Assembly (NCBI RefSeq): GCF_006345805.1 | Contig: NC_043007.1 | Location: 24,366,001 to 24,430,000, forward strand | DNA length: 64,000 bases | Direction of reading: 5' to 3' | Origin: Octopus sinensis | Taxonomy: Eukaryota | In this document: piece after piece, positions 1 to 64,000 of the stretch | How positions within the stretch are numbered: position 1 is the first letter of the stretch | Layout: each line of letters opens with the position of its first letter | Notes under the pieces: generated by a model | What the model saw: only the letters and a program-made list of their open reading frames with translations | Told to the model about the DNA's origin: nothing | Databases searched by the model: none | Program-made: the position numbers and the translations under genes

Positions 1-410
1 CAGTGTTAAGATAAGGTGACACAAACACCTACCCACACGTGCACACATATACATACAAATGCACATGCACACATGCAATTGCACACACGCACATGCACAC
101 ATGACAAATTTCTTTCAGTTTCCATCTACTAAACCCATCCACAAGGCTTAAGATTTTGGTTGACCTAGGATTATAGTAGAAGACACCTACCCAAAGTGCC
201 ATGCAGAGGGACTGAACCTGGAACCATGTGGTTGGAAAACACACTTCTTAACCACACAGCCAAGCCTGCATCATATGTATAATATAGGGTGGCCCGAAAG
301 TAGGTTTACAGTTATTCAATTATCCCTTTCGCATTCATATATTAATGGTGTTATGCAAATAACGTTGATATAAAGAGAATGCACATTCGACAGGAAGAGG
401 AAGAGAGAGA

Positions 411-803
411 TGGATGGAAGGACTCCGTTGGTTACGACGATGAGGGTTCCGGTTGATCCGAATCAACGGAACAGCCTGCTCGTGAAATTAACGTGTAAGT
501 GGCTGAGCACTCCACAGACACGTGCACCCTTAACGTAGTTCTCGGGGATATTCAGCGTGACACAGAGAGTGACAAGGCCGGCCCTTTGAAATACAGGTAC
601 AACAGAAACAGGAAGTAAGAGTGAGAGAAAGTTGTGGTGAAAGAGTACAGCAGGGATCACCACCATCCCCTGCCGGAGCCTCGTGGAACTTTTTTAGGTG
701 TTTTCGCTCAATAAACACTCACAACGGCCGGTCTGGGAATCGAAACCGTGATCCTATGACCGCAAGTCCGCTGCCCTAACCACTGGGCCATTGCGCCTCC
801 ACT
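411..803 (-). mobile_element. tRNA-derived SINE family A (tail type 1), full length
   Basis: tRNA-like head with A/B boxes (TGGCCCAGTGG, GGTTTCGATTCC). TSD aggaagagagaga at 398-410 and 804-816. Near-identical to copies at 14428, 36206 and 47367. Confidence 0.9.
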
Positions 804-976
804 AGGAAGAGAGAGAACGGCCATTCGGAATAACATACAGGACTATGACTAAAAATTAGTTTCGCTGAACCTGTGTTAGATATTTGCACTTTTACAATCT
901 GGTCACTGATACAGTTCCATCATAGCTCAGGGTCAGAGATGACAAAAATTTAGACACCAAATAATAAATATTTAAA

Positions 977-1390
977 TCGTGGTTGTGTGGCAAGTAGCTT
1001 GCTTACCAACCACATGGTTCTAGGTTCAGTCCCACTGCGTGGCACCTTGGGCAAGTGTCTTCTACTATAGCCTCAGGCCGATCAAAGCCTCGTGAGTGGA
1101 TTTGGTAGACGGAAACTGAAAGAAGCCCATCATATATATGTATATGTATATATATCTATATATATATGTGTGTGTGTATGTGTTTGTCCCCCCCCCCAAC
1201 ATTGCTTGACAACTGATGCTGGTGTGTTTGCATCCCCGTAACTTAGCAGTTCGGCAAAAGAGACCGATAGAATAAGTACTAGGCTTACAAAGAATAAGTC
1301 CTGGGGTCGATTTGCTCGACTTAAGGCGGTGCTCCAGCATGGCCACAGTCAAATGACTGAAACAAGTAACAGAGTAAAAGAGTAAAAGAG
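977..1390 (+). mobile_element. SINE family B (tRNA-like head, CORE-like CCTTGGGCAAGTGTCTT, internal (TA)n(TG)n, (AAAAGAGT)n tail)
   Basis: About 30 full or partial copies in the window share head and tail. Confidence 0.88.
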
Positions 1391-1749
1391 TTCTTTAATG
1401 GTTATTATGTGACATCCACATTGCAATCGTTTTAGTCTCAACACAGAGTCTCAGATCAAATCAATTTATTAGGCAAGTACATCTCTGAAATTAATATAAT
1501 ACACTAAATGTAAATAAAAAGCAAAGAAAAAATGTAATGGCGCCATTAAGCTTGATAATGACTTTGTATATCTTAAGGTTCTTCAACACAAAATGGTCAA
1601 AAAGATTACAAAACCATTGGAATGTGTACTCGTGCTAATGCAATTGGTATAACAATGCGCATATCGACAAAATGGCATTTGATAATGAACTGTCACAGAA
1701 AATGGAAAGTGAAGCAGTAATTCTCAACACTTTTTCATTAATGTATGAT

Positions 1750-1841
1750 TACACACACACACACACAAATACTATATATGTGTATATATACATACATATA
1801 TACATATACATATATATACATATATATATATATACATACAC

Positions 1842-1880
<39 letters not shown>

Positions 1881-1883
1881 CAC

Positions 1884-1945
<62 letters not shown>

Positions 1946-1953
1946 TATGTATG

Positions 1954-1999
<46 letters not shown>

Positions 2000-2011
2000 C
2001 ATATATATATG

Positions 2012-2043
<32 letters not shown>

Positions 2044-2065
2044 CAAATATATATATATACACACA

Positions 2066-2115
<50 letters not shown>

Positions 2116-2165
2116 AGCACATAGATGTATATTCACATACAAACACACATATACATACACATACA
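1750..2165. repeat. Compound (TA)n/(CA)n microsatellite (one of many)
   Basis: Other large arrays: (TA)n 13575-13877 and 33150-33460; (GAT/GAC)n 19585-19965; (GAG/GAA)n 29995-30275; (GA)n 31380-31620; (TG)n 34995-35205; (GATA)n 35720-35940; (CTAT)n 44220-44640; 63320-63850. Confidence 0.95.
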
Positions 2166-2777
2166 CACCAACATAATCTGAATCACCTCTGCTGCTGCCA
2201 CCACCACTGTTACATATCAACAATGGCTGTGACGCAGTGGGGGGAGGAGGAGTAAATACACACACATACACACACACAACTATCCATGACTAACACCCAT
2301 ACAATCTCTGTCAACTAAATCCACATACATATATAAGCACATACATACATGTATATGCACATAAAAACACACACACACACACATACCCACCAACACAACC
2401 TCAGTCACCTCTGCCACTGCTGCCACCACTGTTATGTATCAACATTGGTTGTCAAGCGGTGATGGGAAGAGGAGCAAACACACACACACACACACACAGA
2501 GGCACACACACATAGACACACACAGGCACACACACATAGACACACACAGACACACACACACACATTCACGACTAATGGCCATACAGTCTCTGTCAAGCGA
2601 ATCCACTCAGGAGGCATTGGTTGACTCAGGGCTGGCTGTAACGGAAGACACTCACCCAAGGTGCCACATAGTGGGACTGAACCTGAAACCATGCAGTTGC
2701 AAAGCTGGCTTTTTAACCACACAATTTGCTCGGTTCATTAAGTTTATTTTTATTGAGAAAAACAATATTATCTATAA

Positions 2778-3077
2778 CTAGCAGTATCGCCCGGCGTTGC
2801 TCAGGTTTGAAAGGGAAATAACTATACAAGCATTTTTAGAGAGTTACTTCCCTTATATAATAGCAAAAATGCATTAAAATGGAAAACAGTGATGGTAAAT
2901 TATTTTTAAAATCGTAGACTCATCGTAGACGCGGGCTAATACCCAGAAGGGCTCGATATGAATCACGACTATAAGATACTCAGTTTTGGTTAAACTGCAC
3001 CGCAAAATGTGGGAGTAGTTAGAAATCTAAATCGAAGGGGACAGACACTCACACAACTACAGTTTTATATATAAAGA
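2778..3077 (-). mobile_element. Non-autonomous Helitron (family H1)
   Basis: 5' TC, 3' CTAG preceded by a GC-rich hairpin (CCTG-AGCAACGC-CGGG), inserted between A and T with no TSD. A second copy lacking the 3' end lies at about 21558-21824. Confidence 0.8.
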
Positions 3078-3120
3078 TATCATGTGAAAATTAATTGTGA
3101 TTCTTATTCATGAAAAATAC

Positions 3121-3529
3121 TAGGCATAGGAGTGGCTGTGTGGTAAGTAGCTTGCTTACCAACCACATGGTTCTGAGTTCAGTCCCACTGCGTGGCACCT
3201 TGGGCAAGTGTCTCTACTATAGCCTCGGGCTGACCAAATCCTTGTGAGTGGATTTGGTAGACAGAAACTGAAAGAAGCCCATCGTATATATGTATATACA
3301 TATGTATGTGTGTATATACGTTTCTGTGTCTATGTTTGTCCCCCAACATCACTTGACAACCGATGCTGTGTGTTTACGCCCCTGTAACTTAGCAGTTCGG
3401 CAAAAGACACCAATAGAATAAGTACTAGGCTTACAAAGAATAAGACCTGGGGTTGATTTGCCCGACTAAAAGCGGTGCTCCAGCATGGCCACAGTCAAAT
3501 TACTGAAACAAGTAAAAGAGAAAAGAGAG
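3121..3529 (+). mobile_element. SINE family B
   Basis: Full-length match to the family. Confidence 0.88.
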
Positions 3530-3825
3530 AATTGCCTAAAGAATTCTCTCTGATTGCACTGACATAGCAGACACAGAAAGAATTTTACAGGCAATTTTGG
3601 CAGAACCGAGATGCTTTTCTCCATTCTTTCTTCTTCATCACACCAGTGTATCTAAATCGTTTGGTCACTTTTTTAAAGATACCTGGTTAATTCTTTACTG
3701 TTTTTCTGAAGAGATATAAAAATCCTAAAATTCAGTTTCCTACATGGCAAAATGGACTGAATCTATAAGGGGATGCTGAAAAATTCCCGGCTTTGAATGA
3801 AAAAAAAATTCAGGAGGATTAGTTA

Positions 3826-4224
3826 CTCTTTTTTACTCTTTTACTCTTTTACTTGTTTCAGTCATTTGACTGCGGCCATTCTGGAGCACCACCTTTAATC
3901 GACTTATTCTTTTGTAAGCCCAGTACTTATTCTATCAGTCTCTTTTGCTGAGCCGCTAAGTAACGGGGACATAAACACACCAGCATCGGTTGTCAAGCAA
4001 TGCTAGGGGGACAAACACAGACACACAAACACACACACGCATATATATATACATATATATATATATATACATATATACGACAGGCTTCTTTCAGTTTCTG
4101 TCTACCAAATCCACTCACAAGGCTTTGGTCGGCCCGAGGCTATAGCAGAAGACACTTGCCCAAGATGCCACGCAGTGGGACTGAACCCGGAACCATGTGG
4201 TTGGTTAACAAGCTACTTACCACA
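3826..4224 (-). mobile_element. SINE family B (CCCAG/GCTAGGGGG subfamily), nested in a mariner-type MITE
   Basis: Diagnostic subfamily variants. Interrupts the MITE at 3766-4345. Confidence 0.88.
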
Positions 4225-4730
4225 CTGTCCCCCTCTCAGATTGAAACACTTTTGCAGCAGTCCTATAAATAAACTTGGAACGTTGGGTCTCCAACCAGGC
4301 CCTTCCTGATACCTTTAAAGCCAGGAACTTTTCAGTACCCTCTCATATGCTTCAATATTGATATTAAGAAGACTTGACACTTGCCCAAGGTGCCATTCAG
4401 TGGGACTGAACCCGGAACCATGTGGTTGGTAAGTAAGCTACTTACCACACAGCCACTAGATGTCAATAATCTTTCAAGTGCTTAGAACCCTCCTGAATTT
4501 TTTTCCCTGTCCCTAAGAGGCAAATTTTCTGTAGAAGCTCTACAGGACATTCCATTCCAATCTCAGGATAAAATTAAAATAGAGGGTTAAATTTTAATAG
4601 GTTAAATATGAACACTTCAAAAATTAGAGATTTGTATTATAAAACCAGAAGTGGCTTTAAGTGGTTTGGTATCAAATGTGTTAAACCACATAATAAAATG
4701 TTAAAAGTGTAAAAAAAAAAAAGTGTAAAA

Positions 4731-4765
<35 letters not shown>

Positions 4766-5087
4766 ACCTTGTTGCATTTGATCTTAACTGTGATATTTTG
4801 TTGCAGAGGGAGAAAAGAAAAAGGGCCAGATGAAACACATCCATACCCAGAGGGAAATCAAGACAAATTCGAAATTCTATAAATGCCTGAGAAATTCATC
4901 TGAGAAATCAAAAATTGGTAAACGAACATGAAAAATTTAATAATTAGCATTTAAACGAAAAATATGGTTTTGTTTCTTTTTGTTTTTACATTTTCTATGC
5001 ATTTGCAAGTATAAGATGTTCAATGATTCAATAACTATTTTCAGAGCTGCTTTTGCCTAAGATGGTATATGACCAAGTGTGTGTGTG

Positions 5088-5161
<74 letters not shown>

Positions 5162-5203
5162 CACACGATGAAACACACACACGATGAAACACACACACAC
5201 ACA

Positions 5204-5408
5204 CGAGGGGATGCTGAAAAGTCCCTGGCTTTGAGTAAAAGAAAATACAGGAGGACCAGTTAATTATTATTTTATTCAACATATTCTCCTCTCAAATTCA
5301 CACACTTATTCCAGTAGTTCTTCAGTTTTTCTAAGCCTTGTAAAAGGACTCAGAAGGCTGGGCCTTTCGCAATACCCTTAGAGCCAGGAACTTTTCAGCA
5401 CCCCTTTG
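5204..5408. mobile_element. Mariner-type MITE
   Basis: TIRs GAGGGGATGCTGAAAAGT / ACTTTTCAGCACCCCTTTG. Related copy at 3766-4345 (split by SINE B), solo TIR at 12137-12165, partial copy near 9402-9460. Confidence 0.75.
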
Positions 5409-5660
5409 TATGCTTATATATATATATATACACATATATATATATATATATATAGAGTACTGACCACTAAAAAAAAAAGGACAGCCTATATGCTAAATAT
5501 AGACGTCAAAATCGCCATTTTCCACACAGAATGTGGTCTCAAGAAAAAAATTCAGCAAAAAACCAGTGTAAAAATAAGCAAGGCAAGTGAAAATATACGA
5601 AATAAAAAAGTTTCACTTGTTAATATTTACATATAAATATTATTAATTTAGTGGTCAGTC

Positions 5661-6067
5661 CTCTCTTTACTCTTTTACTTGTTTTAGTCATTTGACTGTG
5701 GCCATGCTGGAGCACCGCCTTTAGTCGAGCAAATTGACCCCGGGACTTATTCTTTGTAAGCCCAGTACTTATTCTATCGGCCTCTTTTGCCAAACCGCTA
5801 AGTGACGGAGACGTAAACACACCAGCATTGGTTGTCAAGCAATGCTAGGGGGACAAACACAGACACACAAACACACACACATATATATATTTACATATAT
5901 ACGACAGGCTTCTTTCAGTTTCCGTCTACCAAATCCACTCACAAGGCATTGGTGGGCCCGGGGCTATACCAGAAGACACTTGCCCAAGGTGTCATGCAGT
6001 GGGACTGAACCCGGAACCATGTGGCTGGTTAGCAAGCTACTTACCACACAGCCACTCCTGCGCCTAT
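5661..6067 (-). mobile_element. SINE family B (subfamily)
   Basis: Full-length match with diagnostic variants. Confidence 0.88.
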
Positions 6068-6247
6068 GGTTAATATCATTTCTACCCTTATTTAATTATA
6101 TATATATATATATATATGCAGAAAAAAGGTTAGAGGTCTATACAAATCAAATTTTTATATATAAAAGATGGAGACGGAAGTAACACAGAAGAAAGTCTAA
6201 GACATTTCGATTCAAGAGGGAATTTAATAACAAATTATATAAAGAAA

Positions 6248-6286
6248 ATATTAAAGGTTTCGATGTATCTCATCTTATCAAATATC
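6248..6286 (-). ncRNA. Hammerhead-like motif, U3-A8 core variant (left arm of foldback), helix III damaged
   Basis: GATAT TTGATAA GATG-AGATA-CATC GAAA CC-TT T A ATATT. Confidence 0.5.
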
Positions 6287-6395
6287 AGTAAAAATTTATA
6301 AAAATTTGAAGTAAATAAAGTTTATCTTGTCTGTTCTTGAACCCACCAGACAGAAGATAAACTGTTTTTACTTCAAATTTTTATAAATTTTTATT

Positions 6396-6435
6396 GATAT
6401 TTGATAAGATGAGAGACATCAAAACTGGTAATATT
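6396..6435 (+). ncRNA. Hammerhead-like motif, U3-A8 core variant (right arm), G12A
   Basis: GATAT TTGATAA GATG-AGAGA-CATC AAAA CT-GG T A ATATT. Confidence 0.5.
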
Positions 6436-6656
6436 TTCTTTATATAATTTTTAAAATCATTTTTATTAAATTCCCTCTTAAATTGAAATGTCTTAGCAGT
6501 GTATCTTCCAGCTTTTTATGTTCTATATTCAATTTTCACTGAAGTTGACTGTGCCTTTCATCTTTCAAGGTTGATAAAATAAGTACCAGTTGAGCACTGG
6601 TACCCCTCCCACTAAGATTACAAGCATTGTACCAAAATTTGCAACAATTACTACTA

Positions 6657-7025
6657 TTATTATCTCTGCCTTAACAAACACAGGTATTGTTTTCAGTTGT
6701 GCTTGTTTGTTTGTTTGTCCGTGGACAAGATATCTCAAGAACAACTGGATGGATTCAGATGAAACTTTCAGGGATGTTTGGCCTTGTGACTGGCATGAAC
6801 TGATTAGATTTTGGGATTGATCTGGTACTGGACAAGGATTCTGGATTACTTTTCCTGTGTTTTTTTACTCAGTTTTTGAGAGTGGTTAGGTTCATTTTTA
6901 ATATTCCCGTTTGTGAGAGCAGTTGAGTTTATTTCAGATATTTTCATTGTAAAAACCATCTCTGGCTAATCGCTAAGAGGACATTGATGTTGCCTTGGTG
7001 AGGTTTGCATTCTCTGAGTGCTCTT
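6657..7025 (+). mobile_element. Helentron-associated (HINE/DINE-1-like) non-autonomous element
   Basis: T-rich start, degenerate subterminal IRs (tatctctgcc / ggtgaggtt), (GTTT)n, 3' stem-loop GCATTC-TCT-GAGTGC. Confidence 0.6.
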
Positions 7026-7041
7026 ATTATCATCATCATCA

Positions 7042-7073
<32 letters not shown>

Positions 7074-7077
7074 GTTA

Positions 7078-7117
<40 letters not shown>

Positions 7118-7410
7118 TAAGACGTTGAGCTGGCAGAATCGTTAGCATATTGGGCAAATGCTTAACAGCGTTTTACCTGTCACTATGTTCTGAGTTCAGA
7201 TTCTGCCGAGGCCAACTTTGTCTTTCATCCTTTTGGTGTCAATGAAATAACTACCAGTTAAGCACTGGGGTCGATTTAATCAACTTACTCCTTCTGAAAT
7301 TGCTGGTCTTGTGCCAGAAATTTAGAACTATTATTATTATTATTAGTCAATGAGTTAACTAATATTGGTTTCAAATTTTGGCACAAAGCCAGCAACTTCA
7401 GGGGAGGAGA

Positions 7411-7622
7411 AGGAGAGGAGCTTTCTCCGTCCGGGTTGCGGATCCGTGGAACAAGCTGCCAGACGAGATGGTGAAGATGCCGACGACCGCTTTGTTCAAA
7501 GCCTCCCTTGACCTCAAGTGGCCTGAACTCTTTACATGAACATCACCCTGTTCTTAACTCCATGTCCCCCTACATGGCCTTGCTATTTGCTTTTGAGCCA
7601 AATTAACTAACTAACTAACTAA
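7411..7622 (+). mobile_element. CR1-clade LINE 3' end, 5'-truncated, nested in a family-C SINE
   Basis: RRGAFSVRVADPWNKLPDEMVKMPTTALFKASLDLKWPELFT* resembles the CR1 ORF2 C-terminus. Short 3' UTR and (CTAA)n tail. Confidence 0.85.
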
Positions 7623-8516
7623 GTCATTTACATTGACCCCCTCCCCCCAGGAATCAACTGGTACTTATTTTATCAACCCCAAAAAGGATGAAAGGTAAAG
7701 TCAACCTCAGCAGAATTCGAACATAAAGATCGATAAAATACTGCCAAGTGTTTTTACCCAGCATGAGAACAATTCTGCCAGCTCACCGCCTTAATTAATT
7801 AACTAATTAATATTAACCAATTAACTAATTGATTAGTTGACAATCAAATTTGTGGCAGTGAAAAACCTAGAACAATCTTGGTCACGTCATTGATGAAATT
7901 GGGAATGGCGATGGAAAGGTTCTCCCAAACCAAGTAAATTGATTGATCAAATGATTGGTCAAGCAATCAATTAGTTAACTGATTAATTAGCTAAATAGTT
8001 GATTAATAATAATAGTAATTAATAAAACAAGGTAAATATAACCAACTGGTATGATTTTATTGGGAAAATGAACTTTTCAAAATAAAACAATTGTGTGTGT
8101 ATGTTTGTGAGTGAATATGTGTGTGTGTGTTAATGGTTATCTGAGTGTGTGTGAGTGTGTATGTATGTGAGTGTGTGTATATGTTAGTGTCTGTGCGTAT
8201 GTGAGTGTATATATGTGTTTGTCTGTATGTGGCTGTGTGTGCATGTGTAACTGTGTGTGCATGTGTAACTGTGTGTGCATGTGTAACTGTGTGCATGTGT
8301 AACTGTGTGGCCTTGTCTCAATGGCACTACAGAGTAGACAGAGCATGTTTTATGATATTAGTTCATCTGTCATTGTTGTTGATTACCAAAAGTATGTGAG
8401 TATGGGTGCATGTGTGTGTGTGTGTGTGTGTGCATGTGTGCGTATGTGGGTGCCTTGGAAGAATTGCTTTTACAACTGGATTATGCTCCTTTTAACTACC
8501 AACTCTCAGTTGTGAG

Positions 8517-8777
8517 TGGAGGTGCATGGCTTAGTGGTTAGGGTGTCAGTACCTTGATCGTAAGATTGTGGTTTTGATTCCTGGACTGGGCGACACATTG
8601 TGTTCTTGAGCAAAACACTTCATTTCACGTTGCTCCAGTCCACTCAGCTTGCAAAAATGAGTAACGCTGCGATGGACTGGCGTGTCGTCCAGCTGGGGAA
8701 CACATACACCATAGAAACCAGGAACCGGGCCCATGAGCTTGGCTAGGCTTTAAAAGGGCGTATTTATTTTATTTATT
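8517..8777 (+). mobile_element. tRNA-derived CORE-like SINE (family O)
   Basis: A/B boxes, TTGAGCAAAACACTTCATTTCACGTTGCTCCAGTCCACTCAG core, 13-bp TSD tctcagttgtgag. Related plus-strand copies at 17857-18114, 55190-55440 and 61785-61925. Confidence 0.87.
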
Positions 8778-9289
8778 TCTCAGTTGTGAGGCAGAGCATG
8801 GCACCTGTTATTTTTCTCTTTCAGATAGTAGAGTTAATGGCCTTGTCTCAATGGCACCACAGAGTAGACAAAGCATGAGGTTGATTTGTTTCAACCCTTC
8901 AAGGCAGTGCCCCAGCATGGCCACAGTCCAATGAATGAAACAAGTAAAAGATAAAAGATTATGATTCTTGAAAAAGGTTTCCTGCACCTAAGATAAATAT
9001 TATCTTAACCACTTTAATGTGATATGGCATCTAATGTTTTATGATATTAGTTCATCTGTCATTGTTGTTGATTACCAAAAACATTACACAAGAGAAGAAG
9101 ATGGGACACAGTGTGTTTGGCTGTAACCAGTCAGTCCAATGAGTGCCCAGAAGGCTCTGCTACAGGCTGGTCACTAGTGACCTGCAAGGACTGAAACCAA
9201 GGAGTTGGCTCTGGACATGTGTAGTTTACATTTTCTTTGTGTCCCTATTCTGTTCATATGATGTGACACATTTATTGGTGCAGCTTTGT

Positions 9290-9400
9290 CAGACAAGATG
9301 GTCTTGTATTTCCTAGGTCTTGTATTTGCCAGGCCAAGTGGTCTTGCATTTCCCAGATGTTGGGGTTGATCTCAAAGCTCTTCACTGATGCTTGAAGTAT
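9290..9400 (-). mobile_element. RTE-clade LINE C-terminal fragment
   Basis: DILQASVKSFEINPNIWEMQDHLAW resembles the RTE/BovB-type ORF end. Confidence 0.5.
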
Positions 9401-9582
9401 GTCCAACCAGGCCCTTTGCAATATCTTTAAAGCCAAGAACCTTAAAGCATGCCCCTCATACATGTGTGTGTATGTGTGTGCATGCATGCACAAATATGCA
9501 TGGATGTTGATGTTCTGCACTTGTTACCACTTGAATGAAATGATGATAATGTTGATATTCCTTGTTGACAATATGACCAAAG

Positions 9583-10044
9583 GTGCAGGCATGGCTGTGT
9601 GGTAAAAAGCTTGTGTTCCAACCACATGGTTCCAGGTTCAGTCCCACCATGTGGCACCTTGAGCAAGTGTCTTCTACTATAGCCTTGGGCCGACCAAAGC
9701 CTTGTGAGTGGATTTGGAAGACAGAAACTAAAAGAGGCATGTCATATATATATATATATACATATATATATATCATCATCATCATCTAACATCCGCTTTC
9801 CATGCTGGCATGGGTTGGATGGTTTGACAGAGGACTGGTGAGCTAGAGCTGCACCAGGCTCAATCTGGTCTGGCAAAGTTTCTGCATCTGGATGCCCTTC
9901 CTAACACCAACCACTCCAAGAGTGTAGTGGTTGCTTTTTATGTGCCACCAGCACAAGGGCCAGTCAAACATTTCTGGCAACGACCATGCTCAAAAGGTGT
10001 TATTTCATGCTACCTACATGGGAGCCAGTCTGGCAGCACTGGCT

Positions 10045-10075
<31 letters not shown>

Positions 10076-10295
10076 GTGTGTGTGTGTGTGTTTGCCCCCC
10101 CCCCCATAACTACTTGACAACTGGTGGTGTGTTTATGTCACCCATAACTTAGCAGTTTGTCAAAAGTAACTGACTGAATAAGTACCGTTTCTAAAGAAAA
10201 GAAACAAATATTGGGGTCGATTCAGTTGACTAGAACTTCTAGGTTGTGCTCCAGCATGGCCGCAGGCTAGTGACTGAAACAAGTATAAGATAAAG
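9583..10295 (+). mobile_element. SINE family B split by an RTE 3' end inserted in its internal (TA)n
   Basis: Head 9583-9770, RTE segment 9773-10046 (minus), tail 10047-10295. Confidence 0.8.
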
Positions 10296-10471
10296 GATAA
10301 ATGTTTTGTGCTCTCAGAGACCACTGGAATAAACTGGTGCTTTACTTGCAAAAGAGGTAAGCGTTGGCAACAGGAAGAGTATCAAGTCATAAAAATCCAG
10401 TCTCAAAAAACTCACTGTCTAACCAAAACCAGAAGGAAAATGGAAAATGGATGTTAAAGAAATGAACTAAT

Positions 10472-10897
10472 ATAGGTGCAGGAATGGCTGTGTGGTAAGT
10501 AGCTTGCTTACGAACTACATGGTTCTGGGTTCAGTCCCACTGCGTGGCACCTTGGGCAAGTGTCTTCTACTATAGCCTTGGGCCAACCAAAGCCTTGTGA
10601 GTGGATTTGGTGGATGGAAACTGAAAGAAGCCCGTCGAAAATATATATATATATATATATGGTGTGTGAGTATGTATGTGTGTGTGTATATATTTGTGTG
10701 TCTGCATTTGTCTCCCCCAACATCGCTTGACAACCGATATTGGTGTGTTTATGTCCCTGTAACTTAGGGGTTCTGCAAAAGAGACCGATAGAATAAATAC
10801 TAGGCTTACAAAGAATAAGTCCTGGGGTTGATTTGCTCAACTAAGCACGGTGCTCCAGCATGGCTACAGTCAAATGACTGAAACAAGTAAAAGCGTA
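10472..10897 (+). mobile_element. SINE family B
   Basis: Full-length match. Confidence 0.88.
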
Positions 10898-11074
10898 ACA
10901 AACAAATGAACAGACAGCTATACACACACATGCACACACATATATATCACATGATCATGTGACTGACTAGACTATCAGATGTTGTTACACATCGCTGGTC
11001 ACAATGTGCTTGGCATTGTTTGAACCTTCAAATGATGCCAGGTGAGCAGGCCAGTGGTGGTGACCCCCTTCGGT

Positions 11075-11390
11075 CAGACACTGACCATGGGTTTGCACCT
11101 AGAGAGTTCCCCTCTGAGGCACAAGTCTGGGCAAGGTTGTTTTATGGAAGACCAGCAGTCGCCCATGCATACCGGCCTCGCCTCTCCACGTCACCGATGT
11201 TGTCCAAGGGAAAGGCAAGCGCCGATACAGCTTGGCATCTGTGACGTCGCAACTCACTTCTACAGTTGAGTGAACTGGAGCAACGTGAAATAAAGTGTCT
11301 TGCTCAAGAACACAACACGCAGCCCGGTCCGGGATTCGAGCTCACGATCGTAAGCTCGATGCTCTAACCACTGAGCCACGCGCGTTCACT
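11075..11390 (-). mobile_element. SINE family O with a long alternative tail
   Basis: Same head and core, different tail. Further copies at 31700-31994, 45345-45662 and 62285-62600, all minus. Confidence 0.82.
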
Positions 11391-11868
11391 GAGCAGGCCA
11401 GTATTCTCCACTAATCAACAGAGGGGGGGGGACTGGAACAACATGAAATGCAGTGTTTTGCTCGAGAACACAACGTGCTGCCTGGTCCGGGAATTGAACT
11501 TATAATCTAGTGATCGTGAGTACAACAGCCTAACCACTAGGCCACACACCTGCAAAAACACATGCCCACGTCTGTATCTATGCATATATATGCGTGTGTG
11601 TGTGTTTATGTCTGTGTGTGCATGTGTGTGCCTGATTTTGCTAATTCATATCAGCATTGATATAAACATTGGCAAGAAGTCTGAAAGAGAGGAAAATATA
11701 TTTGTTTTGCATTGTGTTGCAGACATTCCCTTGTCAATCCTGCCATCACAGATCCATTGAAGAATTGATTGGTTCATTATATACATGTATGCAATCATAC
11801 TATGTCTTGTTAACAACAACAACACAAATAACAAGTAATATTATGAAATCATTCCGGTAGGAGACTTA

Positions 11869-12105
<237 letters not shown>

Positions 12106-12776
12106 TTAACAAAAGGGAAAGTATTTTGGGGGTATATACAAAGGGGTGCTGAAAAGTTCCTGGCTATATATATATATATAATATAAATTGGACATGGGGG
12201 ATCATTATATTCTTTCTTGTCTTGAGGTTCACAGCCAAACGGCAGGGGGGATTTGCGTGAAAAATGGGACACATATGGAGACAGGTGCATAGACTGTAAT
12301 GTGGTTTGTATTTTTTTCCTAGCTCCCATAGTTACTGAGAAAATTGATTAAAACTTTTTCTAATGGAATTCCCCTGTTTGTTCTGCCATTAAAACAACCA
12401 GTTGTTCACACAGCCGGCATATACCATTTCGCTAGCAACAAGGGGAGCACAGAACGACAGTCATCCAAAACTTTTGCTATGCTGTCACTTTTCATTCATC
12501 TCTTTGTGGGATTAATAATCTTAATCCTTAGTTAAAGTTTCTCATTCAAACCACATCATAGGCAGAATTAGAGGATTAAGACAGTAGGGTGCTTTGAGGG
12601 AGATTTGGCTGCTTTTCTACCAGGTCTAGCTACCATGTAGAGGTCTGAACTTAATTTTCATTCACATATTTGCATTTCAAAAATTTAACATAATCTTTTC
12701 CATAAACCAACTATTGTAAACATTTAATACGATGACCTCACATTTTCTATGTATGTGTATGTACCTTAAAAGACGT

Positions 12777-13372
12777 CAATCATCACGACACACACCTTTA
12801 CTCACTCACTCTGTCTCTCTTTCTCACCTTCTTTCTCTCTCACATACACATACACACACACACATCCATTTCATATATCTTCTTTCAATCTCTGCTCTCT
12901 GCAAATAAAATTTTTTACGGATATAAGTGCTTACAAAAATAGGGATTAATGTATAATTTCTTTCTATGTTCATAATTAAATCAATGTTTTAATGATTAAG
13001 GTCCAATCGAATAGCTCTCAGAAGCAGACTATGTACAAATACATCAATCATCACAACACACACCTTCACTCACTCACTCACTCTATCTCTCTTTCTCACC
13101 CTTTTTCTTTCTCACATACACACACGCAAGTACACACACACACATGCACACACAGACACACATACACACAGACACACAGACACACACACACGTCCATTTC
13201 ATATATTTTATTTCAATTTCTGCTCTCTGCAAATAAAATCTTTTACGGATACAACTGCTGACAAAAATAAGGATTAATGTATAATTTCTTTCTATTTTCA
13301 TAATTAAATCAATGTTTTAATGATTATACAGAGGTCCAATAGAAGAGCTCTCAAAAACAGACTATGTATAAA
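12777..13372. repeat. Diverged direct tandem duplication of a ~265-325-bp unique intronic unit
   Basis: 12777-13040 versus 13045-13372. Confidence 0.85.
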
Positions 13373-13647
13373 TTTGTTCTTCACAACTCCTGAAGCTGTT
13401 TTCTAACAAGGGTGGGGTGGGAATCAGGAAGGTTTCATAGAGCTGGAGGCTCCAATCAAAACAGGGAACCCAAAATGATAAGGTTGAGAAACGCTGTTAT
13501 AGATTATGCCTAACCGAAAACAATCACAGCCACATCATCCAAACAGATTGGGTGAAACCAGGCTTAGCTGCTAGTAAATATATATATATATATATAATAT
13601 ATATATATATATATACACATTATATATATATATATATAATATATATA

Positions 13648-13687
<40 letters not shown>

Positions 13688-13689
13688 TA

Positions 13690-13730
<41 letters not shown>

Positions 13731-13798
13731 CATATATATAATATACACATACATATATATACATACATACATATATATACATATACACATACATATAT

Positions 13799-13863
<65 letters not shown>

Positions 13864-14427
13864 CATATATATATATGACACGTAAAAGCACCGTCCGTTC
13901 GTGGCCGGTTGCCAGCTCTGTCTGGCCCCGTGCCGGTGACACGTAAAAAACACCCACTACACTCGCGGAGTGGTTGGCGTTAGGAAGGGCATCCAGCCGT
14001 AGAAACACTGCCAGATCTGACTGGGCCTGACGAAGCCTTCCAGCTTCACAGACCCCAGTTGACCCGTCCAACCCATGCTAGCATGGAAAGCGGACGCTAA
14101 ACGATGATGATGATGATGATGATGATGATATATGGCAGGCTTCTTTCACAAGGCTTTGGTCAGCTTGAGGCTATAGTAGAAGACATTTACCCAAGGTTCC
14201 ACACAGTGGGACTGAACCTGGAACTATGTAGTTAGGAAGCAAGCTTCTTCTTACACACAGATAAGGCCTGGGCCTTGGTTATGCTTCTACAATTCACAAA
14301 ATATAAAAAAAATTTTTCATGCAATGATTTTTTTTAAAATATCAAACGACCAGAAAGACCCACCTGAGTGAAATAGGAATCAGGTAGGTCCACAGGTAAA
14401 AATTAATTGAGTAAACCTGCTCCATAG

Positions 14428-14813
14428 AGAGAGAAGCACTCTGTTGGTTACGACGACGAGGGTTCTGGTTGATCTGAATCAACGGAACAGCCTGCTCGTG
14501 AAGTTAACGTGTAAGTGGCTGAGCACTCCACAGACACGTGTACCCTTAATGTAGTTCTCGGGGATATTCAGCATGACACAGAGAGTGACAAGGCCGGCCC
14601 TTTGAAATACAGGTACAGCAGAAACAGGAAGAAAGAGTGAGAGAAAGTTGTGGTGAAAGAGTACAGCAGGGATCACCACCATCCCCTGCCAGAGCCTCGT
14701 GGAGCTTTAGGTGTTTTCGCTCAATAAACACTCACAATGCCAGGTCTGGGAATCGAAACCGCGATCTTATGACCGCGAGACCGCTGCCCTAACCACTGGG
14801 CCATTGCGCCTCC
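14428..14813 (-). mobile_element. SINE family A (tail 1)
   Basis: Same head, body and tail. 13-bp TSD acctgctccatag at 14415-14427 and 14814-14826. Confidence 0.9.
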
Positions 14814-15228
14814 ACCTGCTCCATAGGGAGTAATGGGATTAAGTAAGTAAAAAGATGAAAGGCAAAGTTGATCTCAGAGGGATTTAAATTAAAGTAGAGC
14901 TCTGGAGCAAGGCATTTAGGCCGATGCTCTACCGATTCTACCAATCTATTGAACAACAACAAGATAGACAACAGTTGTTTGTAATTCAGGAAAAGGCTAG
15001 CAATTTCGATGGAGGGATTGTCTCTAACTTTATTTTATCAACCACGGTGGGAGGGGGGTATGGATTCGAGCATTCTGTGTTCAAACCACACTGGTGTAAT
15101 CTTTACTTTTCATCTTCTCAAGGCACTGAATTAAAAGTACTAGTCAAGTATTGGGATTAATATAATCCACTACCCTTCTCCCGTAAATTTCAAGCATCGT
15201 GCCTATGCCAGAAATAATAATAATAATG

Positions 15229-15270
<42 letters not shown>

Positions 15271-15274
<4 letters not shown>

Positions 15275-15620
15275 CAGTGATTGTAGGAGCACTAGGAATG
15301 ATCAAGAAGGGAACTGAAAATTATATGAGAATGATCCCTGGCTTACCATCCCTGCAAGAAGTGCAAAAGATTGTCTTAACTGGTACATCACACGTATTGA
15401 GAAGAGCATTGTCGATGTGAGAACTGTTGCTGCTCATGTATTTTAATTTAACTTTAAAAAAAAAAAAAAAAAAATGAACGAACTACTGAGTTTGGTTTAA
15501 TGGCCTACCAATATACACTATGAGTTTCTTTGCCCTAGAAGTCGGGAAGACACTCGGCAAGAAATGGAAGAAAATTTGAAAGAGAAAAAAAAAAAGTAAT
15601 ATAATAAAATAATAATAATA
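15271..15620 (+). mobile_element. R4/Dong-like (RLE-endonuclease) LINE 3' end inserted in (TAA)n
   Basis: IPVIVGALGMIKKG...SLQEVQKIVLTGTSHVLRRALSM* is a typical RLE C-terminus. (TAA)n on both sides. Confidence 0.8.
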
Positions 15621-15872
15621 ATTTTTGACACAAGGGCAACTTGGGGGGAGGTGGGGATGAATCGATTACATCGACTCCAGTGTTCAACTGGTACTTATTT
15701 TATCGACCCCGAAAGGATGAAAGGCAAAGTTGATCTCAGTGGAATTTGAACTCAGAATGTAGCGTCGTGCAAAATACCACCAAGCATTTCGTCCAGTGTG
15801 CTAACGATTCTGCCAGCTTGCTGCCTTAATAATAATAATAATGATGATGATAATGATAATAATGATGATGAT

Positions 15873-15919
<47 letters not shown>

Positions 15920-15947
15920 TGATGATAATGCTAATAATGATGATGAT

Positions 15948-15994
<47 letters not shown>

Positions 15995-16324
15995 TAACAA
16001 TAATTTCAAAAAGGTCAAGTTGAAACAGTTTTGTGGTTGTCTGTCAATCTCCTCTATTTTACAGATTATTCAGTGCCAAATGTCAAGATGTCTGTTCTTC
16101 AAATAAGAAACAATAAATCATGTCTCAGAATGAAAAAAAACTGTTGTTAGAGGAGTTAGATCAATAGCTATTACAGAATTATAAAACATAAAGATATATA
16201 TACAAAAGACGTTTGAGAGTTTAGTGTACTATTCCTAGACAAATCTAACAGTTACTTAACTTTGATACAAAGGTACATACAAACATACACACACACACAC
16301 ACACACACACATACATATATCCTC

Positions 16325-16700
16325 ACCATCATTATCATCATCATCATTTTATGTCCATGCTCTATACTGGCATGAGTTGGACGGTTTGACCAGAGCTGGG
16401 AAGCTGAGGGGCTGCACCAGACTCCAGTCTGATTTGGCATGGTTTCTATGGCTAGATGTCCTTCCTAATGCCAACCATTTTTACAGAGTGTGCTGGGTGC
16501 TTTTATGTGACACCATGTGACTGCTTTTTACATGGCACCAGTACAGAACTCGTGGAGGTCCAATCCTCACCATCGGAGGGACCAGTTTTAACACGTCTGC
16601 TGCAGAGTAGAGGTCTTCTTGTGTACAGCAAGGTGCCAGGCATCTTGGTCCTTTGTCATCTCACCTGAAAGGTTCAGCATCCAGAGGTCATTCTTCAGCA
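16325..16700 (-). mobile_element. RTE-clade LINE 3' end (ORF end, 3' UTR and (GAT)n tail)
   Basis: VLKNDLWMLNLSGEMTKDQDAWHLAVHKK, then a UTR shared with about 12 truncated copies in the window. Confidence 0.75.
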
Positions 16701-16961
16701 CCCCCACACACAAACATACACACATTATTATTATTATTATTATATTATTATTATTATTATTAAGGCAGCAAGCTGGCAGAATCGTTAGCGCGCTGGACAA
16801 AATACATACAATGGACTTCTTTTGGTTTTCATTTACCAAATTCACCTACAAGGTTTTGGTTAGTCTGGAGCTATTGTGGAACTGAACCCAAGACCACAGG
16901 ATAGGTAAGTAAACTTCTTACCCACACAGCCACACCTATTTCACATGTATATGTGCATGTG

Positions 16962-16999
<38 letters not shown>

Positions 17000-17856
17000 C
17001 AGATTGGTGACACTGAAGTTCATTTTCAAATCATACGTGTTGGTGTGTGTAGTGAAGAGAGAAACAAGTTGAAGTTCTAGAAGGTTGCAATTCTGAGGAT
17101 AAAAGGTTTTCTTTGGAGTGGGGAAAAAGGTGTTTTGTTGCTCTTGGTTTAAGGGGAAATAGGAGGAGGAGGAAGAGGAGGGGGAGAGACATTAGGGTTG
17201 ATCATGAGAGGAGGAGGAGGAGAGGCAGAAGGGGAGGAGATAGGAATGCATCCGGTGCACTTAAATGCCTCAAAATGAATAAACAATGATACCTATTATT
17301 CATTCTGATTCTATGAAAATAAAAAAAGAAACCAAAAAAACAAACAAAAATAAATAACAAAATCTGAAAAATGAGTTGACAGGAAAAACCAGTTTGTAAA
17401 ATTTTTGACATCATTTCAAAGAACAGTTCTTCTATGTGTGGAATTTCCATTTTCTTGGTTTCTTCAATTTTTATTCTTTTTATTTATTTATTTTTTTTTT
17501 AATTAACAAATAAGCTAAGATTGTGTAAAAAGACTCTTTCAATAATGGTGACATCATTTTGGTGTTAATTCTTCAGAATAGAAGTAAATGGAGTTAGTTA
17601 GGAAGTTAAAAAGCTTTCTGAATTTACCCTCCATTTGTAAAATAACTAATAATATAAAGAAAAGAGACTTCCTTTTTTTTTTTCTTCTATTAATATTTCC
17701 AATAAACAAATTGAAAATACATTTTGCTTTCAGTTAAATAAATTGAAAATCCAAATTTTTGTCAATTATATCAAATTTTTACTTTTCTGTTCTTTAACTT
17801 GTTTCAGGCATTAACCTTGTAGCATTCATATTATTTTGTCAAAGCAATGCTTATTT

Positions 17857-18114
17857 GTGGAGGCATGTGGCTTAGTGGTTAGGGTGTCAGCATCATGATT
17901 GTTAAGATTGTGGTTTCGATTCCTGGACCAGGCGACGCGTTGTATTCTTGAGCAAAACACTTCATTTCACGTTGCTCCAGTCCACTCAGCTGGCAAAAAT
18001 GAGTACCGCTGCAATAGACTGGCGTCCCGTCCAGCTGGGAACCACATACGCCATTGAAACCAAGAAACTGGGCCCATGAGCCTGGTTAGAATTTAAAAGG
18101 GCGCAAAAAAAAAA
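17857..18114 (+). mobile_element. SINE family O
   Basis: Poly(A) tail and TSD aatgcttattt. Confidence 0.87.
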
Positions 18115-18125
18115 AATGCTTATTT

Positions 18126-18975
18126 ATTCACAAAGCATGATCTTCAAATGTTGGGCCTCATGGAGGCAATGACAAGTGACTGAGACCTTTGGTGATATGC
18201 TGTGTTTGAGAAGACCTGCCAAGCCAAGTGAGATGGTAGTCAGGGCTAATGCCAAAGCCAGTTGACTGGCACCTGTGTCAGTGGCATGTGAAAAGCACTG
18301 TTTGAGCATGTGGTTAATGCTGGTGTCATGTCAGTGGCGTGTAAAAAGCACACACTACACTCTTGGTGTTGTTGGTGTTAGGAAGGACATCCAGCTATAG
18401 AAACCATAACTATTTCTTTACTACCCACAAGGGGCTAAACACGGAGGGGACAAACAAGGACAGACAACCAGATTAAGTCGATTACGTCGACCCCAGTGCG
18501 TAACTAGTACTTAATTTATCGACCCCGAAAGGATGAAATGCAAAGTCGACCTCAGTGGAACTTGAACTCTGAAGATAACGGCAGACGAAATACCTATTTC
18601 TTTATTACCCACAAGGGGCCAAACACAGAGTGGACAAACAAGGATAGACAAACAGATTAAGTCGATTACATCGACTCCAGTGCATAACTGGTACTTAGTT
18701 TATTGATCCTGAAAGGATGAAAGGCAAAGTTGACCTCGGCGGAATTTGAACTCAGAACGTAACGGCAGACGAAATACCGCTAAGCATTTTTCCCAGTGCC
18801 CTAACGTTTCTGCCAGCTCGCCGCCTTAATCCATACAGCTGTAGAAACCCTACCAGACCAGACTGGGACCTAGTGTAACTCCTCAGCTCACCAGTTTTCG
18901 GTCAAATCGTCCAACCCATGCCAGTATGGAAAGTAGACATTAAATGGTGATGATGATGATGATGATGATGATTGT
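18126..18975 (+). mobile_element. RTE-clade LINE 3' end, split by SINE C
   Basis: KHDLQMLGLMEAMTSD*DLW*YAVFEKT, then tandem GTGCCGGTGGCACGTAAAAGCACC-like units, GGAAGGGCATCCAGC motif and (GAT)n tail. Confidence 0.78.
18410..18830 (-). mobile_element. SINE family C, dimeric form, nested in an RTE 3' end
   Basis: One head plus two tandem ~185-bp units containing GCCTTTCATCCTTTCGGGGTCGATAA. About 18-bp TSD cat(c/a)cagct(a/g)tagaaacc. Confidence 0.85.
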
Positions 18976-20269
18976 TTCAGATTAATCACACATTATCTTG
19001 TAATTTTGTGAGTTTGTAATAGGTGACTGTTAATTTTAGAATGATAGTGAAAGGCCAGATCTGACCGGCTTGAACATAGAAAAGGTAGAATATTTTGGCC
19101 AGATATGGCCCAACTGAATGCTAAAGCGTTAAACTGCTGCAATCCTAGGGCACTGCCAAGAACTGTTTAAGTTGGACAAATCAACCTCAGTGTTTATTTT
19201 TAAGTCTGGTGCTTTACTCTATTGTTCTCATTTGCTGAACCACTAAGTCACAGGGATGCAAATAAAACAACACCAATTGTCAGGAGGTGAAGGGACACAC
19301 ACACACACACACACACGCAAATGATGGGTTTCCATTCAGTTTCCGTCTACCAAATTCACTCATAAGACACTGGTCAGCCTGGTGTTACAGTAAAAGACAT
19401 TTACCCAAGGTGCTGTGCAGTGAAATTGAAACTGAAACCACACCTTAACCACACAGCCATACCTTCCTGGACCATACAAATGAGAATTCATACCTAAGAC
19501 ATCCAAGAGGATAGTAACTTTATACAGAACTGACTCAGACTCTGATAACATGTCTAAAAAATGGCATCATGGATAGCTGACATAGAATGATGATTATAAG
19601 GATGATGACAACGATGATGATGATAGTGACAGCAATGACGACGACGACGATGGTGATGATGACAACAACGATGATGATGATAGCAACAACAATGATGACG
19701 ATGACAACGACGGCAACGATGATGATAGCGACAGCAATGATGACGACGACGATAGTGATGATGACAACGATGATGATGATAGCGACAACAATGATGATGA
19801 CGACAACGATGATGATGATAGTTGCAACAATGATGACGACTATGGTGATGATGACAACGATGATGAAGATAGCGACAACAATGATGATGATGAAGACGAT
19901 GATGACTACGACGACGATAATGATGATGATGATAGTGACAACAATGATGATGACGACGATGATAAGATACTGTACAATGGGCCCTTCTTTTTTTAAGATG
20001 GCAGAGTGTCATTTGAAATAGATTTAGGTGCTATTTTTAGCAAGTTGTGCAGCCATATGGAACACTTCCTATTTGGCTATGAAGAATAACAACAGTAGAA
20101 GTAATTGTTGTCCCCCCCGGCATTGCTTGCTGATGTGTTTACGTCCCCATAACTTAGCGGCAAAAGAGACCAATAGAATAAGTACTAGACCTGGGGTTGA
20201 TTTGCTTGACTAAAGGTGATGCTCCAGCATGGCCACAGTCAAATGACTGAAACAAGTAAAAGAGTAATT

Positions 20270-20539
20270 GATGGATGTTTGTCCTCATCTTGTTTGTTGT
20301 TAACACAATGCTTCGGCTGATATACCCTCCAGCCTTCATTAAGTAGGGATGGTCATGTTCGTTACTGAGTTGATTCCCCAAATCATCATTAAACACTTAC
20401 ATGTGCATATAACTACATGCACACATGCATAAGTACACACACAACACACACAAACACACGTGCACATAAATGAAGGCTGGAGAGTATATCAGCCGAAATG
20501 TTGTGTTAGCAACTAACAAGATGAGGACAAATATCCATC
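20270..20539. repeat. 71-bp inverted repeat with 128-nt spacer; arms are truncated hammerhead-bearing PLE-LTR-like pieces
   Basis: 20270-20340 versus 20469-20539: 7 mismatches by hand alignment. Confidence 0.85.
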
Positions 20540-20800
20540 GAATGTAAATAACGTAAATAAAGACTAAAATAAATTTGTTTCCCCTAAAATTATAAGCTGA
20601 CCTATTCAAAAAACAAAAAAAAAAAAAAAGAAATAGAAAGGAGTAAAGAAATGGAATGAATAGATATCTATGATTATTATGATATTGGTAATGAGTTCTC
20701 TGGCATCGAATCACAGAAGTGGGAAAGATACAAGCAATTATGTGAATACAAAATTGCCAAACTGTGAATTCTGAAAAAAAAAAAGAAAAAAAATCTAATA

Positions 20801-20996
20801 AGGTGCAGAGTGGCTGTGTGGTAAGAAGCTTGCTTACCAACCACATGGTTCCGGGTTCAGTCCCACTGCATGGCACCTTGGGCAAGTGTCTTCTACTATA
20901 GCCTTGGGCTGACCAAAGCCTTGTGAGTGGATTTGGTAGACAGAAACTGAAAGAAGCCCGTCATATATGTGTGTGTATATAATATACATATATATA

Positions 20997-21027
<31 letters not shown>

Positions 21028-21256
21028 GTGTGTGTGTATATGTTTGTGTGTCTGTGTTTGTCCTCCAAACATCACTCGACAACCAATGCTGGTGTGTTAC
21101 TTAGCGGTTCGGCAAAAGCAACCGATAGAATAAGTACTAGGCTTACAAAGTATAAGTCTTGGGGTCGATTTGCTCAACTAAAGGCGGTGCTCCAGCATGG
21201 CCGCAGTCAAATGACTGAAACAAGTAAAAGAGAGAGAGAGAGAAAAGAGTAAAGAG
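20801..21256 (+). mobile_element. SINE family B
   Basis: Full-length match. Confidence 0.88.
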
Positions 21257-22045
21257 TAATGGGTGCTCTTTTGTGCCACCAGCAAAAGGTGCCATTTGCG
21301 TGACACTGGGGCACATCAGTTATTTTCGAAGATAAATTCTATGTTATTGTATTTGTTCTTGTAGAAGTGTACGCCAATGTGCTGGAAGCAGCAAATTATC
21401 ATTTGGACTAAAAAGTTATCTTAGTTATATGCGGTTCATTAAACATTTGATTCCCCCAAATCATCATCATACACTCACACATAACTACACACACACATGC
21501 ATAAGTACACATACACACACACAAATACACACACACATATATTTTCTCTTATTCATTTATGGTAAATTTTTTCTAAAATCGTTGAGTCATCGTAGACATT
21601 TTTAGAGAGTTACTTCTCTTATATAATAGCGAAAAAAATGCATTAAAATGGAAAAAAATGATGGTAAATTTTTTTTTAAATCGTAGAGTCATCGTAGACG
21701 CGCGCTAATACCCACACGACTATAAGATACCCGGTTTTGGTTAAACTGCACCGCAAAATGTGGGAGTAGTTAGGAATCTAAATCGTAGGAGACAGACACA
21801 CAACTTGACTTTTATATATAAAGATGTTCATCAGAGATTTAATAAACAATGGTAGGAGAAACTTTCAACAATTAAATAAAACTGTTCTTGTTTTAACCTC
21901 AATAAAACATAAAAAGCAATTTATACAAAACCTATCCACATATTTAATTATTTTTAGATCCAGTCTTTCAAAGAATTTTCAATAAAATAATTAAATAATC
22001 TTATTATACAAAAACCGTTAGATTCACTTCAACATTTAAATTTAA

Positions 22046-22096
22046 TTTGTCAAAATATTTTCGTCGCTTTAAAACCACGACCTGTTCACTGACAAA
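22046..22096 (-). ncRNA. Minimal type-I hammerhead, G3-C8 core variant
   Basis: TTTGTCA GTGAACA G GTCGT-GGTTTTAAA-GCGAC GAAA AT-AT T T TGACAAA. 7-bp helix I, 5-bp helix II, palindromic helix III (AATATT). Confidence 0.65.
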
Positions 22097-22934
22097 ATTC
22101 CATGCAGCACGGAATTTGGTGTGTTTCTTAAATGGCTTATTAACACCTTCCATGCTGCAATTGTTTTCGTTCCAGCACACGATCTCAGATCAGGTCACTT
22201 GCTATGCAAGTACATCTCCATAACTTATTATACAAGTCTATATCAAATATATGGAATGTATGTTATGTTGATGCATTTATTAAATTTTGATGGCATATGC
22301 ATACCACTTCATACACATTGTTGCTTTTTATTTCTCTATCCTTTACTAGTTTTGGCTAAGAGCTGCGGCCATGCTGGGGCACCACCATTGACTTTGCTAT
22401 GCTTTCACTATTTGAAACCTCCTCTGGTATGTGGTATTTGCTGAATGAGGGAGTTTGATGTTGCTCTCATTTGCATTTCTTGTTGTGAGGTAGGTTCATC
22501 TGGACCTCTTGACAGGAAAAAATCCAGTTTTGTTATGTATTTCTGTGGTTATATATAAATGTTATAAATATGGATACACACACACATATATATACATACA
22601 CACACATGTGTGAATAACTGTCATTGTGTATGATGTATATATATATATATATATACACATACACACACACACACATATATATATGTGAGTGTATGCGTAT
22701 GTTTGTGTGTCTGTGTTTGTCCCCTTGCCCAACATCGCTTGACAACTGATGCTGGTGTGTTTACGTCCCTGTAACTTAGCGGTTCAGCAAAAGAGACCGA
22801 TAGAATAAGTACAAGGCTTACAACAAAGAATAAGTCCTGGGATCGATTTGCTTGACTAAATGTGGTGCTCCAGCATGGCCACAGTCAAATGACTGAAACA
22901 AGTAAAAGAGTAAAAGAGTAAATATTATTAGGAA

Positions 22935-24475
22935 TTGTATAAAAAAAAAATTGTCAGTGGAAGTCATATGGATTGCAAAGCAGAAGAGTTTGGGGAAGAA
23001 ACCAGTCAAGAAAATTTCCCACCATCTTCTGGATGATCTACCAGTGGGAAAAACCAGAGAATGTTGTGTACTAGTGTGTTTGTGACAAGAAAACAAAGGC
23101 TGATTATGTTTTTATCAACTAGAATGTAGATTAAAGCAGAATGGCCAAAAATTATTGCTGAATTTTATGCTGTGAATATTTACAACACTGATAAGGATTT
23201 TATTTTTGTATAAAAATCAAATGGAAATTGTAGTTGTGATACCCGTGCTGGTGGCACATAAAAACCACCATCTGAACGTGGCTGATGCCAGCGCTGCCAT
23301 GACTGGCTTCCATGCCGGTGGCATGTAAAAAGCACCAACCAATTGTGGCCGTTGCCAGCCTCCCCTGGCACGTAAAAAGCACCTACGACACTCATGGAGT
23401 GGTTGGCATTAGGAAGGATATCCAGCTGTAGAAATACTGCCAGATCAGACTGGAGCCTGGTGCAACCTCCTGGCTTCCCAGACCCCAGCTGAACTGTCCA
23501 ACCCATGCTAGCATGGAAAATGGACATTAAACGATGATGATGATGATGATGATATACATACTTAGCTGCATTTTGTCAGTCTTTACATTCTGAGTTCAAG
23601 CTTGCTGAGGCTGATTTTACATTCCATCCTTTTAAGTACCAGTTAAGCACTGGTGGTGCTTAACTAACCCACTCTCCCTACAGCAACATTTCGGGCATTG
23701 TGCCTATTTTACTCTTTTACTCTCTCTTTTACTTGTTTCAGTCATTTGACTGCGGCCATGCTGGAGCACCGCCTTTAATCGAGCAACTCGACCCCGGGAC
23801 TTATTCTTTTGTAAGCCCAGTACTTATTCTATCGGTCTCTTTTGCCGAACCGCTAAGTAACGGGGACGTAAACACACCAGCATCGGGGGACAAACACAGA
23901 TGCTAGGGGGACAAACACAGGCACACAAACACACACACACGCATATATATATATATATACATATATACGATGGGCTTCTTTCAGTTTCCGTCTACCAAAT
24001 CCACTCACAAGGCTTTGGTCGGCCCGGGGCTATAGTAGAAGACACCTGCCCAAGGTGCCACGCAGTGGGACTGAACCCGAAACCATGTGGTTGGTAAACA
24101 AGCTACTTACCACACAGCCACTCCTGCGCCTATAATAGAAAAGATTATCAAAGAGAAATTTGTATAATAATTTTCACTGAACTCAGAGAAATTGCAATAT
24201 GGAATTCCTTTTGTGATGTAGTACATATGTTAACAATGTCAAGGAATTCTCAGAGAAGCCTTTTCAAAATGCAAGCACAGAAAGATCTGTTAAGAAGGAA
24301 TTAGTGCTTATTATAAATAAAATACTGGATAGAATGGCAGACAATGAACAAAAAGAAGAGCTTAAACACTGGTTAGCTATTGATGACAATACTGAAGTAG
24401 ATGCTATGAGAACTGTGTCAGAAATATGTAGAAATATAAATCTCAGAAGCTTCTTCAACCAGCGCCGATAATGCA
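22935..24475 (+). pseudogene. Decayed pogo/Tigger-like transposase remnants, punctured by later insertions
   Basis: KAEEFG..ENF..SSG*..QWEKPENVVY and IIAEFYAVNIYNTD (22935-23235). ELKHWLAIDDNTEVDAMRTVSEI (24140-24475). Confidence 0.5.
23705..24131 (-). mobile_element. SINE family B (subfamily tail, older-type head)
   Basis: Tail carries the CCCAG/GCTAGGGGG variants. Head carries the common variants. Confidence 0.85.
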
Positions 24476-24782
24476 AAATGGTCCAAATTTGCAGTGTGCA
24501 AAATTGATCAATATGATCATGTGGGGTTCACTAATGAACTATAAATGCTAAATGCAAATGGTATGCAATCAACATCGAGAAAGTGTTTTAAATGAATAAT
24601 TTTCAATAAAGTTCTAATAAATCAAATAAATAGTAATTTCAAGTCAATTATTTTTTTTTGTTTTTTTTCATACTTGCTTTTTTTTTTATGTGTGGTGTAA
24701 ATTTGTTTATAACAATGGTTTTGAAACTAGTTGTAACTGTGGAAAATCCACGAGATATAATGAGTGTGTGTGTGTGTGCGTG

Positions 24783-24822
<40 letters not shown>

Positions 24823-24955
24823 CCTATATATATGTATGTATATACAGGTATGTATGTATGTGTGTATATAAATATATATAGATATATAAATTATATATAT
24901 ATATATGTAAATAAATATATATTGTATATATATAGGTATGTATACATATATATGC

Positions 24956-24990
<35 letters not shown>

Positions 24991-25639
24991 CATGATATAT
25001 ATAATATATATATCATCATCATGATATACAGATATATATACATACACACACATACACATACACACACACACAGAATATGAATAAATGCACGCACCATTAT
25101 ATTAATGTATTGTGGTTCACGTTTTTTATAAATTCAAACATCAGTTAATTTGGAATATTCTTGTTTAAGCATGTTGTATTTTTTTTTTTACTCTATCCTC
25201 TTCATGTAGCCTTTTGTATCCTTTTCTCTCTTTTTGAAAAAAAAACACCAAAAAAAAACAAAAATAGTTTTTGGATTTTTAACAGTTTAAACATCACAGA
25301 TTCAGAATCTGCAAAAATGAAATAAAAATCTGGCTAGAAAATGATTAAGGTTAAGGGATTTTCCAGCTGTTTAATATCAATTTTCTAATATTCATGCATT
25401 ATTATTAAAAGAAAAAAATGTACATAAATATATTTTATTTGCATTTGAAGTAAATAAATATATTCTGTTTGCATTTGTAATTACATTACCATTCTTAATA
25501 AAACCAGGATTTGAAGCTTTCAGAAAGCAAAACAGCACAATGCTGTATAATGCATTGTGTGTTCCTTAATGAATGCACTATGCTTTCATTGCTCTGAATG
25601 CTAATACATCCATTACAGGATTCTTTTTTTCTTTTATTT

Positions 25640-26053
25640 GAACTCAGTCATGTGACTGCAGCCATGCTGGAGCACCGCCTTTAGTCGAGCAAATCAACCC
25701 TAGGACTTATTATTTGTAAGCCAAATACTTATTCTATTGGGCTCTTTTGCCGAACCGCTAAGTTACGGGGACCTAAACACACCAGCATCAGTTGTCAAGC
25801 AATGTTGGGGGAGGGGGGCAAACACAGACACACAAACATATTTACACACACACATATATATACATATATATATATATATAAATATATACGATGGGCTTCT
25901 TTCAGTTTCTGTCTACCAAATCCACTCACAAGGCTTTGGTCGGCCCGAGGCTATAGTAGAAGACACTTGCCCAACATGCCACGCAGTGGGACTGAACCCG
26001 GAACCATGTGGTTGATGAGCAAGCTACTTACCACACAGCCACTCCTACACCTA
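25640..26053 (-). mobile_element. SINE family B
   Basis: Full-length match. Confidence 0.87.
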
Positions 26054-26195
26054 TTACTGAACAAAAAGAAAAATTTAACAATAAATTCTACAGTTCCTGT
26101 ACTTCTGATGTTCAAACTATACAAAATGCAAGGATACCACATCATAGAAACACAGAAAGGATTAAGTGGAGCAGGAGCATACACATGGACAGAAA

Positions 26196-26245
26196 GGGTT
26201 GCTGAAGAGGTCACAGATGTGTGACGAAAGAATTCCAGACAATGG
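26196..26245 (+). ncRNA. Hammerhead-like motif with canonical core and decayed helices I/III
   Basis: CTGAAGA G GTCACA-GATG-TGTGAC GAAA GAATTC C. Perfect 6-bp helix II. Confidence 0.5.
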
Positions 26246-27608
26246 ACATCAGTTAAAATAAGAACAGTAATAAACAAGTGAAGAACGAATATAAGGTGTG
26301 TGTGTTTATCTGGTTGAAAAAAAAAAATTATTTTTAAAAATGACCATCCAGAAATATAAATAATATTTGTTTCAACACATGGTTTCACATCAGGAATCTT
26401 GCAACACAAATTCATAGATGTAAAGACCACATTGTTTTTTTTTTAAACAACAAAACAAAAAAAAATAGTTGCGTAGGTGGGAGAAGGAAAGAACACTTAT
26501 ATGAATGCCACTGATTTTTAAACGGTTTTAGAATTTGATAGAACAAGATATAATAAAATACAAAAATAGCTTTATTAAGTTGCTTCCAAAAAAAATAAAT
26601 TTAGGCCAACAAAATAGAACAAAAAAAAATGTGATATTAAGATTGCTTAAAATGTAACAAATACTTTCTGTAAATGAAATTATATATATATATAGGTGCA
26701 GACCAGGCATGGCTAGGCGGTAAGAAGCTTGCTTCCAAAACACATGGTTCCAGTTTCAGTCCCTCTGCATGCCACTTTGGGTAAGTGTCTTATACTATAA
26801 CCTCAGGCTGACCAAACCTTGTAAGTGGATTTGGTAGGCAGAAACTGAAAGAAGCTCGTTGGTGAGAAAGTGTGACTCGTCAGGGCATTTTAAAGGTGAA
26901 CTTAATGAAGGCTAATTTATTAAAGGTAATATATAAATGTAGTATATATATATGTATATAAATATATGAATGAAATGTTTAATGTTTAAGAATGAAATGA
27001 AGAAAGTGCAATAATAATGTTCACACTCACTGACAGAGTTCTTGTTTTTATAACTGTGGAAAAGTAGCCAGTTGTAAAATTAGCGGCATATATATATACA
27101 TATATATGATGGGCCTCTTTCAGTTTCCATCTACCAAATCCACTCACAAGGCTTTGGTCAGCCCAAGGCTATAGTAGAAGACACTTGCCCGAGGTGCTAC
27201 ACAGTAGGACTGAACCCAGAACCATGTGGTTTGTAAGCAAGCTACTTACCACACAGCCACTCCTACGCCTATATATATGTGTGTGTGTGTGTATATATAT
27301 ATATGTATATATATCTGTATGTGTGTGTGTATACATATATATCATCGTTCATCGTTTAACATCTGCTTTCCATGCTAGCATGGGTTGGATGGTTCAACCG
27401 GGGACTGGGAAGCCAGAAGGCTGCACCAGGCCCAGTCTGATCTGGCAGTGTTTCTACAATATATATACATAATATGCAATATATACATGAGAAGCTTCTT
27501 TCAGTTTCTGTGCACCAGATCCACTCACAGCAGAAACAGCTGTAAGCTAATGAAGTTCATTGCATAATTTCCACTTCCTTTGTCATTTCCTTCATTTCAT
27601 ACATATAC

Positions 27609-27642
<34 letters not shown>

Positions 27643-27845
27643 AGTATTTAAGTAGACAAATGAATTATCTTATTACAGATAATTCGAAAGATAACCGATA
27701 CCTGGGTAGCAAACTCACAGCAGGACTGCATAATGGACTCCTTATTCATTCGGAATTAGGGATTTTGCTGACTTCGAAACATATGTCAAAAATAAAATAA
27801 AGGAATTTTGTTAAATTCGTTCAGCTCCATTCTTTCCTATACTTA

Positions 27846-27880
<35 letters not shown>

Positions 27881-27918
27881 GTATGTATATATATATATAT
27901 AGCTATATACATACATAC

Positions 27919-27978
<60 letters not shown>

Positions 27979-28540
27979 TTTGTTGTCTATCACCATCTTT
28001 ACTAATATCACCAACCTCACCTTTTCACTCCATGTAATTCCCCACTCTCTCTTCATGTTATACCGTTGTGCTATACATTGTTATTACTAGTTACTATTAT
28101 CTGTTTATTAACATGTCTTTATTGTTATTATCGATCTCCCTCTTTTATTCTGTGCGGATATCTTCTCCCACTGTTTTCCTTTTTCCTATTTTTATATTTT
28201 TTCTTTGTACTGTCCTCAATGACTTGGCCCCTTGTGGCCAATCGGAAAAAAAAAAAATCGTTATTATTATATTATTATTTAGTCGCCTAGTTACAGAGAC
28301 AGTTTACAATACAACAATCCTTTATGAAGATTCCATCAAAAGATTTCGGTAATTAGCTATCTGTAAGTCATGAATAAATAAAGAGGTATTTATCAGGGAT
28401 GTAATCCTTACAAAGGAAGGGAAGAAAGGACAAACAAGAACCAAATAATAATAATAATAATAATAATGGTAATATAATAATAATATATAATTAATAATAA
28501 TAATAATAATAAAAATAATATAATGATAATAATGATAATA

Positions 28541-28588
<48 letters not shown>

Positions 28589-28610
28589 GTAATATAATAA
28601 TAATGATATA

Positions 28611-28646
<36 letters not shown>

Positions 28647-28676
28647 TAATAATAATAAAAATAATAATAATAATAA

Positions 28677-29230
28677 ATGCCCTGATGCAGTACCAGGCAG
28701 TGGCTCTCATGGCTTTTGATCTTAACTGATTGGAAGTGTTATCATGTACATTGTTTTGTCTTGGTATATAAAAGATGGGCTACAGCAAATATTCTGCTCA
28801 ATACCACAGATTTGCTTGTCGGTTGTTTGACCTTAACCAGTTGAGCATGTCCCTTAGTGGCTGACGAAATGTGCATCTCTGTCACGAGCAGAAGTAGTGG
28901 GGGAGCATCATAGCCATGTGTTGAGAGGGATTCTTTGGGGTTTGAATAGTTCACCTCTGGAAACATGGGTGGTTCTTTCAACATCCTTAAGCAACCTTAT
29001 TCAGGGACCGTGTGAGCGGGATGGGTACTCAACCTGAAGAAAATTCTAACTGGGCCCCACCTGCAAGGTCATGTGCTGTTTATCTTGATATGAGATCACC
29101 ATGTCGCGCACATATGGTTGTGATGCATGTGCCTGGTACCTTTATCAGACGGGTAGTCATGATGGGTATATTGGGCTTCGTATATTTTACCCCAGTGTCA
29201 CTTTGATGGCAGGAACTGCTCTCTCACTCA
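28677..29230 (+). mobile_element. Unclassified ~550-bp non-coding retroelement-like insert embedded in (AAT)n
   Basis: Complex sequence with no credible ORF, bracketed by long (AAT)n arrays (28443-28676 and 29231-29695). Confidence 0.5.
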
Positions 29231-29329
29231 ATAATAATAATAATAATATAATAATATAATAATGATAATAATGGTAATAATGATAATAATAATAAAATAA
29301 TAATATAAGTAATAATAATAATAATGATA

Positions 29330-29368
<39 letters not shown>

Positions 29369-29577
29369 TATAATAATAATAGTAATAATAATAATATGAT
29401 AATAATGAAATAATAATCATAAAATAATATAATAATAATAGTAATAATAATAATAATGATAATAATGGTAATAATGATAATAATAATAATAATAATAGTA
29501 ATAATAATAATAATGATAATAATGGTAATAAGATAATAATAATAATAATAATGAATAATAATATAATAATAATAATA

Positions 29578-29625
<48 letters not shown>

Positions 29626-29648
29626 ATAATAAAATAGTAATAATAATA

Positions 29649-29691
<43 letters not shown>

Positions 29692-30915
29692 TATATTCCA
29701 GACACAACAGAATAATAATAATTTCTTTTATTTTATATTTTAATGACAATGATGGTGATGATGATCATGAGGATGATGATGATGATGATAGTGATGATGA
29801 TTTCCGTTATCACTACAAATATCTACAGGTATGCATTCAAAAATCTTACAACCACACTACCGTGTGGTTTCGAGATTAATCCCAGTGAGCAGCACATTGG
29901 ACAAATGTCTTCTTTTTCCGTAGATTCAGGTTCGTCAAAAACTCAAAAAGTGGAATTTTTGGTAGATGGAAACTGTGCAGAAGACCAGCATATAAATGAT
30001 GATGATGATGATGATGATAAGGAAGAAGAGGAGGAGGTGCAAGGGGAGGAGCAGCAGCAGGAGGAGGAGGATGAGGAAGAGCAGCAGCAGGAGGAGGGAG
30101 AAGAGGAGCAGCAGGTGGATGAGGAGGAAGAGGAAGAGGAGCAGGAGGAAGAGAAACAGGTGGAAGAGGAGCAGGAGGAAGCGGAGGAGGAGGAAGAAGA
30201 AGGAAGAGGAGTAGGAGGAGGAAGTGGAGGAGGAGGAGGGAGAGGAGGAGCAGGAGCAGGAAGAGGAGGTTGAAAAAGAGGATAACAATGCGAGGAACTC
30301 AAATGTAGATATATATATGCTTCTTAAACCTCCATTGCTAACACCATTTAAACATTTTTTTAAGCATTCATTTTCGACTGCCTCTGAAATGTTTTTGTGT
30401 CTTGAACACAGCATGTCCATAAGAGTGAAATTATCTCTGAATGAATACTGTAGGAAATTTGTCTTTCCATGATGTATTGCATCAAAGCTGGCTACATATA
30501 CATATATATGTATGTATGTGTGTGTATATATATATATATATTATGTATGTATGTGTGTGTATGTATATATATATATGTATGTATATATATGCATGTATAT
30601 TAATGTATATATTTTTCTGTTTTGTTTATTTCCGTAAACCTGCCTTCGTCTTTTGTCTATTTTCATAAAGCTTCCCGTTATACAGACGTATATATATATA
30701 TACACATATATATATATAGATACATATATATACACACATATACATAAAATACACACATATACATAAATACATAATGTGTATACATGTACATATATACATG
30801 TATGTATATGCATATATATATACATACATATATGTATATACATATATATACATACATATACATACACGAATATACATATATACACATATATACATAAATA
30901 TAAATAAATAAATAA

Positions 30916-30998
<83 letters not shown>

Positions 30999-31376
30999 GG
31001 GGGAGAGTAGTAATTGTATGATAAAAGAGTCATGTGATATCTCAAGGAGTATTTGTCTAATATTTTGTATGTTTTCTGTCAAACCCACACAACAGCTGAA
31101 AGTTGGGTACCGTTTTTTTCCCTTTAAAATTTTAACTCAAGATGATTGTATTGTATGTGTGAGAGGTGGAGTAGGAGTAAGAAAGATGGTGTTAATATGG
31201 AGACAGGTGTGTAGGAGGTAAAGTAGACAGTAAATAAACACAGGTGGCATGAAGGTACATATAAGCATGTGTGTGTGTGTGTGTGTGTGAAAATTGTAAA
31301 ATATATGTGTGTATGGTAGTTGCATGCATGTGTGAGAGGTGTCTTTATGTGTGTGTTTGTGTATGTGTGTGTGTGT

Positions 31377-31412
<36 letters not shown>

Positions 31413-31989
31413 GAAAGAGAGAGAGAGAAAAAGAGAGTAAGAGAGAGAGAAGAGAAAGAAGTGAGAGGGAGAGAGTAAGAGAGAGAGAGTAAGAGAGAGA
31501 GAAGTGAAAGAGAGAGAAGAAAGAGAAGTGTGAAAGAGAGAGAGAGAGCGAATGAGAGAGAGAAACAGAGGAAGAAAGAGAGAGAGGGAGGGAGAGGGGG
31601 TGCGAGAGAGAGAGAGACAGGTGTAGAATGTAATCTTCCAATTAAGTTATATACACATCAACCTGTTGACTGCAGAACTTGGTGGACAGACAGAATCATT
31701 TTTACTCTCCGAGGCACAAGTCTGGGCAAGGCTGTTTATGGAAGACCAGCAGTTGCTCATGCATACCAGCCTCCCTTCTTCATGTTGCCGATGTTATCCA
31801 AGGGAAAGGCAAAGGGGCCGATACAGCTTGGCACCAGAGATGTGACAACTCATTTCTACAGCTGAGTGAACTGGAGCAACGTGAAAGTAAAGTGTCTTAC
31901 TCAAGAACACAACACACAGCCCGGTCCAGGAATTGAACTCACTACTTCATGATTGTGAGCCCGATGCTCTAACCGCTGTGCCATGTGCC

Positions 31990-32097
31990 TTCACTGTCAT
32001 TGTATAGGTCTTCCTTTACACTGTCATTGTATAGCTCTTCCTTTACACTGTCATTGTATAGCTCTTCCTTTACACTGTCATTGTATAGCTCTTCCTT
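31990..32097. repeat. 27-bp minisatellite x4
   Basis: tacactgtcattgtatagctcttcctt units at 31990, 32017, 32044 and 32071. Confidence 0.9.
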
Positions 32098-33162
32098 TGC
32101 ACGGTCTCACACAAGTACCTTAGAACTACCAAGTAAAATTTTTTGTCAATCATCTGGCCCCATAAAACATGCTCATAATGAACGATGCCCTTCCAGCCAA
32201 GAAAAGGGGAAAAAATGATTTTTTCTTTTTTATTACCCATAAGGGGCTATACACAGAATGGGACAATACAAACAAGACAAACATAAACTCGGGGAACTTA
32301 AAATACAAAAAGATGAATTAAAATGAAAAAATTAAAGAAAGTGAATGAAAATATGAAAAGAGATAAATGAGGCCCAATGCCCACTCGACCCCTGAAGTCG
32401 AGTGGATACATTTCGACAATTTTGACAATTTTGACAATTTTTCATAAATGAATTTCACAAAAATTACAATTGAAATTTTCTTTTTAGTCTCTCATAGTCC
32501 ATTATGGTAGGTGGGCTTTCATGTAGCCGACACCATTTCACCAGTTTTATGTTCTTTGCGAAGCCCTCCATGAATTTGTTGAAACTCTCCCCAGGTACCA
32601 AAATACCGCCGTCATTTGAGTCAAAAGGGAAAAAAATGAGCCAACATCATTTTTACATTTGCACAAATCTCTTAAGCTTTTTTTTTGGCTGTGGTGATGA
32701 TAATCCAAATCCCTGCGATGACAACTGCTTTTTTAGTGATGACATACTACACGCAAGTGTGGCTGTGTGGTAAGAAGTTTACTTCTGAATCGCATGGTTC
32801 TTGGTTCAGTCTCACAGCATGGCACCTTGGGCAGGTGTCCATTGCTATAGTAACAGGCTGACCAAAGCCTCGTGAGTGAATTTGGTAGATGTAGACTGAA
32901 AAAAATCCATCAAGTGTGTGTACATGTGTGTGTGTCCATGTGTATGTGAGTTGTGTGTATACACACACACACATTTATATATATATATATATGTGATATC
33001 CATACATACACATACATATATATAAATCTAAGACCACTGCAAAATTGGTGTTGTTTAACCCTAGGTTCAACTCGATCCAGCAAGCAAATGATCAAAAGCC
33101 TTCCAGCTATAATCATCTCATTGTATCTAGGTAATAGTGCAATATATAGAGTATTTATTGAG

Positions 33163-33201
<39 letters not shown>

Positions 33202-33215
33202 GTATGTATGTAATG

Positions 33216-33264
<49 letters not shown>

Positions 33265-33291
33265 ATATACACATATATATATATATGTATG

Positions 33292-33329
<38 letters not shown>

Positions 33330-33358
33330 TATAATATACTATATATATATATATAGAT

Positions 33359-33413
<55 letters not shown>

Positions 33414-33776
33414 TATATATGTATGTATGTGTATATATATATATACATATATATATAGTCAGTGGTCAATGTGCTTGTTTAACCACCACCACCGCTTCAA
33501 GAGGGAGATTTAGACAAGTGACCTGCATCTGTGAGGTTTGTTTTTAAGACTGTTGTACATTAATAGAATCATCATCATCATCATCATCATCATCACCACC
33601 ATCTCCACTACCACCTTTCTGCTATCACCATTTCCACCACTACCACTGCTAACAACCATCATCATCATCATCATCATCAATACAGTCATCACCATCGTCG
33701 CCTCCCTTATTATCATCATTATGGTGGCAGTGATGAAAAATCATAATAGTGATTGATGGTGAATGGTGGTAGAGGG

Positions 33777-33812
<36 letters not shown>

Positions 33813-33926
33813 CGGAGGTAGTGATGATAGTGATGGCGGTGGTGGTGGTCACGGTTGGTAGTGGTGGTGATGATGACATATAGAGGTGGTGACCAAATAG
33901 AGGTGGTGACGGTGGTGATGGTGGAA

Positions 33927-34668
33927 AATGGTTGAGATGGTGGTGATGGTTGAGATGGTGGTAATGGTTGAGATGGTGGTAATGGTTGAGATGGTGGTAA
34001 TGGTGGTGATGGACGAGATGGTGGTGATGGTCAAGATGGTGGAAATGGTGGTGATGGTCGAGATGGTAGCAATGGTTGTGATGGTGGTGATGGTCGAGAT
34101 GGTGGTGATGGTCGAGATGGTGGTGATGGTTGAGATGGTGGTGATGGTCGACATGGCGGTGATGGTGATGGTGGTGATGGTGGTGATGGTTGAGATGGTT
34201 GAGATGGTGGTGATGCTCGAGATGGTGGTAATGGTGATGGTGGTGATGGTTGAGATGGTTGAGATGGTGGTGATGGTTGAGATGGTGGTAATGGTGATGG
34301 TGGTGATGGTTGAGATGGTAGCAATGGTTGTGATGGTGGTGATGGTTGAGATGGTGGTGATGCTCGAGATGGTGGTGATGGTGGTGATGGTTGAGATGGT
34401 GGTGATGCTCGAGATGGTGGTGATGGTGGTGATGGTTGAGATGGTGAGATGGTGTGATGTGAGATGGTGGTAATGGTGATGGTGGTGATGGTTGAGATGG
34501 TTGAGGGTGGTGATGGTTGAGATGGTGGTAAGGTGATGGTGGTGATGGTGAGATGGTAGCAATGGTTGTGATGGTGGTGATGGTTGAGATGGTGGTGATG
34601 CTCGAGATGGTGGTGATGGTGGTGATGGTTGAGATGGTGGTGATGGTCGAGATGGTGGTGATGGTGGT
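33927..34668. repeat. 9-bp-unit minisatellite (ATGGTGGTG / ATGGTTGAG)
   Basis: Direct reading. Explains the MVEMVV and TISTIT pseudo-ORFs. Confidence 0.9.
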
Positions 34669-35376
34669 GACAATGATAATAACGGCGTTAGATATACAAT
34701 AAATTATTTAGAATCAGGAATCTATTCCAACCTCCCACTCTCTATTTTTATATCTGAGGAAAAATATAGCTTTTGTGTGTTGTTACAACCTGGCCTCATT
34801 CAACATGGCCTGCAGTTAGGTAAGGTAGGAGTTAGATTGATAAATAGATAGGTAGGCAGACAGGAGATAGGTAGGTGGTTAAATGGAAATACAGATAGAT
34901 AGAGGGAAAGAAATAGAGAGATAGCAGTCTTGTTCTGAAGTGAAATGGGAATGGTAAACACTAAAATAGCAGCTGAACAATATAGCAGGAAATAGTGAAT
35001 GTGTGTGTGTGTGTGTGTGCATGCATGTATATGTGTGTGTGAGTGTGTGTGTGTGTACATGTGTGTGAGTGTGTGTGTGTGTGCGTGTGTGTGTGTGCGT
35101 GTGTGTGTGTGTGTGTGCGCGTGAGTGTGTGTGTGTGTGTGCGTGCGTGTGTGTGTGTGTGTATGTGTGAGTGTGTGTGTATGTGTGTGTGTGCGCACAT
35201 GTAAATACACACACACTAATATCCACTCATCTCTTTGTCTTTGATTGATGTGACCATTACTTCTGGTTAAAGAAGATCATACATAGATACACACACACAC
35301 ACAAAAAAACAGATTACAGGTGTTTACATGGACAAAAGCAGCGCATATAGTATACTTTTAAATATATATATATAAA

Positions 35377-35416
<40 letters not shown>

Positions 35417-35818
35417 TTATATATATTATATATAGATGTTAGATATATATACACACATATTCATATATATTCATATATATATTATATATATATATATTAT
35501 ATATATATATATATGATAGATCGTTAGCCACTATACAAATTTTTTTCTCTCCTTGTTTTTTCTGTACCTTGCTGTAGAAGAGTGTAGGCTTGAAATGTAA
35601 AAGACTTTTTCTATTACTGAGCGTTATACTAATATATCTGTTTGTTTTGTACACCACCTGTCTTCGTCTTGTTTTTTCGTAAACTCTCCCTATATATATA
35701 TATATATAATCTATATATATATAGATATATATATTGGTATAGATATAGATAGATAGATAGATAGATAGATAAAATAGACAGGTTCATAGATAGATAAATA
35801 AATAGACAGACAGACAGT

Positions 35819-35871
<53 letters not shown>

Positions 35872-35902
35872 GTATAGATAGATAGATAGGTAGGTAGGTA
35901 GG

Positions 35903-35941
<39 letters not shown>

Positions 35942-36004
35942 ATAATATATCATACCAAGGTACAGTGAAAAGAGATAGAGTTATCTATGAATATAACACC
36001 AGAC

Positions 36005-37652
36005 TAAGAAAAATATGGCAGTCCGAAATCTACTCTTACAACAAGACACAATGCATTTGCAGTACCAGTGCTGATTCCAACATTTGGGATACTTGACTGG
36101 TCTGTAGAAGAAATCTGCTCCATAGACATTAAAATCTGCAAGATTCTAACATCAACTGGAAATCTCCACAAAAATAGTATTGACAGGCTCTACATAAGAA
36201 GAGATGTGGAGGTGCAATGGCTCAGTGGTTAGGGCAGCGGACTCGCGGTCCTAGGATCGCGGTTTCGATTCTCAGACCGGGCGTTGTGAGTGTTTATTGA
36301 GCGAAAACACCTAAAGCTCCACGAGGCTCCGGCAGGGATGGTGGTGATCCCTGCTGTACTCTTTCACCACAACTTTCTCTCACTCTTACTTCCTGTTTCT
36401 GTTGTACCTGTATTTCAAGGGGCCAGCCTTGTCACTCTCTGTGTCATGCTGAATATCCCCGAGAACTACGTTAAAGGTACACGTGTCTGTGGAGTGCTCA
36501 GCCACTTACACGTTAATTTCACGAGCAGGCTGTTCTGTTGATTCGGATCAACCGGAACCCTCATCGTCGTAACTGACGGAGTGCTTTCAATAAGAAGAGA
36601 TAAAGGAGGTAGAGGCTTGAGATCAGTTCAGACAGCCTTCGAATGTCACATAGTCTCTCTCAGACAACACTTGCTAAACATCATCATCATCATCATCATC
36701 ATTTAACATCCGCTTTCCATGCTAGCATGGGTTGGACGGTTTGACTGAGGTCTGGCGAACCAGGCTCCAATCTGATCTAGCAGAGTTTCTACAGCTGGAT
36801 GCCCTTCCTAATGCCAACCACTCCAAGAGTGTAGTGTGTGCTTTTACGTGCCACCGGCACGAGGGCCAGTTTGGTGGAACTGGCAAAAGCCATGCCCAAA
36901 TGGTGCTTTTTATGTGCCACTTGCACAGGAGCCAGTCCAGCGACACTGGCGACGACCTCACAAATGTTTCACGTGCCACCAGCACAAGTGCTAGTAAGGC
37001 TGAAAATTGAAGGAAACAATATCCTATGTGTTGGAAATGAGCTTTTCAGGAAGTACTCCCATTCAACCCCAAATCAGTCGGATAAGTATACCTCGAAGAA
37101 GACCTGGAAGTGAAACGCTCAGCATAGCCTCAAAAAGGACCATGCACAGGTATGTTTCTAGTAGAGTTAAAGTTGATAGCAACATTGACATGATTCAAAG
37201 CTTCCCTTGGACTCATGACCACATCACATGACACTTTGAAGGTTATGCATTTGCAATCCAAGAACAAGAGATTGCTACTAAATACCTAATCAACAAGAGA
37301 GACAGTGAAGGCTTTGAAGTTCTAAGATGCAACCATAAAGGTAGATTATGTCATATTTCAGTGGAAGACATCACACATGAGGTTAGCAGCTGTCCAAAAA
37401 TGTCATCAAGGTACTACCACCCTACGCAACATGATGTTGCAAAACAATATAAAATGCCGTTCAGAAAAAAGACTGTTCTGGAATAAATATAGAGAACCCC
37501 GCTGTTATTGAATATGTACATAAATACCAGCATAAGGAATATTAGAACATTCCCATCAAAACATCTGTCAAGTGTAAGCATAGGCCAGATATTTTTGTTT
37601 GGGACCAGACAAGGAAAGGTATGTGCTGTCATAGAGGTCAGTTGTCGTGCTG
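36005..37652 (+). pseudogene. Decayed RLE-type (R4/Dong-like) LINE ORF: post-RT region, CCHC knuckle and PD-(D/E)xK-type endonuclease
   Basis: Fragments NAFAVPVLIPTFGILDWS, IDRLYIRRDKGGRGL, FEGYAFAIQEQEIATKY, RLCHISVEDITHEVSSCP and HRPDIFVW..VIEVSC. Interrupted by SINE A and an RTE tail. Confidence 0.85.
36206..36589 (+). mobile_element. SINE family A (tail 1) inserted into an R4/Dong-like LINE ORF
   Basis: 12-bp TSD ataagaagagat at 36194-36205 and 36590-36601. The LINE reading frame continues across it. Confidence 0.92.
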
Positions 37653-37866
37653 ATACTCTCTTTTACTCTTTTACTTGTTTCAGTCATTTGACTGCGGCCA
37701 TGCTGGAGCACCGCCTTTAGTCGAGCAAATCGACCCCGAGACTTATTCTTTGTAAGCCCAGTACTTATTCTATCGGTCTCTTTTGCCGAACCGCTAAGTG
37801 ACAGGGACGTAAACACACCAGCATCGGTTGTCATGCAATGCTAGGGGGACAAACACAGACACACAA

Positions 37867-37927
<61 letters not shown>

Positions 37928-38101
37928 CATATATACGACAGGCTTCTTTCAGTTTCCATCTACTAAATCCACTCACAAGGCATTGGTCGGCCCGGGGCTA
38001 TAGCAGAAGACACTTATCTAAGGTGCCATGCAGTGGGACTGAACCCGGAACCATGTGGCTGGTTAGCAAGCTACTTACCACAAAGCTACTCCTGCGCCTA
38101 T
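37653..38101 (-). mobile_element. SINE family B (subfamily)
   Basis: Full-length match. Truncates the Dong-like ORF. Confidence 0.88.
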
Positions 38102-38156
38102 GTGAATATCTCTTTGAAAAACCAAAGAGAAAGAAGATAACTATGGACAACGATCA

Positions 38157-38432
38157 GTCTCTTTGCCGAACCGCTAAGTAACGGGGATGTAAACACACCA
38201 ACATCAGTTGTCAAGTGATGTTGGGGGGACAAACACAGATACACAAACACACACACACACACATACATATACACATATACGACAGGTTTCTTTCAGTTTC
38301 TGTCTACCAAATCCACTCATAAGGCTTTGGTTGGACCGAGGCTATAGTAGAAGACACTTGCCCAAGATGCCATGCAGTGGTACTGAACCAAGAACCATGT
38401 GGTTGGTAAGCAAGCTACTTACTCCTGTGCCT
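38157..38432 (-). mobile_element. SINE family B, 3'-truncated
   Basis: Head plus part of tail. Confidence 0.82.
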
Positions 38433-38549
38433 ATATGGTAATCTTTTCTACACTAGCCACTGATATAATCATCTTAATGATTATACCCTCAATTTAAAAG
38501 TATACACACACACACAGACACACACACACACAGACACACACACACACAG

Positions 38550-38580
<31 letters not shown>

Positions 38581-39039
38581 CAGTAACTCAGAAGGGAACA
38601 AATAGATCTTGGCAAATTAACTTAGAAGCACCTCTGTCTATCTTTGGTTAAACAGATTGCTCCAAAACTAAGTATTCCAGGTAATTTAACTGCTTAGTAC
38701 AGCAGTCCACATAGAATTAAACAGCTGCTTACTGGTTTTGAGTATCCTGCAATTCCGTGTATGCATCAAAGGTATAATTGGTACATGTGTGTACAGTATA
38801 TCATTCTGCCAAAATATCTGGCAGAATTTCACCTAATGAAATGAAGTGGTTGCATAGCAACAAATTCATGTAATGTTATTAATTATGATGTTCATTACAT
38901 AATATATTTATTACATAATGGACATAATATTGGTAATAGACCACACTATCGATGCTTTGAATTATCCATTTATTTTTGTCTACTCTGTGTATGTGTTTGG
39001 GTGTGTATGTGTATGTGTTAGAGTGTGCATGCATATATA

Positions 39040-39447
39040 TACTCTTTTACTTGTTTCAGTCATTTGACTGCAGCCATGCTGGAGCACCGCCTTTAATCGA
39101 GCAACTTGACCCCAGGACTTATTCTTTTTTGTAAGCCCAGTACTTATTCTATCGGTCTCTTTTGCCGAACCGCTAAGTGACGGGGACGTAAACACACCAG
39201 CATCGGTTTCAAGCAATGCTAGGGGGACAAACATAGACACACAAACATATACACACACACTTATATATATATACATACATGTGACAGGCTTCTTTCAGTT
39301 TCTGTCTACCAAATCCACTCACAAGGCATTGGTCGGCCCAGGGCTATAGCAGAAGACACTTGCCCAAGATGCCACGCAGTGGGACTGAACCCGGAACCAT
39401 ATGGCTGGTTAGCAAGCTACTTACCACACAGCCACTCCTGCGCCTAT
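39040..39447 (-). mobile_element. SINE family B (subfamily)
   Basis: Full-length match with diagnostic variants. Confidence 0.88.
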
Positions 39448-39464
39448 ATATATATATATATATA

Positions 39465-39789
39465 TATATTCTTTTAATTGTTTCAGTCATTTATTTGACT
39501 GCAGCCATGCTGGAGCACCACCTTTAGTTGAGCAAATCGACCTCAGCGCTTATTCTTTGTAAGCTTAGTACTTATTCTACTAGTCTCTTTTGCCGAACTG
39601 CTAAGTTACAGGGATGTAAACACACCAGTATCAACTGTCAAGACAGGTAGTGGAGAAAACAAGCATGTATTAGTATAACGCTCAGGAATTGAAAAAGTCT
39701 TTTATGTTTCAAGCCTACACTCTTCTACAGAAAGGAACGCAGAAAGAAACATGGAGAGAAACAAGGAGAGAAAAAAATGTGTGTAGTGG

Positions 39790-39848
<59 letters not shown>

Positions 39849-40005
39849 CAATGGGCTTCTTTCAGTTTCTGTCTACCAAATCCACTCACAAGGCTTTGGT
39901 TGGCCCAAGGCTATAGTAGAAGACTCTTGCCCAAGGTGCCACACTGTGGGACTGAACCCGAAACCATGTGATTGGGAAGCAAGCTTCTTACTACACAGCC
40001 ACGCC
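39465..40005 (-). mobile_element. SINE family B split by a PLE-like fragment
   Basis: Tail 39465-39640, insert 39655-39790, head to about 40005. Confidence 0.78.
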
Positions 40006-40348
40006 TATATACACACAAACACACACACACACATTAATCTATGTATATATGTGTGTGTGAGTGTGTGTATGTTTGTACTTCCTTGATTTAACATAGTTTA
40101 AATCAGTATCACAGTTATTCAAGCGGTGTCATTCATTTTCAATATCCTGCAAAAACATGCATGGCCAAGAGAAATATTACCTTACTTGGAAACAGGTGAA
40201 AGTTGGCAACAGGAAGAGCATCCGACTGTAGAAAGTCTGTCTCAATAATCTCTGTCCAACCCATGTCAGCATGGAAGAGTAGATTTTAAAAAATGACATT
40301 GAAGATGATACACCCATTTACGTTTGAAGTTCAAATCCCACTAGAGGT

Positions 40349-40646
40349 AGTGGAGGCACATGGCCTAGTGGTTAGAGCAGCAGACTCGCAGTCGAGGGAT
40401 TGCGGGTTCGAATCTCAGACCGGGCGATGTGTGTGTTTATGAGCGAAACATCTAAGCTCCACGTGGCTCCAGCAGAATGTAATGGCGAACTTCTGCTGAC
40501 TCTTTCGCCACAACTTTCTCTCACTCTTTCCTCCTGTATCTTGCAGCTTACCTGCGATGGCCCAGTGTCCCGTCTAGGTGGGGAACCTATACGCCAAGGA
40601 AACTAGGAAACTGGCCCTTATGAGCCAGGCTTGGCTTGAGAAGGAT
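40349..40646 (+). mobile_element. SINE family A with alternative tail (type 2)
   Basis: Same tRNA-like head and CACAACTTTCTCTCACTCTT core but a different 3' half. TSD cactagaggt. Confidence 0.85.
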
Positions 40647-40951
40647 CACTAGAGGTCAACTTCACTTTCAAAGCTCTGGGGAGGGGAGGGGCAAAACAAA
40701 ATCTTCTAGTCAATAATTGAGACAAGAGGTGGGTAGAGACCAAGAATTAGTCAATATAATTAACTCTTCTTCTTCACCCATCCGCATCATCTTGTGTTTT
40801 GTTTTTTGGTGGTGGTGGTGGGGGGGGGGTTAGGGGAGGGGGTGTTTTCTGCCAAAGCTAGAAATTCTATTTTTTCATGGCTTTTATCTTGGATTTGTGT
40901 TATTATTGTGTATTTTCATGTTTCTTTGTTTTCATGCTTGGATTTTTTTTT

Positions 40952-41310
40952 CTTTTGCCTTTTTGAAGCTTTTTTTGATCAATAATGTGTAAAAACTGAA
41001 ATTGGCTGACCTGTCTGAGATTGTTGGTTAAGTGTTAACAGAAACCAACTTTTTATAATAATAATAATAATAATATTAATAATAATACAGTTATAATAAT
41101 AATGTAGTTATTATTTTTAGTGGTGGTGGTGGTGGTAGTGGTGGTAGTGGTAGTAGTAGTAGTAGTAGCAGCAGCAGCAGCAATAGTAGTAGCAGTAGTA
41201 GTAGAGAAAGATGGCTTCTGTTAACACTTAACTAACACAGTCTGAGACAGGTCAGCTAATTTCAGCTTTTACATACTATTGATTGAATAAAGCTTTCGAA
41301 AGCCAAAAGA
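40952..41310. repeat. ~97-bp inverted repeat around a microsatellite loop
   Basis: 40952-41047 versus 41212-41310: about 84% identity by hand alignment. Confidence 0.88.
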
Positions 41311-41797
41311 AAATGAAAATAATAATAATAATAATACAAAAAAAATAAACGGTTATATGAATGAAAATCCAAAACAAAAGTATAAAAAAAAAACGAACAA
41401 AAATGCTCCCGCCATCATCGCCACCAAAAAGATAATGCAGGAACAAAAACTATTTGGATATTTATCAAAGTCGAATAAAAGAGCGGAGATTTGAAGACAG
41501 CAACCGAACAAAAGAACCATTGTTACTTCCTTTATGTACAACCATTAAAGCTACAAGCCAACGAGGGAAACCTCACTGTAGTTGCTTGATCTGTTAGAAA
41601 TAGCAGCTCTCATGAATCACATCCTGATGTGTCCTTAAAAAAAAAGGAAGGACACACTAGGTAATGTGGTCCAAGGTGGACTATGTCTAGAAGTGATGAA
41701 GATAGAATAACCATGGCTGGTATGTCTTTGATAATAGGTCTGAGGGTTGAATGCTAACTTTTTATTAGATATGGGCCAATGAAGGCAATCTCATCAT

Positions 41798-42068
41798 AGT
41801 GGAGGTACGTGGCCTAGTGGTTAGAGCAGCGGACTTGCGGTCGAGGGATCACGGGTTCGAATCTCAGACCGGGCGATGTGCTCCGGCAGAAGGTAATGGC
41901 GAACTTCTGCTGACTCTTTCGCCACAACTTTCTCTCACTCTTTCCTCCTGCATCTTGCAGCTCACCTGCAACGGACCGGCATCCCGTCTAGATGGAGAAC
42001 CTATACGCCAAGGAAACCGGGAAACCGGCCCTTATGAGCCAGGCATGGCTCAAGAAGGAACAAACAAA
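41798..42068 (+). mobile_element. SINE family A (tail 2), internally deleted
   Basis: Matches 40349-40646 with part of the post-tRNA segment missing. Confidence 0.8.
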
Positions 42069-43257
42069 ACTATCATCATCATCATCATCATCATCATCAC
42101 AACTGTCACCACCACCATCATATTTGTCAGAGCAAGTATATTAAAGCTTACAGTATTTATAGATCTATTTCAGCTGATCTTACTAACTGGTTTCACACTG
42201 AGTATTAGATAATTGGATATTAGACAACAGGGCGGATAAGTACCCACATGCTCTTCAGAGATGGTTGGTGTGGAAAATAGATACAGAAAGATTGACAAAC
42301 AAATACATACACATACAGGACAGGCTTCCACCCGGTTTTCATCTACCAAATTCTCTCACAAAGCATTGGTCAGCCTAGGGCTATAATAGAAGACACTTGC
42401 CCAAGGTGTCATGCAATGGAACTGAGCCTGAAGCCACTTGAAGTGAGCTTCTTATCATACAGCCATGCAGCATGGGCTTCAGTACAGTTTCCATCTACCA
42501 GAACGTCACTCACAAAGCATCAGTCAGCCTGAGGTTACAGTAGAAGGCAACTGCCCAGGGGGCCACGCTGTGGGATTGAACTGAAAACCTTGTGGTTTGT
42601 GAAACAAACTTTACAACCACACAGCCACAAATATTACAACTACTACTACTGTTACTACTACTAATACTAATGATAACAGCAATTATATTTTGTTATCTTT
42701 ATTGTTCCATTCCATGTTTTTGTTGCTGATAGAGCAGCTGTAATCAGCAGAAATTAACATGATTTATTTAAAAAGTAAACACCCCACAAAATGTGTGACA
42801 AATACGAAAACAATCATTGTCATCATCGCCATCACCATCAGCAGCAGCAGCAGCAGCAGCCATATCATCGTCGTCATCAGTAGTAACAGTAATCTTGTGT
42901 GACTCTGAAACCTTATACTGGCTTTGTTCTTATATAATTTCCACCACCCACTGTAAAAAAAAAAATTGAAATTTCTTATCAGGAGATACTGAAGAAACCA
43001 AAGTGTGTGTGTTACTGCCACCCCCACCATCATCATTGATTTATGCATTTAAAACATAGACAAGGCTGTCTGGTAAAGAACTTAGCTTCAAAATATTACA
43101 GCTCTTGTTCGAAACAATTGTGCAGCATCTTCAGTGTTTTCCACCTTTGCCTCTACTAGGTCATGTGACTGGAATTTGCTAGAGAGAAACTGGATACATA
43201 CATACATACATACATATATGTATATAAATATACATACATACATACATACATACATAC

Positions 43258-43565
43258 AGTGGAGGCGCAATGGCCCAGTGGTTAGGGCAGTGGACTTGCA
43301 GTCGCTGGAACTTAGTTTCGATCCCCATTCCAGGCGTTGAGTGTTTATTGGGCGAAAACACCTGAATCTCCAAGGGTTTCGGTAGGGGATGGTGGAGATC
43401 CCTGCTGTACTCTTTCGCCACAACTTTCTCTCACTCTTTCTTCTGTTGACCTGCTCACTTAGCCAGCGGGGTGGCATCATTTGAAGGCTAAAACAATGCG
43501 AAGTGCATTGTGACCAGCGATGTGTAGCAACATATGATAGCCTGGTCGGTCACGGTGATCACAGT
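43258..43565 (+). mobile_element. SINE family A with third tail type
   Basis: Same head and core. The tail also occurs as a minus-strand fragment near 10945-11045. Confidence 0.8.
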
Positions 43566-44446
43566 GACATACATACACACATACACACACACACACACAC
43601 AAAAAAACACACATACACACATATATTTCACATATTCATGTATTCACATACATTAATACACACATCTATACATCTGTAAAAACAGTAACATGCATTTGTA
43701 TAAATACACACAGAGAGATAGTTATAAATAATACACAAACATATACACACAATCGGTACAGTTCTATACAATACTTCCAGTCAGTCACATGAGAATAAAA
43801 TATCTATATATTTACAAAAAAAAAAAAAAAAATTATTGTATTTATTCAGAAAACTTGATATTTTGTATTTGAAATACAAAATAATATTTTCAAATGCTGA
43901 CAGAAACATTGTTATTTTTTATTGGTTATTTTCTGTATTCTGTGTTATTTTTCAAAAAAAAAAAAAAAAAATTTCTAACCGGGAATGTTCTAGAAAACAG
44001 ATTTGTGGTAGACCATCACTGTTTTGATTACATAACTCTAAATAATTCAATTTTATCTGTACAAAAGTTTGACATGTCATGCTTATCTTTATTCTCTGTC
44101 ATTCATCATCGCCTAATTGTATGCTTGTTTGTACAATTACTTACTGCAGACAGGACAAATAAAACATTCACTCATCCATCCATCCATCCAGCTGTCCATC
44201 CATCCACAAATCATGTATCTGTCAGCCTGTCCATCCACAAATATATCTATCTGTCTGCCTGCCTTTCTATCTGTCTATCTATCTGCCTTTCTTTCTATCT
44301 ATCTATTTATCTGCCTTTCTTTCTTTCTATCTATCTATCTGCTTTTCTATCTTTCAATTTATCTATCTATCTGTCTGTCTGTCTGCCTATCTGCCTACCT
44401 ACCTACCTGTCTGCCTGCCTGCCAGCCTACCTACATACATATCTAC

Positions 44447-44484
<38 letters not shown>

Positions 44485-44530
44485 GCCTATATATCTATCT
44501 ATCTATCTGCCTATCTATCTATCTATCTGC

Positions 44531-44592
<62 letters not shown>

Positions 44593-44890
44593 GCCTATCT
44601 GCCTGCCTATCTGCCTGCCTACCTCCTACCTACCTACCTATCTGATTTGGCATGATTTCTACAGCTGGATGCCCTTCCTAACACCAACCACTTTACAGAG
44701 TGTGCTGGGTACTTTTATGTGACACTACACAGGCACTTTTATGTGGTGCCACATGGGAACTTTTACATGGCACCACACAGACAAACATACATACATATAT
44801 GCCAAAGATGTTAACAACAAGAGCAACTCTTTTATAAATTCTCTTGATCCAAAGTAGTTCTGTGATAGGGTTGATGTTTGTTCTTGCACA

Positions 44891-45298
44891 TAGGCATAGG
44901 AGTGGCTGTGTGGTAAGTAGCTTGTTTACCAACCACATGGTTCCGGGTTCAGTCCCACTTCACGGCACCTTGGGCAAGTGTCTTCTACTTTAGCCTTGGT
45001 CGATCAAAGCCTTGGGTCGATCAAAGCCTTGTGAGTGGATTTGGTGGATGGAAACTGAAAGAAGCCCATCTATATGTGTGTGTATATGTTTGTGTGTCTG
45101 TTTGTGTCTCCCCAACATTGCTTGACAACCGATGCTGGTGTGTTTACATCGCCGTAACTTAGCGGTTCAGCAAAAGAGACCGATAGAATAAGTACTAGGC
45201 TTACAAAGAATAAGTTCTGGGGTCGATTTGCTTGACTAAAGGCGGTGCTCCAGCATGGCCTCAGTTAAATGACTGAAACAAGTAAAAGAGTAAAGAGT
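44891..45298 (+). mobile_element. SINE family B
   Basis: Full-length match with a small internal tandem duplication (ccttggtcgatcaaag twice). Confidence 0.88.
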
Positions 45299-45754
45299 AT
45301 ACCCTGAGCAATTCTACATGACAATTGGGTAAGGAGTAAAGACCCCTTGAATGACCATAAGATTGCACCAAGAAAGTTCCCCTTGAAGGCAGATGTCCAG
45401 GTAAGGTTGTTTATGGAAGACCAGCAGTCACCCATGCATACCAGCCTCTCCTCTCCACACCACCGATGTTATCCAAGAGAAAGGCAAAAGCTGATACAGC
45501 TTGGCACCAGTGATGTCGCAACTCCTTTCTACAGCTGAGTAAACAGGAGCAATGCGAAATAAAGTGTCTTGCTCAAGAACACAACCCACAGCTTTATTTG
45601 AGAATTGAACTCACCTTGTGATTGTGAGCCTTTCACTCTAAGCACTGAGCTATGCCCCTTCACACAAGGCAAACACACGGGTACCAAAGAGAATACAAAA
45701 ATACTCAAGAACTCTCTCTTTACCCCCTCCTCCCATCACAGATATTTCTACAAT

Positions 45755-46150
45755 CACTCTTTTACTTGTTTCAGTCATTTGACTGCGGCCATGCTGGAGC
45801 ACCGCCTTTAGACGAGCAAATCGACCCCGGGACTTATTCTTTGTAAGCCCAGTACTTATTCTATCGGTCACTTTTTGCTGAACTGCTAAGTGACGGGGAC
45901 GTAAACACACCAGCATCGGTTGTCAAGCAATGCTAGGGGGACAAACACAGACAGACAAACACACATACATATATATATATATATACATATATACGACAGG
46001 CTTCTTTCAGTTTCCGTCTACCAAATCCACTCACAAGGCATTGGTCGGCCCGGGGCTATAGCAGAAGACACTTGCCCAAGATGCCACGCAGTGGGACTGA
46101 ACCCGGAACCATGTGGTTGGGTAGCAAGCTACTTACTACACAGCCACTTC
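45755..46150 (-). mobile_element. SINE family B (subfamily)
   Basis: Full-length match with diagnostic variants. Confidence 0.88.
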
Positions 46151-46559
46151 TGTGCCACGTGAATAATATTTAAATTTATTAAGTTTTTTTTTTAAAAAAC
46201 ACAGAAGTAAAAGTTGAAAACTTATCTGATTTGGATTTTGGCAAAAATATAAATAAATAAAATAAAATAAAAATTTCTTCTGGAATTTTCTATCCTTTCT
46301 TTCTTTTGTTTCATAGATATGGATTTTTTAAAAACTTTTGTTTTGATTTCTTTAACAGTGACATACACTTTAAAAAGAAGTAAAACAATAATTTTATCTT
46401 GAAATTTCAGGAACAACACACATCAGTAAATTTTATTCAACTCATACCAGCATGGAAAAGCAGATGTAAAAAAAACAACAGTGGTATACATACACACAAA
46501 CCGATGTATGTATATGTGTATACACATATGCATACATAATACATATGTATATCTATATA

Positions 46560-46955
46560 CATACACACACATGTATGTATATGTATATATATGTGCACAC
46601 ACACACACACATATATATATATACATACACACATACATATATGCATGCACACACACACACACACATATATGTATATATATATGTGCACACACACACACAC
46701 CACACATATATATATATATACATACACACATACATATATGCATGCACACACAAACACACATATATATGTATATATATATGTGCACACACACACACATATA
46801 TATATACATGCACACATACATATATGCATGCACACACACACACACATATATGTATATATATATATGTGCACACACACACACACACACATATATATACATA
46901 CACACATACATATATGCATGCACACACAAACACACATATATGTATATATATATGT

Positions 46956-46998
<43 letters not shown>

Positions 46999-47053
46999 CA
47001 TACACACATACATATATGCATGCACACACAAACACACATATATGTGTATATAT

Positions 47054-47088
<35 letters not shown>

Positions 47089-47144
47089 CATACATACATA
47101 TATGCATGCACACACGCACACACATATATATGTATATATATATG

Positions 47145-47180
<36 letters not shown>

Positions 47181-47235
47181 CATACACGCATACATATATG
47201 CATGCACACATGCACACACACACACACACACATTA
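46560..47235. repeat. Microsatellite-derived higher-order repeat (~90-bp period)
   Basis: Alternating anchors tatgtgcacac and tatgcatgcacac recur 6-7 times, separated by (CA)n/(TA)n tracts of variable length. Confidence 0.8.
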
Positions 47236-47366
47236 ATTTATACAAAATAAGGATTCATTTATTCATGGAGAGAAAATCTGTGGATTACTTTTGATACTTT
47301 GGTTGCAATGAAACTTTAAATAACATTATCATGGTTGAGTTCAAATACTGTATTATAATATACACA

Positions 47367-47745
47367 AGTGGAGGCGCAATGGCCCAGTGGTTAGGGCAGC
47401 GGACTCGCGGTCGTAGGATCGCGGTTTCGATTCCCGGGCCGGGCGTTGTGAGTGTTTATTGAGCGAAAACACCTAAAGCTCCATGAGGCTCCGGCAGGGG
47501 ATGGTGGTGATCCCTGCTGTACTCTTTCACCACAACTTTCTTTCACTCTTACTTCCTGTTTCTGTTGTACCTGTATTTCAAAGGGCCGGCCTTGTCACTC
47601 TCTGTGTCACGCTGAATATCCCCGAGTTAAGGGTACACGTGTCTGTGGAGTGCTCAGCCACTTACATGTTAATTTTACGAGCAGGCTGTTCCGTTGATCG
47701 GATCAACCGGAACCCTCGTCGTTGTAATCGACGGAGTGCTTCCAC
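47367..47745 (+). mobile_element. SINE family A (tail 1)
   Basis: TSD ataatataca(c/t)a, overlapping the left end of the Tc1 element. Confidence 0.9.
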
Positions 47746-47753
47746 ATAATATA

Positions 47754-48331
47754 CATAGACATGCAGGAAGTAAATAGACACCTTTAATTTTCAAAATTTC
47801 TGATCTAAGCAGTCTTAATATGTTTTCAGTAGTGGAGAATTTACAATGTAATTATTCGTTTTCATTCCAGGTGCCATTACATTAAACATTTGCAAAGAGT
47901 ATCCATGCCATGCGCAAAAAATTCAGCAGAACCGTCAGTTTCAAAGAGGTTGTATTGTTGGGCAATCTGAGTCTGGTCTTAGCCAGCGAAATATTGCCAA
48001 AAATCTTCAAATTCCTTTTGCTACTGTTAATAGAATTATACTGCAATTCAAAAGCCAAGGAAAAAAAATCAACAGATTCTTGTCCCGGTTGACCTGGGCC
48101 CTCGAAAAGGAAGCTTTGCTGCTTGAAGAGAATTGTGGAAAACAAACCCCATTCGAAGGCTTCTGACATTGCAAAACAGCTAGAAGTCAGTTCAAGAACG
48201 TGTGTTACATATCTGCATAAGCTTGGGTATTATGGAAGAGCCGCTAGAAGAAAACCTCTCCTCCAACCAATTATTATCAAATAAAAGATTTTGAAAATTA
48301 AAGGTGTCTATTTACTTCCTGCATGCCTGTG
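47754..48331 (+). mobile_element. Internally deleted Tc1-like transposon
   Basis: About 45-bp TIRs (CATAGACATGCAGGAAGTAAATAGACACCTTTAATTTTCAAAAT and its reverse complement), TA flanks, and N-terminal HTH FQRGCIVGQSESGLSQRNIAKNLQIP..GRAARRKPLL. DDE domain absent. Confidence 0.9.
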
Positions 48332-48434
48332 TATATATCGCTTTCTAACAGTTGATCTTGAAGTAGATAAAGCTATACATAATAGCATGTAGAATATTGG
48401 GTTAAAAGAACAACCAATGAATGGAAAAAGCCAA

Positions 48435-48506
48435 AGCTACTCATAGGATTTGAACCCATATCTTCTGTAAACATGACAGATGTTCAACCATTTTACCAAA
48501 GCAACC
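48435..48506 (-). tRNA. Decayed tRNA-like cloverleaf (pseudogene or orphan SINE head), identity uncertain
   Basis: 72 nt. Wobble-rich 7-bp acceptor stem, A box TGGTAAAATGG, stem TCTGT/ACAGA with 7-nt loop, B box GGTTCAAATCC. Confidence 0.45.
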
Positions 48507-49343
48507 CTTTGAATGCAAATAAGAATAAAAGGATCTGTGTATGGATATTCCATTGCCATAGGATCTTATAAAATGCAAAACAGATCGAGAACTAAAACAA
48601 TAACGAAACATCTACACTGTTGGATTTAAGTGACTAAAGTGTTTGTACAGCACTTTTGCCATTCTCTCGGTTGCTATAGTAGGTTCCAGTGACAAGCATT
48701 ACAAGATGACCGGTACTAACATTTTGACTGCAAGTTTTATGCCTGAGTAGCTTTCTCTCAGAAGAGCTGCCTTCCCCATGGCTTTGTCAAAAAATAATGA
48801 GAACCTCCTCAACCTCAGGGAAATCTTAATTCATACGTGGGACCCTGGCAGATACTATTGTCCTAGGTTGGAATGGACCAGAACTCCTAAACTGGAGCCT
48901 CACTACCAGATGTAGTTTAATGCTATATACATAGAGATATATATGCATAAATACACATATATAGAGGATGGCTTTTCATTTAATTATATATTCAGTTTAT
49001 AACTATATTCCAGTAGTAATTTTTGCAAAGTTTCTTTCATATTTTTGTATGAGTCCCTTATTGTTTGTCTGATTTGGATCAATAATGATTTTTAAATCCA
49101 CCATCGTCAATTATTTCTAGACTTTCACAGTCACATTATCAGGATGTAAGATATTACTTGGTGTGTGTAGCTGCTTCTTTTAATGATGTGGAAGTGGGAG
49201 ATAGTGAGAGAGAGAGAGAGAGAGACAGACAGAGAGAGAGAGAAAGAGAGAGATAAGAAGAGAAAGATAGGAATAGTGAAGAGGGATAGAATGATAGTCA
49301 ACAAGACAGAGGGGCAGGGTGAGGTTGACAATGAAGCAACAGA

Positions 49344-49377
<34 letters not shown>

Positions 49378-49405
49378 ATATATATATGTATAAATATGTA
49401 TATAT

Positions 49406-49454
<49 letters not shown>

Positions 49455-49521
49455 GAGAGAGAGAGAGAGAGGAGAAATGAGTGATAGTGAGAGAAGAGAA
49501 AGAAGAGAGTGAGGGTCTGTG

Positions 49522-49567
<46 letters not shown>

Positions 49568-50111
49568 AAAGAGAGAGTGAATCAGTTGTATTTTTAGCCA
49601 ACTCTTGAAGATCTGATAAATTTGATAATCATCCAAACATCATTTAAAAAGAAGGAAAAGAAACACAGGAGCTTAGATGATCGACAAAATAATTTCTTAA
49701 AATTTCTTTCATAAATTTTTAAATTTCAGCCATTATTTCAGTGAGTTTTACATTTATATTTGATTTGATTTCCTTAACAATTTAAAACTTGGTATAAAAA
49801 CAGCTTTAACTCTTCATATAATAATATAGATATTACTATGATGGATACTTAAATTGTGATTTTTCCAACTATTTTAACATATATAGTTTGGTCAGGAGGA
49901 AGGAGGGGTTATGTCATTGACCTTCACAAGCCCTCCTAGAGAGCAGGATATATACATATACAAATATACATAGACACACACACACACACATATATACATT
50001 ATATATATATATACTGGAGTAAGCACATAAATGTGAAATAAGGTGGAAAAAAGAGTACTCAAATACCAGAGGTAGAGTAATATGCTTTATTTAAAAGCAG
50101 TAGAAATATAA

Positions 50112-50160
50112 CAAAAGCTGTTACTCAGAGTTTCACGTTCCCGTTCATCAGACAGTTTTG
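50112..50160 (-). ncRNA. Minimal type-I hammerhead ribozyme, canonical core
   Basis: CAAAA-CTGT CTGATGA ACG-GGAA-CGT GAAA CTC-T-GAG T A ACAG-C-TTTTG. Helix I, CUGAUGA, helix II with GNRA loop, GAAA, near-palindromic helix III and GUA cleavage triplet. Lies in a (TA)n-flanked PLE-LTR-like fragment at about 50013-50165. Confidence 0.8.
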
Positions 50161-50185
50161 TTAATATATACATACATATATACAT

Positions 50186-50678
50186 GTGTCCGTTGCCAGC
50201 TTCGCCTGGCCCCCGTGCCGGTGACACGTAAAAGCACCATCCGTTTCGTGGCCGTTTGCCAGCTCTGTCTGGCCCCGTGTTGGTGGCACGTAAAAGCACC
50301 ATCCGTTCGTGTCCGTTGCCAGCCTCGCCTGGCCCCCGTGCCAGTGACACGTAAAAGCACCATCCGTTTCGTGGCCGTTTGCCAGCTCTGTCTGGCCCCT
50401 GTGTTGGTGGCACGTAAAAGCACCATCCGTTCGTGTCCGTTGCCAGCCTCGCCTGGCCCCGTGCCGGTGACACGTAAAAGCACCATCCGTTCGTGGCCGT
50501 TTGCCAGCTCTGTCTGGCACCTGTGCGGGTGGCACGTAAAAAGCACCCACTACACTCATGGAGTGGTTGGCGTTAGGAAGGGCCTGATGAAGCCTTCCAG
50601 CTTCACAGATCCCAGTTGAACCGTCCAACCCATGCTAGCATAAAGAACGGATGCTAAATGATGATGATGATGATGATG

Positions 50679-50680
<2 letters not shown>
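50186..50680 (+). mobile_element. RTE 3' UTR copy with six ~61-bp tandem units in (A-B)3 order
   Basis: Units start at 50186, 50248, 50309, 50371, 50433 and 50494. (GAT)n tail, flanked by (TA)n. Other UTR copies at 13878-14128(+), 23240-23552(+), 27340-27460(-), 36680-37000(-), 44640-44790(-), 58695-59012(-), 60762-60935(+) and 60945-61190(+). Confidence 0.8.
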
Positions 50681-50714
<34 letters not shown>

Positions 50715-52699
50715 ATATGTATATATATATATATGTGTGTGTGTGTATATATATATATGCATATGTATGCATGTGTTTATGCAAACGGATGTAAAACAGT
50801 GTATCTGGTCTTCTTTAATATATCTATTAAAGAACAGTAAGTTGAGAGCCACAGAAAAAAATATGAGCAAGGAGAGAATTCCAGATGGATAACATTATGG
50901 GGAGAATGGACTGGATAAAGAGGTGTGATGAACATGCTAAACTATTATTTGTTCTTGTTCCATAATGAAGTTTCACAAGAAAGTATTTACCTGAGTAAGA
51001 GCTTACAGGTGCAGGCATGGCTGAGCTATCTGATATGTCCTTCGTTTGAGAAATTTAGTTGTTATTTCTAGCAGGCTGAGTGACCACATATAAAAATGGT
51101 TCCCCAACCTTTTCACTGCCAAGGACTCCTTTTATTTAAATGTGCTAAGAAGCATGCTTCCCAACCACATGGTTCCAGGTTCAGTCCCACTGCATGGCAC
51201 CTTGGACAAGTGTCTTCTACTAGAGCCTCAAGCCAACCAAAGCCTTGTGAGAGGGTTTGGTAGATGTTAACAGAAAGAAACCCATTGTATATATATATGT
51301 ATATATCTATGTGTGTGTGTGTCTGTTTGTCCACCCCCACATCACTGCTTGACAACTGTTGTTGGTGTGTTTACATAACCTAGCAGTTCAGCAAAAGAAA
51401 CTGATAAAACAAGTACTAGGCCTTAAAACAAGTCCTGGGGTCGATTTATTCAACAAAAACCTCTCAAGGCAGTGCTCCAGCATGGGCACAGTCAAATGAC
51501 TGAAACCAGTAAAATAATGAAAGAAAACAAAATAGACTTCAGGCTTTTGAAAGGTCTATCAACTCAACAAATATGCAACTCATTTCCTAGATTCTCAGTG
51601 CAACCCACGTGAAATCCTCAAAGATCTGTAGACCCTAGACGTTAGGAACAACAGAGATAAAGATTACTTTGTTGGCCCATAAATGACACATTCTGCTAAG
51701 CCATTTAGGTCAATGACACAGCAGCTTTTTATGTGAATAGTTTCACAAGAAGTGACAAAGAAGACTCTCAAGTCAAAGCTGTCTTAGGTTCCCACCAAAC
51801 TGAAATGTTTGACTCTTTGCTGTTTATTTCAGTTCTGTAGTCTGTATTCCTCCTATGCCAACAGGCAAGTCTGTTGATAACAGGCAGACCAAAGCTCTGA
51901 AGATGTCTTTCATCACAGCTTTGTTGAACTATGCCTGGCCTGAAGCTAAACAGCAACAGAATATGGAAAATAGGGGGAAATAGAGGATAGAATTCATCCA
52001 TAACATGAATCATCATCACCACCACCACCACCACCACCACCACCACAACCTCCACCACCACCACCATCACTACCATCACCAATACCACCACCATCATTGT
52101 TATTGTCACCACCACTCCTATCATCATCATTTAATGTACACTTTTCCATGCTTGTATGAATAAGGCAGAATATGCTCAGGCAGATTGTCCATGGTTGGAT
52201 GCACTCCCTGTCACCTATCCTCACCTGTTCCCAAGCAAGGTAATATTTCCTCATGGACAGACATCATACATGCTTTTCACAAAAGATTGGAAACAAACAA
52301 CCTCACTTCTATGATGATGACGCTCATTTACAACCATGATGTGATATCGAGTTGAGGGCACACACAGACACTCACACAGACTTTATATATCATTTAATGT
52401 ACTCAGTATAAAGATATGAGCTACTAATAGTTTCTTACTTGGAGACACAAGTCTAGGCAAGTTTTTATAACATGCCTTGTGTCTTCAAGCAATCTTAGGG
52501 TCTGAATACATGGTTTATTCAATTTGCAAATCAGATAGCTGGTACAAGAGAAATCACAGGAAAAAATTGAGAAGAAGGTAGATGTAAAAAGTAGAAGGGT
52601 GAATAAAACAGAAAAAGAAAAGAAAATTAGAGTTATGTCCCATTTGAGCATAAAGCCATAATTAAGCTAGTAGAGAGGGTTCTAAAGTCTGTGAGAAAG

Positions 52700-53115
52700 C
52701 TGCTGAATCAGGTATCCTCCAGTTCGCCAAAAGAAATTTGTCCATATGTTTGCATTTGCCAAAAATTTCAGATCTGGAATTCTTCTTAGATCTAAAAAGT
52801 ATATGTGATCTTTCAGCTATACATAAGTTTCATTTCTTAGATCCATTAACATATAGCATGGATTTCTCTACACTTCTCCAGGTCGTTTTCAGTTGGTCTT
52901 CAAACTCCATATGTGGCTAGCCAACTTAGTGGCCTTACTTTTGTTCATGTGTTAGAAAGAAAACAGGCGGTTTGCATAACAGTTTTTGAAATCACCTTCG
53001 CATAACCCAGTGTAATTTTTCTTTTAGGTGAGGTTATTTTGAAGTGTCGCTGTTACTTCTGCTTCATATACAATGAAGTTTATCATACATGCCTGGTCAA
53101 GTGGGCACGCTTCAG
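52700..53115 (-). pseudogene. Penelope-like element GIY-YIG endonuclease fragment
   Basis: CPLDQACMINFIVYEAEVT..NYTGLCEGDFKNCYAN..KATKLASHIWSLK..KNSRSEIFGKCKHMDKFLLAN, with stops and frameshifts. Typical PLE C-terminus. Confidence 0.8.
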
Positions 53116-53428
53116 GGTCTCAGAAATTATAATTGTATATATGTATTTATGTGTGTGCGTGTGTGTGATGGCAAAAGAGACTGATAGAATAACTAAGTAC
53201 TAGGCTTAAGAATGTAAGTACTGGAGTCAGTTTGTTCAACTAAAATATTTCAAGGTGGTGCCCCAGCATGGCCACAGTCTAATGACTGAAACAAGTTAAA
53301 GATAAAAATGGGGAATACAAATCTACAGCCATAAATTTTAACATCCTGACAATTTCTTGCTGCATTACAAATTGTAAATAATTAACAGAAATAGTTTGCC
53401 TCCAATATATTTTTACAGCTAAATCTAT

Positions 53429-53841
53429 ACTCTTTTACTCTTTTACTCTTTTACTTGTTTCAGTCATTTGACTGCGGCCATGCTGGAGCACCACCTTTAG
53501 TCAAGCAAATCGACCCCGGGACTCACTCTTTGTAAGCCCAGTACTCACTCCATCGGTCTCCCTTTGCCGAACCGCTAAGTGACGGGGACGCAAACACATC
53601 AGCATCGGTTGTCAAGCGATGCTAGGGGACAAATACAGACACACAAACACACACACATATATATATACATATATACGACAGGCTTCTTTCAGTTTCCGTC
53701 TACCAAATCCACTCACAAGGCATTGGTCGGCCCGAGGCTATAGCAGAAGACACTTGCCCAAGATGCCACACAGTGGGACTGAACCTGGAACCATGTGGTT
53801 GGTTAGCAAGCTACTTACCACACAGCCACTCCTGCGCCTAT
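53429..53841 (-). mobile_element. SINE family B (subfamily)
   Basis: Full-length match with diagnostic variants. Confidence 0.88.
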
Positions 53842-53954
53842 GTATTTTACATTGTAATCATACATAAAATATAATTTGAATTCTATATTTCAATTTTTAT
53901 AGTCGTGGTAATTTTAATTGTTGCAACAATTAATTGTCACAGTATTTTAATTCA

Positions 53955-54277
53955 GTACCCTTCAACTAACACTATCTCCTCCAAGACCCTGTGGCACAAG
54001 TTGACCAAAATTGAGAGTATGAAAGAAGAAGGCTTGCTCTTCATTCCGTAGAAGAAAAAAATTCAAATTGGACCATGTTAACACCAAAAATTATTTACAC
54101 CAAAAAGGTGCTTTTTTTCTATGAAAATCCCTATTTTTTACGATTTTTTTACTGCTGTGTCGCCATTTTTCGGTGTATTTCAACCAGAAAAATGTTCACT
54201 TAAAGAAAATAACAAGCTACATAATTCCAATTCTAAAGGGTTGAAACAAACCCGAGCAATGCTGGGCGACAGTGCTA

Positions 54278-54336
<59 letters not shown>

Positions 54337-54474
54337 CATCATCATCATCGTTTAACCAGAAAAATGTTCACTTAAAGAGAATAACAAGCTACATAATGCA
54401 AAATTTTTACTTTTCAAAAATTCCAATTCTAAAGGGTCGAAACAAACCTGAGCAACGCCGGGCGATACTGCTAG
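53955..54474 (+). mobile_element. Helitron H2 with duplicated 3' end
   Basis: Hairpin+CTAG at 54275-54278 and again at 54471-54474. Confidence 0.75.
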
Positions 54475-54622
54475 AACTTTATACTTGTATATTATATAAT
54501 CCTTAAGCTCAATGTCAGTAGCCATTCCCTAGTTTATGAAAAAAAGTACAAAAATCCTTGTATAGAACTGTACGCTTCACAGTTCCAACGACACGGTGTT
54601 TGGTTGTAGTGTGCATACTCAC

Positions 54623-54726
54623 GTCCAAGATAGGAAGCCACATGCGAGGGAGAGAGAGCACTGTGGTTCACGCAGTGCTGACCCTGGTGTGCTGGTGAAA
54701 GGTAGTGTTTCTTTTTGACTCTGCAT
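54623..54726 (-). CDS. Candidate alternative first exon that could splice in frame to the CaMKI exon
   Basis: In-frame ATG after an upstream stop, 34 codons plus AC, then a perfect GTGAGT donor (54622-54617). Joining to 12004 gives ...FLSWT|GAFSEV. No homology recognised. Confidence 0.2.
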
Positions 54727-55472
54727 GTATTCTGCTTAAAAAGTGTTTATGTTCTCGAATGTGATAAAGTGTAGGATTAGATTATTATCCTGCTTCCAGC
54801 TACAGTGTTGCTGCCAGGATTTGAAAAATAGGACAGATTTTCCCCACTTATTTTGTGATTTAGAGAGGAGTTTTGAAAATCAAGAGGGAATTCGCAGTGA
54901 TGTTCAGTGAACAAATTAAACACACTACCTTGTAGTGGCTAAAACATGAACCAATCTAATTTCTGTATAGTTTTCTTTTCATATGTTTGTTTCCTTTTAC
55001 ACAATATTAAAACAATGGCTAAAATTTTTCTGAAGCAGCACCCTCACTAATTTGATCTACGAGCCTCCACTTGTTACAACATATCTTCATGAGTATGTGT
55101 GGTGCAAAGTATTCGCGAATCTCATTTCGTGCATCAATGACTATTAAGTTTTCCTGTAAATGTGATTGTTTTCATATTACATAAAATGAGTGGAAGAACG
55201 TGGCTTGCTGGGTAGGGTGCTAGACTCATGACCATAAGATTGTGGTTTCGATTCCTGGACTGGGAAGCGTGTTGTGTTCTTAACCAAAACACTTCATTTC
55301 ATGTTGCTCCAGTCCACTCAACTGGTGAAAATGAGGATTCCTACGATGGACACGCATTACATCAAGATGAGTAATATATACGCCATGGAAACTGAGAAAC
55401 CAACTCTATGAATCTGTATGACCCAGGAAGGATCTTTATCCTATAAAATATATGTATGGTTTTTATGTTATA

Positions 55473-55863
55473 CTAGCAGTATTGCCCGGCGTTGCTCTGG
55501 TTTGTTTCTACCCTTTAGAATTGGAATTTTTGAAAAGTAAAAATTTTGCATTATGTAGCTTGTTATTCTCTTCAAATGAACAATTTTCTGGTTGAAATAC
55601 ACTGAAAAATGGTAGCACAGCAGTAAAAAAATTGTAAAAAATAGGGATTTTCTTAGAAAAAGAAGCACCTTTTTGATGTAAATAATTTTTGGTGTTAACC
55701 TGGTCTGATTTGAATTTTTTCTTCTACGGAAGCAAGAGCAAGCCTTCTTCTATCATACTCTCAATTTTGGTCAACTTGCACCGCAGGGTCTCGGAGGAGA
55801 TAGTGTTAGTTGAAGGCTACCAAACCTGCCATACACAGACAACTTCAGCTTTATATAGAGAGA
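55473..55863 (-). mobile_element. Non-autonomous Helitron (family H2)
   Basis: A|TC ... hairpin-CTAG|T termini. Same 3' terminus as H1 but a different interior. Confidence 0.8.
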
Positions 55864-56877
55864 TTTACTTTTACGTTTTTACTACAGTAAACTGCATGTT
55901 AATCAGATCAAGAACTGTTTGGAATGTTGGTTTTTGTTTCTGTACCAGTCAAATACTAAGATTGATTTCCCTTCTCACTCTCAAGATTCAGCTACGTGAA
56001 CGGAGCAAGAAAGGGTCGTCTACATTTGATTGTTGTGATAAGCATTTTAGACAACGATACTATTTTAACTGCTCTAACATTTTGTTTCAAAATTATGAGT
56101 GTTCCAATATTTTAAGTGTCACACAGTGTTTTAATTATCACCATATCGTAATTGTCAAAACATTTTAATTGTCACAATATTTCAAGCGGCATAATGTTTT
56201 AATTGATGAAATTATCAAAGGAATAAAACGAAACAATCTATTAATGGCTGACATTGTGTTGACGACGACATCAACGGAATTCATGCTTCGAGAAGCTGCC
56301 ACACAGTTGGAGATATTTCCATCTGCTTTTCCATCTGCATTCACTATACAAATTATCTTGTAAAAATCTGCCACATCACTAACACTATATCACATCATTG
56401 CAGTTTAGTGGTTGCACAACAATGACAACGCCAAATCAACTCCAAATTATCCCAGCCATTGCACACATTCACACACACACGTATGTACGTACGTGCACGC
56501 ACATACAATTGTGAACACTTAAAGAGTGCTTGACATAGTTTTGTTATTTAACTCTGTATTTACAAGTATTTATGTCTGATGTGAGGTATGTATTGTAATG
56601 AATTATTTACAATATTTTCGAAATTAACACATTAAAAACTAAACACATATTTATGGATACCAGAAGACATGAACCCAACACCCACCTAAATTATATTCAC
56701 AATAACTGTAATTTATATTTAACATTATAATATGACTGTGATCCAGAAACTTGCTTCCCAAACATATGGCCTTCCGTTCCGTCCCAATCTACAGCACTTC
56801 AGACAAGTGTCTTCTGCTATAGCCCCAGGCCAACCAATGCGTCATGAGTGGATTTAACAGGCAGAAACTGTATATAA

Positions 56878-57286
56878 GGCGAGCTGGCAGAGATGTTAGC
56901 ATGCCGGGCGATATGCTTAGTGGTATTTCGTCTGCCGCTACGTTCTGAATTCAAATTCCACCGAGGTCGACTTTGCCCATAATCCTTTCGGGGTCGATTA
57001 AATAAGTACCAGTTACGCACTGGGGTCGATGTAATCGATTTAATACCTATGTCTGTCCTTGTTTGTCCCCTCTGTGTTTAGCCCCTTGTGGGTAATAAAG
57101 AAATAGGTATTTCGTCTGCTGCAACGTTCTGAGTTCAAATTCCACCGAGGTCGACTTTGCCTATAATCCTTTCGGGGTCGATTAAATAAGTACCAGTTAT
57201 GCACTAGGGTCGATATAATTGACTTAATCCGTTTGTCTGTCCTTGTTTGTCCCCTCTATGTTTAGCCCCTTGTGGGCAATAAAGAA
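56878..57286 (+). mobile_element. SINE family C, dimeric form
   Basis: Same dimer junction (aaagaaata|ggtatttcgtctg). TSD agaaac(t/c)gtatataa. Confidence 0.85.
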
Positions 57287-57812
57287 ATAAAGAAACCGTA
57301 TATAAATGTGTGTGTGTTTGCGCGCGTACGTGTGTATGCGTGAGGACCCTAACATATGGCCTTCCGTTCAGTCCCAGTGTACAGCACTTTTGATAAGTGT
57401 CTTCTGCTATAGCCCCAGGCCGACCAACACCTCATGAGTGGATTTAACAGGTAGAAACCGTATATAAATGAGTGTGTGTGTGTGTGTGTGTGTGTCTGTG
57501 AGTGAGTGTGTGTGTCTGTGTGTATGCATGAGGACCCTAGTTTTGACATCATGTGATGGCTGTAAATGACCATCATCGTCGTACAAGCAATGTTATTCGT
57601 TTTAAGTCTTCTTTGGAAAAATAAAAAAATAACTCTCTGGACTTTGGCAATACCAACTTGCTTGGAAACAGGTGAGGGCTGCCGAAAGAAAAGGCATCAG
57701 GGTGTAGAAAATCTGCCTCCGATCCATGCAAGACTGGAATACTGGACGTTAAATGATGAAGATACATATTGATTGACCAAATTTCTGATAATTTCCTAGT
57801 ATCATGTTACAA

Positions 57813-57980
57813 CAGTTGTTCTCAACTTTTTCACAACCAAGGAACCCTTTTATTTAAATGAGATTTCCCACGAACCTAAGGATATTGAAAGCGCTGTCAG
57901 CTTAACATGTTCACAGACCCCCCCCATTACTACCTTTGAGGACCACCAGTGGTCAGTTGACCACAGGTTGGAAACCACTG
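57813..57980. mobile_element. hAT-type MITE
   Basis: TIR-like CAGTTGTTCTCAAC / GTTGGAAACCACTG and 8-bp TSD tgttaca(a/g). Confidence 0.72.
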
Positions 57981-57990
57981 TGTTACAGCA

Positions 57991-58390
57991 ATATATATAT
58001 ATATAAAGCTGAAGTTGTCTGTGTGTGTGTGGTAGGTTTGGTAGCCTTCAACTAACATTATCTCCTCCAAGACCCTGTGGCACAAGTTGACCAAAATTGA
58101 GAGTATGATAGAAGGCTTGCTCTTCAATCCATAGAAGAAAAAATTCAAATTGGACCATGTTAAGACCAAAAATTATTTACATCTAAAAGATGCTTTTTTT
58201 CTATGAAAATCCCTATTTTTTATGATTTTTTGACTACTGTGTCGCAATTTTTCGGTGTATTTCAACCAGAAAAATGTTCACTTAAAGAGAATAACAAGCT
58301 ACATAATGCAAAATTTTTACTTTTCAAAAATTCCAATTCTAAAGGGTCGAAAAGAAAACAAACCCAAGCAATGCTGAGCTATACTGCTGA
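57991..58390 (+). mobile_element. Helitron H2, degenerate termini
   Basis: Reverse complement of 55473-55863. Confidence 0.72.
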
Positions 58391-59599
58391 TATATATATA
58401 TATGTATGTGTTCCCTATTTTTACATGTCCTACATGGATAAGTGCACCGGCTGACCTTTTAGTCACTATTCAGACGTATCCATCAATAAGTAATCAGCTT
58501 TATTGATTACGCATAGCAAAGTCAATTATATTGATTGCCGAACCTGATCGCTATTTATCCTATTGCTGATGGAAGGGTGAAAGGGCAAGTCAACATTGAT
58601 GGGATTTGAGCAAAGCATTTTGTTCTTTACTCCAATGAAACTGGTAATCCATCAGCTTTGTGTGTGTGTGTGTGTGTGCGTGTGTGTGTGCATGTATCAT
58701 CATTATCATCATCATCATCGTTTAGCGTCCGCTTTCCATGCTAGCATGGGTTGGACGGTTCAACTGGGGTCTGGGAAGCCAGAAGGCTGCACCAGGCCCA
58801 GTTTGATCTGGCAATGTTTCTACGGCTGGATGCCCTTCCTAACGCCAACCACTCCGTGAGTGTAGTGCGTGCTTTTTACATACCAGACGAGTCTGGCAAA
58901 CGGCCACGATCGGATGGTAGTTTTTATGTGCCACCGGCACGGGGGCAAGGCGAGGCTGGCAGCGGCCACGAACGGATGGTGCTTTTTACGTGCCACCGGC
59001 ACGAGGCCAGTCGTATATATATGTATACATATATATATATACAAACATACAGATGTATATATTTGTATATATAGGTGTATATATATAGTATATATACGTA
59101 TATATATAGCTGAGAATCAGTTGAATTAGGTACTTAAGTTGAAGCACCAAGTCAGTCCGGTATTATCTGCACAGGATATACAGGATATCAAGTAATAATG
59201 CAGTACAACCATATATGTGTGGCTGTGTGGTAAGTAGCTTGCTTACCAACCACATGGTTCCGGGTTCAGTCCCACTACGTGGCACATTGGGCAAGTGTCT
59301 TCTTCTATAGCCTCGGGCCGACCAAAGCCTTGTGAGTGGATTTGGTAGACGGAAACTGAAAGAAGCTCGTCGTATATCATATCTATAGAAGGGAGGATGT
59401 GTGTCAGTGATTCCTTGTTTTGACATCACATGATAGTTGTAAACAAGTATCACTGATGTACAAGCAGTGTCATTTGTTTTCAATCATCTGTGAAAACGTG
59501 TCTGGTCATGAGAAATATTACCTTACTTGGAAAAATCAATGATGGAGGTGATGCTTATATATTGTGATGTTTATATATATAATGTATGAACTAAAAGTC

Positions 59600-60748
59600 A
59601 GAGAGAGATGGGATAAACTATGTGCATCAACTTGCTATAATAGTAGGTAGTAATTTTACCTTGTACTTATTCTTAGTGCAAGTTTTGAAGATTGTAGTTT
59701 GATTTTAACAATGGAAGTGACAAAGGAGCATATTCGGCATATTTTGCTTCATGAGTTCAATAAAAGCAACAACACAATGGAAAGGGCAAGGAATATTAAT
59801 GCAGTATATGGGGATCAGACAATAATCATAAGCCAGTGTCAATGGTGGTTTCAGAAATTCCAAGCTGCAAACTGCAGCCTAGAAGACGAGCCTTGTCCTG
59901 GAAGATCTATAGAGCTCAACAAGGACATCCTGCAAACTCTGGTGGAACAAAATCCCATCATAACTGTTGAAGAACTAGCAGAAAAGCTTGGATTTGCTCA
60001 TTCACCAACACCTACGTGCCATCAAAAAAGTCAGCAAATTGGGCCAATGGGTTCCTCACAAACTTTCCGAGTCTAATCGTACACAGAGAGTGAATGTGTG
60101 CTCTTCTTTGCTGTCACATTTCACAAATGAACCTTTTTGGACTGAATAGTGACTGGTGATAAGAAATAGGTTCTCTATAAAAATGTCAAGTGCCAAAGAC
60201 AGTGGGGAGGGAAAGGCAAAACTCTGGCACCCCAGGCTAAAGAAAGTCCTCATGCACGTTAAGTGTTGTTATCTGTTTGATGGGATATGAAAAGTTTAGT
60301 CCACTTTGAACTTTTAAACCTAAACCAAGCGATAACAAAGATCAACTGTGAGCAGCTTCAGCAGCCCAAGTCAACACAAGAAGGATAATGACCATACAGC
60401 AAGGATGACATTCCAAACACTGGAGCAGTTTCAATGGGAAACGATGCTCCACTGACCATATGCACTGGACATTGCCCCATCTGATTATCATTTATTCCGC
60501 AGTCTTCAAAATCATTTGGATGGAAAAAATATGAATTCTGTAGACAAGGTCAGAACAGTTCTGGAGGAATATTTTTGATCACGGACAAGGGGATTTTGGA
60601 AGATGGGCCTTGCAAGTCAACCAGATAGATGGAAGAGCATTGTAGACAATGAAGGAGAGTATTTTTTAGTTTAAAAAAAAAAACTTTATCTTAATTTTGA
60701 AAAATAAAAGAAGTATAAAAAGACTATTATTTATGGGATGACCAAATA
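59600..60748 (+). pseudogene. Decayed mariner (DD34D-type) transposon
   Basis: ATG 59711: MEVTKEHIRHILLHEFNK..WWFQKF..LEDEPCPGR, then WVPH, IVTGDKK, DN..HTA and IAPSDYHLFRSLQNHL, with stops and deletions. Right TIR-like end at 60722-60746 + TA. Left TIR not found. Confidence 0.92.
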
Positions 60749-61187
60749 TATATATATACATAAAAAGCACCCACTACACTCGCGGAGTGGTTGGCGTTAG
60801 GAAGGGCATCCAGCTGTAGAAACACTGCCAGATCAGACTGGAGCCTGGAGCAGCTCCTGGCTCCCCAGACCCCGGTCGAACTGTCCAACCCGTGCTAGCG
60901 CGGAAAACGGACGTTAAACGATGATGATGATGATATATATATGGCACTTGTGCTAGTAGGGTGCTAAGTGCACTATCCAAGCATGATCGTTGCCAGAGCG
61001 GCTAACTGGCTTCTGTGCCGGTGGCATGTAAAAGCACCCACTACAATCTCGGTTGGCATTAGGAAGGGCATCCAGCTGTAGAAACTCTGCCAGATCAAGA
61101 TTGGAACCTGGTGCAGTCATCTGGTTCACCATCCCTCAGTCAAATCGTCCAACCCATGTTAGTGTGGAAAGCAGACGTTAAATGATG

Positions 61188-61236
<49 letters not shown>

Positions 61237-61998
61237 CATACATACATACACACACACGTATATTGCTAAGAGATTGCAGAAAAACTGGCACATCATACAA
61301 AAAATATCTTGCATCATTTATTTTGCATGAATTGCAATGGAAAAATTATTCCATTAATAAAGCAATTACCAGACATGTACTGAGGGTTGATATTATATAA
61401 ATTAGTGTCAAAAACCCTAAAAGGCACAGCCCCAATAAAAGAATAAAAGAATGAAACCAATAAAAGAATACTGAAGCTGTTAAATGCAAATTTTTAGTTA
61501 GATTAAAAATTGAAATGTAATTTTTTTCAAATTAGATTCTCAATAAATTTAGCCTGAAACAAAATGACAGAATGATCATCATATCTGTAGCTTTTGTGAA
61601 AAATATGAAAATTCCATAATATTCTGTTTTTTTATCATTTAATTATTTATTACAAATAATCAGGAAAGAGGGGGAAAAAAACAAAAACCCAACAAAACAA
61701 TCAAATTACTTGATGTAATCAGGAGATAAGTTTCTTCACTACACAGTAAACTATATTAAATATATACATACACATATATACATGTGAAGGCACGTGGCTT
61801 GGTGGTTAGGATAATCAGCTCACAATTGTAAGGTCATGAGTTCAATTCCTGCCAACACATTGTGTCCTTAAACAAGACACTTTATTTCATGTTGCTCCAG
61901 TCCACTCAGCGGGCAAAAATGATTAGTACCTGAACCTGGAACACTGGTTGGTAAGCAAGCTACTTACCACACAGTCACACCTGCACCTTAAAATGATG

Positions 61999-62098
61999 TG
62001 TCCCAGGTGAGGATCGAACTCACGACCTTCAGATTCCTCAACATGTTTTGTTTGATTATGAGACTGACTACTAAGGCATTCTACTGTGCTACCAAGGC
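61999..62098 (-). tRNA. Elongator tRNA-Met(CAT) pseudogene with a 22-nt intron at position 37/38
   Basis: GCCTTGGTAGCACAGTAG..GTCAGTCTCATA|ATCAAACAAAACATGTTGAGGA|ATCTGAAGGTCGTGAGTTCGATCCTCACCTGGGACA, then TTTT. Anticodon and T arms match eukaryotic tRNA-Met-e. D arm is corrupted. Confidence 0.78.
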
Positions 62099-62164
62099 AT
62101 CCTAAAAATATGGAACATTTCATGAATTTATGTGCCATCCTTGTGTGTCATATATATATTATAT

Positions 62165-62200
<36 letters not shown>

Positions 62201-62604
62201 ATTATTCGAAACAGCTCTTTTACAGAAAGGGACACAGAAAAAAACAAAGAGAAAAAAAAATGTGTGTAGTAGTTACCGATCTACCCCCTTCTATCATGAA
62301 TGACCATAGGATTGCACCTACAAAGTTCCCCTCCAAAGCACAAGTCCGAGCAAGGTTGTATATGGAAGACCAGGAATTGTCCATGGATACCAACCTCCTC
62401 TCTCCATGCCACTGATGTTATCCAAGGGAAAAGCAAAGGCTGATACAACTTGGCACCAGTGATGTCACAACTCATTTCTGCAGCTGAGTGAACTGAAGCA
62501 ACATGAAATAAAGTGCCTTGCTCAAGAACACAGCACACAGTCTGGCCTGGGAATCGAACATGCAGCTTCACGACAGTGAGCCCAACACTCTAACCACTGA
62601 TACA

Positions 62605-62639
<35 letters not shown>

Positions 62640-62640
62640 G

Positions 62641-62670
<30 letters not shown>

Positions 62671-62672
<2 letters not shown>

Positions 62673-62855
62673 AAGGGAAAGTTTACAAAAATAAACAAAA
62701 GACGAAGGCAGATGGAGTACAAACAAACAAATGTATTAGTATAGTGCTCAGGAATAGAAAAAGTCTTTTACGTTTCGAGCCTACGCTCTTTGACAGAAAG
62801 ATACACAGAAAAAAACAAGGAGAAAAACAAGGAGAGAAAAAAATGCATGTAGGAG
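62671..62855 (-). mobile_element. PLE-LTR-like fragment with hammerhead-like motif (A6U family)
   Basis: TCTTT CTGTCAA A GAGC-GTAG-GCTC GAAA C-G T A AAAGA at 62764-62801. Sister copies at 35515-35690(+), 39655-39790(-), 62197-62283(-) and a 3' piece at 30615-30690(+). Confidence 0.6.
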
Positions 62856-63343
62856 CTGTGTATGTGTATATATCATTTTTATTGCAATAGATACTTCACC
62901 ATAGAGTGATATGGGAATATAATTCTAAACCTAAATGCAAACAAACCTTGAAGATACACAGGTAAACAGAGACAGAAGCAAGTTAAGATGGATGGTGTTC
63001 CTCACCCACCCCACGTTCCCCCACATACACAAGGTTTCTATTAATGACTTTATCTGTTTTAATACTCAGGTAGGAAGTGACTGAGATACATCCAGGTAAT
63101 ATAAACTATATTTCTCATCTAGGAAATATCATTAATCTCTCTCCCTCTCTCTCTCTCTTTCTCTCTCCTTTTCTCTGAATCACATATACACACACATATA
63201 ATGTACACTACACTGACATAGCTCCCCTCTCTCCCTCTCTTGCTCTGTTTGTCTGTCTGTGTGTCTGTTTACCTCTCACTATCTTAACTACTTTAGTATG
63301 TGTAAACACACATCAATACTCTCTTGTCTCCGTACAACTATGC

Positions 63344-63381
<38 letters not shown>

Positions 63382-63604
63382 GTGTATATGTATGTATATG
63401 TATTTATATATATATGTATGTGTGTATATACATATATGCATACATACAAATATACATATATAAACACACACACACATATATATACACACACCATCACACA
63501 CAGATGCACATTATATATGAACATATATATACATGTACACTCACACACAGATATCGATATTCTCTTCCTGAACAACTATGCGCACATATGCAAACACTCA
63601 CATG

Positions 63605-63657
<53 letters not shown>

Positions 63658-64000
63658 CACACACACACACCCACATCAACACACCAAGAGCTATCAAAAA
63701 TTTTCTCCTGACAACAAGGTATGCATATATAAGTGCACAAGCACACACACACACATGCACCACATACACCCAAACAAAATACACACACACACACGCACAC
63801 ATGCACCATACACACCCAAACAAACATACACTCACACATACACACGCAGGTATTGAAATTCCCATCGCACTCACTTTCTATTTAAATGGAACCAATAAAA
63901 ATTCAGATAGTGTCTGTCAGTGTGTAAGACAGTAAATGCGTAAATACAGTGTGTGTAAGTGTTGTGTGTATAATGTGTGTATGAGTATTTGGTGGTGTGT

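What the first reader, a model, noticed from the sequence alone, without database searches (positions are those of the whole stretch)
40785..41440. Non-transposon foldback with a well-preserved ~97-bp core and transition-dominated mismatches
40952-41047 pairs with 41212-41310 across a ~165-nt loop made of (ATA)n, (GGT)n, (AGT)n and (AGC)n. In the loop-proximal ~75 bp, 8 of 9 substitutions are transitions, giving G-U wobbles or A-C mismatches, the contexts ADAR favours. Weaker complementarity continues outward to about 40785 and 41440. The arms match no repeat seen elsewhere in the window. Inference: an old inverted duplication whose core is kept paired, possibly as an editing or splicing-control structure. 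Extensive A-to-I editing is established in coleoid cephalopods.
Basis: partly seen in the sequence, partly recalled or inferred. Interest (0 to 1): 0.7.

Follow-up and report, generated by a model that had tools for sequence, protein, structure and literature searches.

The report
Single-copy inverted repeat in CaMKI intron
A real, one-of-a-kind ~105-bp inverted duplication sits deep inside the huge first intron of an octopus CaMKI gene and could fold into double-stranded RNA, but nothing that could be tested suggests it is more than an old, neutrally decaying duplication.

Summary
The core observation holds. Bases 40945-41052 and 41207-41316 are reverse complements (83% over 108 columns, z about 35 against shuffles). 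They are separated by 154 nt of trinucleotide microsatellites. The arms are single-copy in the 2.72-Gb genome, so this is not a MITE; a true foldback family elsewhere in the window was detected by the same search. The locus lies in the 144.6-kb intron 1 of a minus-strand CaMKI gene, 29 kb from exon 2 and 115 kb from exon 1.

The evidence offered for function does not hold. The transition excess (11 ts : 7 tv in the core, 8 : 3 near the loop) equals the genome's non-CpG background (2.1 : 1 in SINE copies). On the transcribed minus strand only 3 of 11 transitions give G.U wobbles; 8 give A.C mismatches. The outward complementarity is chance-level except for one microsatellite-like block. The arms do not pair with CaMKI exons and match no Rfam family. 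The same 64 kb holds 68 comparable inverted repeats.

Most likely this is an old local inverted duplication that folds into an imperfect duplex (91 predicted inter-arm pairs) in the pre-mRNA and is at most an incidental ADAR target. Conservation and editing could not be tested, because orthologous DNA and RNA-seq were out of reach.

The parts
40945..41052 (.). Left arm of the inverted repeat (core). 108 nt, 31% G+C, no CpG.
   Evidence: Its only genome-wide matches are itself and the right arm.
41053..41206 (.). Spacer or loop of 154 nt made of trinucleotide microsatellites: (ATA)n 41055-41103, (GTG)n and (TAGTGGTGG)n 41118-41166, (GTA/AGT/AGC)n 41135-41204.
   Evidence: Tandem Repeats Finder; sequence.
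41207..41316 (.). Right arm of the inverted repeat (core). 110 nt, 34% G+C, one CpG. It is 83% complementary to the left arm with one 2-nt indel.
40780..40830 (.). Possible decayed outer end of the left arm: T-rich tract plus (TGG)5 and a G10 run.
   Evidence: Pairs with 41408-41459. The 23-nt block 40803-40825 / 41408-41430 is 83% complementary. The far-outer alignment has z 4.9 against shuffles. It is microsatellite-like, so only suggestive.
41408..41459 (.). Possible decayed outer end of the right arm (CCCGCCATCATCGCCACCAAAAA...).
40350..40648 (+). Context only: a ~300-bp SINE copy with a tRNA-like head (by eye; ARAGORN calls no tRNA), about 300 bp left of the core left arm (about 130 bp from the possible outer end at 40780). 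The family is very abundant in the genome.
   Evidence: 13,635 first-look candidates, copies 92-95% identical; consensus; ARAGORN.
41800..42065 (+). Context only: a second copy of the same SINE (with an internal deletion), in the same orientation, right of the foldback. The two SINEs are direct repeats and are not part of the inverted repeat.
   Evidence: sequence compared; partial matches.
11869..12003 (-). Context only: CaMKI exon 2 ([45 protein letters not shown]). It fixes the host gene's strand as minus.
   Evidence: Residues 33-77 of Octopus vulgaris CaMKI-like protein P0001 read the same. Exon 1 is at G000:C11:24522630-24522725 minus, outside the window.

Best explanation
This is an old, local, single-copy inverted duplication of roughly 105-110 bp of unique sequence, possibly about 270 bp originally. 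Its spacer has filled with expanding trinucleotide microsatellites. It lies deep in the 144.6-kb first intron of a minus-strand CaMKI gene in an Octopus genome, most likely O. sinensis. It probably arose by a replication template switch or fold-back event and has since drifted neutrally. When the intron is transcribed, the minus-strand RNA can fold into an imperfect duplex of 91 predicted inter-arm pairs with a longest uninterrupted helix of 21 bp. That makes it one of many intronic dsRNAs that ADAR could edit promiscuously before the intron is degraded. It has no selected role in CaMKI editing or splicing.

Shown: the repeat, its uniqueness, its location and strand, its predicted folding, and its background-like substitution pattern. 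Inferred: the origin mechanism, transcription of the intron, incidental editing, and neutrality.
For: The repeat is real and highly significant. The arms are single-copy in the 2.72-Gb genome. The method is validated by a positive control: the foldback at 6232-6450 has 615 first-look candidates, with copies of 74-87% identity found in both orientations. The 16.7% arm divergence excludes a long-read palindrome assembly artefact and indicates age. The gene context is a minus-strand CaMKI with exon 2 at 11869-12003 and exon 1 at C11:24522630-24522725; the hairpin is 29.1 kb and 115.5 kb from them. The ts:tv of 11:7 (core) or 8:3 (loop-proximal) does not differ from the non-CpG neutral 2.1:1 measured on 21 SINE copies, and the arms have 0 and 1 CpG. 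On the gene's strand, 8 of 11 transition mismatches are A.C, not wobble. The mid-outer arms are at chance level. The minus-strand fold is -124.5 kcal/mol, with 91 inter-arm pairs and mean pair probability 0.97. The repeat meets the operational definition of a potential intramolecular dsRNA used for metazoan editomes including octopus: reverse-complement hit of at least 80% identity and at least 50 nt within +/-2 kb (PMC9989829). There is no Rfam family and no tRNA in it. It has no complementarity to the exon 1 or exon 2 neighbourhoods apart from microsatellites. There are 68 comparable inverted-repeat pairs in the same 64 kb.
Against: Neutrality is argued from one genome only. With 18 mismatches the ts:tv and G.U/A.C tests have little power (G.U 3 of 11 against 0.5, P = 0.23). 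No orthologous sequence, RNA-seq or small-RNA data could be examined, so conservation, covariation or editing cannot be excluded. The duplex is still strongly predicted after about 17% arm divergence, and identity is somewhat higher near the loop (6 mismatches in the first 50 columns against 12 in the next 58). Weak selection or arm-to-arm gene conversion could also produce that gradient. The plus strand folds better (8 G.U against 3 A.C), which leaves room for an antisense transcript. The SINE copies used as the neutral control were the best BLAST matches, so they are a biased sample for dating, though less so for ts:tv.
Confidence: 0.75

Rival explanations
1. It is a selected intronic dsRNA element. 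The paired core is maintained because it recruits ADAR, as an editing-inducer or sponge, or because it modulates CaMKI pre-mRNA processing.
For: The predicted duplex is long and stable on both strands. There are 8 A.C mismatches on the gene's strand, and A.C is a context ADAR edits well (established knowledge). It is unique sequence rather than a transposon. [quoted passage not shown] The host gene is a neuronal kinase.
Against: The transition bias equals the background. On the transcribed strand most transitions break pairs rather than wobble. The hairpin is 29 kb from the nearest exon and does not pair with exon sequence. It loops out only about 370 nt of a 144.6-kb intron, so it cannot bring splice sites together. 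Dozens of equal or better inverted repeats lie in the same intron segment. No Rfam match.
Confidence: 0.07
2. It is a low-copy or last-surviving MITE or foldback transposon, or two ancient copies of one element inserted head to head.
For: It has a palindromic architecture, is AT-rich and has a microsatellite centre. The genome is rich in such elements, including a true foldback family at 6232-6450 in the same window.
Against: No other copy was found anywhere in 2.72 Gb at E <= 1, although the arms are only 17% diverged from each other and the same search recovers family members at 74-87% identity for the control element. No target-site duplication is evident at the arm ends by inspection.
Confidence: 0.08
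3. It is a hairpin-RNA (endo-siRNA) or other small-RNA precursor, transcribed on its own or processed from the intron, possibly from the plus strand, which folds better.
For: It is a single-locus inverted duplication with helices of 21-22 bp. The plus strand has 8 G.U against 3 A.C and a lower free energy.
Against: The arms have no other match in the genome, so there is no target gene with extended complementarity. The 105-nt arms and 154-nt loop do not fit a canonical pre-miRNA, and no miRNA family hit falls inside the arms; the Rfam miRNA hits nearby sit on (CA/TG)n tracts and are below gathering score. No expression data are available.
Confidence: 0.03

Closest known systems
Intronic inverted-repeat dsRNAs that are promiscuous ADAR targets (for example inverted Alu pairs in human introns and 3'UTRs; repeat-derived dsRNA in metazoan editomes, PMC9989829)
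   Same: Intramolecular duplex of about 100 bp at about 83% identity within a few hundred nt, located in a pre-mRNA intron. It meets the BLAST-based dsRNA criterion used in that study (>=80% identity, >=50 nt, within +/-2 kb).
   Different: The arms are not copies of a dispersed repeat but a unique local duplication. Editing has not been observed here.
Hairpins created by replication template switching (short template-switch mutations; fold-back inverted duplications).
   Same: It is a local reverse-complement copy of adjacent unique sequence that gives a ready-made stem, with no transposon hallmarks.
   Different: The arms (>=105 nt) and spacer (154 nt) are longer than typical short template-switch events. 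The spacer is now microsatellite, so the original junctions are not recoverable. The mechanism is inferred, not shown.
MITEs and foldback transposons
   Same: Palindromic, AT-rich, intronic.
   Different: Copy number is one locus, against at least hundreds for the control element at 6232-6450. No target-site duplication was seen.
Exon-intron editing complementary sequence (ECS) structures such as those directing site-specific recoding (GluA2 Q/R; cephalopod and Drosophila channel transcripts). From established knowledge.
   Same: An intronic sequence forming dsRNA in a neuronal gene of an animal that edits heavily.
   Different: Both arms are intronic and pair with each other, not with an exon. 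The nearest exon is 29 kb away.
Drosophila hpRNA (endo-siRNA hairpin) loci. From established knowledge.
   Same: A single-locus inverted duplication able to form a long hairpin.
   Different: No target gene with matching sequence, no evidence of independent transcription or small RNAs, and shorter arms.

Membership tests
MITE / foldback transposon | Multiple dispersed copies in the genome | tested here: not met
   The core arms match only themselves and each other in 2.72 Gb and nothing else in the window. The positive control at 6232-6450 gave 615 candidates.
MITE / foldback transposon | Terminal inverted repeats flanked by a target-site duplication | tested here: inconclusive
   The inverted arms are present. 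By inspection there is no direct duplication at 40945/41316 or 40780/41459, but the ends lie in T/A-rich low-complexity DNA and the boundaries are uncertain.
Potential intramolecular dsRNA / ADAR substrate (operational definition of PMC9989829) | Reverse-complement alignment of >=80% identity and >=50 nt within +/-2 kb | tested here: met
   83% over 108 columns, arms 154 nt apart. The criterion is quoted.
Potential intramolecular dsRNA / ADAR substrate | Both arms lie in one transcript | tested here: inconclusive
   Both arms lie in intron 1 of a minus-strand CaMKI gene, between exon 1 (C11:24522630-24522725) and exon 2 (window 11869-12003). Transcription itself was not observed. An alternative first exon modelled in O. 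bimaculoides maps downstream of the hairpin at 16572-16643, and transcripts starting there would exclude it.
Potential intramolecular dsRNA / ADAR substrate | Clustered A-to-G RNA-DNA differences on the transcribed strand | not testable with these tools
   No RNA-seq access.
Conserved structured RNA element | Presence and covariation of base pairs in orthologues | not testable with these tools
   Orthologous DNA could not be fetched. The O. vulgaris gene range (257.8 kb) is too long for DNA retrieval. The metagenome pattern scan found 0. The ORF-based homologue search found 0. The genome has no relatives in the genome search (header).
Conserved structured RNA element | Match to a curated RNA family | tested here: not met
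   The Rfam E-value scan of 38000-44000 gave no hit within 40785-41440. Nearby hits are sub-threshold miRNA models on (CA/TG)n tracts. ARAGORN found none.
Conserved structured RNA element | Excess of pair-preserving changes (G.U wobble) on the transcribed strand | tested here: not met
   On the minus strand there are 3 G.U against 8 A.C among 11 transitions, plus 7 transversions. The ts fraction does not differ from the neutral 0.675.
Editing complementary sequence (exon-intron duplex) | Complementarity between the intronic element and an exon of the host gene | tested here: not met
   blastn-short of the hairpin against exon 2 +/-500 nt and the exon 1 locus gave only microsatellite matches.
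pre-miRNA | Hairpin of about 60-80 nt with a short terminal loop; match to a known family | tested here: not met
   Arms of about 105 nt with a 154-nt spacer. No Rfam miRNA hit in the arms.
hpRNA / endo-siRNA locus | Arms share extended complementarity with a target gene elsewhere | tested here: not met
   No other genomic match to the arms.
hpRNA / endo-siRNA locus | 21-23-nt small RNAs from the arms | not testable with these tools
   No small-RNA data.

The most novel reading that the evidence does not exclude
The foldback is a lineage-conserved, selected dsRNA module in CaMKI intron 1 of octopods. It would be a dedicated ADAR-binding or dsRNA-sensing element whose 8 A.C mismatches on the sense strand are edited to I.C, tuning duplex stability (for example with temperature) and thereby co-transcriptional processing or CaMKI output in neurons.
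Probability: 0.04. Interest if true: 0.55.

Novelty: new member of a known kind. Interest (0 to 1): 0.15.

Why it matters
If it were a conserved, edited regulatory hairpin, it would be a rare example of a non-repeat, deep-intronic dsRNA with a function in a cephalopod neuronal kinase gene. That would bear on why coleoids maintain so much ADAR activity. As it stands it is mainly a calibration case. In this genome, transition-rich mismatches in a foldback are the mutational background (non-CpG ts:tv about 2, and over 5 where CpGs are present). The strand of the host gene also has to be known before G.U and A.C mismatches can be read as RNA-level evidence. The locus remains a clean, single-copy test substrate for anyone calling hyper-editing in octopus nuclear RNA.

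Tried and rejected
1. Multicopy MITE: rejected by genome-wide searches, with a positive control.

2. Assembly artefact (long-read palindrome chimera): rejected because the arms differ at 17% of positions.

3. Transition bias as a sign of selection: rejected against a SINE-derived neutral spectrum.

4. Extension of the stem to 40785/41440: only the far block beats shuffles, and the middle does not.

5. Exon-pairing ECS: rejected.

6. Known RNA family, tRNA or miRNA: none found.

7. Attempts to get orthologous sequence all failed.
   - The look-up of encoding contigs on the O. vulgaris CaMKI protein returned no DNA, because the gene range of 257.8 kb is too long.
   - An exact-pattern scan of metagenome contigs with a degenerate 40-nt core pattern gave 0 hits.
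   - The search for homologous proteins with the 62-aa ORF overlapping the right outer arm, in the hope of a Logan contig from another octopus, gave no candidate.

8. The first fetch from genomes failed on the size limit; it was repeated in 10-kb pieces.

9. I did not build a covariance model of the two arms, because the gain in sensitivity from two sequences is small.

Full report
**What is in the sequence**

Reading 40600-41650 and running the repeat finders confirms a foldback.
- A gapped alignment of the left side against the reverse complement of the right side places the well-paired core at 40945-41052 and 41207-41316.
- The core has 108 aligned columns, 18 mismatches and one 2-nt indel, which is 83% complementarity.
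- The 154 nt between the arms (41053-41206) are trinucleotide arrays: (ATA)n, (GTG)n, (TAGTGGTGG)n and (GTA/AGT/AGC)n.
- The core alignment score is 125, against 17 +/- 3 for dinucleotide-preserving shuffles; no shuffle out of 300 reaches it.
- The 656-nt region folds far better than shuffles on both strands: plus -243.9 kcal/mol, z -14.4; minus -184.5 kcal/mol, z -12.1.

- In the loop-proximal 76 columns I count 8 transitions and 3 transversions, not 8 of 9. Over the whole core the count is 11 to 7.
- The outward complementarity is uneven.
  - The stretch 40861-40944 against 41317-41394 scores no better than shuffles (z 0.3).
  - Unrelated T-rich segments of the window align better to the A-rich right flank than the true left flank does.
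  - Only the far block (about 40780-40830 against 41408-41459) beats shuffles (z 4.9). It includes TTTTTGGTGGTGGTGGTGGGGGG against CCCGCCATCATCGCCACCAAAAA, and it is microsatellite-like.
- The duplicated unit may originally have been about 270 nt, with a slippage-scrambled middle, or it may have been only about 110 nt. Either way, the contrast between a preserved core and decayed outer arms does not need selection. Complex sequence stays alignable, and homopolymer or microsatellite sequence does not.

**Copy number**

- The window is G000:C11:24366001-24430000 in a genome of 2,719,151,902 bases in 13,516 contigs.
- The 111-nt left core finds only itself and the right arm genome-wide.
- The right arm plus its outer part finds only itself, the left arm and some low-complexity A-rich matches to its outer part.
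- Within the window, a sensitive blastn finds only the partner arm.
- As a positive control I ran the same search on another foldback in the window, 6232-6450 (97-nt arms, 92% complementary, 25-nt loop). It returned 615 first-look candidates and dozens of scored copies at 74-87% identity, in both orientations.
- The method therefore detects MITE-like families of this age, and the finding is not one.
- The 2-kb search also showed that the foldback lies between two copies of an extremely abundant ~300-bp SINE with a tRNA-like head. They sit at 40350-40648 and 41800-42065, both in plus orientation. They are direct repeats and play no part in the hairpin.

**Gene context**

- The only clear coding exon in the window is on the minus strand at 11869-12003. 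It reads [45 protein letters not shown] and is CaMKI-like.
- Further CaMKI exons lie downstream on the minus strand, between about C11:24269000 and 24291500.
- A composite of these exons retrieves 'calmodulin-dependent kinase type 1-like [Octopus vulgaris]' (P0001) and 'calcium/calmodulin-dependent protein kinase type 1 [Octopus bimaculoides]' (P0002) as best hits at 91% identity; the query lacks one exon.
- The first 32 residues of P0001 match C11:24522630-24522725 on the minus strand at 100%.
- Intron 1 is therefore 144,623 bp. The hairpin centre is 29.1 kb upstream of exon 2 and 115.5 kb downstream of exon 1 in the sense of transcription.
- The O. vulgaris gene spans 257.8 kb.
The species assignment is an inference.
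The strand is the new fact that matters.

**Does the mismatch pattern indicate selection for pairing?**

- I fetched 20 copies of the flanking SINE, aligned them with the window copy and counted differences from the majority consensus.
- The result was 206 transitions to 39 transversions (5.3:1). Of the transitions, 125 were at consensus CpG sites. The non-CpG ratio was 81:39 (2.1:1).
- The hairpin arms have 0 and 1 CpG, so the relevant neutral transition fraction is about 0.675.
- Against that fraction:

| Count | P(at least this many transitions) |
|---|---|
| 11 of 18 (core) | 0.80 |
| 8 of 11 (loop-proximal) | 0.50 |

- The transition excess is the mutational background.
- A transition mismatch is a G.U wobble on one strand and an A.C mismatch on the other. 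On the minus strand, which is the CaMKI pre-mRNA, only 3 of 11 are G.U and 8 are A.C. That is the opposite of what pairing-preserving selection on that transcript would favour, though it is not significant (P = 0.23).
- A.C is a good ADAR context (established knowledge), but a G-to-A or T-to-C mutation in any neutral duplex produces it.

**Could it still act as dsRNA?**

- Yes, in the trivial sense. On the minus strand, 40940-41320 folds at -124.5 kcal/mol with 91 inter-arm pairs (62 A-U, 26 G-C, 3 G.U). The longest uninterrupted helix is 21 bp and the mean pair probability is 0.97.
- It satisfies the operational definition of a potential intramolecular dsRNA used in a 22-species editome study that included octopus: a reverse-complement hit of at least 80% identity and at least 50 nt within +/-2 kb (PMC9989829).
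- That paper also describes a strong repeat-targeting preference of A-to-I editing and treats pairing of nearby inverted repeats as the conventional source of long dsRNA substrates.
- The same 64 kb holds 68 inverted-repeat pairs of at least 60 nt within 2 kb. This one ranks 24th by arm length, and many others are longer and better paired.
- The intron therefore offers ADAR many equal or better substrates.

**Specific functional models**

| Model | Result |
|---|---|
| Exon-pairing editing site complementary sequence | Excluded. The hairpin shares only microsatellite matches with exon 2 +/-500 nt and with the exon 1 locus. |
| Splice-site approximation | Implausible. The stem loops out about 370 nt of a 144.6-kb intron and is tens of kb from either splice site. 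|
| Known RNA family, tRNA or pre-miRNA | No match. The Rfam hits near it are sub-threshold miRNA models on (CA/TG)n tracts outside the arms. |
| hpRNA-type siRNA precursor | No target. The arms match nothing else in the genome. |
| Assembly artefact | Excluded by the 17% arm divergence. |

**Origin and age (inference)**

- The arms differ by 16.7% (JC 0.19, about 0.09 per arm).
- The adjacent SINE copy differs from its family consensus by 18 of 299 positions, mostly at CpGs.
- The duplication therefore looks older than the neighbouring SINE insertion and is plausibly tens of millions of years old. I have no calibrated neutral rate, and the O. bimaculoides split at about 34 Mya (bioRxiv 10.1101/2023.05.16.540928) is the natural benchmark to test.
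- A unique inverted copy next to its source, without transposon hallmarks, is what replication template switching or fold-back repair produces (my own knowledge of that literature). The microsatellite-filled centre would then be secondary.
- A T-rich-(GGT)n motif occurs at 40797-40836 and again, in direct orientation, in the spacer at 41111-41150 (families D1 and D3). It occurs in inverted form at 41408-41430. This hints at a more complex duplication history but rests on microsatellite similarity alone.

**What could not be done**

- Conservation, covariation and editing are the decisive tests, and all were out of reach.
- The genome has no relatives in the genome search.
- A degenerate core pattern found nothing in metagenome contigs.
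- An ORF overlapping the right outer arm has no homologue in the protein collection.
- The verdict therefore rests on within-genome evidence.

**Verdict**

This is a real, statistically overwhelming, single-copy inverted duplication in CaMKI intron 1. The reading 'kept paired as an editing or splicing-control structure' has no support from any test that could be run and is contradicted in spirit by the strand analysis and the neutral control. It is most likely a neutrally decaying foldback that is at most an incidental ADAR substrate. Interest is low.

Noticed in passing
window 6232-6450: A tight foldback (97-nt arms, 92% complementary, 25-nt loop) that belongs to a multicopy palindromic, MITE-like family. 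It gave 615 first-look candidates genome-wide, with copies at 74-87% identity hitting in both orientations.
   Followed up: partly
window 40350-40648 and 41800-42065 (and loci L007-L026): An abundant ~300-bp SINE with a tRNA-like head (over 13,000 first-look candidates). Among 21 copies, 125 of 206 transitions from the consensus fall at CpG sites (ts:tv 5.3 overall against 2.1 at non-CpG). This is a strong CpG-decay signature and suggests germline methylation of these elements.
   Followed up: partly
window 16572-16643 (minus strand): The N-terminal 24 residues of the O. bimaculoides CaMKI model P0002 (MSGTLLYTRRPLLCSRSVKPGSSD) map here at 83% identity. Residues 26-39 read through the intron sequence just upstream of exon 2 (SIISLHFR). 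'LLTTQPLLC'-like peptides recur at several places in the window, so this 'first exon' may be repeat-derived or an annotation artefact. Transcripts starting here would not contain the hairpin.
   Followed up: partly
window 40807-40845 (plus strand): A G-rich run, (TGG)5 G10 TTAGGGGAGGGGG, with G-quadruplex potential on the plus strand, which is the template strand for CaMKI transcription.
   Followed up: no
window 53955-54474 / 55473-55820 and 44893-45291 / 45756-46156: Two sets of nested long inverted repeats (arms of 100-125 nt per segment, 85-94% complementary, 0.5-1.7 kb apart). They look like terminal inverted repeats of DNA transposons or inverted element pairs, and they are better dsRNA candidates than the finding.
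   Followed up: no
window 48029-48389 (plus strand) and 59654-60073 (plus strand): ORF fragments that look like Tc1/mariner-type transposase, judged by eye and not scanned against any family library. For example, MEVTKEHIRHILLHEFNKSNN...VEELAEKLGF resembles a mariner N-terminal helix-turn-helix region. They suggest DNA-transposon remnants in the intron.
   Followed up: no
window 33213-34707, 19538-20030, 28325-29732: Very long trinucleotide and other microsatellite-derived arrays give spurious ORFs of up to 352 aa (poly-T/I/S/H/P). The same class of repeat fills the hairpin's spacer.
   Followed up: no
G000:C5:21081358-21082008 (minus strand): An intronless 331-aa open frame matching CaMKI residues 19-237 at 50% identity with no stops. 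It is a possible retrogene or single-exon CaMK-family paralogue.
   Followed up: no
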